From the human T2T-CHM13v2.0 reference genome, Homo sapiens, in NCBI RefSeq assembly GCF_009914755.1, contig NC_060934.1: a DNA stretch of 64,000 nt; one strand, written 5' to 3'. Positions 1-64,000 of the stretch are shown piece by piece. The first letter of the stretch is position 1; each line of letters starts with the position of its first letter. The position numbers and the translations under genes were made by a program. The notes beneath the pieces were generated by a model. The model had not been told where the DNA came from. It did no database searches and saw nothing but the letters and a program-made list of their open reading frames with translations.

Positions 1-356
1 AATCTCAGGCATTACATTTTTATTCCTGTCTGTGAGCAAGAATCCTCCTTGAAGATTCAATGCACTTGCAGCTGCCCCGGAGTCTGCGCTTCTCTATCTG
101 CCCAGGGCGAGTGGGCAGGACGGACCGTGCTAACCCAGGAGCAGCTCTTGGTGCAGGGCTCCTTGGCTGCAGGGGAGAGTGGGAGGCTGGGAGCTTGGTG
201 CTCACAGCTGGGGGTGCTTCTCAGACACATGGACGGGCATCAGAGCAGACACAGCCACAGGGAGATCGTGCCTGCGCTGGAGGAGAGAGTCCACCATGGC
301 CTCATGGGTGAGCCACCACTGCCAGTCCCATGGTGATATGCAGGTCATCGGAGCAT

Positions 357-510
357 GTATTGAGCACCTACTATGTGCAAGCACTTTGTGTACATTCTGT
401 TAATTAATCCTCACAATAACTTGGGAGACTGTTTCCATTTTACAGAAAGAAAAGCTGAATTCAGAATGGTGACGTAACTGCCCCAAGGCCTTGCAGCCAG
501 TAAGTGATGC
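357..510 (-). mobile_element. MIR SINE fragment
   Basis: TATTGAGCACCTACTATGTGC...AATCCTCACAATAAC...CCATTTTACAG...CCCAAGG is the reverse complement of the MIR core and 3' end. Confidence 0.8.
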
Positions 511-1376
511 TGTTGGTCAGGTTTGCATCCAGCTGCAAAGGAAAAGTCCAACCCATGGTGGCTTAAAAAATAGAGGGCACATAAGTCTCAAATAAGCCTA
601 GAGATCGCTGGTGGCATGTGGCAGGAAGGCTCGAGAATGTCAGCGCTGTGGGAGGAAGTTTCTAGGATTCTAGGCCAGGGCTGGATCTGCTTCCCCATGG
701 GAGGAAGGGGGCCTCTGCCCAAGACCTAAATAAAGTTGGAGGGTTTCATACGGCGTTGGTGCTCCATGACGGGCTCCATGTGAGTCACACTCAGGCAAAA
801 TCCACCCAAAAGGGGCAACCACTGTGGGGCGGAAAGGATGTTACTTACACCGCCCTTGGAAGACATCTCCCCCCACCATTCCTTGAGACCTGTCCATCAA
901 AGACATCTGACCTACAATTGCCCTGATGTGCCCAGGTCTGCCACAGCCCTCTCCATTCTGCTTTCCCCTCTGCAGCAAACAAACACAGCCTGACACGTAC
1001 TAGGGTTCCTCCTGGAAGGGTCTCTCTCCTTTCTAGAGTATACCCTCCTGGAAGGCAAGCATGGAGTCACACCTCTCGCCACACCCCAGCAAGGCTCAGT
1101 AGACAGATGTGTAAACAGCAGGCCCCATTAATTGTTGATTTTTAAAGCAGTCTCACTAAAGTGGCAGTTCAAACATTTGACTTACAATGCTGGCCTCTGG
1201 GGAAGCACTATGGTAATTGGGGCACACTTTTTTTACCTCTTTAAAAGGGTTGCACATGTAATATCTGGTAATTATTGAAATATTAAAATAAAAGTAAAGC
1301 AATAGAATCCCATTGTTTACATTTTTATACATAGATTTCCACTCTTTCTTTCATACATATGCAGACATATATTTTC

Positions 1377-1818
1377 TGTCTTCATTTATTTTCTGTTACA
1401 ACAGGATACCTGAAACTGGGTAATTTATAGAGAAAAGGAATTTATATCCTATAAAGGCTGAGAAGTCCAAGGTTGAGGAGCTGCATTTGGTGGGGACCTT
1501 CTTGCTGTGGGAGCTTTCTTGCTGGTGAGGGCTCTCTGCAGAATCCCCAGGTGGTGCAGGGTGTTACATGGTGGAGGGGCTGAGTGTGCTACTCAGGTCT
1601 CTCTTTCTCTGCTTATAAAGCCACTAGTCCCACTCCTGTGATAACCCATTAGTCTGTTAACCCATTAATCTATTCATGGATGAACGGATGAATCCATTCA
1701 TAAGGACAGGGCCCTCATGACCCAATCACCTCTCAAAGGCCCCAACTCTCAATGCTGCCAAATTGGGGATTACATTTCAACATGAGTTTGGGAGGAAACA
1801 CATATTCAAGCAATAGCA
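1377..1818 (-). mobile_element. MaLR solo LTR (MST/MLT1A-like)
   Basis: ACTGGGTAATTTATAGAGAAAAGG, GGCTGAGAAGTCCAAGG, CCCTCATGACCCAATCACCTCTCAAAGGCCCC and TTTCAACATGAGTTTGGGAGG...ATTCAAGCAATAGCA are typical antisense MST LTR blocks; TG...CA ends. Confidence 0.8.
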
Positions 1819-1829
1819 GTTTTTAAAAA

Positions 1830-2230
1830 AGAAAACAGATCCTACTGCCTATTCTGTTTTGCCATTTTAGAAAAACATAAAATGCATCCTAAGCATCTTT
1901 CCATATTAGTAATTGTTCTCCTTCAACAACATTTTTGGTGACTGGATAGGACTCTATTGTATACATGCTCTATAATTTATATGATCCACTCACAATTGTT
2001 GGTTTTCAATGTATTTTTTAATGTCTCACTATTATAAACCATACTTGAACAAATGGCCTTGTAGATGCTTCTTTGAACCCATCTTGAATTCTTTCTTTTG
2101 GGTAAGTTCCTAGAGGTAGAATTGTTAGGTCAGAGGGTAAGTACCTTTTAAAGACTTCAGTAAGTGTTTTCAAATTGCCCTCCAGAACAATGAAAATAGC
2201 TTCTCCTCCTACCACCAGTAGACAAGAGGG
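1830..2230 (-). mobile_element. Old L1 (L1M/L1ME) ORF2 3' remnant
   Basis: ORF 2018..2215(-) contains LPSDLTILPLGTYPKE, a decayed form of the L1 ORF2 C-terminal LPYDPAIPLLGIYPKE. Confidence 0.7.
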
Positions 2231-4039
2231 GGAAAGACATCTATTGAAATATTAGCCACCTTCTTGGATCTTTCCTATTGCAAAAAAAAAGACAAAAAAT
2301 AAAATAGAATTTACTCCCCAGGAGCCCTAGAAGGTTAATGAATTTATTAATTTTGTGTAAATTACTTTTGATATCAAAACATCGCTGAGAATATTGTAAT
2401 GTGCTCAGAATTGGGCTGAGGAGTGGTCCCAGTAGACAGTGGGTGGGTGAGATCAGGCATCAAAGGCACAACAGTTCTCCCGTAGACCTGTTCACATTTA
2501 GGAGGAGATTAAAGGTGGGATATGGGGACTGTGACAACATGGGGGCTTCCCTGGGGATCTCCCAAGTTTCTACAATGTTGGTCATATTTGCAGACCTAAC
2601 TAATAGAGGCCTCCTCTGGCCCTACCAGTGCTCCAAGATTATGACCCAATGAGTGGGTGGACCTACCAAGGGGCAAGGGGCCTAACTTCAGAACTCCAGA
2701 AAAGAATACCTGGAGATGACAGACAAGGCTGCTCTTCTGCATACAGCCCTGGGCAAATATTTGGGCTTCTGTGTATATAAACAATTTAAGTCATCCAAAA
2801 CCAGTGGCCCAATCTCACATAATCCTGCAAAAGAAATGCCATACCAGCCAATAGGAACAATCCCCCCATCAAGCTTCCCTCCTGGAACCAGGCCCTGGGC
2901 CTCAGGGATGACCCCATAGGTGGGAGTCCTGTAGCTCCTTGGGACATCTGGTCCACCCAGCACATGGGTGACAGAGCAGAGGGTAAAGAGTTGAAGCATA
3001 CCTCAAAGGGAAGAAACAGGGTTCAGGGCCCAGGGCCCACATGGTTCCCTTTCCAGGCTTTAGGCTCCCTGCACAAACAGCACGCACAGCCCCAGCTTTT
3101 CCCAAGCATTGGAGGGAGATTTATAAAATGTTGAAGAAGGCTCTCCGAAGCTCTAGACTCAGGCAGGATCCCTGCTTGCACAAGTCTAAGGGCAATGTGA
3201 ATGACAGACTTCCCTCGCAGGCCCATGGTGGGTAAACCAACCATCCGTTATATATAATAGGCAAACACAGACATAAGCATAAGCAATTACCATGTGGTGG
3301 ATGTTTCCCTGGTGCCCCTCCCACTCTGTCCCCACCTCTGTGCCCCAGAAGGCTGGCCTCCGTGGTGTGCACCCTTGTTCCAAGATGTCCCCTTCCAACA
3401 CAGACAGCAGACATTGGTTGTGTTTTTTCCAAAGCTGTAAATTCCCAAGACCCTTGAGCCAGAGAAAGCAATCAGGGGCCATGCAGGTTGGGAAGGGAGG
3501 TGCTAGCAGCTGCAGCCAAGAAGAAATCAGACCCTATTTCATCAGAATCACCACCATTTTTCCATCAGTGACTCCCTTGTTGATGCAGACAGCTTGGCCT
3601 TTTCTGATGGGGTGGGGAGCGAAGTCTGCAGCTCTGGGTGTCAGAGGGCTCCCTCATCACACAAGGGTTGAGAGCAGGAAGACACCAGCCACCAGTGCTG
3701 CCAGGAAGACTGGCACACATCCAGCCAAGGACTGCAACTGTCGAGGCGCTCTGAGAAATTGGCCAACTCGTCCACCTGGGACCCCATCACCATCTCTCCA
3801 TCACATGGAGAGATTCTTTCCATGACCTACTGACTCAAGTTGAGTAAATCCCAGAATCTGACACTAGAAGAGTTTGGAGGGGTATAAAAAGTCCATACTA
3901 TATAGTCCAACCTCCCCACCCACCCCAATTTACAGATGGGGAGGCTTTGCCCGAGCCTCCTCCAGGGCTTTCTCTTCTCACCCAGTTATTGCTGTGTTCT
4001 CACTTTCTGCCTTGGCCATAGTGTCAATGGCCACCAGAG

Positions 4040-4220
4040 CCTTAGTGCTCCATGCCAGGTACTATGCTAACGGCACTACATAATAACTCTGGAAGGTAGG
4101 TCACCTTACCTCTGGTGCACTCAAGAAATGTGAAGCTAAGTAACTGAGGCTCAGAGAGGCTACCCAACTTGCCCAAGATCACACAGCTACCCCTTGTTGC
4201 CACTGGGATTTGAGCTTCGC
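4040..4220 (-). mobile_element. MIR fragment
   Basis: AACTGAGGCTCAGAGAGG...ACTTGCCCAAGATCACACAGCTA...CTGGGATTTGA is the MIR core in antisense. Confidence 0.75.
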
Positions 4221-4819
4221 TTCAATACCCACATTGCTTTCAATATGTGATACTTAGTGTTTTCACATTGACTGTGACTCAGCACAGTGGGTTTCTAGAG
4301 AAGTGAGTCACTTGCTCTAGAATATTATCCCTGTATCTAACCCAAATCCCCTCCTGGGCCAAGGAAAACCCATTTCCTTTTGGGCCCTTGGCTGACTTTA
4401 GATCTGCTAAGTAATCAACATAGACCATGGGACGCTTCCATGCACGCACATGCACTCAGCCTTGGCCTCCAAAGCGTTGCCCTTCCATATCCTCCCCACT
4501 GTCCAGGCCTCCTCCACCCTCGCTCAGAACCTGTTACCAGCAAGCAGTCCTGACTCTGCACTTCTGCAGGTAGGGTTCCATTCCACATGCCCTGCAGATG
4601 AGACAGCACGCTGCCATGAGGACACGGTTTCCGCCTTGCTTTCCTTGGCGTCTGAGGACCCCCAACCCCTGCAAGCTAGCTGTCCCATCCGATTCCCTAT
4701 CTTTCCCTGTGGTTCTGCAATTTGCTCGCTTCCTCTTGCCTGGGCCCAACTTCAGGGGCTCACTCTCCTAACCTGGGGACCTTTCCTAGCAGCCCTTGGG
4801 GAACAAGGTAGGACAGAGG

Positions 4820-5015
4820 TTTGAGCACATGGGCTTTGGAGTTAGTCACCTGCCAGCCGCTGCTCTGCCAGGTGTGATTTGCTTTTGGAATTTCGGTGAG
4901 TGACTCGACCTCCCCAAGCTCAAGTTCATGCTCCTAGCCACACAGGGCTGTTGTGATGGATAAATGAAATAGCACATGTGACAGGGCTTCGGCCCAGGGC
5001 AGGGACTCAACACGT
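4820..5015 (+). mobile_element. MIR fragment
   Basis: GAGCACATGGGCTTTGGAGTTAG...CAGGGCTGTTGTGATGGATAAATGAAATAGCACATGTG. Confidence 0.65.
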
Positions 5016-5994
5016 CGAATTCTTGTTTCCTTTAATACGTGTCTCAGAGGAATGCAAAGAGGATTAAATGGAATCATAAAGTGCCTAGCACAGTTCCCAG
5101 CTCCAGCAGACACTCCATAAACAGAACTTCCTGCTTTCTCCCCACCACCTTCTCCTCTGTTCTAGTGTTTGTTTTAGAGCAATATGGTGGAGCTATTTAC
5201 TAAGGAGCACCAGCCTGTCTTGGAAGCTGGGGTGGGAGCAGGTGACGGCGGTTTGGGCTGGGCAGGTCAGGGCCTCAACTCAGCTAGGATTCTGTGCGTC
5301 TGGGCTCGGGGTGGCTCTGAGGTCAGGCCCGAGGCATTGGAGCAGTGGCCGCCAGCCCATTTTCCATCTCTGCCTGTCCTCCGAGAAGCCTCCCAAATTT
5401 ACCTCCACCCTGTGCTGCTCTTTAACCAAAGCCCGTTTAGTAGATTCGGTAATCATGTACTCTCACTAAAAATAAACCGGGCCACACAGTCCCTGAGAAA
5501 GGAGAGCTCAGATTAGAGGTCAAATTCCTCCCCTCCTCGTAGGGTCCAGAGTGCCCAGGGACAGCAGCAGGGCAGGGAGTCCCTGTCAATCTCGCTTGTT
5601 GGGGAGGGCGCTCCAGGAGGAGCAGTGGACAGGCTCCCCGCAGGCCACTGGCTTCCCACGGAGGTCCACAGCAAAGCGGTGGCGTTTTCTTCTCAGGGCT
5701 AGCTCTATCTCACGGCTGCTTTCCATCTCCCCAGCGTCAGCTGCCATGAAAGGCCTTTTTGCTTTGGCCCAGTCCCTGCAACATAAAATCCTTGATGGAT
5801 ATTGCAATGGTCACCTCACTTGGGATCCCATTGTTTTTCAGTTTTCCAAAGGGCCATCTCTAGCACGTCACGGTGCAGAGGACAGGAGCCATATAGGAGC
5901 CTCTGAGCAGCGTATGTTCAGCACTGATATTTGTCATCGTCCAGTTCTGGTCTCTCACAGCTAGGTCTACTTCTTCTAGAAGGCGGTTGAACAA

Positions 5995-6190
5995 AGAAGT
6001 TGAGCACATGAGTTTGGGAATGAAATGAAACTGAATGTGAGTCCGGCTCTGACATTTAGACACAGTACCATGGGCACCTGCCCCTCTGGCCTCAATTCTG
6101 TCATCTGTCAAATGAGAATTCTAGAGTAAAGACATAGTGAACCTACCTCAAGGGGTAACTTACGTGTCAGATAAGCGAATGCATGCAAAT
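5995..6190 (+). mobile_element. MIR fragment
   Basis: GGCCTCAATTCTGTCATCTGTCAAATGAG...ACCTACCTCAAGGGG resembles the MIR core. Confidence 0.65.
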
Positions 6191-7083
6191 GTTCATCATG
6201 GCTCTGGCACTGGATGAAGATGGCAGTGTGCATGCATTATCACTGTGAAGACTCTTACTGTTATAAAGTGGTTTTGAGCAGGGCTTGAGGGAGAGCATTC
6301 CTTCTCTTTTTGGATCGTGATTAGGAAGTTACTCTTTAGGCAAAAGGGGATCAGCCCCCGACCCCACTCATGTCTTCCCACCTCGCATCCCTGTTGCATG
6401 GGGTTTCAGAAGGGAAATAAGAGGGCATTTCCAGTAACACGTGCAGGTGGCAGACAGCGCGCAGGGAGCACTGGAGCACAGCACAGATGCCTGTGACGGT
6501 CACGTCATTCCTAATGGGGCTCCTACAAGAGAATGGCCTCCTGCACCTGAAGGCAGGGTCCCAGGACAGGACAGGACAGGACAGGGGGACACGCAGGGAG
6601 AAGTTTCTGAAAACAACACAGCCAGAGGAGGGGTAGGGGCCTGAAGGAAGGAGGACCTGGCAGAGCAGTGAGGGCCTGAGGGACACAGAGCAGGATGGGC
6701 ATGTCCCACGTGAGGGAGGACATGGAGTATCTTAGTTGGAGCCCAGGTGCTGGAGACACACCGCCCTCATCAACTCTCAGCTCCACCACCTACCGGCAGG
6801 ACAGTTGGGGTACCAGTGTGAGCGTCCACTCTTTTTCTATGACAGGGTGTGATAATAGAGCATTTGTCAAGGGACTGTGGTCAGGATTCAGCATGCACAG
6901 CCATGGAAAGCCCCACAGCACCAGGCATGGTGGTGAATGGAGCCACGGGTACATCCAGGTATGAAAAGCCACCAGCCACAGCCTCTTCCGCCTTTGATGG
7001 CAACCTCCTCCTGCACCCCCAGGCTGCCTCCCGTGGCCTCGCCTGCTCTTCCTCTGTACCTCACTCCCTTCCTCCCATCCTCG

Positions 7084-7187
7084 CCTGGGAGGTTGAGGCT
7101 GCAGTGAGCTGTGATTGTGCCACTTCACTCCAGGCTGGGTGACAGAGTGAGAACTTGCCTCAAAAAACAAAATAAAAACAAAAAAAT
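7084..7187 (+). mobile_element. 5'-truncated old Alu (AluJ/FRAM-like) 3' fragment
   Basis: CCTGGGAGGTTGAGGCTGCAGTGAGCTGTGATTGTGCCACT...GGGTGACAGAGTGAGA plus A-rich tail; GAGGCTGCAG is J-type. Confidence 0.85.
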
Positions 7188-7236
7188 TACCCAGCCTCAG
7201 GTATTTCTTTATAGTGATGCGAAAACAGACTAACAT
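7186..7236 (+). mobile_element. 3'-terminal ~50 bp of an MST/THE1 LTR
   Basis: TTACCCAGCCTCAGGTATTTCTTTATAG...AACAGACTAACA is the canonical MST LTR end. Confidence 0.7.
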
Positions 7237-9172
7237 AATTAGTAAATGTATTCTTCAAATAAAGACAAAGAGAAAGAATAAGCAGAGGCAATAGCAGAGA
7301 AAAAGACCCAGAAGTGAGGGGGCCTGATATACCCAAAGAATAGAGAGAATTTCCATCTGAGTGGCTCTAAGAATAGAGCTATGAGAGCTAAGTCAAGAAG
7401 TGTGGCTGGGTCAACTCATCCTGGGTCAAGTAAACCTGGGAAGCCACTGGGCATTTGCTATGAGCCCTGAGAGCCTATGAGGGTTGCTGGTGGATGGGTG
7501 TCAGATCCAGTGGTGTTCAGAAAGGACACTGAGTACCAGGTGGAAGGCACATTGTGGGAGCCACAGTGTCAGCTGGAGAGGAGCGGGACAGTGAGCCTCT
7601 GCCACAGTCCAGGCAGAAGACAGGGCTCTGTGGATGAGGGTAATGGCCCAGGGAAGGGGAGCAGTGTCAGAGCCCAGCAACATGTGACAAGGAAACAGTA
7701 CAATTTGCTGCTGGCTGCTGCCACACACAGCAAGGCAAATTGCTGCTGAACAGCCAGGCCTGGGCCTGGGGACAGACAGTGCTTGGCCTTCACTCTTCAG
7801 CCAGCACTTCCCATGGGGGCTGCTCAGCCCTGCCTTGCTCAGGCACAGTCCATTCTAGTGGATGGGGCTGGAGCCGCCTGCCTTGACGGGATCTCCCTCT
7901 AGTTCCCCAACTCCAGTGTTGCTTCCTGGGGCCCCAGGTTGGAGCTGATGATTTTAATGGAAAGGATGGTAGATTGCAACTGTGAGCTGCAATGCACAAA
8001 CAGCCGTAGATGCCTTGTGCTCTGGGTCCTTTTGGAAAGGGAGCAGGCAGAGGAGGCCCAGTAATGAACAGGTTTTCAGCCACTTCCTGGACACCATACT
8101 GATGCCTCTCCTCCTGGATCAGGAGTCCATGGAACTAGGCCTCGATTTACCCTGGGGGTCTCTGCTGTGAGCCCGCTGCCTTCTCTAAACCTCACCTGCC
8201 TTAGGTGAAAAATGGATCTCCAAGGTCCCATCCTGAATGAATGACCCCACAACTCTCACCTAAGGGACAGCAAACTGGCTCCTGGATTCCACATCCCAGT
8301 TCCCTGACAGGGTCACTAGCCAGGGCTCAAGGGCAGTCAGAGCTGCAAGGGTAAGGCTTAATTGCTCCAACTTCCAGTGAGATGACCCTCGTGCCCAGGC
8401 CCCTCCCCTCCCCATCCCAGCAGGCTCTATGACTCTGCGGAATCTGAGTGTAGCAGGAAAAATGCAGCAGGCCTGGACCCGCCGCCCCACTCCACACATC
8501 CAGGAAATGGACCGTGATACTCGTAATATTACATTTTAATGGTCTGCCGCAGCAAAGGCAGAAGGAAGAATCACTCCTGTGGCGGCAATGGATTAACTCC
8601 TTCTTTTCTGGTCTCTTCCAGAGTCTTCTAGTTAAATGTACTGGGGAGGGAGGGTGCAGGTCTTGGTGAGAAGGAATGAAGGGGGTCAAGACAATAAGAC
8701 TCCAGAGTCTCTAGCTGCTTTACATTCAATCTTCTGGGAGTTTCCATTTTCTACTCTATCTATCAATATGCAGGAATGACAGCTTTTCTTCAAAGCCAAC
8801 TCATTTTCCTTCCCTGGACTCCCTCAATGTCTATCAGGAGGTCAACTTCACACCCTCAGTACCATCCAGGCCCAAGATTAATAATCCTCCATCAGACAGG
8901 AAACCTGATGACTGACATTAGGGGTGCAGTAAGGGAGAGCCATAAACTCTCTTAAAATGAAAATAGCTCTTGAGTGGATCCTAGGGCCGAGAGGGAACCC
9001 AGAGATCATCTGCTCCTCTTGAGGTCCAGAGAGGAGAGAACACTCACTCAGCCACTCACACATCAGTGTGGATAAGGGACCGGAGCCTGAGAGATACCAT
9101 CCCCACCCGAGCACCCTCTTCCTGGGCAATGGCACCCTTTGGGCCTGATGGCCCTTCCAGTCATGTCCCACA

Positions 9173-9548
9173 CAGTGGTGTGCTGGCAATGTGTATCACA
9201 TTGATTTGTTGCATTTGCAGATTTCTGTGGTGTAAATACTCCCTCCATGCCCAGTTCTAAGCTATTAATGGGAGGTCACTGGAACAGACTTGGGAAGAGA
9301 GGCCCATTACATAGAATCTTCATCAGGCAGATGCAATAGACATAAATAACCTCAAAAGCACAGACCATAGTCAAATCATTAGGATAAGTTTTGAGTAGTT
9401 ATTACTTTTGTTTTTAAAATAATTTCTTTAAGTATGAGTTTATATAATTGAACTTTTATGACTATATTTAATAACCAGCTCTCAATATTTCTGAATTTGA
9501 CAGTCAGTTCTTATGAGGCAGTAATGGGTTGGCTCTGGCACAGCTCTG
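9173..9548. mobile_element. MER63-like hAT (Blackjack) non-autonomous DNA transposon
   Basis: Begins CAGTGGTGTGCTGG and ends in a degenerate inverted copy (GGCTCTGGCACAGCTCTG); internal GATTTCTGTGGTGTAAATACTCCC and AAATAACCTCAAAAGCACAG match my recall of MER63. Confidence 0.65.
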
Positions 9549-10029
9549 TCTCCATTGTGGTAAGTTGGTGGCTGTATGTCACTTGTATTAGTCTGCACAC
9601 CTAGGAAATGTCCATTGCGCTGATTTCCTGGACCCCAGTAGGCTCAGCTGCAGATGAGCATTGGCCTGGCCTGGAAGGAAACGCCCCTTCTTCCAGCTTA
9701 ACTGTTGGCACATGCTTTATTTTCTCATTAATTAGCCTAACTGCTCAGCTCCAATGCTATACTATCTTTTGCTGCCTCTCCAAATGAGCTTGGGTCCTTG
9801 AATTCTATGTCCAGTCCCCTGCAGGAATGGCAATTTGGGTTCTAACCATTCATCTTTAAGGCATAGAGCCTCTTCCATCTGATGATCTCCAAGGTGGTCC
9901 TTTGTCCAATAATGGCTGCATCCCACCCATCCAAGAGAACATGAGACTCTCTTTTAAGGGGAATAGAAAAAGAACCATGAGATGCCCTCCCTTCAGATGG
10001 GAAAGGGTCTCCAGGTTCAGATGAGGCAG

Positions 10030-10348
10030 GATCCAAGATGGCCCTCAATGATTCTAGCCTCCTGGTAGTAACACCCTGGGTAGCTCCCTTCCAAACTCAG
10101 CAGACTGGATGCAAATACTGTGACAATGACAGAGGAGGACTTCTGAGACTAGGTCATAAAAAACGTGAAAGACATCCAGCTTCCACCTGCATCCTCTTGG
10201 GTCACTCTGAGAGAAGCCAGCATCATGAGGACTCTCCAGTGGCCGCATGGCGATGCCACATGATGAGGTGCTGAGGCCCCCAGCCCACAGCTGGCCCTGA
10301 CTCGCCGGTGCTGAGAGTGAGCTTCCTCGGAAGTGGGCCCTCCAGCAG
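10030..10348 (+). mobile_element. MLT1 (F/G-like) LTR fragment
   Basis: CCAAGATGGCCCTCAATGATTC...CTTCTGAGACTAGGTCATAAAA...GGAAGTGGGCCCTCCAGC. Confidence 0.6.
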
Positions 10349-10452
10349 TGTCCATTCAGTGCCCAGCCCTGTGCAAAGCTCTTATTTGGGGTGGATATAC
10401 AGTAAGTCAAAGCATGACCCCTGCCCTCCAGATGCTGTCTCCACAGTGCTGG

Positions 10453-10655
10453 TGTCAGTTAGGAGTCCGTTCAGCTGTGTGGTCCCCACTGTTGCTGGTA
10501 ACACATAACAGCTTAAACAAGATAGGCTTGTATGTCTCTTAAGTAAACAAAGTCCAGAGGTGGGCAATCTATATCTCGTATGACACTCCCCCAGGCCACA
10601 CAGGTGCTCCTGCTTATGGACCCAGGTTCCTTCTATCTTGTTACTGTACCATCGA
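10453..10655 (-). mobile_element. Old MLT1 (J/K/L-like) LTR, left part, split by L1
   Basis: TGTCAGTTAGG...CAGCTTAAACAAGATAGG...GGACCCAGGTTCCTTCTATCTTGTT; continues at 17146. Confidence 0.55.
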
Positions 10656-10879
10656 CAACATAAAACTTTTTTTCCCATAAGTTATTGGGGTACAGGTGAT
10701 ATTTAGTTACATGAGTAAGTTATTTAGTGGTGATTTGTGAGATTTTGGTGCACCCATCACCCGAGCAGTATACCCTGCACCCTGTTTGTAGCGTTTTCTC
10801 CCTCACTCCACCCCCATTCATCCCCCCAAGTCCCCAAAGTCCATTGTATCATTCTAATGCATTTGCATCCTCATAGCTT

Positions 10880-11010
10880 AGCCACCCATATATCAGTGAG
10901 AACATACGATGTTTGGTTTTCCGTTCCTGAGTTACTTCACTTAGAATAATAGTCTCCAGTCTCATCCAGGTCACTGCAAATGTTAACTCATTCCTTTTTA
11001 TGGCTGCATA

Positions 11011-11060
<50 letters not shown>

Positions 11061-14000
11061 TTATATATATAGAGAGTGATATATATGTATATCACATGTG
11101 ATATATATATATATATCTCCCACAGTTTATCTACTCATGGATTGATGGGCATTTGGGTTGGTTCCATGATTTTGCTGTTGTGAATTGTGCCACTATAAAC
11201 ATGCATGTGCAAGCATCTTTTTCGAATAATGACTTCTTTTCCTCTGGATAGATATTCAGTAGTGGGATTGCTGGATCAAATGGTAGTTCTACTTTTAGTT
11301 CTTTAGTTCTTTAAGGAATCTCCACACTGTTTCTCATAGTGGCTGTACTAGTTTACATTCCCACCGGCAGTGTAGAAGTGTTCCCTGTTCACTGCATCCA
11401 TGCCAACTATCTACTGTTTTTTTATTTTTTTGATTATGGCCATTTTTGAAGGAGCAAGGTGGTACCGCATTGTGGTTTTGATTTGCATTTCCCTGATCAT
11501 TAGTGATGTTGAGCATTTTCTCATATGTTTGTTGGCCATTTGTATATCTTCTTTTGAGAATTGTCTATTCATGTCCTTAGCCCACTTTTTGATGGGATTG
11601 TTTGCTTTTTTCTTACTGATATATCTGAGTTCGTTGTAGATTCTGGATATTAGTCCTTTGTCAGATGTATAGATTGTGAAGATTTTTTCCCACTCTGTGG
11701 GTTGTCTGTTTACTCTGCTGACTGTTCCTTTTGCTGTGCAAAAGCTCTTTAGTTTAGTTAGGTCCCAGCAATTTATCTTTGTTTTTATTGCATTTGCTTT
11801 TGGGTTCCTGGTCATGAAATCCTTGCCTAAGCCAATGTCTAGAAGGGTTTTTCCAATGTTATTTTCTAGAATTTTTATAGTTTCAGGTTTTAGGTTTAAG
11901 TCCTTAATCCATCTTGAGTTGATTTTCATATAAGGTGAGAGATGAGGATCCAGTTTCATTCTCCTACATGTGGCTAGCCAATTATCCTAGCACCATTTGT
12001 TGAAAAGGGTGTCCTTTCCCCACTTTATGTTTTTGCTTGCTTTGTCGAAGATCAGTTGACTGTAAGTATTTGAATTTATTTCTGGGTTCTCTATTCTGTT
12101 CCATTGGTCTATGTGCCTATTTTTATAACAGTACCATGCTGTTTTGGTGACTATGGCCTTATAATATAGTTTGAAATCAGGTAGTGTGATGCCTCCAGAT
12201 TTGTTCTTTTTGCTTAGTCTTGCTTTGGCTATGCGAGCTCTTTTTTGGTTCTGTATGAATTTTAGAATTGTTTTTTCTAATTCCGTAAAGAATGATGGTG
12301 GTATTTTGATGGGGATTGCATTGAATTTGTAGATTGCTTTTGGCAGTATGGTCATTTTCACAATATTGATTTTACCCATCCATAAGCATGGGATGTGTTT
12401 CATTTGTTTGTGTTGTCTGTGATTTCTTTCAATGGTGTTTTGTAGTTTTCCATGCAGAGGTCTTTTGACTCCTTGGTTAGGTATATTCCTAAGTATTTTA
12501 TTTTTCTTTGCAGCTATTGTAAAAGGGGTTGAGTTCTTGATTTGATGCTGTGCTTGGTCGCTGTTGGTGTATAGAAGAGCTACTGATTTGTGTGCATTAA
12601 CCTTATATCCGGAAACTGCTGAATTATCAGTTCCAGGAGCTTTCTGGAGGAGTTCTTGGGGTTTTCAAGGTAAACGATCACATCGTCAGCAAACAGTGAC
12701 AGTCTGACTTCCTCTTTACTGATTTGGATACCCTTTATTTCTTTCTCTTGTCTGATTGCTCTGGCTAGGGCTTCCAGTACTATGTTGAAGAGGAGTAGTG
12801 AGAGTGGGCATCCTTGTCTTGTTCCAGTTCTCAGGGGGAATGCTGTCAACTTCTCCCCATTCAGTATTATGTTGGCTGTGAGTTTGTCATAGATGGCATT
12901 TATTATATTAAAATATGTCCCTTGCATGCCGATTTTGCTGATAGTTTTAATCACAAAGGGATGCTGGATTTTGTGGAATGCTTTTTGTGCAGCTATTGAG
13001 ATGACCATGTGATTTTTGTTTTTAATTCTGTTTATGTGGTGTATCACATTTATTGACTTGTGTGTGTATGTTAAACCATCCCTGTATCCCTGGTATGAAA
13101 CCCACTTGATCATGTTGGATTATCTTTTTGATATGTTGTTGGATTCAGTTAGCTAGCATTTTGTTAAGGACTTTAGCATCAATGTTCATCAAGGATATCA
13201 GTCTGTAGTTTTCTTCTTTGGTTGTCCTCTCCTGGTTTTGGTGTTAGGGTGATGCTGGCTTCATAAAATGAATTAGGGAGGGTTCCTTCTTTCCCTATCT
13301 TGTAGAATAGTGTCAAAAGGACTGATACCAATTCTTCTTTGAATGTCTTGTAGAATTCTGCTGTGAATCTGTCTGGTCCTGGGCTTTTCTTTGTTGGTAA
13401 TTTTTTACTTACCATTTCAGTCTCACTGCTTGTTATTGGTCTGTTCAGGGTATCTAATTCTTCCTGATTTAAACTAGGAGGGTTGTATTTTTCCAGGAAT
13501 TTATCCATCTCTTCTAGGTTTTCTAGTTTATGTGTCTAAAGGTATTCTTAGTAGCCTTGAATGATCTTTTGTATTTAAATGGTGTCGGTTGTAATATCTC
13601 CTGTTTCATTTCTTAGTGAAGTTATTTGGATTTTCTCTCTTCTTGGTTAATCTTGCTAATGGTCTATCAATTTTATTTATCTTTACAAAGAACCAGTTTT
13701 TTGTTTCATTTATCTTTTGTAATTTTTTTGTTTCAATTTCATTTAGTTCTGCTCAGATCTTGGTTATTTCCTTTCTTCTGCTGAGTTTGGGTTTGGTTTG
13801 TTCTTCTTTCTCTAGTTCCTTAGAATGTCAGTTTGTGCTCTCTCAGTCTTTTGATGTAGGCGTTTAGGGCTACGAACTTTCCTCTTAGCACTGCCCTTGC
13901 TATATCCCAGAGGTTTTGATAGGTTGTGTCATTATTGTCATTCAGTTCAAAGAATTTTTTAATTTCCATGTTGATTTCGTTTTTGACCCAATGCTCACTC

Positions 14001-14765
14001 AGAAACAAGTTATTTAATTTCTGTATATTTGCATGGTTCTGAAGGTTCCTTTTGGAATTGATTTCCAGTTTTATTCTGCTGTGGTCTGAGAGAGTGCTTG
14101 ATATAATTTCAATTTTCTTAAATTTATTAAGGCTCATTTTATGACCTATCATATGGTCCAACTTGGAGAAAGTTCCATGTGCTGTTGAATAGTATGTGTA
14201 TACTGTGGTTGTTGGATGAAATGTTCTGAATATATCTGTTAGGTACACTTCTTCCAAGGTATAGTTTAAATCCATTGTTTCTTTGCTTTCTGTCTTGATG
14301 ACCTGCCTAATGCTGTCAGTGGAGTATTGAAGTCCCCCGCTATTATTGTGTTGCTGTCTATCTCATTTCTTAGGTCTATTAATAATTGTTTATAAATTTG
14401 GGAGCTCCAGTGTTAGGTGCGTATATGTTTAGGATTGTGATATTTTCCTGTTGGACAATACATTTTACCATTATATAACATCCCTCTTTGTCTCTTTTAA
14501 TTGCTGTTGCTTTGAAATTTGTTTTGTCTGGTATAAGAATAGCTACCCCTGCTCATTTTTGGTGTTCATTTGCATGAAATGCCTTTTTCCACCCCTTTAC
14601 TTTAAGTTTATGTGAGTCCTTATGCATTAGGTGAGTCTCCTGAAAGCAACAGATAGTTGGCTGGTGAGTTCTTATCCATTCTGCAGTTCTGTATATTTTA
14701 AACGGAGCATTTAGGCCATTTACATTCAATGTTAGTACTAAAATGTGAGGTACTGTTGCATTCAT
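10880..14765 (-). pseudogene. Disrupted L1 ORF2 (endonuclease / reverse transcriptase / Cys-rich domain)
   Basis: Fragments: EN (LTLNVNGLNAP...CCFQETHL, 14553-14765; [11 protein letters not shown]...SDHS, 13820-14275), [13 protein letters not shown] (13179-13508), RT (GTRQGCPLS...[10 protein letters not shown], 12580-13113), C-terminal parts 11987-12403 and 11411-11959; broken by stops and frameshifts. Confidence 0.93.
11016..11116. repeat. (TA)n microsatellite inside the L1 3' region
   Basis: Pure TA run 11016-11052 followed by degenerate TA/GA. Confidence 0.95.
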
Positions 14766-14859
14766 TGTGTTTTTCGTTGCCTGTGTACTTCGATTTTTTT
14801 TTGTTTTTTGCTTTTTAACACGTATTTTTGTTTTATTGTGATTTATGCTTTAAAGAGGT

Positions 14860-15833
14860 TCTGTTTTGATGCGTTTCCAGAATTTGTTTCAAGATTTAGA
14901 GCTCCTTTTAGCAGTTCTTGTAGTGGTAGCTTGGTAATGGCAAATTCTCTCAGCATTTGTTTGTCTGAAAACGACTGTATCTTTCCTTTATATATGATGC
15001 TGAGTTTCGCCGGATACAAAATTCTTGGCTGATGGTTGTTTCATTTGAGGAGGTAGAAGATAACGCCCCAATCCCTCCTAGCTTGTTGGGTTTCTGCTGA
15101 GAAATCTGCTGTTCATCTGATAGGTTTTCCTTTATAGGTTACCTGGTACTTCTTCTCACAGCTCTTAAGATTCTCTCCTTCATCTTAACTTTGGATAACA
15201 TGATGACAATGTGCCTAGGTGAAGATCTTTTTGCAATGAATTTTCCAGGTGTTCTTTGTGCTTCTTGTATTTGGATGTCTAGGTCTCTAGCAAGGCCAGG
15301 GAAGTTTTCCTTGATTATTCTCCCAAATATGTTTTCCAAACTTTTAGAATTCTCTTCTTCCTCAAGAACACCGACTATTCTTAAGTTTGGTTGTTTAACA
15401 TAAACCCAGACTCCTTGGAGACTTTGTTCATATTTTCTTATTCTTTTTTCTTTGTCTTTGTTGGACTGGGTTAATTCAAAGACCTTGTCTTCAAGCTCTG
15501 AATTTTTTTCTTCTACTCATTGAATTCTATTGCTGAAACTTTCCAGAGCATTTTACATTTCCAAAAGTGTGTCCAAAGTTTCCTGAATTTTTTATTGTTT
15601 TTTCTTTAAGCTATCTGTTTCCTTGAATATTTCTCACTTCACTTCTTGTATCATTTTTTGGATTTCCTTGCATTGGGCTTCTCTTTTCTCCGGTCCCTCC
15701 CTAATTCGCTTAATAACTAACCTCCTGAATTCTTTTTCAGGTAAATCAGGGATTTCTTCTCTTCTTGGTTTGGATCCATTGCTGGTGAGCTAGGGTGATT
15801 TTTGGAGGGTGTTGAAGAACCTTGTTTTGTCAT
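14860..15833 (-). pseudogene. Disrupted L1 ORF1
   Basis: ORF 15139..15339: ENFPGLARDLDIQIQEAQRTPGK...SPRHIVI...KERILRAVR is L1 ORF1p. Confidence 0.88.
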
Positions 15834-17145
15834 ATTACCAGGGTTGGTTTTCTGGTTCCTTCTCTTTTTGGATAGGTTCTGTCAGAGGGAAGGTCTAGGG
15901 CTGAAGGCTGTTGTCCAGATTCTTTTGTCCCACGGGTGTTCCCTTGATGTAGTACTCTCCCCCTTTTCCTGTGGATGTGGCTTACTGTGAGCTGAACTGC
16001 AGTGATTGTTGTTGCTCTTCTGGGTCTAGTCACCCAGTAAGTGGGCCCAGCTCCGGGCTGGTACTGTGAGTTGTCTGCACAGAGTCCTGTGATGTGAACC
16101 ATCCATGGGTCTCTCAGCCATGGATACCAGAGCCTGTTCTGGTGGAAGTAGTGGGGGTGTGCAATGGACTCTGTGAGGGTCCTTAGCTTTGGTGGTTTAA
16201 TGTTCTATTTTTGTGCTGGTTGACCTCCTGCCAGGAGGTGGCGCTTTCCAGAAAGCATCAGCTGTAGTAGTATAGAGAGGGACCAGCAGGGGGTGGGGCC
16301 CTAGAACTCCCAAGATTATATGCCCTTTGTCTTCTGCTACCAGGGTGAGTAGGGAAGGACCATCAGGTGGGGGCGGGGTAGGCATGTCGGAGCTCAGACT
16401 CTCCTTGGGCAGGTCTTGCTGTGGCTGCTGTAGGGGATGGGGGTGAGATTCCCAGGCCACTGGAGTTGTGTACCTAGGAGGATTATGGCTGCCTCTGCTA
16501 AGTCATGCAGGTTGTCAGGGAAGTCGGGGAAAGCTGGCAGTCACAGGCCTCACCCAGCTCCCATGCAAACCGAAGGGCTAGTCTCTCCCACCGCGCCTCC
16601 ACCAATAGCCCCAAGTCTGTTTCCAGGTGGTGGGCGACAGGGGCTTGAAAACTTGCCCCAGGCTACCCAACTCCCAGCAGTGAAAGAAAAGGGCTTGGTT
16701 CTTCCCCCGCCTGTGAAGTCTGCACTCTGGATTTGCACCCTCCTCCAAGTTCTGGCCACGAGGCCTTACAAAGTTCAGCTTGAGAATTCCTTCTTTCTGT
16801 GGAGTTTTGCCCCCTGCTCCTCTGGTCACCCTCCCGATGGATCCCTGTGGTGCCAGCAGAAATGACCTGCTAGGGGACCCAGTGAGCTCCCAGGGCCTTT
16901 CTGCTGCTTCCTCTACCCCTGTATTTCGCTCAGCTCTCTAAATTGGCTCAGCTTCAGGTAAGGTGGGAAACTTTTCCTGCAAACAGACCTTCAGTTTCTC
17001 CAGTGGGGGAGTGTGTTTGGGAGAGGAGGGTTGGGGCACTCACAGTATTTGGGGTGTCTCCTGGGTCCTGCAGGAGCAGTCTGCTTCCTTCAGAGAGTCT
17101 GTAATTTCTCTCAGGATTGCTGGTTTGTCCAGCATACAACTTTTT

Positions 17146-17430
17146 CCTCCTAGTCCAAGATGGGTGCTGGAGCTGCAGCCATTACATCTTTTGAGCAGAA
17201 GGAAGAAGGAGGACATAAAGCATGTCTTCTATTAAAGACAACACATGTTGCACACACCCCTTCGGTTCATATCCCATTGGCCTAAATGTAATCCAATTGT
17301 CAGTTTTTTGTTTGTTGTTTGTTTGTTTGCTTGTTTTTGTTTTCATGACAGGCTTATACCCAGGTAAACTTGGGGGTTCCAGTATGAAGAAAGAAAAGAT
17401 GGGCTTGGTGGGTAATTTGCAGTTTCTTTC
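17146..17430 (-). mobile_element. Old MLT1 LTR, right part (continuation of 10453-10655)
   Basis: GTCCAAGATGGGTGCTGGAGCTGCAGCCATTACATC...CATATCCCATTGGCC. Confidence 0.55.
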
Positions 17431-17599
17431 CCAGAACCTGATGGAGGCCTCACAATTAGGCATGTCATCCAACAGACACACCTAATGGGTCTCTGTTCCT
17501 CTTGGCAGTTGCCTAAGAGGGCCAATGTTCTCTTTCCAAACACTTCCTCTGAAGCACATCCCAGTATTATTCTCCAACACATCATTCTTCCTGTCTCTC

Positions 17600-17700
17600 C
17601 CCATGAAACGCAGAGTCCACAAGGGCAGGGACCTTGTCTGCCTGGCCCTGTTTTGGATTCCCAGCTTCTGAATATCTGCTGCATGAATGAATGAACGAGC
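17600..17700 (+). mobile_element. L2 3' end
   Basis: CCACAAGGGCAGGGACCTTGTCTG...TGCTGCATGAATGAATGAA is an L2 terminus. Confidence 0.55.
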
Positions 17701-18319
17701 CAAGGAGAGACCCTTTGACTCTGTATTATGGTCAATAATAAGTTTGCACAGGTGCTCCTGCTTAGGAAACCACACTTCAAACATTTGCATGCCTATGGCC
17801 TAAGCTGAGACCATTTTGAAGGCATCTGGAAGCCCTTTGCTGAGAGCAGTGTGCAAACATGCAGTGTCCTCCTCATCCCTGCTTTGGCACACACAGTGCC
17901 TGACTGGTAGGGAACTGCTCCATCTTGTCTGCCATGTAAAAAGATGCCAGGTATTCTTATGAGGAAAATGAAACAAGCACAGAAAAGGAATCTGTTTTTA
18001 AAGCTCTTTAACTTTCCCCATGGGGGCCAGTGTCTGTGTCTATACAATATCCCAAGCCCCAGATAAAACATGCAAACCATACTCATCAAGTCAAATAAGT
18101 GGTCTGAAGGTTTTTGTTTTTGCAAACTCACTTAGAGGTCACAGAGACCTGGATAAGGAATGATGTCCAAAGAGTTGCAAACACAAACCATATTTTAAAA
18201 AAGAGAAAAGGAACCTCTGCAAGTTTCTGTAAAAAGTGTCCGTGTCTTGCAAGTAACCAAAAGTTGTGGTATTCCAGCACCGCCAATAGAAAAGTGAGTG
18301 ATTCTCACACACACATGCA

Positions 18320-18660
18320 TGAATAGCTTTAAAAAGTCCAAGAGGAAGATGAATAAGGAAATAAATAAAATGTATGAAAAACAGATATACAAAAGACTAC
18401 AATATATGAAAAACCATTCAAATCCATTAGAAATCAAATTAACTATTTTCAACTTCAAACTGGCAAGCATTTTTAAAATAATACTCAGTGCTGGCAAATA
18501 TGTAGTGAAATGGCCAATTGCACAGCCGACTGCACGCACTGCTAACAGAGTGCACAGTTGCACAGTTTTCTGGAAAGCAGTTTGGAAATGTGCATCCAAA
18601 ACCTCAAAAATGTTCACAGTACCTTTGACTCAGTAGGTTTCTTCTAATAATTTATCCTAA
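18320..18660 (+). mobile_element. Old L1 (L1ME-like) ORF2 3' remnant
   Basis: ORF 18298..18636 ends VFWKAVWK...VPLTQ, resembling L1 LWKTVWR...LPYDP. Confidence 0.65.
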
Positions 18661-18770
18661 AATGCTCATTTATTTATTCAATAAATAATTGATTGCCTGC
18701 TGTATGCCATTTGCTGGGCTAGTTACTAAATATTCATGGAGGAATTAAGAAAACATATTTCCTGCCCCTG

Positions 18771-19316
18771 TGAACTACCATTAGATCCAACAATCCAACT
18801 CCTGGGTATCTACCCAGAGGAAAATAAGTCATTATATGAAAAAGGTACTTACAGACTCATGTTTATAGCAGCACAATTTGCAATTGCAAAAATATGTAAC
18901 CAGCCCAAATGGCCATCAATCAACGAGTGGATGAAGAAAATGTGGTGTATATATATACACCATGGAATACTACTCAGCCATGAAAAGGAATGAAATAATG
19001 GCATTTGCAGCAGGCTGGATGGAATTAGAGACCATGATTCTAAGTGAAGTAACTCAGGAATGGAAAACCAAACATCATATATTCTCACTCGTAAGTGGGA
19101 GCTAAGCTATGAGGATGCAAAGGCATAAGAAGGATACAATGGACGTTGGGGATTTGGGGAAAGGGTAGGAGGTGGGGATAAAAGACTACACACTGGGTAC
19201 AGTGTGCACCGCTCAGGTGATGGGTGCATCAAATCTCAGAAATCACCGCTAAAGGACTTGTTCATGTAACCAAACACCACCTGTTCCCCAAAAACCTATT
19301 AAGATAAAATAAAATG
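18771..19316 (+). mobile_element. 5'-truncated L1PB 3' fragment inserted into an L2
   Basis: ELPLDPTIQLLGIYPEE...MFIAAQFAIAK; 3'UTR GAAATCACCGCTAAAG...CCAAACACCACCTGTTCCCCAAAAACCTATT; an antisense L2 tail at ~18667-18770 resumes after 19400. Confidence 0.88.
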
Positions 19317-19403
19317 AATTATAATATTCAAAGAATTATATGAGGAAACCTATTAAGATAAAATAAAATGAATTATAATATTCAAAGAATTATATGAGGA
19401 AAC
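19292..19403. repeat. Perfect 54-bp tandem duplication
   Basis: AAACCTATTAAGATAAAATAAAATGAATTATAATATTCAAAGAATTATATGAGG at 19292-19345 and 19346-19399, followed by AAAC. Confidence 0.95.
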
Positions 19404-20125
19404 ATACAATAAACAAATAAACAAAGCAACAAATAAATAAGTATAAATTGTGATCATTGCTGAGAAGGGTGTTGTATTAATGTGGTGGAGTAACAGAATG
19501 ACTGGTGATAATGTACGTTTTCTCTGAGAAGGTGATATTTAATCCAAGTTCTAAAAGATGAAGAACTGGCCATGAGAAGAGTATTAGGGTTCCAGGTGCA
19601 AATGCTCTGAATTTGGAAAGCTCTTACAGGGCTCAAGGAGCAAGAGAGAGGTCAGGATGGCTGGGGTAGCAACCAAGGGAGCATGAGATACAGGCGGAGA
19701 GGAGTCGGAGCATGGAAGGGAAGCTGAGATGTCAGTTGGACATTATGCCATAAACAATGGGGAGCATTTGAATGTTCTTGAGCAGGAGAGTAACACAATC
19801 ACAGTTGTACTTTGGGAAGCTCAATCTAGGCATTTTATAAAATGAAAGAAGCAAAGAAAACCAGACTGAAGGCAGGAAGCCTCACTGAGAAGTCATTGCC
19901 ATCCATGGCTGGGAGTCTGTGAGGGACAGATAGAAGGGGAGTTTTGAGGAAGAATCACGTGATTTGGCCATTGATGGCCCTGGGTGGCCAGGAAATGGGA
20001 GGAGCTGGAGATGTCACCACCCGTGCCTGGTAGAATGGTGGGTCAATGAACAGCCAAGGAAACCACAGGATGAGAGGGCTCTGGGGAAAGATGAAGAATC
20101 TCGATTTGAACATCTGAGTTGAAGC
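19400..20125 (-). mobile_element. L2 LINE fragment
   Basis: TCTCTGAGAAGGTGATATTT..., CAATGGGGAGCATTTGAATGTTCTTGAGCAGGAGAG, AGACTGAAGGCAGGAAG, TTTGAACATCTGAGTTGAAG are antisense L2 blocks. Confidence 0.65.
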
Positions 20126-20478
20126 CCACAGCTTCCTTCAGGGACCCTTCCAGGTCACTCCCCAGCGTGGGGCCTTCATCTTCCCTGGACTCACCCACCC
20201 AGGACAAAACTCAGCGTTTCAAAGTTCAACCCCGCAGAAAGACCGAGAATAGAATGGGAAGCCAACTTTCTTTCCTCCCCCACTCCCCATTTCTTTCTGT
20301 TCATGATTCCAGTTAAAAATTCCAAGGTCAAATGTTTCCTCAGGACATTTTTTTTTCTGGTAAAATTTGGAGAACCCTCCTCCCATTCCCCTTTTCCGGT
20401 TCAAGAAAAGCAACTTTAATATGCTTATACCAAGATTTTCTTTTCCTGAGAGACTGCAGAGGCTCTGGAGCCCTCGGT

Positions 20479-20603
20479 GGGGAATCCCAGCTTGACTTAG
20501 CACTTTTCCCAAAGGGTTACATATGTTGGCTGTGCTGTCTCAGAATTAACTCCCTCACTGGCAATGGAAGTCTTTTTATAAAGGACGCTGGCGGGGACTT
20601 TCC
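20479..20603. promoter_or_regulatory. Candidate enhancer motif cluster (two NF-kB sites plus an ARE-like site)
   Basis: GGGGAATCCC 20479-20488, TGACTTAGCA 20493-20502, GGGACTTTCC 20594-20603 in apparently repeat-free DNA; motif evidence only. Confidence 0.35.
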
Positions 20604-21644
20604 TGGAGGGGAATTATTCCTTGAGGCAACAGTGACACCCACGAGGCCTTCCCGTCCACTCAGACATCTCTGGGGAGGGAGTGAGGCTGCCAGGCCCAAC
20701 TGCCTTTTGCTGCTTCTCCTCATGTAAAACGGAGTGTCTAATGCCATGCTCATTTCTCTGGAAATCTTGTGTGGGCCCAGGCAGGCGGTTGTAATGTAGG
20801 CATGGCCACTGCCGAGAATAGAAATGAAGCAATTGTGTCCCGTGGCTGGGCCCACATTAAGCACGCTTCAGAAAACAAACACAGCTCGCTGGGAAGGCCC
20901 ATGCAGGCGACAGCCGCGCAGGCCTCCTGAAGCGTGTTTGCTGCCAGGCCAAGAATTCTAAGGAGCACGGTGCGTTGATTTGGGCCACTTTTGTCATGAA
21001 AACGTTTCGTCACAGAGGAAAATGGTTCTGAATGGACCCACCGCATAACCCAAGTCTAAATCTGCTCGCGGAAGTCCTATTGAAACAGGCAGTATTAGGG
21101 CTGTGCAATAAATCGGTTTGTGAAAATATGATTTCCTGCCAGCTGTTCCGAATAAGGCTCTTGTAAGACGATTGTATAGTCAGGAGGAGAAATGATTCCC
21201 TCTTCCATTTGGAAGTTGTTGGGGTTTTTTTCCCCTGGTGATTTTAAATCTTGCGTGAGGGTGGATGTAAAGTAAGAAATGAGATGTTTACAACATATTG
21301 AGAAACAGGTTTTTAATACTGTAAAACCCTTCTGATCACAAATTCAGGAGACTGTGAGATTTCATTAAACTCCAAAACTCACACCCAAGACTCTCATCCT
21401 TAGCAGTTAAAGGAGCCTGGTGCTAAGGATGCCCGTTTAAAGAAAGGAAATCTTCCCGCTCCAGCTGCCGAGATGGCTGCAAAGTCTTAATAGAATTTCT
21501 TTCCATGGAAGGAACTTCAGGCTTCCCCTGACAGAGGCCCAGCCAGCAGGCGACTTCTCCAGAACCACATAAAAGGAAATTAAAATGTGTTATTTTCTGG
21601 GGAGCACCCTTAAGCGGTGGAAACAGATCTTTGCTTTTTTCTTT

Positions 21645-22010
21645 TGTTTTTAATTATGAAATACTTCAAACAGAGAAAAGTATAGAAAAATAATATAAGA
21701 CTATCCTCCACCAAGGTCAAGCATTTGCCATAGTTGCTTAAAATCAATCTCTCTCTCTCTCTCTCCTAAATGGCTTAAAACCAGCTAAAACCACCCATTT
21801 TTCATGATTTCCCTCTTCCCCAGAAGTAACCCCTGCCCTGAAATGGTGCGGGTCATTCACATCCTGATTTTAGTCTGTTTACAACCCATATATGGCTCCA
21901 TAGCTATATGGACTCTTGTGTGTTTTTAAAAATTCACTTAAATGGTAATCATTCTGTATGTATTAATATCTTCTTGAAACTTATTTTTCCCCTCAAAATT
22001 GTATTTTGGA
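21645..22010 (-). mobile_element. Old L1ME 3'UTR fragment
   Basis: TTTTTAATTATGAAATACTTCAAACA...CCCCAGAAGTAACC...AAATGGTAATCATTCTGTATGTA. Confidence 0.6.
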
Positions 22011-22680
22011 TGAAGAGACACACCATGTTCTTGACTAAAGGAACATAATCCTAAAGATTCCACCTAACTTAATTTACAGATTGAATACAATTGCGATTTT
22101 TAAAATACCACCAGGATTTTTTTCTGGACCTCAGTAAGTTGATTATGAAGTTTATTTGAATGAACAAAAACACAAAGCTAGCCAGGAGAACCTAGAAAAA
22201 GAAGAGCCATATGGGGCCAGCACTACCAGACATTAACACATACTGCAAAGCCTGTAATTAGGAGTTTGGTATTGGCACATGAATAAACAGACAGACCAAT
22301 GAGACCGAGAGTCCAGAAATAGATCCAACTGCATCTGGAAAGTTATTATATCAGAAAGCCAGCTTCACAAATCTGTGTTAGGAGATGATTTCTTTTTAAT
22401 AAGTGGGCTTGAGATAATTGGACAGCCATATGAAAAAAGTCAGCCCTGGAACTCACATCATACGCTGGGGTAAAATCTAAAATGGGTCAGACATTTACAT
22501 ATAAAAACGGAAACCCTCTAGGTGCGAGAGAAAACCATGAGAAAGGTTTATACAACCTGAGTGTGGGGAAAACTTTCTTACCAGAAGCAATAAGGGGAAA
22601 GACTATTACATTTGAGTGCACTCAAAGAAAACCCTTTTGCATGGCAAAACCACCCCAAGCAAAGTAGAAAGATAAACCAT
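22010..22680 (+). mobile_element. Old L1M ORF2 fragment
   Basis: CACTACCAGACATTAA...GGTATTGGCAC...GACAGACCAATG...AGTCCAGAAATAGATCCA correspond to L1 ORF2 LPD..WYW..DQW..PEI. Confidence 0.7.
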
Positions 22681-22789
22681 ACCTGGGTGGAGATCCCTGG
22701 AGCTCCTGTCTCCAGGTGGCATCAGAGAGGGTCTGGGTCACCCCTGGGTCAGTGGGCAGTGGGGTTCACTTTCTAGGCTGGAGGCCATG

Positions 22790-23030
22790 GAAGTTGTCTA
22801 GTTGAGTGCATGGGTCCTGGTGCCTGGTTATCTGCATTGGAATCTGGCTTCCCCACTTTTTAGCCACATGACCTGGGGAAAATTATTTAAGCTCCCTGGA
22901 CATATTTTCCAACCCATAATGAAAAGCTAATACCAGTGCCTAGTCCTAGGGTTGTGAGGAGAAATAAATGAGTTTATCTGCATAAAATGCTTTCAACACT
23001 ACCTGGAACATTCTAGAACTCTATGTTAGC
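22790..23030 (+). mobile_element. MIR
   Basis: TGACCTGGGGAAAATTATTTAA...TAGGGTTGTGAGGAGAAATAAATGAG...CCTGGAACA. Confidence 0.7.
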
Positions 23031-24289
23031 TCTTACTTCCTGAGGCCCACAGCTTCCTACAAAACCAATGTCCAGGCAGCAAACTGGCTGCAGATTTCTT
23101 TTCCCTCCAGCCACTGGTTTCCAATCTCAGGACTCTGGGGAGGGGTAGCTGTGGAGGATCTCTCAGGTCGCCCCTCCAGCAGCCTGAGTCGGCCAGGGCT
23201 GCCTTTCTCAGTCATGGACTCCTGAGGATCTTAGGAAAGCTAGGAGCCCTCTCTTTAAAATCTGTGCAGGAGATTTCAGGGATTTCCCTTTTCCCTGAAA
23301 GTCTGACAGCCCCAGGATGGAGGTTTGGTGACCATCATTTTTGAGCCAAAAATGATGACTCGTAGCCTGCCTTATGATATGAGACACAGAGAAAAGGACA
23401 AAGAAAATGCTTATAATCTGGACCACATGGCCACTGCATGAAGGATAGAGCCATGCAGGGAGCTCACCCTCTCTCCAGTGAAGGCTGTCTCCAACCTCAC
23501 CCATAGCTCTGAGGCTTCCTGGGCACGGAAGTGATGCCGGTGCATATTTGAGCAGCCTCAATCTTGAGAATGTTCAGGAAAAGTATTGAGAGTCCCTACC
23601 TGGGGACAGGGACAGGGCAGGAACAGGGACACTTTCCTGGGAACTTGGAAGGTTTGAGATGCTGCCATGAGGGCCTATTGTCATTGTCATGAAAAAGATA
23701 ATAACTACGGTGACAATGATGGGGAGGAAAGAGAAGGAGGTAGGGAAGAAGGAGGAATCAGAGCCGGCAGTGGGCACCTGCAGAAGGGAATTTTCTGGAG
23801 ACAGTTTGGAGCTAGATTATGCAAGGGAGTGGGGTCAGGAGGTCTTGAATGCTACTCTGAGAAGCCTGGGTTTTGGAAGCCCCTGGAAGTTTTGGAGAGA
23901 GGACTCAAGGGCATAATGTAGCAGAAAGATAATCTGGCAGCATCCAGAGACCAAATGTGATATAAGTTGGAAATGGAGTGCTGCGCACATGAGACTCTGT
24001 TAAGAGCAGCCAGGCAGGACTCGGTGCCTCAGCGGGATTGAGAAGGATGCAGGTGGAGGTGGGCACCCTCAGGGGCCGGCCGTGTGCTGCAGTTACCAGG
24101 ATCATAGCTGCCTTCCTTCAGGCTTTAGGCACCCTGCATAACAGCTTACCAAGCAACTAATTCCCAAAATTGTATAGGGAGCACATTATTATTCGTGTTT
24201 TATAGATGAGTTAGCTGAGGTAAGAAGAATTTAGCATCAATTTCCTGCACCCAGCAGCTCAATAACATGGTACTTAGCAGACCAGGATC

Positions 24290-24443
24290 TGAGATTGAAG
24301 ATCACCCCTGTAATTCCTTGCTGTGTGATCCTGGGCAATTTGCTCCACCCCTCTAAGCCTCCATCTGTAAAGATCAAATTGAAATAACATGTGAAATGCT
24401 CAGCAAGTGCCAAGTATACAATAACCACTCAAGAACTATTGCT
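24290..24443 (+). mobile_element. MIR fragment (host of the Alu monomer)
   Basis: GCTGTGTGATCCTGGGCAATTTGCTC...CATGTGAAATGCTCAGCAAGTGCC; its (TAT)-rich tail resumes at ~24960. Confidence 0.6.
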
Positions 24444-24955
24444 TAGCCTGGTATGGTGGTGCACACCTGTAGTCTCAGCTACTCGGGAGGCTGAGGTGGG
24501 AGGATTGCTTAACTCCAAAACACTGAGACTACAGCGAGCTGAGATCGCATCACTGCATTCCAGCCTGGGTGACAGAGTGAGGCTGTATTAGTCCATTTTC
24601 ATGCTGCTGATAAAGACATACCCAAGACTGGGCAATTTACAAAAGAAAGGGGTTTATTGGATTTACAGTTCCACATGGCTGGGGAGGCCTCACAATCACG
24701 GCAGAAGGTGAAAGGCACATCTCACATGGCAGCAGACAAGAGTAGAGACCTCGTGCCGGGAAAGTTCCATTTTTAAAACCATCAGATCTCATGAGACTTT
24801 TTCACTATCATGAGAACAGCATGGAAAAGATCCACCCTCCATCATTCAATTATCTCCCACTGGGTCCCTCCCACAACACATGGAAATTCAAGATGAGATT
24901 TGGGTGGGGACACAGCCAAACCATATGAGATGCCCTGTCTCAAAAAAAAAAAAAA
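24444..24955 (+). mobile_element. Alu right monomer (FRAM or truncated AluJ) interrupted by a THE1 LTR
   Basis: Alu right arm 24444-24583, resuming CCTGTCTC(A)n at 24934-24955; TSD AACTATTGCT at 24434-24443 and 24954-24963. Confidence 0.85.
24584..24928 (-). mobile_element. THE1 (B/C-like) solo LTR
   Basis: TGTATTAGTCCATTTTCATGCTGCTGATAAAGACATACCC...GAGATTTGGGTGGGGACACAGCCAAACCATAT; 5-bp TSD GAGGC/GATGC. Confidence 0.92.
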
Positions 24956-26149
24956 CTATTGCTATTGTTATTATTGTTATCATTAATATTATTCATGCTG
25001 AATGGACACTACCCAAGACCAATGTCAGAACTCCCACTGTCACTTCCTAGCTGGGTGTCCTTTAGAAATACTTGGGCCCTCTGAGTCAGTATCCTCCCAA
25101 TGAATGGAAGGTAACCCCACCCCACCTTGCAGTTACCAAGGATAACATTCAGAGATCACTGAAAGAGAGGGCCCTTTAGTCTAGCTCCCAAAGATGAACT
25201 TGTAAAGCTAAATCTAGTTTAACGTGTAACTCCTGATTTCCCAGCAGCAGTAGCATGTGGCTGCTTCCGCCCCACAACGGAATTGGAAGCAAATTCTTCA
25301 AACAACTTTCCCGTTTGCTCTGCAGCCGGGAGACAACGAATACCACTTAAATAGACTGTGCCAGGCCTCAGGATTTTGCTGGGTGCCAACCTTCCTCCAT
25401 CAGGACTCAATTCTGTTTAAGCTGATGCAGATTGCAGACTTTAAATAGAAATGATAAATTATTGACTATCATGGTGATTGATTCTCAGACTGTCTGCTGA
25501 CCACCAAATTGCTCCGATTGTCTCCCGAATGAAAATTCCATAAGTCATTAGCATGAGCCTGCACCAACATCCGTCACGTTAATGATGCGGCTGCAATCAC
25601 TCCTTGACACTAATTACCTTTTCTGACTAATTTTGAATGCGGAATTTTGCTAATGACTGAGACCCACTGTAAAAGGCCCCATTTTCTCCAAGTGTTCCAT
25701 AATCTATGGTACCTTCATGCTCATATCACAGTTATTAACACTGCACCCGATCCTGCCTGCTCCTATGTCGGCAGCCTTTAAATAGAGAGCACTTTATTCC
25801 AGGCTCCTTGACATAAACATAGTTTTATCTGGAGAATTCCCCAAAAGTGAGTTTCTGGAGAGGCAGGGTCTGCATGGATAGATTTCTAACTTGTAGAAAC
25901 AATCATGAAAAATGTGTAAGCCATAGATCTTTCATGGCTACGGGGAGGGATGGACAGCATGGCCTACCCACCATGTGCTAGCTCTGCGCCTGGATTTTTC
26001 ACACACACTGGTGTATATGGTCCTTGCTATGACCCCGTGAGACAGCTGTTATCAGCTCATTTTACAGATGAAGTAACTGGGACCTGGAGATTTTAAGTGA
26101 CCACCCCAAGACACACAGCTTGTAAACAGTGATTACAAGAGACTGGAGT

Positions 26150-26696
26150 TGTGGCAGGCAGTGTTGGCTATCAGCGATCCCCACCTCCAAGTAGAATCCC
26201 TTCCCCATGAGTGTGGCCAAGACTTGGTGACACTTTCTGATGAATAGAATGTGGCGAGAGTAATGGGCCATCATTTCTGAGATTGAGTCCCAGAAGACTG
26301 CTGTCCATCTTGCTCCCTTTTCCTCTGTCCACATGCTCAATCCCTCTGAAGGAAATCATGTTGTGAGCTGCCCCATGGAGAGCACTGTGTGGCAAGAACT
26401 GAGGGTGGTCTCTGGCTAACAGCCACTGAGAAACTGAGGTTTTTACTACAACAGCCTGTGTGAAACCAAATCCTGCTGACAACCACATGAGTGGCCTTGG
26501 AATAGGATCCTCCCTGGCAGAGTCTTCAGATGAGACCACAGCCCCAGCCAACATCTTGGTTCCAACCTTCTGAGAGGCCCTGAGTCAGAGAACCCTGGTT
26601 CTTGACCCATAGCAACTGTGAGGTAATAAATGTGTGTGATTTTATGCACCTAGGTTTTGGGATAATTTGTTTTTATAGCAAAAGATAACTAAAATA
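26150..26696 (+). mobile_element. MLT1F/E-like solo LTR inside an antisense MIR
   Basis: TGTGGCAGGCAG...TCAGATGAGACCACAGCCCCAGCCAACA...AACTGTGAGGTAATAAATGTG...GATAACTAA; MIR core CATTTTACAGATGAAGTAACTG lies just upstream. Confidence 0.8.
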
Positions 26697-26799
26697 AGGA
26701 TCAAACGTAGTTGGAATGATACCAAAGCCCTTGTTTGCTTCCCTCTATACATTTTCTTAAATCACAGCAATAATATTATATGAATATATAACAACCATC

Positions 26800-27270
26800 C
26801 GTATTGATTTTTTTGTTCAGAATTCTAACATAAGTAATTAAAATTAGAAGCCCATCTTAGCTTGCCCTCAACCATCTACTTCTCCCCCAGAGGAAGCACT
26901 CTTTACAGTTTTGTGTATCTTCTCTGATCTTTCCTATATATCTAGATACACATACATAATTTTATTAAAACATAAACAGGGTTCTCCTATGCATATTTTT
27001 CTGTGATTCACTTTTTTTACTTAATGATGTATCCTGAACATCTCTCCAAGTTGGTACATAAAAAGCTCTTCCTCATTCTTTTCAATGACTGCAGAACCTT
27101 CAGGAGGATGGATTTGCTATCATTTCTTTAAACACCCTCCCTACCGATGGACATTTGTTTCCAACAAACTGCAACAAATATCCTTATACATAAATCTTTG
27201 TGCGTGTGTATAAGAATTTCTGCAAAAGAGATTCCTAAAAATGGAATTGCTAGGTCCCAAGATACATGTT
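26800..27270 (-). mobile_element. L1ME fragment
   Basis: TCCCCCAGAGGAAGCACT...GATGGACATTTG...ATTCCTAAAAATGGAATTGCTAGGTC. Confidence 0.6.
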
Positions 27271-28487
27271 TTTTAAAGTTTGGGTCATTTCTTATGCATC
27301 ACATTGCATCCTCAAATGAAAAATAAAACTAAAAAGTCACCAGGTCTCATCATTGCTCCAAGATAAATGGTATACATGCTCTGTGAATCTCAGATAGTGC
27401 GCCCACGGGAGGTCAAGGGACAAAGGCTGGGCATCCCAAGCCTTGCAGGCAACAAAATTCACAGGGCCAGCCCTCTTTCTCTCTTTAGATAGCTTAGAGC
27501 ATCCTGAAAATTATCTTTCCTTTTGATATTTTTTGGGGGGCGGTGGTAAAACAAACAGAATCCAAAAGGTGGAAGAGGAAGAGACCTACATCATGGCAAC
27601 CAGACTTCAGGTCCAGCTGTTCTGACTTGATATAGAGCCTGGGCCAAGTCATTGTCCCTGCCTAGCCTCAGTTTAGCAACTCATTGAGGGGTTGGACAAG
27701 ATGGCCTCCAGGCCCCTCCTACATGAGGTTATAGACTCGGTTCAGGAAAGTCGTGAAGAATTGCCCTTCTCTATCACTGGCCATGGGGCCATGTGCAAGT
27801 CTCTTATCCCCTCAGGCAGGGAGATTAAAAAACAGCTATTTGAGAGGTATATATTTAATCCACACATTTATTAGGCAACTGGTGAGCGAGGCACCAGAGT
27901 TGCAGAGATGGGTATACGTGATCCCCATCCCTAAAATGCTCAGAGGCCAGGGAAAAGGTCAGGTTCTAGCAGCAGGAGCCTGGGAGGCCAGTGCTGTTCT
28001 CCATCAAAGCAAGGTACAGAGGGTGTGGGGTTGGGCGCAAAGGCATTGAGCTCTTTGCTAAATCCCCTGCACTGGCACACAGCCAAACAGAAGGAAATGG
28101 CATTGTTTTATCCAGTTCTCTGGTGCCTTCCATTTGAATGTGCAATCAGGATGACTTTGTTGTTAATTCTTGAAGAGAAGTCCTAGAGAACCTGCAGAAG
28201 GGGACATTGTCAAATCCACTCAAAATCTTCAGCCTAAAAGATGAGAGTCAAGAGCAGGTGTGGTCTCCGGGAAAATGACTCCAGTTGATTTTCTGTTCTA
28301 AGCAAAATGGAGATATTTCCCAATGAAGTTTCAAATGCAAAAATCTTAGCAGCAACAAAATCATGAAAACAGCATTCCACATAATGGAAATGTAGAATCT
28401 TGAGATTTGTTTAAGCTTTGCAGAAAGTGGCCTGAAGTTGAAGCACAACAAATATTCAACCAGTGAATTCGGTGTCTCCAGATTTGC

Positions 28488-28630
28488 CCTACTCAAAGTG
28501 TGGTCTACAGCTCAGCTACATCAGCACCACTTGGGAGCTTGTTAGAAATACCATCAGGCCCCACCTCGGACCTACAGTATCAGAATCTGCATTTTAACAA
28601 GATGCCCAGATGGTTTGTATTAAGGTTCTG
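28488..28630. mobile_element. MER5A-like hAT (Charlie) MITE
   Basis: CTACTCAAAGTGTGGTC...GGGAGCTTGTTAGAAAT...TCAGAATCTGCATTTTAACAAGATGCCCAG. Confidence 0.8.
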
Positions 28631-29168
28631 GTCATCAGGGTCCTGGGTGACCCAGGTAGAAACTTTTGCCAGATTCAGCCAGGCTTTACACCCTTGGAGA
28701 ACTAGTAATCTGTGATTACTCTTTGGAAGTTAGTGACAAGCACTGGTCCTGATACCTCTGGACTCAGCTACCAGGCATTCTGGGACCTCAGGTGAGGACT
28801 GACCAGTGGTAAAGAGAATGCTGGCAGCAGGCCCAGCCACAGAGGAGGGCACAGAGAGACAGTCTTCCACATATAAAGGGTCATGGCAAGCTCAGGCTTG
28901 GTTTGGGCTGGCATTGATTCGGATTGAGCTTCCACACTCTGGGAGGAGGCCCAGTGCAGGTCTGGCTGTTGTTTGTTGGAACACCTTCATTTCTCACTCA
29001 CTGTTACTTCAAATCCCTATGCTCAGCCACGTGAAGACCCACAGGGCACCAAAGCAATGAGGAGGAGAGCACGTTAGCTCGTATTCCAAGGTCAGAAGCC
29101 CATGAAGCCAAACTGACACCAGCTACAACCAACAGGAAGCCCAGTTAAGACTGAAAATACAAACTCCC

Positions 29169-29551
<383 letters not shown>

Positions 29552-30738
29552 TTACTGGAGAACAGGCACCCTAGAGGCCCAACAAACTTTCAAACAGGAA
29601 GCATGCTTAAATCTGCAGTTGTCATTCATTCCTCCAGTTCCACAACTATTTACTGAACAGTGGAAGAAATCATAATAACGGAGGTGGCTGTAGTTGCTAC
29701 CATGCACTGAGCATTTGCTGTGAGTTACCTCCCAGCTCTCCTAGTGGCCTCTTAAATTTTGAGGGTAGGGTATTGGGTCTAAAATCTCCCACTCACCTCC
29801 TCTGGTTCCTGCCAAAAACAACACACATGAGGAATCACTGGCAAGGATTCTCATTGCCAAATGTGAAATACAGTATGCATCTTCTCCACAGCTAGGCAAG
29901 CACCCAGCAGTCCCTGGTGCAAAGCTTCTTGGGAAAGCTGAGCTAACGCATGGGCTTGAGGCCTGGAAGAGGATTCCTGCAATGCACTCCCTCCTGTGGA
30001 GAGTGGTTCAGTGGAACAGATGCTGAGTCCACGCATCCACCCAGGCCCATGAACAAGGATGGCTGGGTCGCCAACAATCCTGGCTGCAGGTGAAGCTGAG
30101 CATGTCTGTAAACATGTATCACCTTTTGAGAAAATGACTGTGTCTGCTAGTAAAACATGACCCAGAGAAGGCCAGACTCTTCCAACCAATTCAGAACCTT
30201 CTCCCTTTGTGGGAAAGAAGGAATCTGGCTGGGTAGAAAGGCCAGAATCCTTCCCGTGTGGCCCCATCTCTATGAGCAAGACTGAGATATGTTGGGGATT
30301 ACAGATGCCCTAGAAGATGGTGCCAAGACTAAGCATGGGACACCCTAGTGAGCAAGATGGACCTACTCACCTCCCAGAACCTACTGTGTGTTAGCAGACA
30401 AATGCAGCTCAGGTTGGCAACAAAGCTTCCCCAAGGGTCTATGGAAATTTGAGCAGCATGAACAGAGGTTGGCGGGACAAGCACAGGCGTGACAGCCACA
30501 CTCTGTGGGCTCTTCTCAAGTTATTCTGGGAGGACAAAGCTCTGGTGAGGTGTTGATCAGGCCCCACTGATATTAGGGTCTTTCCTGAGGTCCGGGACTG
30601 CAAGTAGAGACAAACTTATGTTTAGCTTTGCCTGCAAGAAAAAAGACACAGGAAGCACTGGGCATTTCTACAAACATGGGGAGATCTGTCCTGGGGGAGG
30701 AGGGGAGCCGGGAGCCATGGAATGAAATCCCGAAACAC

Positions 30739-31198
30739 TGTATGAGTTTCTTGTGGCTGCTGTAACAAATACCACACACTTGGTGGCTTAAAACAACACC
30801 AATGTATTTTCTCACAGTTCTGGAGGTCAGAAGGCTGAAATCTGGAGGTCACTGAGCCAAAATCGCAGTGTCATCAGGGCTGTACGCCCTCCAGAGGCTC
30901 TAGGGGAGAAAAATTCCTAGCCTCTTCCAGCTTCTAGTGCTGCAGCCATCCAGGGCCTGTGGCTGCATGGCTCCAGCCTCTGCCTCTGTGGCCACAGTGC
31001 CTTCTCCTCTTCTGTCTTCAAACCTCCCTCTGTCTCTCACAAGGACACACTCAAATAATCTAGGATAACCTCCCCCAGCTAAATGAGATGATTAACCTAA
31101 TCACATCTGCAAAGACTCTTTTCCCAAATAAGGTAACATTTATAGGTTCCCGGGACGAGGACCTGATATCTTTGAGGGGCCATATACAGCCTACCACA
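30739..31198 (-). mobile_element. MLT1C-like solo LTR
   Basis: TGTATGAGTTTC...GTAACAAATACCACACACTTGGTGGCTTAAAACAAC...ATCACATCTGCAAAGACTCTTTTCCCAAATAAGGTAACATT...CCTACCACA; flanks AACAC/GACAC. Confidence 0.85.
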
Positions 31199-31274
31199 GA
31201 CACCAGTTTGGGATCTTGAGAAAGTGCTTTCCTGCAACCTGGACTGTCCAAGGTCAGAATGGACTACTCCCCAG

Positions 31275-31752
31275 CAGTGGGCCCTGCAACAGGTGCACTC
31301 AGCCACCCCCTTGGGTCCCTTCAGCATTCTTCTCTGGATGCCAAATGCTGCTTACTGCAAACCTACGACTCTCTGCCTGAGGACTTCTTGCTGCTATAAG
31401 AGCTCGCTTAGCTCATGGACTGTATGTGCCAGAAGGGCTAAAGAATAAGTCTCCAGAGGCAGCCCTCAAGCCACAAATGATGAGACATGGAGGATCAATA
31501 CCCCAGATTCCACGCCTTTCAGGTGTGGTAACTCTGAGCTGGGTTCCATATTGATGCTCAGAGCTCTTCAGTGTGAGCTCCAGTTGCCCACAGCTAGAAT
31601 ATGGCTTGATAATACACCTTTTGCTGACTTATTTACCTTTCCTCGCTCACCTCCCTACTGAAGTTACCTAAGAGCACCTCCTTAAAAAAAAAAAATAAAA
31701 AAAAAAAAGCTACTTACAAGGGTCTTCTCTCAGGGGATCCCAATTCAAGACA
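31275..31752 (+). mobile_element. ERVL 5' LTR (LTR16-like)
   Basis: GACTCTCTGCCTGAGGAC, GCAGCCCTCAAGCC, CTCCAGTTGCCCACAG; ends CTCAGGGGATCCCAATTCAAGACA directly before the internal region; 5' boundary approximate. Confidence 0.65.
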
Positions 31753-34294
<2,542 letters not shown>

Positions 34295-34320
34295 TGTAGC
34301 AGATGCTTTTGGTGTCCCCA

Positions 34321-35184
34321 AAGAAATAGAACTAATTAGAGATATAAACATCTATACATTGACAGAGAGAGAGAGATTGTAGCAAAACCACCATGATGAT
34401 AATGTTTGACTCCTGCAGACCAAGGTGTTCCACAGCAAGGCCTTTAAACAATGCCCATAGCATAGATAGCCGCTCATAAAGATACCGTCTAACCTCCCCA
34501 GTGGACAAGAGTTTTGCAAGAAAGTCTGAGGCATGACCAGCTGCACATGTTTTACCCTAAAAGCTTGCTATAGGAGGGATATTTTCTGGAGGGTGGGTGC
34601 AGGAATCCACTGTCTCTCAGCCATCTGAGACATCACTTCTGTTCATAAGGCCCTATTAAATGTTTCTTTCTGAGAAATTGGATTTGTCAGCCTCTTTCTT
34701 CAGCCTCTCAGCTCCCTTGGCCTTTGGGGATAGGTTTGCATAGACCTGCTCACCATGGCACAGAGATTTATTTTAAGGAATTGGCCCATATGCTTGTGGG
34801 GGTTGGCAAGTACAAAATTTATAGGATAGGCCAGCAGGCTGGAATCTTGGGCAGGTGTACTGATGGTGCGAACTTCCAAATGCATTGGAAGTATGGAGTC
34901 TGAAACCTGCAGGGCAGGCCAACAGACTGCAAGGTCAGGCAGGAGTTAATGCTTCAATCTTGTGGCCAAATTTCTTCTTCAGGTAACCTCAGGTTTTGCT
35001 CTTAAGGCCCTCTGCTGATTGGATGAGATCCACCCACATTATCAAGTATAATTTCCTTTACTTAAAGCCAACTGATTGTATGTGTTAACTACATCTACCA
35101 AATACCTTCGCAGAAACGCCTAGATTAGTGTTTAATAACCTGGTGCCGTTCCCTGGTGAAGCTGACACATGAAACTAACCATAA
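34321..35184 (-). mobile_element. MLT2 (C/D-like) ERVL LTR, interrupted
   Basis: AGAAATAGAACTAAT..(GA)n | GAGATTTATTTTAAGGAATTGGC...CTGATTGGATGAG...CCTAGATTAGTGTTT...CTGACACATGAAACTAACCAT. Confidence 0.8.
34378..34762 (+). mobile_element. Solo LTR (LTR47-like; family tentative)
   Basis: 385 bp TG...CA element with a perfect 5-bp TSD GAGAT (34373-34377, 34763-34767) and ATTAAA near its 3' part. Confidence 0.75.
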
Positions 35185-35277
35185 TGGACCCTGCCCTCCA
35201 CCCTCCATGTCTGTGGCATTCACGTCTACCTCTACATGTCAACAGTTGCTAACCTCAGACACTTGGGATGTTCTGCC

Positions 35278-35633
35278 TGCATTAGTCAGCTCCAGCTGCC
35301 AGAACAAAATACCGCAGACTGGGTGGCTAAGATGATAAATATTTATTTCTCACCATTCTAGAGGCTAGGGAGTCCAACGTCATGGTACCAGCCAATTTGG
35401 TTCCCGGCAAGGGCCCATTTCCCGGTTCACAAATGACACCTTTCTGTGTCCTCACATGCTAGAGAGAGAGCAAGAGGGCTCTCCCATCTCTTTTTGTGAG
35501 GTCACTAATCCCGGGACAAGGGTTCCACCCTCATGACCTAATCACCCCAAAGTCCCCACCCCCTAATACCATCACCCTGGGATCAGGCCTTCAACATATG
35601 AATGTGGGGGGTATGCAAACACGCAGTTTATAA
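35278..35633 (-). mobile_element. MLT1A0-like solo LTR
   Basis: AACAAAATACCGCAGACTGGGTGGCT...CCCTCATGACCTAATCACCCC...CTTCAACATATGAAT. Confidence 0.8.
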
Positions 35634-35655
35634 TCCTTCCTTCCTCTGCCTTTCT

Positions 35656-36554
<899 letters not shown>

Positions 36555-36669
36555 TCATTTCACAGGGCAAGAGGGTGAGCTTTGGAGAGGGGGACACCGG
36601 GCCCCAGATGTCCTTAGCTCCTGGCCAGCACCAGTTGGTCTCACCTGCCTGGCTATTCATTCCAGAGTG

Positions 36670-36890
36670 GATGCACAATGGCAGGAGTTCTGGTCTCTGG
36701 TCCAGTACTTACGATGCAGCCCCAGGTGGGTGACAACTTCTTGGAGCCTTAGTTTTTGCATCATCAATGTGAGAATAGTAACAGTTCCTCTTTCATAGAA
36801 TTGTAGGGAGGATTAATACATGGGACTCATCTATGAAAAGGCCTCCACATGGTGCCTGAGGCAAGGAAGTGCTCAAATAAATGTTAGACA
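36670..36890 (+). mobile_element. MIR
   Basis: GAGAATAGTAACAGTTCCTCTTTCATAGAATTGTAGGGAGGATTAA...GTGCTCAAATAAATGTTAG. Confidence 0.65.
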
Positions 36891-38289
36891 TTCCTTAAGG
36901 ATTGATGTAACACGCCACAGAGAACTTCAAAAATACTACCAGGAACCATGATTTTAATTTATAAGGCTTTCTAACCCACAAATACAGCTAGTCTCTTCCC
37001 CCCATAAAATTCATACAATTTTCTGAAAATTTCAAGATTGATGGTACCCTTGATCAAAGTGTCACCCAAGGCAGCCATCAAAATCCAGCCCATCCTGTCT
37101 ATTTCAACCTGGGCTGATAGCCGGCAGCAAGATCATGTGATTTGTTGGCAAGGGCCCTGGAGGGTCCATAAAGCAGGGGAGGCTGGGCAGAAAGATCTGT
37201 TTAATTCCCACTTTCCAAGGGGTTGTTATTCAACTCACCCTCCTCCCTTCCATCCAAGAGTAAATCAAAAGCTGCCATCATTGGCTTCCATAGATCAGCG
37301 GCCGGCACTCTGCACCCGCCCTCACCTCTGTCCCATGGTACTCCACACCCAGGAAGCAGCAGGCAAGTTTAATTAGTCCTCGAAGCTGTTCCTCGTTAAC
37401 AATCCATCCCCTCCTGGTTCCCAAACACCTTGAGATCTGTCTCCATTAAAGTCTGGGAGGAATGACCCCAGTTTGAGGTTCACGCTCATTAGTTGCTGAG
37501 ACCAGCTGGTGGTGAGCTGCTGGCTGTGAGATGAGACCTGTGGTTGGCTGTGAAATTAATGAATTTTTCTTCCTTAACCTCCTGAGCCTGCATAGTCTAC
37601 CCCCGGCCAGTAAACAATCAAAGGCCCAAAGGACACGTTATTGCAATAAACACCCAGGGTGTTCTAGTTAATAAAGTATCATGAATTCTGCATTTTATTC
37701 AGAGGAACACATTTTTAAAAATACACTGAACAATAAAGCGACACAGAACAGAACTGTATCTTTCTGGAGAAGTCCGGAGGCTAAGCTGTACATCTCAGGG
37801 CCTCAGCAGCGAAATCCTCAATTGAGTCCAGGCAGAGCAGGAAGAGGAGGGTTAACCAGGACTGCTGAGATTGAGGGTGCTACAGCACTGCACTGGCTGA
37901 ACACACTCTCCAGTTGTTTTGTAACTGGTGGGCATAGCCAAGTTTCCCCAGACAGCACAAAGCCCCCAGTCTGCAGAGAGAGACCATGGGTGGCGTAGGG
38001 GTTCTCAGAGTGGCCCCCGCGCTGGTGACTTCAGTGGGAGCTTTGTCTGAGATGGGGGGACATGAGGCCAACCCAACCGGGCTAATGGAGGCCAAGAGAA
38101 GAACAAGAAGGAAATTCATTTATTAAGGACCAGTTCGCACTGTAAGACATTAATCCTTCCCTTTTTAAATTCATTCCTTACCTGACTTCCCTAATAAAGA
38201 TAAAGTGTTCACTTCCTTGGGTACTTAATCTATGTCAGACCCTAGGGTAAGCATTTTACATATTTCTTCCCCAAAGCCTCATGGCGAGC

Positions 38290-39088
38290 CCTGTGGATTT
38301 GCTGCCTGGAAGGCATCCACAACCGCCTTCCCTGGCCTTCCTCTGCTAAAGACTCTAAGGGGTCCATTGTCCAGATGTTGTTGAAATTGGGGTGATCATC
38401 CATCATGATTCTGGCCAAGAAGATGTAAGCCAAAGGCCCTAGGGAAGTCCCCCCTCCTTCCTGAGCAGAGTTGCTTATTCTTCTTTCTAACTGGAACATA
38501 GATGAGATGCTGGAAGTAGAGCAGTCATTTTGAGGCCATGAGGCAGCATGAGGACAGACCCAACATGCTAAAAATGGTGGACGGGGAAAAGACAGAAGGA
38601 GTCTGAGCCCTGTGGGGAAGACCTGATGGGCCATTGCAAGAACCCCAGACCTGCTGCTCTGGATTTCTCGCTAGGTGAATGTTTTAAAATAAACTTCACA
38701 CCTATGCCAGCTGAGTGTTCTGTTACCCCTAGTGAAAAGCAGTTTTTGTTTTTGTTTTTTTGGGTTTTTTTTCTTTTTTTTTTTTTGAGATGGAGTCTCT
38801 CTCTGTCACCCAGTGGAGTGCAGTGACATGATCCCAGCTTACGGCAATCTCCACCTTCCGCGCTCAAGTGATTCTTCGACCTCAGCCTCCCAAGCAGCCG
38901 GGACTGAGGCACACGCCACCACACTCGGCTAATTTTTGTATTTTTAGTAGAGATGGGGTTTCGCCATGTTGGCCAAGCTGATCTCAAACTCCCGGCCTCA
39001 AGTGATCCACTTGCCTCGGCCTCCCAAAGTGCTGGGATTACAGGCGTGAGCCACCAAGCCCATGTGAAAAGCATTTCTAACCAATACA
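38290..39088 (+). mobile_element. Old MLT1 (J/K-like) LTR, interrupted by Alu
   Basis: TGGAACATAGATGAGATGCTGGAAG...CATTTTGAGGCCATGAG...; ends TCTAACCAATACA after the Alu. Confidence 0.55.
38743..39061 (-). mobile_element. AluJ-like
   Basis: Antisense Alu dimer with GCTCAAGTGAT/CCTCAAGTGATCC; TSD GTGAAAAGCA at 38732-38741 and 39064-39073. Confidence 0.9.
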
Positions 39089-39344
39089 TTCCCACTCTCT
39101 AGATGCGGCAAGTCAAATCGGTGGGGTGACTGCTGAAGGCCACCTGGGAGCGAGCGGTAGGACTAGGATTCACTGTGACTGTGCACTTCTTGTCACTCGG
39201 TCCTCCCTGCCATCATCCAGTGCCCCAGCAAGGAATCACATGCATACAATTTGCAAGTGTTTTTGATTGTCACATATCTCGAATGCATTAACTCAGAAAC
39301 AAGGCTCGAACAATCCATGTATATAACTGACAGCTATAATTAAA

Positions 39345-39545
39345 GCTATTGATAATATTAATCTTAATAATAGCTAACCTATCTCATTTAACCTGACAAC
39401 AACCCTATGAGGTCATTGCTTCTCACCAGGGGAAACTGAGGCACAGAGTGGGTAAGTAACTTTCCCAAGATCTCACAGCCAGTGAATAAGCCGAGTTTCA
39501 AACCCAGGCTGCCTGGCCCCGAGGCCCCCATGCTAACCACTGCCA
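39345..39545 (-). mobile_element. MIR
   Basis: ACAACCCTATGAGG...GGGAAACTGAGGCACAGAG...CCCAAGATCTCACAGC...TTCAAACCCAGG. Confidence 0.8.
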
Positions 39546-40484
39546 GTGTGGGCAGGAGCAGATCTCAATAGCTTATGGTGCACGGCTCCCTTTGAATGTC
39601 CCAGATGAAACCACCTGCCCCGCCACCCCTCCCCAGGATGCCCAGGGTTCTATCTGTCCCCCTACACTCCTGCCAGCGAGGCACAGAGGCAGGAAGGGTG
39701 CAGAGGCTGCTGGACCATCTTTGGTCCCTTGCTGGGCTCTTTTCCTGAGGCTGACAGGCGGCCTTCTCATTTTGTTTGCCCTTCCCTTATTCATCCTGAG
39801 CAAGCCTGTTTGCCAGACTGACTTCTCCAAAGTTGGGACCACAACAAGAACAGACAACACATTGATGCAAAGTCTACAGAGGTTTTATTTCACTCCAAAA
39901 CAGAAAAACCAGAGTCCCCTTCCCTCTCTCTTGTTCTTTCTCTCCTCTTCCCTCCCCCTTCCATTGCATCTTTAATATGCTATCCCATTGCATCTTTAAA
40001 AAGCTACTTCTGCAGGGCCACCCATTTATGCGACCTGGAGCTGGGAGGGCACTGGCCACCATCTGATCCAAGTTCCTCTTGGCGGCCATGAGCCACGTGA
40101 CCTCAGACGAGTCGCCTCCTGCCTCACTTTCCTCAACAAGAAACTTCTTTCCATGAAACAGAAAACAAATAGATCGAAAAGCCAGCAGGGAAGGGTCCGA
40201 GGGAAGCCAAAGGGGAAGTGCAGCCAGGAAAACACAGCCAACTCCCCACCCGCAGCAAGTTGCTGGATTCAGAGTGTCAGCCAGGGTCCCTTTCCAATCT
40301 CACGGTTGAAGAGCGAGCAGTCCAGGAACCAGTCAGGCACTGCCCTCTGTCACCACTGACTGTGGACCTCTCATTGGGGAGCAAGTGGTGCCGCGCTCAT
40401 CAGCACAGACTCGCAGCCATGCTGCCCACGTTCAGACACTTAGCACTTCCTCTCGTAGCTGAGATGCCTCGGCCCATGGTGCTG

Positions 40485-40860
40485 CCTCTCTGCCTCAGTT
40501 GCCCCTTCTGTGAAATGAGAATCCAAACAGTACCTGTCCCTGCAGGTTGGGAGGACCCATGGAGAGGACACATGTAAATGCATTTGAACGCTGATATGCA
40601 CACAAACGTTCCCAACAGATGGTTAGTATTTGTGTTGGTTTTAGTGGAGGATCTTTGAGATATAGGCACTGCTTACAATCTTATCAGGGGAAGGAAACAG
40701 GAACACTCTCAATGCTAACAAGAGGAAGAAGGGAGAAATCGCCATGCCCACTTTGTAAAGATGGAAGCTGGGACTCAGAGAGGTTGAGTTGCCCAAGGTC
40801 ACACAGCTAACAACACAACTGCGACTCAGACCACGTCTTCTGACTTGGGTACCCTGTTCA
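40485..40860. mobile_element. Two adjacent MIR fragments in opposite orientation
   Basis: CTCTCTGCCTCAGTTG...TGTGAAATGAG (+) and ACTCAGAGAGGTTGAGTTGCCCAAGGTCACACAGCTA (-). Confidence 0.65.
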
Positions 40861-43800
40861 CACTCACTTGGACAGAGCTGAGCACCAGGGCCCAGGGCTT
40901 CTGGCTGCCTCTGAGAGAACCACCCAGGTCCTAAGGACTCAGAAAGCTCAAGGAAAGATGACAGGTTTTCCAGGAACCTCACAGTGGAGTTCTCTGCCCC
41001 ACACTGGTCCCTTCTAGAGCTCCTAGGTTGGTCTTAGTGAAGGTGGCTCAAGGTGGCTTCAATGGTCTCATCACTCTCAGAGGACAGTCAAGGAGGTAAT
41101 GATGTGAGATTGGCCCCTGAGAGGGGAAAGCTCTGAGTTCCTACTCTAGAAGCCCTAGCCTCCTCCCCTCCCTGGTATGTTTTGGCAACTTGGGAAACAG
41201 ATGTGGGTTATGCAACCTCTGCCATCCCCACAGCCTGTTCTCTATAACATAACAGGTGCCCTTTGTGGTAGAGGAACACTTCTGACACAAGGTTCCAACT
41301 CTGCTGCCTGAGGATATGGAATGAGACAGCTGACCTGCATCAGGTCAGGGCTGATCCAGGGGAAGCAGACTGGAGCCGTGAGGAGTGACAGCCTTCAACA
41401 GTGGCATGTCCTACCCCAGCTGTGTTTCTGCCACCCTCCTCTATCCATGAGAAAGCACCATCATTTATGCCTGTCTGCAGCCAGGGCAATTTTTCAAGCT
41501 TTACTCTTTTTGTTTTATTACAATAGAATTTTCTTGGATTTCCAAATATAAGATCATGTTTCAGTGTTAACTGACTGGTTCATGGAACACCTGTCCCAGC
41601 TCCCTGACTCCCAGGTCCCAACACACATTTGAGCTGCACATCGCCACCCAGAGGCTAACTCGCTGCCATGAGCAGGTGGCCCAGAATGTGATGCGGCCCC
41701 CACAGACCTGTGCAATGCTGCATGGAATGCCGGAGGGCCAGGGGCAGGCTCAGCCTTGCTGAGGAGCCCACGCTGTTTCTAATACATGTCTCAGCCAGAA
41801 CCAGCGCCCAGCATGCCACAGAAGGCGCCTTTCTGAACTCGTAAAAAACAGTCTGACATGCGCTGGCTGAAGGCGCCAAAAGAAATGGGTGCCAGCCCAT
41901 TTCCGAGGATTTGGCTTCCAATATGCATCCGAGACACAGACACAGCATGTGGAGTGGTGTCTGAGCACCACGCCAGGCCCACAGGGAGCCAGGAAGCGCC
42001 CACCCCACAGGGCTGCCTACCTGCCACCCACCACTGCAGCGGGCTTGCAGACTGCATGGTCAGCCTGCTTCTCCCCGCATTCTGACCCCTCTCAGCTTCC
42101 TTGACTCAAGGATTCTTCCTCTGGGGGCCAATCTCACATCTCTACCTCCTTGACTGACCTCTGAGAGCAATGAGACCATCCAAGCACGTTGAGCCTCCTT
42201 TCCCAGGACCAACGTTCAGAATCGAACGGTAAGGAGCTAGCAGTGTCCACGGCGATCGGGGGCAATGCGCTATGCCAGCGTGAGCTCTGCTGTCCTCACA
42301 ACAGTCACAATCACCAGTTGTGATTGCACCTGTTTTCAGAAATGCCAACTGAAGCTTAGTGAGATTTCAGAAGTCTGTCCCGAATGCCCCCCGCACCAGC
42401 CCCAGCACGCCGTCTTGAACATGGGGAGCATGCAATAGACATCTGAGGAAGGAATGTCAAGTGGACCCCTGGTGTGTCTACCCTGAGCAGAAGCAGCTGC
42501 AAGAAGAAGAGAAGGGGGTCTTCCCAGACATGCAGGGACATCAGAACAACATGTGAGCCAGGCAGGTGCCACAGCCCTGAGAGCATAGAGCTGGGGGATA
42601 TTCAGGAGGAGGTGTTTGGTTGCAAATGAAAAAAACCCAAATCAGTTACCTCGGCCAAAAAGGGGGGCCCTTCATAAGCTACTATAAAGGGCGGCCTAGG
42701 GAGTGCATCCCAGGCACTGCTGGATCCAGGGTCTGAAGTGACTGATGCCCGGAGCCACCCTTCTGTCTGTTGATGCCTCATTCTCTGCTCCTTGACCCTC
42801 CTACGGGGACAGGCTCTGTTCCTGTACCAGGAACTTGCTGGCCTGTGGGCCCTTAGTCTCATCTTCCATCCCACGTACCTAGTCACAACACACCGCCCCA
42901 TTGGTGCCGGCTAGTATGCCCTGAACCAGAACAGGGGGAGGAGGGCAGTCTTTGACCAGGATGGTGCCATGCGATGATCCTGTGGCCAAGTGGGCACTTT
43001 GACCTTTGCTCCCTCCTCCTGCATCCTTCCAGTCAGTGGCCACCCAATTTCTGCCCAGGGACCCTTCTGTCCTCCTCCCTGTCCCCCTCTGGGACGCCTG
43101 CTCCTTCTCTCTGCCCCTCCTCCACTCTTTCTCCCCCACCATCTCCCTGCCTTACAGAAATTGCTATTTCCTTATGCATCAACTCAAACAACACCAATTA
43201 TGACTTCACCCAGGAAAACAGTACTGGATGGAACCCGTGGCCGCTCGTGATGGTAGAAGCTGCGATTAGTAGTTTGATATGGACGAAAAGTGATTTAAGA
43301 AGCAAATCTCTGCTGTAAGATTCTAAATGCAAAAAAAAAAAAAAATTGATCCCTATGAAAATAATTTCAGCAAAATGGAAATGGAAACATCAGGAATGGC
43401 TTAACTGCGCTGTATAGAAAATTGATAGAGGGATTACATCAGCTTAATGGGGTCCCCGCTGGAATTCTGATACTTTCTAGATGAAAACTCATCACTGTTG
43501 GGTAATTCTGGTTAAAATGCTGACATTCAAAATGACTTTGGGGTCAAAATATCCACAGAAGCAAAAGAGTTAGGTCAAATGTCCCAATCTCTGACCAAGG
43601 AGTTAAGGTTTTATACTTAGTAGCCCCAACAGAAGTAGGGGATGAGATGAAGCAGTGTCCCTAAAGACAAAGTGGAGGAGGTGGGAATAATTCCAGAAAA
43701 ACAGTGGAGAGAAGGAGCTGGATTACAGACACAAATGCTGAGCTTCCCGCCTGACTCCCTGCTGAGGCATGGGTGCCTCTCGGTTCCTGCAGGCTCGATC

Positions 43801-44544
43801 CCTGCAGATCTCTGCAGATCGTATCCATGATGGGGAAGGCCCCCTTCCGCCCTCTGCCAGCCCTGCACCCAGCTTCTGCAGCCCAGGGGCTCCCACCTAC
43901 CACGTGGTGGCCTGAAGCCCCCACCAAAGTCCCAGCAGCCTCATGCCAAACTGACTTCTGTGAGTCCCAAACACAAACAGAAAGCAAAAGTGCTTAGCAA
44001 GTGCTATTTTTTCTAAATGACATTTATTGTTTTTGTTTTTCTAACCACAATATAGTGTAGTCTGAGGCAGAAGCTTTGGAAGAGGCAGAAAAGAGAAGGA
44101 AAAGTATCCACTCCAGCCCCCTGCTCATGGAGGAGCGCCGCTGACCACGTGGAGCCTGGCACCTGCGCATCTGGAAGGAAGGGCAGGCCCCGGAACCTGC
44201 GGTCATAATCGTGCCTGTGGGAGAGCCCAGCCAAGGAGAGGGCTCCCTTCCAGCTCCTTGCCAGGACACACAGCCCTAAGTGTGTCCTGGGCTGCTCAGA
44301 GCTGCCATTCCCACCTGTGACGTAGGGGCCACATGCTGGCTTCAGGAGGGCGGTGAAGACCTGGGGCTGCGGAGACGAATGGAGCCCCCCACAGTGGTTC
44401 TCCAGCATAACCTTCTGAGCTTCATTCTCCCCATGGGGAAAATCAGAGTAACCATCCCACAGGGCTGCTGGGAGGTGAAATGAGCGATTTCCAGGCCTGT
44501 GTTTGTGTCCTCCTGGCAAGCACCCTATCAGGCCAGGATGCTTG

Positions 44545-44680
44545 TCATTTCCACTTTACAGATAAAGGAAATGAGGCCGGAGGCATAAGTTATCCCTGAC
44601 CAAGACCTCACGGCTAGGAAGTAATAGGACTGGGACTCACACCTCAGCTTGTGAGAGCCTGGAGCTCTCTTAACCATGTG
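44545..44680 (-). mobile_element. MIR fragment
   Basis: CCACTTTACAGATAAAGGAAATGAGGC...CCAAGACCTCACGGCTAGGAAGT. Confidence 0.65.
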
Positions 44681-46424
44681 GCTACCCAGTGGGAGGGAGA
44701 GGAGGAGGCTTCCCTCACTGAGGAGAGAGGAACCACATGGCCCTATCACCAACCAAGTCACTCTCTGGGGACCATGGCATTCCCTCTCGAGGAGCCCCCA
44801 AAGTCAGCAGCGCTTCATTCATCCTTCCATACATTCTAACTTCCAAGTCTCCAGAAAGAACGAGATGAGTCATTTCTGACCAGGGAAACCTAACAGTTAA
44901 AAAGGGGCCTGTTTCTCTTCCAGTTTCCAGGTGCGAGGGTCAGAGGATGTGGTCAGAAAGGACTTTTTTAAAAAGTATTCTACGTGTCACTGGTTACCGC
45001 ACACTGCCAGGGCTGCACGTTGAGTCGGATGTCCACACCTACATGGTCCCCTAGGACTCCTCCCAAAACACAAGGGGCCCCTGGGCCCCTGGCCAGAGCC
45101 CCCCGTCGCCCAGCCCCTCACTCCCCAGGCTGCACAAACATTTGTCTTTCCAAATCAGGAAGCTGCCCTCCGCCGCCTTTCAGAAGCAAAGTAAAAACAG
45201 CTGCTATTTTTGAAAGGGTATTTTTGTAAAACAATCTCTGGTTTCCTTCAGGAATTTCAACCCCAGAGCCCCCTTGGTGATGTGGTTTCTGTAGGAGTGA
45301 ACATACATCCGACCGCGCAGGCAGGGGGACTGCCGCTCGCTGTCCCCTCCACCTCTCCGCCGAGGCATGCCCGGTGTCCAGCAACCCTCACAGCCCCAGT
45401 CATCCACTCAAGTCCATTTTCACCAGCATCTCTTAGCCCCTGCTTTCTGTCAGAAGATGCAGGGACTCCAAGATACAGAGAAGTGGGTCTCTGCCCCTCG
45501 GGGGCTCACAGCCCAGGACAGACACACAGATCAGCATCTGCGATGCACCGCGGTCTCTTGTATATTTCATGCAGCCTCTCACGCCTTGTCTGTCGGGGTC
45601 CCTGCACACTGGGCACCACAACCAAGCCTTGAGGAGGAGTTGGCCCAGTTCCAGCAGCCCTCAGGCTGCTCACAGTCCAGTGGGGAGGCCTGAGCGTAGG
45701 GCCAGGTGGCCCAGGGAAGGGGGGGATTCACAGATTCACCCTGTGTAGGGCCCAAAGGGAAGCCTCATGGGGTCAGGGTATTTGCATGAATGGACGCAGC
45801 TGAGTTCACCAGGCGTCCAGGCAAGGAAACAGCAGGACAGAAAACATCAAGAGCTCTGGGCAGTTTAGCTTGTCTGGGAGTGGGGGCAGTGGGCCCAAGG
45901 CGTGTTGGTGGGAATTACCGAGGACGCCATTTGAAAAGGGTAAGTATCGCCCTCCCTCCCACTGCTGGAGGCGCTTGGAGGCTTCCACCTTGAGCTCCGT
46001 AGTCAGGAGACCTCAGCATCTTGTGAGGCATGAGCTGTAACAGGGAGTGTGTTCAGGGCGCCGCCCCCCAAGCCCCAGGCAGCCAGGATTTGCCCATTTT
46101 CAGAGCTTCATCATAGCAACTCCTAAACATACTGAGTGCTTAATTTATGCAAAGCACTGTTCCAAGCTCATAAGTCACAGAGCTGGGATTCAAGCCCAGG
46201 GAGCCCATTACCTGAGCCTGTATCAATAACCCAGGCAGGCCTTGCAGGGGGTTCAGGGAGCTCCTGAGAGTGACTTTCAGGCAGCTCGCTGTCCTGGCCA
46301 GAGCTAGTCCATCCCATCCCAGCCTCGGATGAAGAGCAAACCCTGAGGCAAGAGAGGATTGGGGGAGATTGACGACGATGCAGCTGGCTGCCAGCAACAT
46401 CCCTGGCACCTAACATGCATTAAA

Positions 46425-46620
46425 GCTCATTATGTGCCAGGTTTCGTGCGAAACCTTGTAACTGCATTAGCACATTTATCCCTCAATCCTATGAGGTGAG
46501 AACCACTTTATCCCCATTTTACAGTGGAGGGAACGGAAGCCAAAAGCAATTAGGTTTCCTGCCTGGAGTCACAAAGCAGTCAAGGCTGGGCCAGGAGTCC
46601 AACCCAGGTGGTGTGACAGG
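46425..46620 (-). mobile_element. MIR fragment
   Basis: TATGTGCCAGG...AATCCTATGAGG...ATCCCCATTTTACAG...AGTCACA. Confidence 0.7.
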
Positions 46621-49177
46621 CAGTCCGGACACTCTCCCGGCCACTTGGGCATCCTTGCACAGCTGAAGAGCCTGGACAGTAAGGGGAGGTACCACGCAAG
46701 GGCAGTGATGACAGGGCACAGCATAACCCTGCACCCCCTTACCCAGGCCTCTTTATAGATGCCCAGATTTGGGGCAGAACTGCCTGGCTGACTTTCCTGC
46801 ATCAGTGACATTTGACACCTGACCTGGGAGGTTTTGAAGTGAGGAAAACTGATGACACATTTCTGCACATTCCCACTGTTCAATGCCAGCCGAGAACACT
46901 CTTGAGAAGTACAAGGGGTTTGGCTAAATCTCCTGCCTGGAATGGGACAAGAGCAGGTAAGAGGCAGCCCCCCTGTACACAGAAGCATCGGCAGGCAGGG
47001 TCATACGCATTCCCAGCAGGTTGTGCAGAGGTAGGCTCCTGGGTCAGCGGGAGGAACCCAAACACTGGTGATGACAAGGGCATGCCCAGGCCTTCCTGTG
47101 CACTTCCGAGAGCCAGGGCCTGGAGATGGCAACATGTAAGCCAGGCCATGAAGCACTGAGAAGTCTGTTTAACTAAAGTGGGCAGGGATGCTCAAGGACC
47201 CACCAGGAGATGGAAGGGGCTGCGGTCAAAGGCCCTGACGCTGGAGGTTTTCAGTCTCACCCCCTCCTTTCTGGCAGTAGAGGAATTCTGAGTGTTTCCC
47301 ATCTCTTCCACCTCCTCATTTGCTGCTGTTTTCCAACCCTTACTTTAAATTCCCCACCAACATACACATGCACACACAAACACACAGCTTCTAGAGCCCC
47401 ATCTCCATATATCAAGTGAAAAGAGTGATTTTCATGGGTAAACCTTGTTTCCCAAGGATGCAGCCTGGCCCTTGGTCAATGTGAGGGGAACTTAACCAGC
47501 TCCTCCAAGACTGAGATTTGGCTTCGAGTTCAGCATGGAGCCGGGACCCCCAGGGCTGGTCAGTGAAAGTGAGTGGAGCTGAATACCAACAGGGCTGGGG
47601 TGGAGTGGGTCCAGGGCCCACGCCACAGCCCTGGCTCTTTCCACGCTGCGGTGGCCACCTCAGCCCCAGCCTGTGTCTGGGATGCTGTCGAAGTAGCGAA
47701 GTGCTTCATGCACCAGCATCAGGTGGCCGTGATCAGGCTATGGGTTTAACGCAGCATGAAGATGGGTGGGGAATGGGATCACCTCTCTCTGCCTGCATCC
47801 CCCAGGCCCTGGAGTCTGCTCCACAGAAGGCAGAAGCTGAGTGAGTGAGCTGGGAGGCCCGGGAAGCATATCTCCAGTGCCATTCCCAGTCTGGGCACCA
47901 GCCTCCTCTGCGCCCTGCGGGCTACGGGCCAGCCCCTGGGCTCCAGCCTCCCACGTACGATGCCTATTTGGAAGTGAACCAGGATAGAATTTCTAAGGGT
48001 TGAGCCACCTTCCTGGGATCACTTGCTGAGTCAGATGCTGCCAGAACCACAGAATGTCCCCAAAATTCACAAGACACCCATATCCTTTCTCAGGGCACCG
48101 GCTCATTTATGTGCAGGCTGAAGCTATTTGGTTTGTTCTAAAAAGCGTGGCACCAGCAGCTTCAGTTAAAGAGATCGCAAACTTTGCAGACACAAACAAC
48201 TTGAAAAATAGGTCAAATCCTGTTTTGTACATTCACAGGGCTGCCTTTTCCAGCGTTTCTCCCTAAAATCAAATCAGCAGTGTATGTAAATGAGTTGAGA
48301 GAATTCATTACGTTAATTTATCTAATTTTGGAGGCAAACCTGAAACAAACAGCGCCTCACTTTCTAACACTCAGGCCCTCATAGAATATTGATTCCTGAG
48401 TTTTACTGGCCTTGCACGAAGGCCTTTTTATAGCCCCAAAGGAATGAGATCATCAGTTTCCTCAGGCATACAAATGTCCTGCTCAGAGGCCCTGAGACAG
48501 CATTCTCCAAGGTCATTTCAAGGGATGGCTGGCATGGTAGACCACCCAAAGCTCAGATTTGGGAGTCTATGGGACGTGCATGCAGAAGCACTGTGCCTGG
48601 GGCCACCGATCCCAGCAAGATCAACAGCTGCGAATGGCAAGTGGTCCCAGCAGAGGTGGCGGTGAGGTCCATATTATTTCAGGATCCTGGCAGTGTTCAT
48701 GGTAGTAAGCTGTGGAATTAAGAATATTTCCAGGGCCAAGGCTGCCAGCAACAGAGCTGTGTTCATGGCAGAAAGAAGCCCAGACAAACAGTGATGGCTT
48801 CATCACCTCCTGCCTCTCAGTGGGCCAGTGTGATGTCCTCAGAATGATACATTTCACTGTGAAGAACCCCAAATTCCCATGTGACCCCGGAGCCAGCCGT
48901 TTTAGCAGACTAACCATGATTTTCATCCAGTTTTGTGAACAGTGATTGCCACTGCTGGCCAGTCCCTCAAGGCAGCCAAGTAGGTGCAGGACTGTATTTT
49001 ATATTTGGAAGAACACAAGGAGCTCTGTCTGACCCCAAATGTCTCTTTGCTGCCTGTTGGTAGCTGGGGCCAAGGGTCTCCTGCAGCTAGGATCACAGGC
49101 CTTCAAGATGGGTGCAAGGCAGAGCACACAGAGCTCAGGGCACGCGGTGGACTGCTTTGCAGTCCTTGCTCTGCCTC

Positions 49178-52100
49178 GGAATACCGTGTGGAATATTGTG
49201 TACAATACCGTGTGGAATGCCATGTGGAATATTGTGTGGAATACCGTGTGAAATACCATGTGGAATATTTTGTGGGATACCGTGTGGAATATTGTACGGA
49301 ATACCATGTGGAATAATGTGTGGAATAATGTGTGGAATACTGTGTGGATACCATGTGGAATAACGTGTGGAATACGGTGTGCAACACAGTGTGGAATACC
49401 ATGTGGGATATTGCATGGAATACCGTGTGGAATACAGTGTGGAACATTGTGTGGAATACTGTGAGGAATATAGTGTGGAATACTGTGTGGAATATTGTGT
49501 GGAATACCATGCGGAACACTGTGTGGAATAACGTGGGGAATATTGTGTGGGATACCATGTGGAATAACGTGTAGAATATGGCGTGGAACACAGTGTGGAA
49601 TACCACGTGGAACATTGTGTGGAATACTGTGTGGAATACAGTGTGGAATACTTTGTGGAATACCGTGTGGAGTATTGTGTGGAATACCATGTGGAATATT
49701 CTTTGGAACACTGTCTGGAATACCATGTGGAATACCCAGTGGAATATTGTGTGAAATACTGTGCAGAATATCGTGTGGAATACCGTGTGGAATACTGAGT
49801 GGAATACCATGTGGAATACCGTATGGAATACCATGTGCAGTACCGTGTGGAATACTGTGTGGAATACCATGTGAAATATCGTGTGGAATACTGTGTGGAA
49901 TAACGTGGAATACTGTATGGAATACCGTGTGGAATACCATGTGGAATATTGGGTGGAATACCGTGTGGAATACCAGGTGGAATGCCGTGTGGAATACCAT
50001 GTGGGATACCATATGAAATATCGTATGGAATACCCTGTGAAATATTGTGTGGAATACCACATGGAATATTGTGTGGAATACATTATGGAATATTGTGTGG
50101 AATACCATCTGGAATACCATGTCGAATACCATGTGGAATATTGTGTGGAATATCATGTGGAATATTGAATGGAATACCGGGGGGAATACCATGTGGAATA
50201 CCGTGTGGAATACCATGTGGAATATCATGTGGAATATTGAATGGAATGCCGGGGGGAATACCATGTGGAATACTGTGTGGAATATTGTGTGGAATACTGT
50301 GAGGAATACCACGTGGAATACTGTGTAAAATGGTGTGTGGAATACCATGTGAAATACCGTGTGGAATGCCGTGTGGTATATTGTGTGGAATATGGTGTGG
50401 AACACAGTGTGGAATACCATGTGGAATAGAGTGTGGAATACCATGTGGAATATTGTGTGGAATATCATGTGGAATATTGTGTGGATTACCGTGTGGAATA
50501 GAGTGTAGAATACCATGTGGAATATTGTGTAGAATAACATCTGGAATACGTGTGGAATACCCTGTGGAATATTGTGTCAAATACCATGTGGAATAATGTG
50601 TGGAATAATGTGTGGAATATGGAATATGGAGTGGAATACCGTGTGGAATACCGTATGGAATACTGTGTGGAATATTCTGAGGAATACCATGTGGAATAAT
50701 GTGTGGAATATTGTGTGGAATACAGTGTGGAATATTGTGTGGAATACCATGTGGAATACTGTGTGGAATACCGTGTGGAATATCGTGTGGAATACCTTGT
50801 GGAATAGTGAGTGGAATACCATGTGGAATACTGTGAATAATATATTATTGAATACTGTATGGAATATTGTGTGGAATACCATGTGGAATATTGTGTGGAA
50901 TTCTGCATGGAATATCGTGTGGAACACCATGTGGAATATTGTGTGGGATACTGTGTGGAATAATGTGTGGAATATTGTGTGGAACACCATGTGGAATACC
51001 GTGTGGAATATTGTGTGGAATACTATTTGGAATACGGTGTGAAATATTGTGTGGAATACCTTGTGGAATACCATGTGGAATACCATATGGGATACTGTGT
51101 GGAATACCATGTGGAATATTGGGTGGAATACCATGTGGAATATTGTGTGGAATACCGTGTGGAATACTGTGTGGAATACCATGTGGAATACTGTGAATAA
51201 TATATTATTGAATACTGTATGGAATATTGTGTGGAATACAGTGTGGAATACTGTGTGGAATATTGTGTGGAATTCTGCATGGAATATTGTGTGGAATACC
51301 GTGTGGAATATTGTGTGGGATACTGTGTGGAATAACGTGTGGAATATTGTGTGGAACACCATGTGGAATATCGTGTGGAATATTGTGTGGAATACCATTT
51401 GGAATACGGTGTGAAATATTGTGTGGAATACCTTGTGGAATACCATGTGGAATACCATATGGGATACTGTGTGGAATACCGTGTGGAATATTGGGTGGAA
51501 TACCATGTGGAATACTGTGTGGAATATTTTGTGGAATACCATGTGGCAACCTAGTGAAATATTGTGTAAGATAACGTGTGGAATAACGTGTAAAATATTG
51601 TGTGGAATACCATGTGGGATACTGTGTGAAATACTGTGAGGAATATCATATGGAATATTGTGTGGGATACATTGTACAATATTGTGTGGAATACCGCCTG
51701 GAAAACTGTGTGGAATATTATGTGGAATACTGTGTGGAATATTGTGTAAAATACCATTTGGAATACCATGGAATACTCTGTGGAATATTGTGTGGAATAC
51801 CGTGTGGAATACTGCGTGGAATATTCTGTGGAATACCACGTGGAATGCCATGTGGAATATCATGTGGAATATTTTGTGGAATATTTTGTGTAATACCATG
51901 TGGAACACCATGTGGAATATTGTGTGGAATACCATGTGGAAACCTAGTGAAATATTGTGTAAGATAACATGTGGAATAACGTGTAAAATATTGTGTGGAA
52001 TACTGTGTGGGATACTGTGTGAAATACCATGAGGAATATTGTATGGAATATTGTGTGGAATACTGTGTGGAATATTGTGTGGAATACTCTGTGGAATACC

Positions 52101-53005
52101 AGCTGGAATACTGTGTGGAATATTATGTGGAATACCATGTGGAATATTGTATGGAATATTATGTGGAATACTGGATGGAATACCATGTGGAATTCTGTCA
52201 GAATACAGTGTAGAACATTGTGTGGAATACCGTGTGGAATATTGTGTGGGACACTGTGTGAAATACCATATGGAATATTGTATGGAATATTGTGTGGAAT
52301 ACCGTGTGGAATGCCATGTGGAATATTGTGTGGAATACTATATGGAATACTGTGTGGAATACCAGCTGGAATACTGTGTGGAATATTATGTGGAATACCA
52401 TGTGAAATATTGTGTGGAATATTGTGTAGAATACCATTTGGAATATTGTGTGGAATACCATGAGGAATACCATGTGGAATACTGTGTAAAGTATTGTGTG
52501 GAATACCATGTAGAATACTGTGTGGAATATTCTGTGGAATACCGTGTGGGATATAGTGTGAAATTCCGTGTGGAATACCATGTGAAATATTGTGTGGAAT
52601 ATTGTGTGGCACACAGTGTGGAATATTGTGTGGAATACCATATGCAATACCATATGAAATATTGTGTGGCATACAGCATGGAATATTGTGTGGAATACCA
52701 TGTGGGATATAGTGTGAAATTCCATGTGGAATACCATGTGAAATATTGTGTGGAATATTGTGTGGCATACAGCATGAAATATTGTGTGGAATACCATATG
52801 GAATACCATATGAAATATTGTGTGGAATATTGTGTGGCATACAGCTTGGAATATTGTGTGGAATACCGTGTGAAATACCATGTAAAATGTTGTGTGGAAT
52901 ATTGTGTGGAATACTGTGTGGAATATTGTGTGGAGTACTGTGTGGAATACCATGGGGAATACCATGTGGTATTATTATCTGGAATGTGGTAATATTATGT
53001 GGAAT
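49178..53005 (+). repeat. 12-bp minisatellite, left arm (GGAATAYYRTGT)n, ~3.8 kb
   Basis: Continuous variants GGAATACCATGT / GGAATACCGTGT / GGAATACTGTGT / GGAATATTGTGT; 4-residue periodicity in all six ORF frames. Confidence 0.97.
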
Positions 53006-55120
53006 AATCCACACGGTATTCCACATGGTATTCCAAACAATATTCCACATGGTATTTCACAATATCCCCCATAATATTCCACACAGTATTCCACACGGTA
53101 TTCACCACAATATTCCAAACAGTATTCTACAAAATATTCCACATGGTATTCCACATGGTATTCCACACGGTATTCCACAAGGTATTTCACACAATATTCC
53201 ACACGGTATTCCACACAAAATTCCACACAGTATTCCTCATGGTATTGCACACGGAATTCCACATGGTATTCCACACAATATTCCACACGATATTCCACAA
53301 GGTATTTCACATGGTATCCCACACGTTATTCCACACAATATTCCACACGGTATTCCACACAGTATTTCACATGGTTTCCCACATGGTATTCTATGCTGTA
53401 TTCCACATGGAATTCCACACAGTATTCCACACGGTATTCCACACGATATTCCACACGGTGTTCCACGCGGTATTCCACACAATATTCCACACGATATTGC
53501 ATACAATATTCCACACGGTATTCCACACGATTTTCAACACGGTATTCCACATGTTATTTCACACAATATTTCACATGGTATTCCACACGGTATTCCATGT
53601 GGTATTCCACACAGTATTTCACATGGAATTGAACACAATACTCCACATAATATTCCACATGGTATTTCACACAATATTCCACATGGTATTCCACACAATA
53701 TTCCACACAGTATTCCACAGTGTATTCCACACAGAATTCCACGTGATATTCCTCATGGTATTCCACACAATATTCCACTTGGCATTCCACATGGTATTCC
53801 ACACAATATTCCACACATTATTCCACACAGTATTTCACACAGTTTCCCACACAGTATTCTACGCTGTATTCCACACGGAATTCCACACAGTATTCCACAC
53901 GATATTCCACATGGTGTTCCACACGGTATTCCACAGAATATTCCACATGGTATTCCACACAATATTTCACATGGTATTCCACATGGTATTTCACAGAACA
54001 TTCCACACGGTATTCCACATGGTATTTCACAGAACATTCCACATGGTATTCCACAAAATATTCCACATGGTATTCCACACGGTATTCCACACGGTATTGC
54101 GCACGGTATTTCACACAGTATTGCACACAATATTCCACACAGTATTCCACGCAATATTCCACATGGTATTCCACACGGTATTTCACACAACATTCCACAT
54201 GGTATTCCACATGGTATTCAAAACAATATTCCACACAATATTCCAAACGGTATTCCACATGGTATTCCACAAGTTATTTCACACAATATTCTAAGTGGTA
54301 TTCCACACAACATTCCACACGGTATTCCACATGATATTCCACATGGAATTCCAGAGGGAAATCCACACAGTGTTCCATATGGTATTCCACACAATAATCC
54401 ACATGATATTCAACACGGTATTCCACACAACATTTCACATGGTATTCCACACGGTATTCCGCACAATATTCCACAGGATATTCAACACGGTATTTCACGT
54501 GGTATTCCACACAATATTTCACATGGTATTCCACACAATATTTCACATGGTATTCCACATGGTATTCCATGTGGTATTCCGCACAGTATTTCACAAGGAA
54601 TTCCACACAATATTCCACATGGTATTCCACACAATATTCCACATGCTATTCCACACAATATTCCACACAGTATTCCACAGTGTATTCCACACAATATTCC
54701 ACATGGAGTTCCACATGGAATTCCACATGGTATTCCTCATGGTATTCTACACAATATTCCACATGGCATTCCACACAATATTCCACACAGTATTTCACAC
54801 GGTTTCCCACACGGTATTCTATGCTGTATTCCACATGGAATTCCATACAGTATTCCACACGGTATTCTACACAATATTCCACATGGTGTTCCACACGGTA
54901 TTCCACATGGTATTCCACACAGTATTCCACATGGCATTCCACACAATATTCCACACGTTATTCCACATGGTATTCCACACGGTATTCCACGTGGTATTCC
55001 ACACAATATTCCACATGGTATTGCACCCAGCATTCCACACAGTATTTAACACAATATTTTACACGGTATTCCGCACCATATTCCACACGGTATTTTGCAC
55101 AATATTCCACATGGTATTTG
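53006..55120 (-). repeat. 12-bp minisatellite, right arm in inverted orientation (ACAYRRTATTCC)n, ~2.1 kb
   Basis: Units TATTCCACATGG / TATTCCACACGG / TATTCCACACAG / TATTCCACACAA are the reverse complement of the left-arm units. Confidence 0.97.
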
Positions 55121-55159
55121 ACGAGGTATGCCCACTGACTCTGCACAGGTCTTGAATAT

Positions 55160-55575
55160 AGTAGTGGCCTGGATTATCCTGCAGTGATCATTCACTCCCG
55201 TTCCTCCACCCCCGCTCAGGCCCATGCACTTTCCTGCCCCATTTATATTGGGCTTGGCCATGTGACTTACTCTGGTCGGTGAGGTTTTGGCAGAAGTGAT
55301 AGGGTGCCAGTTCTGAGCTTAGGCCTTAACTGGCAAGGCCTGATTTCACTCACACCTTGGGAAGCTCTGACCCCCCCACCTTGAGGGAAGCATGCCCAGT
55401 TGGCCACTGACCCTTCATCCCAGACCCAGAACAAGCCCAGCATGCTGCCGAAACAGTTGTCCAGCCCAGCACTGTGGTTGGCCTGCAGACCCTCCATCTG
55501 GAGGATGAAGACTTGCAGCTGGAGGCCACTCAGGTGGGGGATGTCTGGGTTTGCAGCATATTGAAGAGATAGGTG
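55160..55575 (+). mobile_element. MLT1H-like LTR
   Basis: GGGCTTGGCCATGTGACTT...GCAGAAGTGATAGGGTGCCAGTTCTGAGCTTAGGCCTTAA. Confidence 0.65.
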
Positions 55576-56081
55576 GGTGCCCTGGGTTATGTGTCCACCC
55601 TCAGCTAATATCTCCATTTCACCTCCAGCACTGCTCAGCTCACAGCACCTGCCTGGCATCTCTCCACGGTGTGACCTTATCCACTGTCCCAACCCTACCC
55701 CAGCTCCTCCCTGGATCCTAGACCCAGTGCTCTGCCCCTTTCTGCTCCTCCAGCTCTGACCCTACACATTCCAGCCTCATCCCCACTCAATTCTTCACAC
55801 CAGGTACAATGCAGACCTGGTTACAGACCAAAGACCCTCAGCAGAGAGGAGGGCAGGAACCCCCAGTGGGCAGGCGCCACACTTTGCATGCTCTTTCCTG
55901 AATCTTGGGAGTGGGAGGGTCAGGATTTGAACCTAGGGCCTTCTGACCACAGAATCAGAGCTTGTTTCACTAGGCGTTGTGGCAGCTGAAGTTCACATTC
56001 CTCTGAACAAGTAGACTTTCACAGCAATACAGAACCCTTGTGTTGGAAGGGAAGTAGACAGTTCCCTAGTCCAATAAATAG

Positions 56082-56150
56082 TAGGTGGATCATATGAAAT
56101 AGCCATTTTTGTAGATTAAACCAAATATTGGCAATTGCATGGGCTTACCA
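56082..56150. mobile_element. MADE2-like mariner MITE
   Basis: TAGGTGGATCATATGAAATAGCCATTTTTGTAG...AAATATTGGCAATTGCATGG; short imperfect palindromic element. Confidence 0.55.
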
Positions 56151-58254
56151 GATTCACTGCTGGTCAGACAATCAAACCCAATCCTACCTTAACTGGCCAA
56201 CATTCAGTTTGTATTTTCACTGTGTGTTTCACGAAGATTTCAAGAACTCTCAGATGCCCTGCCAGATGCTAAAATTACCTACGCACAGGACATATTCCTA
56301 GGATGCCTGTAGTAACCCTACCATCAGAAGAAAAATGGTATCACTTTGAACTACAGTCAGTTCACTTTCAGGAGCATGGATTAGATGCCAACCCTCTGCT
56401 CAGCCCTGTAAATAAACAAACAAACAAAGTAATAACAAACACACAACGTCTTCATGATCTCAGCTTTCTTCACTAATTGTTTCATAATGTGTCCCAGAAT
56501 TCAGGCCGAGTTTGAATTCCATCAAAGATACTACAATCCATTGTCTCAGATTTCGAAGCTGTTCTTTTTTCCCTTCTTAAGTATCAAGAGAGTCGTCAGT
56601 AACCACTCTCTTCTGTTGGGTTTTTAAAGACCATCCCCACCCAAATTCCTTCCTGCTGGCCCACCCTCAGGTCTGTGGATTTTCACACTGGCTGGAGGCC
56701 CTAAAGACCCTCCACTCCACCCTAGTATTGCCCAGCGCCATCCCCTTTTCACCCTGAGATGTCTTTATTAAGGAAGGAAGAGACGGGGTGCCCACCACCA
56801 TTGATGGATCGCGTGTTGTGTGCCCAGCACCGAGTTGGCCCTGGCCGTGTAGTTATTTCCAAGGATTGTCACACCACCCTGGGAGGGACAGAGGTGCTGT
56901 TGGTCTGGGTCTGTTGGACCCCAAGCCTATCCCCATCTTTACACAGAACTCAATGTCTACCCAGAACTTGACAGTTACACAGACCTCGATGGCTCTTCTC
57001 CAAATGCACTTTGGTCTCTTGAGTCTAACAAGAAGCTTCCCCTCCCTGCTAAACCAGCTTCCTGCCCCGAGCTAGAAATAGGTGGGAGCAGAATAGCTGA
57101 GTTGCCAGGAGCAGCCTGTTCCTAAGGGGCCATGGTTGGAAAAGTCACACGACCAGAGCTTCTCTCCTGCTCCGACTTCCTCCAGGTCCTTCCTGCCTTC
57201 CTTCCCACGCCAGGAACACAGCATCCACAATTAAACTGCCAGAAATAGACCGGCTTGGACCAGGGTGACAAGATGTGCTTCAAGCCTTCTGAACCCCTGC
57301 ACAGCCTGGCTCACCCACAGGGAACTAGGACGACTAATTATGGTCAGCTCAGACAAAAGGCAGAGGATGAGATGAGCCAGGTGCTTGGCCAGAAATGAGT
57401 TTCTGTCCCCGATATCTCTCCCATCCCTGCTTCCCCTCCAGACATGCTGGCACTCTGTGTCTTTGCACCAGGTCCACCTCAGCGCCCCAGGCTTCCCGTG
57501 GCTTCAGCAGTACTGAGAGTCAGAGTCTGGCTGCCCAATACCTGAGCCGTTCTGTGCTCCCTTGAAGCCCCTGTTTACAGCATCCCACCACGGGACCTGC
57601 CGATCCTGGTAGCACACACCACGACGCTCCCTCCGGAGGGACCGGCCCAGGTCAGACAGTTGGAAAGAGACTCCAGCGATGAGGCTGGAGAGGTGAACAG
57701 GGGCTGGCCACTGAGACCCTGTCACACCAGCCAAAGCTGATGGCCCAAACCACGCAACGTGTGCTTCTGAAAGACTTCCCTGGCTGCAGAGGGGAGGGGT
57801 TTGGGGTGGAAGGTGAGAGGCAGGGGCCAAGCCGGAGGCTGCATGGGGTGTGGCAGGGCCATGCTGGGCTCCCACGGCCACTCTGGACAGCCTAGGTGTC
57901 AGTCACAGGAGAGGCCCCCCGCTCCAGGCACGCTCCCCCAGCCCTCTGTCCACCAGGCCTTTCCGCAGCCCTGGGTGGGTGGCAGCCACAAGGCAGGTGG
58001 CCCTGCCTACTGCAGCGCTCCTGAGGCAGGCCCACTGCCAGGCCCATTTGCGGGGGGCCCAGCACCCCCAAAGCCAAGCACTTAGCTCTGGGGGACCTGG
58101 AGCTATGGAAGCACAGTGACAGAGTGGGTGGGGGCAAGAGGAGAGGGATAGGAAAGAGTAGTGTACAGGGAGACCCATACCCTATAAATGACAGAGGCAG
58201 CACACGGGCAGGTGTTGGGACTTCTTGCAGTTTCTCCACGGTGTATCTTGTTAC

Positions 58255-59331
58255 CCGGCCGTGGGTGACCTGTGCAGTCACACGGGACCTCACTCAGAAG
58301 GGCTGTGTTCTTGGTTTCATACTCCCCTGTTGTCATCTTGCAATTCTTAATAATTTTATATTCAAACTTGCATTTTGTAAGTGAAGTCCAGATGGGTCAA
58401 GCACATGTGGGAGCAGAGGAGGCACGTTTGAGATGCGTGTCGGCCTCAGTTTCTGCTGTCTCAGGCTCACCACGGGGCTTCCACAACACATGCACCTTGC
58501 ACGTGGGGCCCTGGGCTCAGGAGGGGCCCAGGCTTGGTTTACTATTCTGCTGTCACCATCTTGAAATTCTTAATTTCGTCTTTGAACTTGTGTCCTCTGT
58601 TCCTTGTCACTCGGTAAGCATCAAATTCTGGTGAGCCCAGGACGGGAGTTCAGTGAGACTTGCCCTGAACACAAGGACACGCTGCGTGAGCAGGACATTG
58701 ACGGACCCAAGAGGCCACACTTTCCCTTCAAACCAGAAAGCGCTTCCATCTTAGAAGAAAAACAGTGGCGTTCTTAGAAACGCGAATAACCGAGGAGACT
58801 TTATCTTATCCTTTCATACTGTCGCTTCCCCACGTTAGCCAACCACTCAGGCTGAAAATGACAACTCAGAGGGAAGGGAAAGGCAGGGCAGCCCTAGTTT
58901 CTTCCCTTCAATTCTTCCTCACTCGTCAGTGAGGCGAAGGCAGTTGAGTGTTGGCAGAATGTGACTATATCAAACAGCAAAATAAAAACAGTTGAGGGTC
59001 TCCACTATCCTGGTAAGAATGAAATACACGTGAATGCAAGAAATACAGAATGCAAGTTGTGCCATTTCAGGGACTCTGTGTATGAGTTAAATGCTCTTAC
59101 ATTTCTATTCAAAACTGACATTATGCAATGTAAAGAATGAATGGTAAAATTCATGCTAACAATTTAAATTTTTAATTTTCTTTATTTAGAACATCATTAA
59201 ATAGCAAATTTAAAATACCACGATAAGTCTAGAAAGAGACCGGAAGAAAGGAAAAGCTTTATATTTTAGTATCTTCAGAGGCACTTTTTTCCTGCTTTGC
59301 ACTGAGCTCTGCAAATTATCTACCGTTTCTG
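58255..59331 (+). mobile_element. MER45 (B-like) hAT-Tip100 non-autonomous DNA transposon
   Basis: GACCTGTGCAGTCACAC...CAGAAGGGC...CATCTTG(C/A)AATTCTTAAT (present twice) and terminal TTTGCACTGAGCTCTGCAAATTATCTACCGTTTCTG match MER45 ends. Confidence 0.75.
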
Positions 59332-59615
59332 CCTGGCCAACTCCTATTCATCCTTCAAGGCTCTACTTAGATGCCACCTCCTCCAGGAAGGCCACCCTAA
59401 CCCCAATGAAGCATTAGATGCCCTTCCTGCATGCTTCCATAATCAATAACACTATCCTCACCCCTGTGCTGAAATTGTCAATCTGGTCAGCTTTGCGGCT
59501 GGACATGATTGCCAGATTTACAGCCGTACAGAGGGCTCTCTCCCTGTCCTCAGAGCTAGCCAGGGCCTCGCACATAACAGGTGCCCCTTTCCTGTTTGCT
59601 GAATGAACAAATGGA
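59332..59615 (+). mobile_element. L2 3' end
   Basis: AACTCCTATTCATCCTTCAAGGCTC...CACCTCCTCCAGGAAG...TGTTTGCTGAATGAA. Confidence 0.75.
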
Positions 59616-60324
59616 CCAATAAAAATAAAGTGCCATATGCCAGACACCATTCTCAGCATTTTGCCCACACAACCGATGAAATGAACAGATGATGGCATCA
59701 GAATTTCTGAGAGGCCACCCCTTAGGTCAGCACTGCCCTGCACAGCAAGCTTTCCCATGTGAACGTGTGTGGTTCAACACACCTTGGGTTCTCTGCCACA
59801 GCAACCTACCTGGCCCCCTCCTGCCCTTTCTCCCTTATGTGTAGACACACATGCTGGCCAGTTGGCAAGTTCCTGGAGGGCAGCAACACAACACACCTGT
59901 ACCTGGGTCCCAAGCGCAGCCCAGAGTTATGAACAAAACCTGTGCTCATGGCTGTTAATGGGTGGGTTTATGAAAAAAAATCTAAGAGAAGACAACCTGA
60001 CCAAGGCAATTTCGACCAGGCCTATGCATTTCAAACCAAGCTACAGGGAATGCATCTCTTAAAGATGTACAAACTTTAAAAAAAAGTCTTACTATTCTTC
60101 AAAACACACTCTTGGGAAATGTCAGTATCACTTTTCACAGGATTAAAAATTGGCAAGGTGAACCTCAGATGCAGACGACAGACTGACGATCATCAGGCCC
60201 AGCTCAGCCACTATACATTAAGCCAGACTGGCTCACCAGATCAGGAACACCATTCCCAGATGGGTCTTTGGCAAATTTTCCTGTAAACATGTTCATCTTT
60301 GGGATTTTTCCCTTTCAATGAGTG

Positions 60325-60702
60325 TGTAGTAGAGACTGGCTACCAGCTCACTAATCCCATTTCTTCTTCCTGAGCACACAAGAAGACTACCTCTTCCAGC
60401 CTCCCTTGCAGTGAGCTGGAGGCCATATGCCTGGGTCTTGGCCAAAGAGATGTCAACAGAAGTGATGCATACTATTTACAGGATTGGCCATAAAATCATG
60501 TGCATGGTTGTCCATGGCAACCCCAGAGACCCTGTGTTGAAAAAGATAAAGTCATAAGATGTAAGGCGCCTAGATCCCTGAGTCATTGCCTGGACCCTCC
60601 TCAGACTGTGATGCGTGTGAGACTTAAAACTTTACTGTGTTTAGCAATTGAGATTGGAAAGCGTTTGTTATAGAAGCTAGCATCACCTGTCCTGACAAAT
60701 AC
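60325..60702 (+). mobile_element. MLT1 (I/J-like) LTR
   Basis: TTCCAGCCTCCCTTGCAG...CAGAAGTGATG...ATCCCTGAGTCA...TTTGTTATAGAAGCTAGC. Confidence 0.7.
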
Positions 60703-60714
60703 CAGGAATCCATT

Positions 60715-61200
60715 AAAATGCAAGTAAACAAAAAGGCAACCAAAGTGGTACAAACAAATATAAGGTTTATTTTTCTACGTAACAAGAAGTCTGAGAAGAG
60801 GCAGTTGAGGAGTGAATCAGCTGTTCAGGGACACAGGCTCTATCTGTTTTTCTGTTCAGCCGTTCTTAGTGTGTTGGCTTTTGTCCTAACGTTCATCAAC
60901 ACATAGTCACAAGGTGGCTGCTATACCCCTGGCATTCCATTTGCATCCCAGGCAGGAGGCCAGCTGAGTCTGTCCCACACAGCCAATTTTTTCTGACACT
61001 GCTTTGGCCAAGACCGCAGTCACCAATGAATGGCCAGCGGGGATTATATTATTATGCTTGCTTTAGTCCAATCGTGATTCGTCCCCTAGGACTGGGGTTG
61101 GGGCTTTCCTTCCCTGAGATCAGTGAATCCATGCAATTGCCTAAACAAACTGCAGCTCTGCTAGTGGGAAGAAGACAGGAGTAGAATAGATGTTGTGTGG
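60715..61200 (-). mobile_element. Old MLT1 (K/L-like) LTR
   Basis: TAACAAGAAGTCTGAG...GTCACAAGGTGGCTGCT...CATCCCAGGCAGGAGG. Confidence 0.55.
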
Positions 61201-61544
61201 TTGACAATGGCCCTCCCCAGTGGCTGGCACCTTCATATTCTTCCTTCCTTCTATCAAATCTGTTTCTCCAGAAAGGATTGCAATTAAGAGAAATCAAAGT
61301 GATGCCTGGCTGGATTATTTGGCCTTTAAATGTCTGGGTCTGGGCCTCAGCACAGCTGACCCTGGAACTGCATATCATCCTCTTGCCCAGGGGCCTGGCT
61401 AACACACAGTAAAATGATAACAGGCTAGTAATCAACCAGATAGCAGCATAACCACTCAAACTGAAGGATAGAGCTGTCCCAGGACCTAATACCCCAGGAT
61501 GGATCCTTTCCTATTTAAGATACCACTGATTGCCTTCAACTGAT

Positions 61545-62270
61545 CATTGAAAATTAGCAGAGCTATTTTAAAATTAGACTACTCAATGCTTGTAAGGATG
61601 CATAGAAATGGGCTTGATCACAGGCCGCCTGCTGTAGGGTACATCATTGCCATACATTTGGAAAGCATCCTGGCCTTATCGTGAGACTTAAATATATGCA
61701 AACCCTTTGATCTAATAATGTCACATCTAAGACTGTCTTCTAAGGAAATAATTTGAATATTGAAAAAGCTTTATGTACCAAGTTATTTCTGGCAAGATTA
61801 TTTATAATAGTGAAAGCCTAGAAACAGCCAAAATAGCCAACCCTTGGAGGACAGCCATTGACATATTTTTATTTTCTGTGTAGAATATAGTCTATGAAGG
61901 GGAAGTGACATAGATGGATGGATGGATGGACAGATGGGTGGATGGATGGATGGGTGGATGGATGGATGGATGAATGGATGGATGGATGGATGGGTGGATT
62001 TTACTCAATGACTGTTATACATTCCAAAAATATGGTGATTGCAAAGGGTTTATAAAGGGAAAATGTGCTTGGATAAAAGACATCAGTTAAAGTAATGGGT
62101 ACCATCTGATTATTAGTATATGAAAAAGGCTGAAATAAAATACTCCCAAATGTAATCATGAGTGGTGAAGGCATGGATGATTTTTATTCCTTTTTTCTAC
62201 TTTATGCATTTTTTATTTTTTATTTTATAAGCATGTACTGTTTTGTAATAAAAATTATTTTAGAAAAATA
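61545..62270 (+). mobile_element. L1ME 3' remnant
   Basis: TTTGGAAAGCA...CCCTTTGATCTAATAAT...TTATTTATAATAGTGAAAGCCTAGAAACAGCCAAAAT. Confidence 0.6.
61912..61998. repeat. (GGAT)n tetranucleotide repeat
   Basis: GATGGATGGATGG... with GGGT/GAAT interruptions. Confidence 0.92.
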
Positions 62271-62739
62271 TGAGTGTTGCTAGGTGAGCATGGAAATTGG
62301 ATGGGTTGAGGGACAGTTTGTACAGCTGGGGCAGCATTTGGAGAACCTTCCCTGCCCTGCTTTGGACCTACTCTCTGGTGACCGCAGTCCTTGTGCAGCC
62401 AACATCGGCGTCTTTCTCTCGCCGGCCTATCCCAGGGGAGCCAGCTTCTCCGGCCAAGGCCCTTCTGGCCTCAGCTGGGACACACCTTGCCTTTCTACAG
62501 GTAGTCAGCTCTGGCCACCTTGACTCATTAGTCAGGCTTGGCCCTTCCTCCAGCTCCGAGTCATCCCTTCAGGTAGTCCTCCTGCAGAGACTCGCTCTGT
62601 TGTGTTGACCTTCGTCATTCTGTTCCCAAAATGTGATGGCATTTAGCTGAATCAGCTCCAAATTCCAGGACAGCTTTTTCAAGTTCCCTATACACTGAAG
62701 AGGGAAAAGATCTCAGACATTCCTTCATTTTCATTCAAA

Positions 62740-63010
62740 ATTAAATTGGTAAGATTCATCTCTATCTTTATTGTCTGCTGTTATTCAGTTTTACTGCTCT
62801 ATAACATCCCAATGTATAAACATATCACAATGTATTCATCTATTTCTTTCTGTTGATGAGATTTGAGCTATTTTCAATGTTTTGATTCTAGGAACAACAC
62901 TGCTAGGAACAGCCTCATACACACCTAGGACAGGAATTGCCGGGTTTCCTCCCAGCAGGGCTTGTGAAGGCACAAATTTGCAAGCCATGCCAAACTGTTT
63001 TCCAAAATAG
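62740..63010 (-). mobile_element. Old L1M fragment
   Basis: TATTCATCTATTTC...GTTGATGAGATTTGAGC...GGAATTGCCGGGT...ATGCCAAACTGTTTTCCAAA; ORF 62836 contains NPAIPVLGVY. Confidence 0.65.
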
Positions 63011-63337
63011 CAATAAAATTTTGAGACAAAAAATCCAAAAAGATTATACAAACTCTGTACTATCTTCTCAATTTTTCTGTAAACCTAATATTGTTCTTTT
63101 AAAAACTTATTTTTAAAAACTTTATAGCATAATGCCCTTTTTCAAAGTTAAAAATGATGAAAAGTAACAGTCTTTTTCAGGACTGCATTGAGATGTGATC
63201 AAATGGATGGCAAGGAAACCATCAACAGGAGTCTGTTCCCTTGGGTGAGGCAAGACCGCGTGCTCAGGCACTGTCAGTGCTCCAGCCCTCTTGCAGGATG
63301 AACAAACACTCATTGGTGCTCATTAGAGTGAAATAAA

Positions 63338-63572
63338 CAGAGGGAGGGAGGGAGAGAAGGAGGGAGGGAGGGAGGGAAGAAAGGAGAGAGGGAGGGGAGG
63401 GGAGGGAGAAAGGAAGGAAAGGAAAAAAGAAGAGAAGGAAGGAAGGGAGGGAGGGAGGGAGGGAGGGAGGGAGGAAGGAAGGAGCAAGGGGGAAGGGAGG
63501 GAGAGAGAGGGGGAAGGGAGGGAGAGAGGGAGGGAGGGAGGGAGGAAGGAAAGAGGAAAGGGAAAAAGAAGA
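63338..63572. repeat. Polypurine (GGGA/GGAA)n low-complexity tract
   Basis: ~235 bp of G/A with a single C. Confidence 0.95.
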
Positions 63573-63650
63573 GTGTGTGTGCACTTGCATCTGCGCACTC
63601 GTGTGTGTGCGTGTGTGGGTGTGTGTGTGTGTACGTGAGCACATGTGTGT
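63573..63650. repeat. Imperfect (TG)n tract
   Basis: GTGTGTGTGCAC...GTGTGTGTGCGTGTGTGGGTGTGTGTGTGTGTAC. Confidence 0.85.
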
Positions 63651-64000
63651 ATTTTTACTTCCCAGGTCCTTGCCCCGGTACCTGCACAGGACCCCACTCT
63701 CAGGGCCAAGATGCGGCTTGTCCCAGCCAGCCGACTGCAGCCCGGAGCCCTGGCCTGAGCTCCCAGTGGAGTCCCTGCTCCCACATCGCCGCCCACCAGA
63801 ATACACAGTGTCCTCACTGGGACACGTGGCTCTGATCTTGTCCCCTTCCCGAACCTGTGTCTTCCTGACCTGCTTCCATCCGGGCCTACTCATCTCTCAC
63901 CTCCACTATCGTTATCACCTCCCGCTACTACCCCTGCTGCCGGTCTCCTGCCTCCAGCTACCTTCTTTCTGAGTCCTGAGTCTGACCACATCACACCCCT

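What the first reader, a model, noticed from the sequence alone, without database searches (positions are those of the whole stretch)
49178..55120. Giant asymmetric fold-back built from a 12-bp minisatellite
Seen: ~5.9 kb of one 12-mer family, GGAATA(C/T)(C/T)(G/A)TGT. About 3.8 kb (~320 units) lies on the + strand, followed directly by ~2.1 kb (~175 units) in reverse complement, all within ordinary MIR/MLT-rich DNA. Known: minisatellites are normally unidirectional, and long inverted repeats can extrude cruciforms, stall replication forks and give dsRNA if transcribed. Inference: every unit can pair with every inverted unit, so the arms could fold in many 12-bp registers (a sliding hairpin). 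This makes it a candidate fragile or length-polymorphic site, or a source of long dsRNA for ADAR/Dicer/MDA5. I do not recognise it as a named satellite family.
Basis: partly seen in the sequence, partly recalled or inferred. Interest (0 to 1): 0.85.

Follow-up and report, generated by a model that had tools for sequence, protein, structure and literature searches.

The report
Old inverted 12-bp minisatellite, 10q26
A one-of-a-kind 5.9-kb stretch of human chromosome 10 is built from a 12-base unit repeated about 316 times forwards and then 176 times backwards; it is real and can fold back on itself when single-stranded, but the units are old and only about 75-80% alike, so it looks like a quiet relic rather than a dangerous perfect palindrome.

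Summary
TRF finds 316.6 units of GGAATACTGTGT at 49178-52962 and 175.9 units in reverse complement at 53003-55118. A 43-bp scrambled junction joins them, and GC skew flips there. In the whole T2T genome the array is single-locus. The flanks are unrelated to each other.

The arms are not mirror copies. The mirror register scores like any other, and unit-to-unit identity is about 0.75 within and between arms. That argues against a fold-back assembly chimera and against a young palindrome.

Both arms share the same four unit classes, the same linked variants and the same avoidance of TTG-TTG neighbours. So one already diversified array was partly inverted, or duplicated in inverted form. Recent turnover is minimal.

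Single strands fold back strongly (z -39 to -51), while pieces within one arm do not. Cruciform extrusion from duplex costs about 0.65 kcal/mol per bp.

Fragility, polymorphism and dsRNA output remain untested. No transcript is annotated and Rfam finds nothing. Six literature searches found no description of the locus. Verdict: a real curiosity, a new member of a known kind, of modest interest.

The parts
49178..52967 (+). Left arm: about 316 units of the 12-bp repeat (consensus GGAATACCGTGT / GGAATACTGTGT) reading on the + strand
   Evidence: TRF, (49178-52962, 316.6 copies). The last clean unit lies at 52956-52967. Segmentation gives 304 of 315 units at exactly 12 bp.
52968..53010 (.). Scrambled 43-bp junction made of partial units in alternating orientation. 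It includes a 20-bp motif repeated 2.1 times, and the predicted 26-nt hairpin loop at 52977-53002.
   Evidence: Sequence. TRF row 52964-53005. Fold of 52930-53079: stem 52930-52976 pairs with 53003-53048, z -6.13.
53003..55118 (-). Right arm: about 176 units of the same 12-bp repeat reading on the - strand
   Evidence: TRF, (53003-55111 at period 12, 175.9 copies; 53008-55118 at periods 24/36/60). All listed - strand pattern hits start at 53011 or later. 174 of 175 units are exactly 12 bp.
50881..51528 (+). The only sizeable recent internal duplication: 50881-51156 is repeated 372 bp (31 units) downstream at 96.0% identity
   Evidence: 276 bp, shift 372, identity 0.96; best 15-unit block 0.978 at shift 31.

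Best explanation
This is a single-locus, old and degenerate minisatellite on human 10q26.13 (T2T chr10:125,103,178-125,109,118). A pre-existing 12-bp array had already diversified. Its distal part was then inverted, or copied in inverted orientation, by a strand switch inside the array. Since then both arms have decayed by point mutation, chiefly CpG decay at unit positions 7-9, with very little unit turnover.

Shown:
- the two-arm architecture;
- its uniqueness in this genome;
- flanks that are unrelated to each other;
- the absence of mirror symmetry between the arms;
- a unit 'grammar' shared by the two arms;
- strong fold-back of single strands in silico.

Inferred:
- The inversion mechanism. 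The unit core AATATT / GGAATA..TATTCC is itself nearly self-complementary, which would favour template switching, and the junction looks like serial switching.
- Old age.
- Selective neutrality.

How it most likely behaves:
- In duplex chromatin it stays B-form, because about 20-25% mismatches make cruciform growth costly.
- When long single strands are exposed (resection, stalled lagging strand, R-loop) or if it is transcribed, the arms can anneal in any of more than 100 registers into an imperfect hairpin.
- That makes it a conditional fold-back hazard or dsRNA source, not a constitutive one.
For: Architecture.

Single locus:
- A 36-mer with up to 2 mismatches gives 30 of 30 hits inside the array, with 0 hits for the reversed control.
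- A 24-mer with up to 1 mismatch gives 241 hits. Of the 100 listed, 99 are in the array and 1 is on chr3; 141 were not listed.
- BLAST of 927 nt gives 10 of 12 matches in the array. The other two are a 65% match to a different 12-bp array on chr1 and a 67-nt match on chr6.

Inversion confined to the array: 5 kb of left flank against 5 kb of right flank gives a best E of 0.073 over 25 nt, and the array has no match elsewhere in the window.

Not a mirror copy: the mirror register ranks 97 of 312, 97 of 308, 162 of 300, 229 of 284, 131 of 252 and 104 of 188 for the inner 4 to 128 units. Mean unit identity is L-L 0.742, R-R 0.764 and R-L 0.751.

One diversified ancestor (unit types):
- The same four classes at positions 7-9 occur in both arms: TTG 25/22%, CCA 24/30%, CTG 14/13%, CCG 10/18%.
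- T7 and T8 are linked in both arms (Fisher p 2.6e-20 and 3.1e-15).
- TTG-TTG neighbours are depleted in both arms (7 against 18.8 expected; 1 against 8.6 expected).
- The top four exact unit types are the same in both arms.
- About 60% of the units of each arm have an exact type found in the other arm.

Little turnover:
- Identical neighbouring units number 4 of 315 (shuffles 13.6 +/- 3.2) and 2 of 175 (shuffles 7.1 +/- 2.4).
- Only one duplication of more than 133 bp was found: 276 bp at 96%.
- Match to consensus at the nine stable positions is about 0.92.

Fold-back of 1000 nt across the centre:
- DNA: -328.9 against -137.4 kcal/mol for shuffles, z -51.
- RNA + strand: -588.2, z -41.5.
- RNA - strand: -588.3, z -39.2.
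- Intra-arm 150-nt controls: z -0.58, +0.13, -2.15 and -2.10. The central 150 nt: z -6.13.

Cruciform cost is 0.62-0.71 kcal/mol per bp, against a flat 36.3 kcal/mol for a perfect control.

Yeast benchmark for divergent inverted repeats: PMC10164571, passages seen.
Against: - No second haplotype, ape orthologue, read set, RNA-seq or breakage map could be consulted. Age, fixation, polymorphism, transcription and neutrality are therefore inferences.
- Shared unit classes could partly reflect parallel CpG decay (CCG to CCA or CTG) or gene conversion between the arms, rather than common ancestry.
- An inversion whose outer breakpoint falls exactly at the array edge is a coincidence that the 'inversion' version must accept. 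The 'inverted duplication / template switch' version avoids it but cannot be told apart here.
- The arms are about seven times longer than the Alu pairs of the yeast benchmark and can pair in many registers, so the benchmark may understate their reactivity.
Confidence: 0.7

Rival explanations
1. Constitutive fragile palindrome. The two arms extrude a cruciform or hairpin in normal duplex DNA, stall forks and break, as PATRRs and perfect long palindromes do.
For: The single-strand fold-back is very strong. The spacer is short, about 26-43 nt. There are hundreds of alternative registers. The arms meet the '>75% over >100 bp, <30 kb apart' screen that Ait Saada et al. used for inverted repeats that become unstable in single-stranded DNA.
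Against: Complementarity is only 75-80% in every register, and the longest exact complementary run is 44 nt. Extrusion cost grows by 0.62-0.71 kcal/mol per bp. That is about 6.5-7.5 kcal/mol per helical turn, roughly what full unconstrained supercoiling of -0.06 could repay (my estimate, from a recalled elastic constant) and more than chromatin normally offers. In wild-type yeast, 75% homology lowered rearrangements about 1087-fold, and lengthening the spacer from 12 to 100 bp lowered recombination about 300-fold. The sequence itself shows long-term stasis.
Confidence: 0.1
2. Source of long hairpin RNA. The locus is transcribed across both arms and yields imperfect dsRNA of about 2 kb that is edited by ADAR, sensed by MDA5/PKR or diced into small RNAs.
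For: Both RNA strands fold to about -588 kcal/mol per 1000 nt (z -41.5 and -39.2). Many of the mismatches are transitions, which G-U pairs partly absorb.
Against: No gene or transcript is annotated in the 64-kb window (hub gene table); the nearest lncRNA ends about 25 kb before the window. No Rfam family matches 47000-57500 at gathering score. No expression data could be consulted.
Confidence: 0.1
3. Assembly artefact. The inverted arm is a fold-back chimera (a missed adapter or a strand-switch read), or a wrongly oriented piece of a unidirectional array.
For: Inverted tandem arrays are hard to assemble. Hairpin-forming repeats bias long-read sequencing (abstract of bioRxiv 10.64898/2026.07.13.738322).
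Against: A fold-back chimera would be a position-for-position reverse complement, but the mirror register is unexceptional. The arms differ in length (3.8 against 2.1 kb) and in unit composition (CCG 10% against 18%). The right arm runs into unique flank that is unrelated to the left flank. At 5.9 kb the array is shorter than typical HiFi reads (recalled, not tested).
Confidence: 0.03
4. Two independent arrays. A short ancestral inverted pair of units, or the nearly self-complementary unit itself, seeded two arrays that each expanded outward on its own. No inversion of an existing array took place.
For: This explains without coincidence why both arms end exactly at unique flanks. The unit core is nearly palindromic (sequence).
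Against: Both arms share the same four unit classes, the same T7-T8 linkage, the same depletion of TTG-TTG neighbours and many rarer exact unit types. Two monomorphic seeds expanding separately are unlikely to arrive at all of that.
Confidence: 0.1
5. Seeded from a retroviral integrase fragment. The coding sequence for 'HGIPHSIA' in a dispersed ERV family is itself two imperfect 12-mers that match the unit.
For: Off-locus 24-mer hits with 1-2 mismatches make up 17 of the 100 rows listed. Thirteen of them were fetched, and 11 of those 13 belong to one dispersed family. One of the 11 was examined further: its ORF is an integrase core domain (Pfam rve, E 2.7e-15). The - strand of the array reads (HGIP)n in one frame (my reading of the unit).
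Against: The array flanks show no similarity to these loci at DNA level (no hit at E <= 0.01). At protein level the best E is 0.22 and lies far from the array; the nearest hit to the array is 12 aa at E 4.9.
Confidence: 0.04

Closest known systems
Ordinary minisatellites / VNTRs
   Same: Head-to-tail units of 12 bp, several kb long, at a single locus in non-coding DNA on distal 10q.
   Different: It has two arms of opposite polarity. The units are strongly diverged (about 0.75 identity), and identical neighbours are fewer than chance predicts, unlike actively slipping arrays. Length polymorphism, the defining 'V' of VNTR, was not testable.
Satellite arrays with internal inversions (for example the HSATII array at 16q11.2 with 'a large inversion', Warburton et al. 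2008, PMC2588610, figure legend seen; 'macro-dyad symmetries' of Tribolium satellites, PMC13081366, search listing only)
   Same: A tandem array whose polarity switches within the array, giving array-scale dyad symmetry.
   Different: Those are large, multi-locus (peri)centromeric satellites. This is one euchromatic 5.9-kb minisatellite found nowhere else in the genome.
Divergent inverted repeats such as inverted Alu pairs (Ait Saada et al. 2023, PMC10164571, passages seen)
   Same: Arms about 75-80% complementary with a short spacer. Expected to be quiet in duplex DNA but able to anneal when long single-stranded DNA is exposed.
   Different: The arms are 2.1 and 3.8 kb of internally repetitive sequence, so pairing is possible in more than 100 registers rather than one. 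No experiment has been done on this sequence.
Palindromic AT-rich repeats (PATRR11/17/22) and perfect long palindromes (recalled from general knowledge; no paper read here)
   Same: An inverted repeat with a small centre that could form a hairpin or cruciform.
   Different: PATRRs are a few hundred bp, very AT-rich and nearly perfect. This array has 36-46% G+C, 20-25% mismatches, and a cost of extrusion that grows with length.

Membership tests
Minisatellite / VNTR | Tandem head-to-tail units of roughly 10-100 bp | tested here: met
   period 12, with 316.6 and 175.9 copies.
Minisatellite / VNTR | Copy number varies between individuals | not testable with these tools
   Only one haplotype (the window's assembly) is available. 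Internal evidence points to low recent turnover.
Named dispersed satellite family | The same unit forms arrays at several loci | tested here: not met
   All strong matches fall in chr10:125,103,178-125,109,118. The chr1 array has a different unit (AGTATCACACAC; 65% identity). The tool warns that DNA search skips simple repeats, so absence elsewhere is not absolute.
Cruciform-prone palindrome (PATRR-like) | Near-perfect arm-to-arm complementarity | tested here: not met
   Complementarity is 75-80% in all registers, and the longest exact run is 44 nt.
Cruciform-prone palindrome (PATRR-like) | Very short or absent spacer | tested here: inconclusive
   The junction is 43 bp and the predicted loop 26 nt. 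This is longer than the <15 bp limit cited as debated in PMC11995269 and shorter than 100 bp.
Cruciform-prone palindrome (PATRR-like) | Extrusion is roughly isoenergetic once nucleated | tested here: not met
   the cost rises from 70.8 through 142.8 and 271.5 to 619.5 kcal/mol for 101, 201, 401 and 1001 bp. The perfect control stays at 36.3 kcal/mol for every length.
Divergent long inverted repeat (screen of Ait Saada et al.: >75% match, >100 bp, <30 kb apart) | Arms pass those three thresholds | tested here: met
   arms of 919-930 nt at 78-80% complementarity, 1.5-2.6 kb apart. Thresholds are quoted.
Fold-back assembly chimera | The inverted arm is a position-for-position reverse complement of the adjoining arm | tested here: not met
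   the mirror register ranks in the middle of all registers at every span from 4 to 128 units.
Known structured RNA family (Rfam) | Match at gathering score | tested here: not met
   0 matches in 47000-57500 on both strands.

The most novel reading that the evidence does not exclude
The locus is a natural 'sliding hairpin': a non-Alu, single-copy source of about 2 kb of imperfect dsRNA. In DNA it would be a multi-register fold-back that becomes a hotspot for hairpin-capped breaks or inverted duplications whenever the region is resected or replication-stressed. It would then act as a built-in sensor or substrate for ADAR/MDA5 or for structure-specific nucleases. Its persistence despite that hazard would imply either tolerance through divergence or some use.
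Probability: 0.08. Interest if true: 0.7.

Novelty: new member of a known kind. Interest (0 to 1): 0.3.

Why it matters
If the reading is right, this locus is a clean natural example of what becomes of a tandem array after an internal inversion. The arms drift apart to about 75-80% identity, a level at which yeast experiments say duplex DNA tolerates inverted repeats, and the array then stops turning over.

It is also a convenient single-copy test case for three things: multi-register hairpins in resected or replicating DNA, the handling of inverted tandem repeats by long-read pipelines, and the blind spot of inverted-repeat annotation that tolerates few mismatches. An annotator of that kind would presumably report such a locus as many short arms rather than as one kilobase-scale fold-back. 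This is my inference; the passages of PMC11995269 that I saw give only the arm and loop limits (arms >=6 bp, loop <=100 bp).

It carries no evidence of gene-level function.

Tried and rejected
1. Mirror-symmetric palindrome. Ungapped diagonals were confounded by indels. A unit-level test found no privileged register.

2. Flanks as part of the inverted repeat. Nothing significant was found.

3. ERV-integrase origin. Off-locus motif hits are ERV integrase fragments, but the flanks show no ERV trace, so the idea is left as an unsupported lead.

4. Related arrays elsewhere. chr1:228.53 Mb holds 73.5 copies of AGTATCACACAC in one orientation, and chr6:44.35 Mb holds 5 copies of TCAACACAGTAT. They share only the ACACAGTAT core and are not the same family.

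5. Coding potential. 38 stop-free frames of at least 100 aa overlap 49000-55300, the longest 778 aa. I take these as a by-product of a unit that has no stop in any frame. No gene is annotated there, and I did not pursue it.

6. Intrinsic hairpins within one arm. None was found (z -0.58 to -2.15).

7. Self-BLAST for internal duplications returned no rows, probably because of the settings. A sliding-identity scan replaced it.

8. Rfam: nothing.

10. Literature.
- Six unit 12-mers as text: 9 papers, all unrelated by title and abstract start, mostly with a single occurrence.
- Inverted / minisatellite / palindrome / VNTR: 113 papers, 20 listed.
- Tandem repeat / inverted / opposite orientation / VNTR / long-read / hairpin: 57 papers, 20 listed.
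- CHST15 / VNTR / tandem repeat / 10q26.13: 6 papers. The only 10q26.13 array there is DMBT1.
- Minisatellite / head-to-head / inverted / array / human: 13 papers.
- Inverted Alu repeats and related terms: 21 papers, 12 listed.
None describes this locus. Supplementary VNTR or inverted-repeat tables were not opened and could list it. The genome-wide inverted-duplicate catalogue of PMC5398296 allows arms up to 10,000 nt and may contain it unnamed.


Full report
**Observation**

TRF on 47000-57500 reports a period-12 array at 49178-52962: 316.6 copies, 73% matches, no indels, consensus GGAATACTGTGT. A second period-12 array lies at 53003-55111 with 175.9 copies. Its consensus, AATATTCCACAC, is the reverse complement of the same unit; TRF also calls it at periods 24, 36 and 60 over 53008-55118.

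GC skew is +0.31 to +0.59 across the first arm and -0.33 to -0.49 across the second, switching near 53000. G+C is 36-46%.

Every listed + hit lies at or below 52967 and every listed - hit at or above 53011 (5 rows not shown).

One correction is needed. The arms do not abut. They are joined by 43 bp (52968-53010) of partial units in alternating orientation, including a 20-bp motif repeated 2.1 times.

**Uniqueness**

The window's own genome, the T2T human assembly, could be searched.
- A three-unit 36-mer with up to 2 mismatches hit 30 places, all inside chr10:125,103,477-125,108,964. There were 17 forward and 13 reverse hits, and the reversed-pattern control gave 0.
- The degenerate two-unit 24-mer with up to 1 mismatch hit 241 places. 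Of the 100 listed, one was off-locus, on chr3.
- BLAST of 927 nt of the left arm gave 12 matches. Ten were in the array at 79-80% identity, on both strands. The other two were a 65% match on chr1 and a 67-nt match on chr6.
- Those two are small unidirectional arrays of other 12-mers (AGTATCACACAC x73.5; TCAACACAGTAT x5).

The tool warns that it skips simple repeats, so 'unique' means that no comparable array was found, not proof that none exists.

**What the two arms are to each other**

The 5 kb on either side are unrelated in both orientations (best E 0.073 over 25 nt). The inversion is therefore confined to the array.

I cut both arms into units. 304 of 315 units and 174 of 175 units are exactly 12 bp. 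I then compared them unit by unit.
- Mean identity is 0.742 within the left arm, 0.764 within the right arm and 0.751 between the arms.
- The mirror register, where unit k from the centre on one side is matched with unit k on the other, is unexceptional at every span. It ranks 97 of 312 for the inner 4 units, then 97/308, 162/300, 229/284, 131/252 and 104/188 for up to 128 units.

So the right arm is not a position-for-position copy of the left. That excludes a recent palindrome, and it also excludes the usual fold-back sequencing chimera.

**Common origin of the arms**

The arms nevertheless share a 'grammar'.
- The same four classes occur at unit positions 7-9, at similar frequencies: TTG 25/22%, CCA 24/30%, CTG 14/13%, CCG 10/18%.
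- T7 and T8 are tightly linked in both arms (Fisher p 2.6e-20 and 3.1e-15).
- TTG units avoid each other in both arms (7 against 18.8 expected; 1 against 8.6 expected).
- The top four exact unit types are identical.
- About 60% of the units in each arm have an exact type that is present in the other arm.

CCA and CTG are the two CpG-decay products of CCG and could arise in parallel. The linked TT class and the neighbour rule are better explained by descent from one array that had already diversified.

**Turnover**

- Identical neighbouring units are rarer than in shuffled arrays: 4 of 315 against 13.6 +/- 3.2, and 2 of 175 against 7.1 +/- 2.4.
- Identity does not fall with distance between units.
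- The only sizeable internal duplication is 276 bp (50881-51156, repeated 372 bp downstream) at 96% identity. The next longest are 133 bp or less at 92-94%.
- At the nine stable positions the units match the consensus at about 0.92.

I infer a long period of point-mutation decay without slippage or unequal exchange. I did not convert this into years, because mutation in tandem arrays need not follow the genome-wide rate.

**Fold-back potential**

- One search finds 1388 inverted pairs. The 25 longest have arms of 919-930 nt at 78-80% complementarity, at many different offsets. This confirms the many-register idea.
- Exact complementary runs are short. The longest is 44 nt, and 412 of 2095 24-mers and 21 of 2083 36-mers of the right arm have an exact complement in the left arm.
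- 1000 nt centred on the junction fold to -328.9 kcal/mol as DNA, against -137.4 +/- 3.75 for shuffles (z -51).
- As RNA they fold to -588.2 on the + strand (z -41.5) and -588.3 on the - strand (z -39.2).
- Controls within a single arm (four 150-nt pieces) give z -0.58, +0.13, -2.15 and -2.10. The central 150 nt give z -6.13, with a 26-nt loop at 52977-53002.

The structure therefore comes from pairing between the arms, not from the unit itself.

**Cruciform from duplex DNA**

With DNA parameters I compared two hairpins with the perfect duplex.
- The cost is 70.8, 142.8, 271.5 and 619.5 kcal/mol for 101, 201, 401 and 1001 bp. That is 0.62-0.71 kcal/mol per bp.
- A perfect palindrome built from the same left-arm units and the same loop costs a constant 36.3 kcal/mol.
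- Per helical turn, the real sequence costs about 6.5-7.5 kcal/mol. By my estimate, from a recalled elastic constant, this is about what fully unconstrained supercoiling of -0.06 could repay, and more than chromatin usually offers.

Experimental benchmark (Ait Saada et al. 2023, PMC10164571, passages seen):
- In wild-type yeast, lowering Alu inverted-repeat homology from 100% to 94, 86 and 75% lowers rearrangement rates about 15-, 58- and 1087-fold. At 65% there is no significant increase over a strain without the repeat.
- Lengthening the spacer from 12 to 100 bp lowers recombination about 300-fold.
- In long resected single-stranded DNA, 75% homology costs only 23-fold, and spacers of up to 30 kb are tolerated.

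By those numbers this locus should be quiet in duplex DNA and reactive only when long single strands are exposed. Its longer arms and many registers may make it more reactive than an Alu pair; that is not tested.

**Origin of the unit**

At 2-3 mismatches the 24-mer also hits dispersed sites (854 hits against 62 for the reversed control; 17 of the 100 listed are off-locus). I fetched 13 of them.
- Eleven belong to one dispersed family, 65-92% identical over up to 826 bp.
- One of these, L018, was examined further. Its open frame reads '...HGIPHSIASDQGTHF...' and matches the Pfam integrase core domain (rve, E 2.7e-15).

The integrase codons for HGIPHSIA happen to form two imperfect copies of the 12-mer, which would be an attractive seed. 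But the array's flanks show no similarity to these elements at DNA level (no hit at E <= 0.01) or at protein level (best E 0.22, far from the array). I keep this only as a lead.

**Other checks**

- No Rfam family matches 47000-57500.
- Thirty-eight stop-free frames of at least 100 aa overlap the region. This follows from a unit without stops, and no gene is annotated there.
- The hub's table lists no transcript in the window.

**Comparison with what is known**

Polarity switches inside tandem arrays are known for large satellites. One example is an HSATII array at 16q11.2 with 'a large inversion' (Warburton 2008, PMC2588610, legend seen). Another is the 'macro-dyad symmetries' of Tribolium satellites (PMC13081366, listing only).

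Genome-wide non-B annotation of the T2T genomes uses arms of at least 6 bp and loops of at most 100 bp (PMC11995269). I infer that an annotator tolerating few mismatches would report this locus as many short inverted repeats rather than as one kilobase-scale fold-back. The passages I saw do not state the mismatch rule.

Six literature searches found no description of this locus. Supplementary tables were not opened.

I file it as a new member of a known kind: a tandem array with an internal inversion, at minisatellite scale and at a single locus.

**Verdict**

The 'fragile / polymorphic / dsRNA' part is weakened by the 20-25% mismatch and the signs of stasis, and it could not be tested directly here.

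The best explanation, at confidence 0.7, is an old single-locus minisatellite that was partly inverted, or copied in inverted form, by a strand switch inside the array. It is now decaying neutrally and can fold back only when it is single-stranded or transcribed.

Interest is 0.3. The boldest reading still open, a working sliding-hairpin dsRNA source or a conditional break hotspot, has a probability of about 0.08.

Noticed in passing
L011-L021 (for example L018:141-494 +), fetched from chr3, 6, 8, 9, 11, 12, 15 and 1 of the window's genome: A dispersed endogenous-retrovirus family whose integrase core (Pfam rve, E 2.7e-15) carries '...HGIPHSIASDQGTHF...'. The codons for HGIPHSIA form two imperfect copies of the minisatellite's 12-mer, so one frame of the array's - strand reads (HGIP)n.
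   Followed up: partly
L009:309-1248 (chr1:228,527,467-228,528,406 of the same genome): Another 12-bp minisatellite, AGTATCACACAC x73.5, with 36/72/108-bp higher-order periods and a single orientation. It is 65% identical to the chr10 array over 546 nt and shares the core ACACAGTAT.
   Followed up: partly
window 19292-19421: An AT-rich 54-bp unit repeated 2.1 times at 100% identity (2.4 times at 92%), which looks like a very recent small tandem duplication.
   Followed up: no
window 63340-63551: A purine-rich (GAGG/GGAA)n tract of about 210 bp, a candidate mirror-repeat or triplex former. It lies inside the RefSeq 'enhancer' 62649-63854 named in the hub's table.
   Followed up: no
window 49178-55118: The hub's list of the longest repeat-masked stretches in NCBI's file tops out at 1.1 kb (11464-12596) and does not include this 5.9-kb array. 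The array therefore appears to be unmasked there, even though it is the largest repeat in the window.
   Followed up: no
window 49178-52967: Units carrying a CpG thin out along the left arm, from 7-9 per 25 units at the outer end (49178-50374) to 1-3 per 25 near the junction (51878-52967). The right arm shows no such gradient.
   Followed up: no
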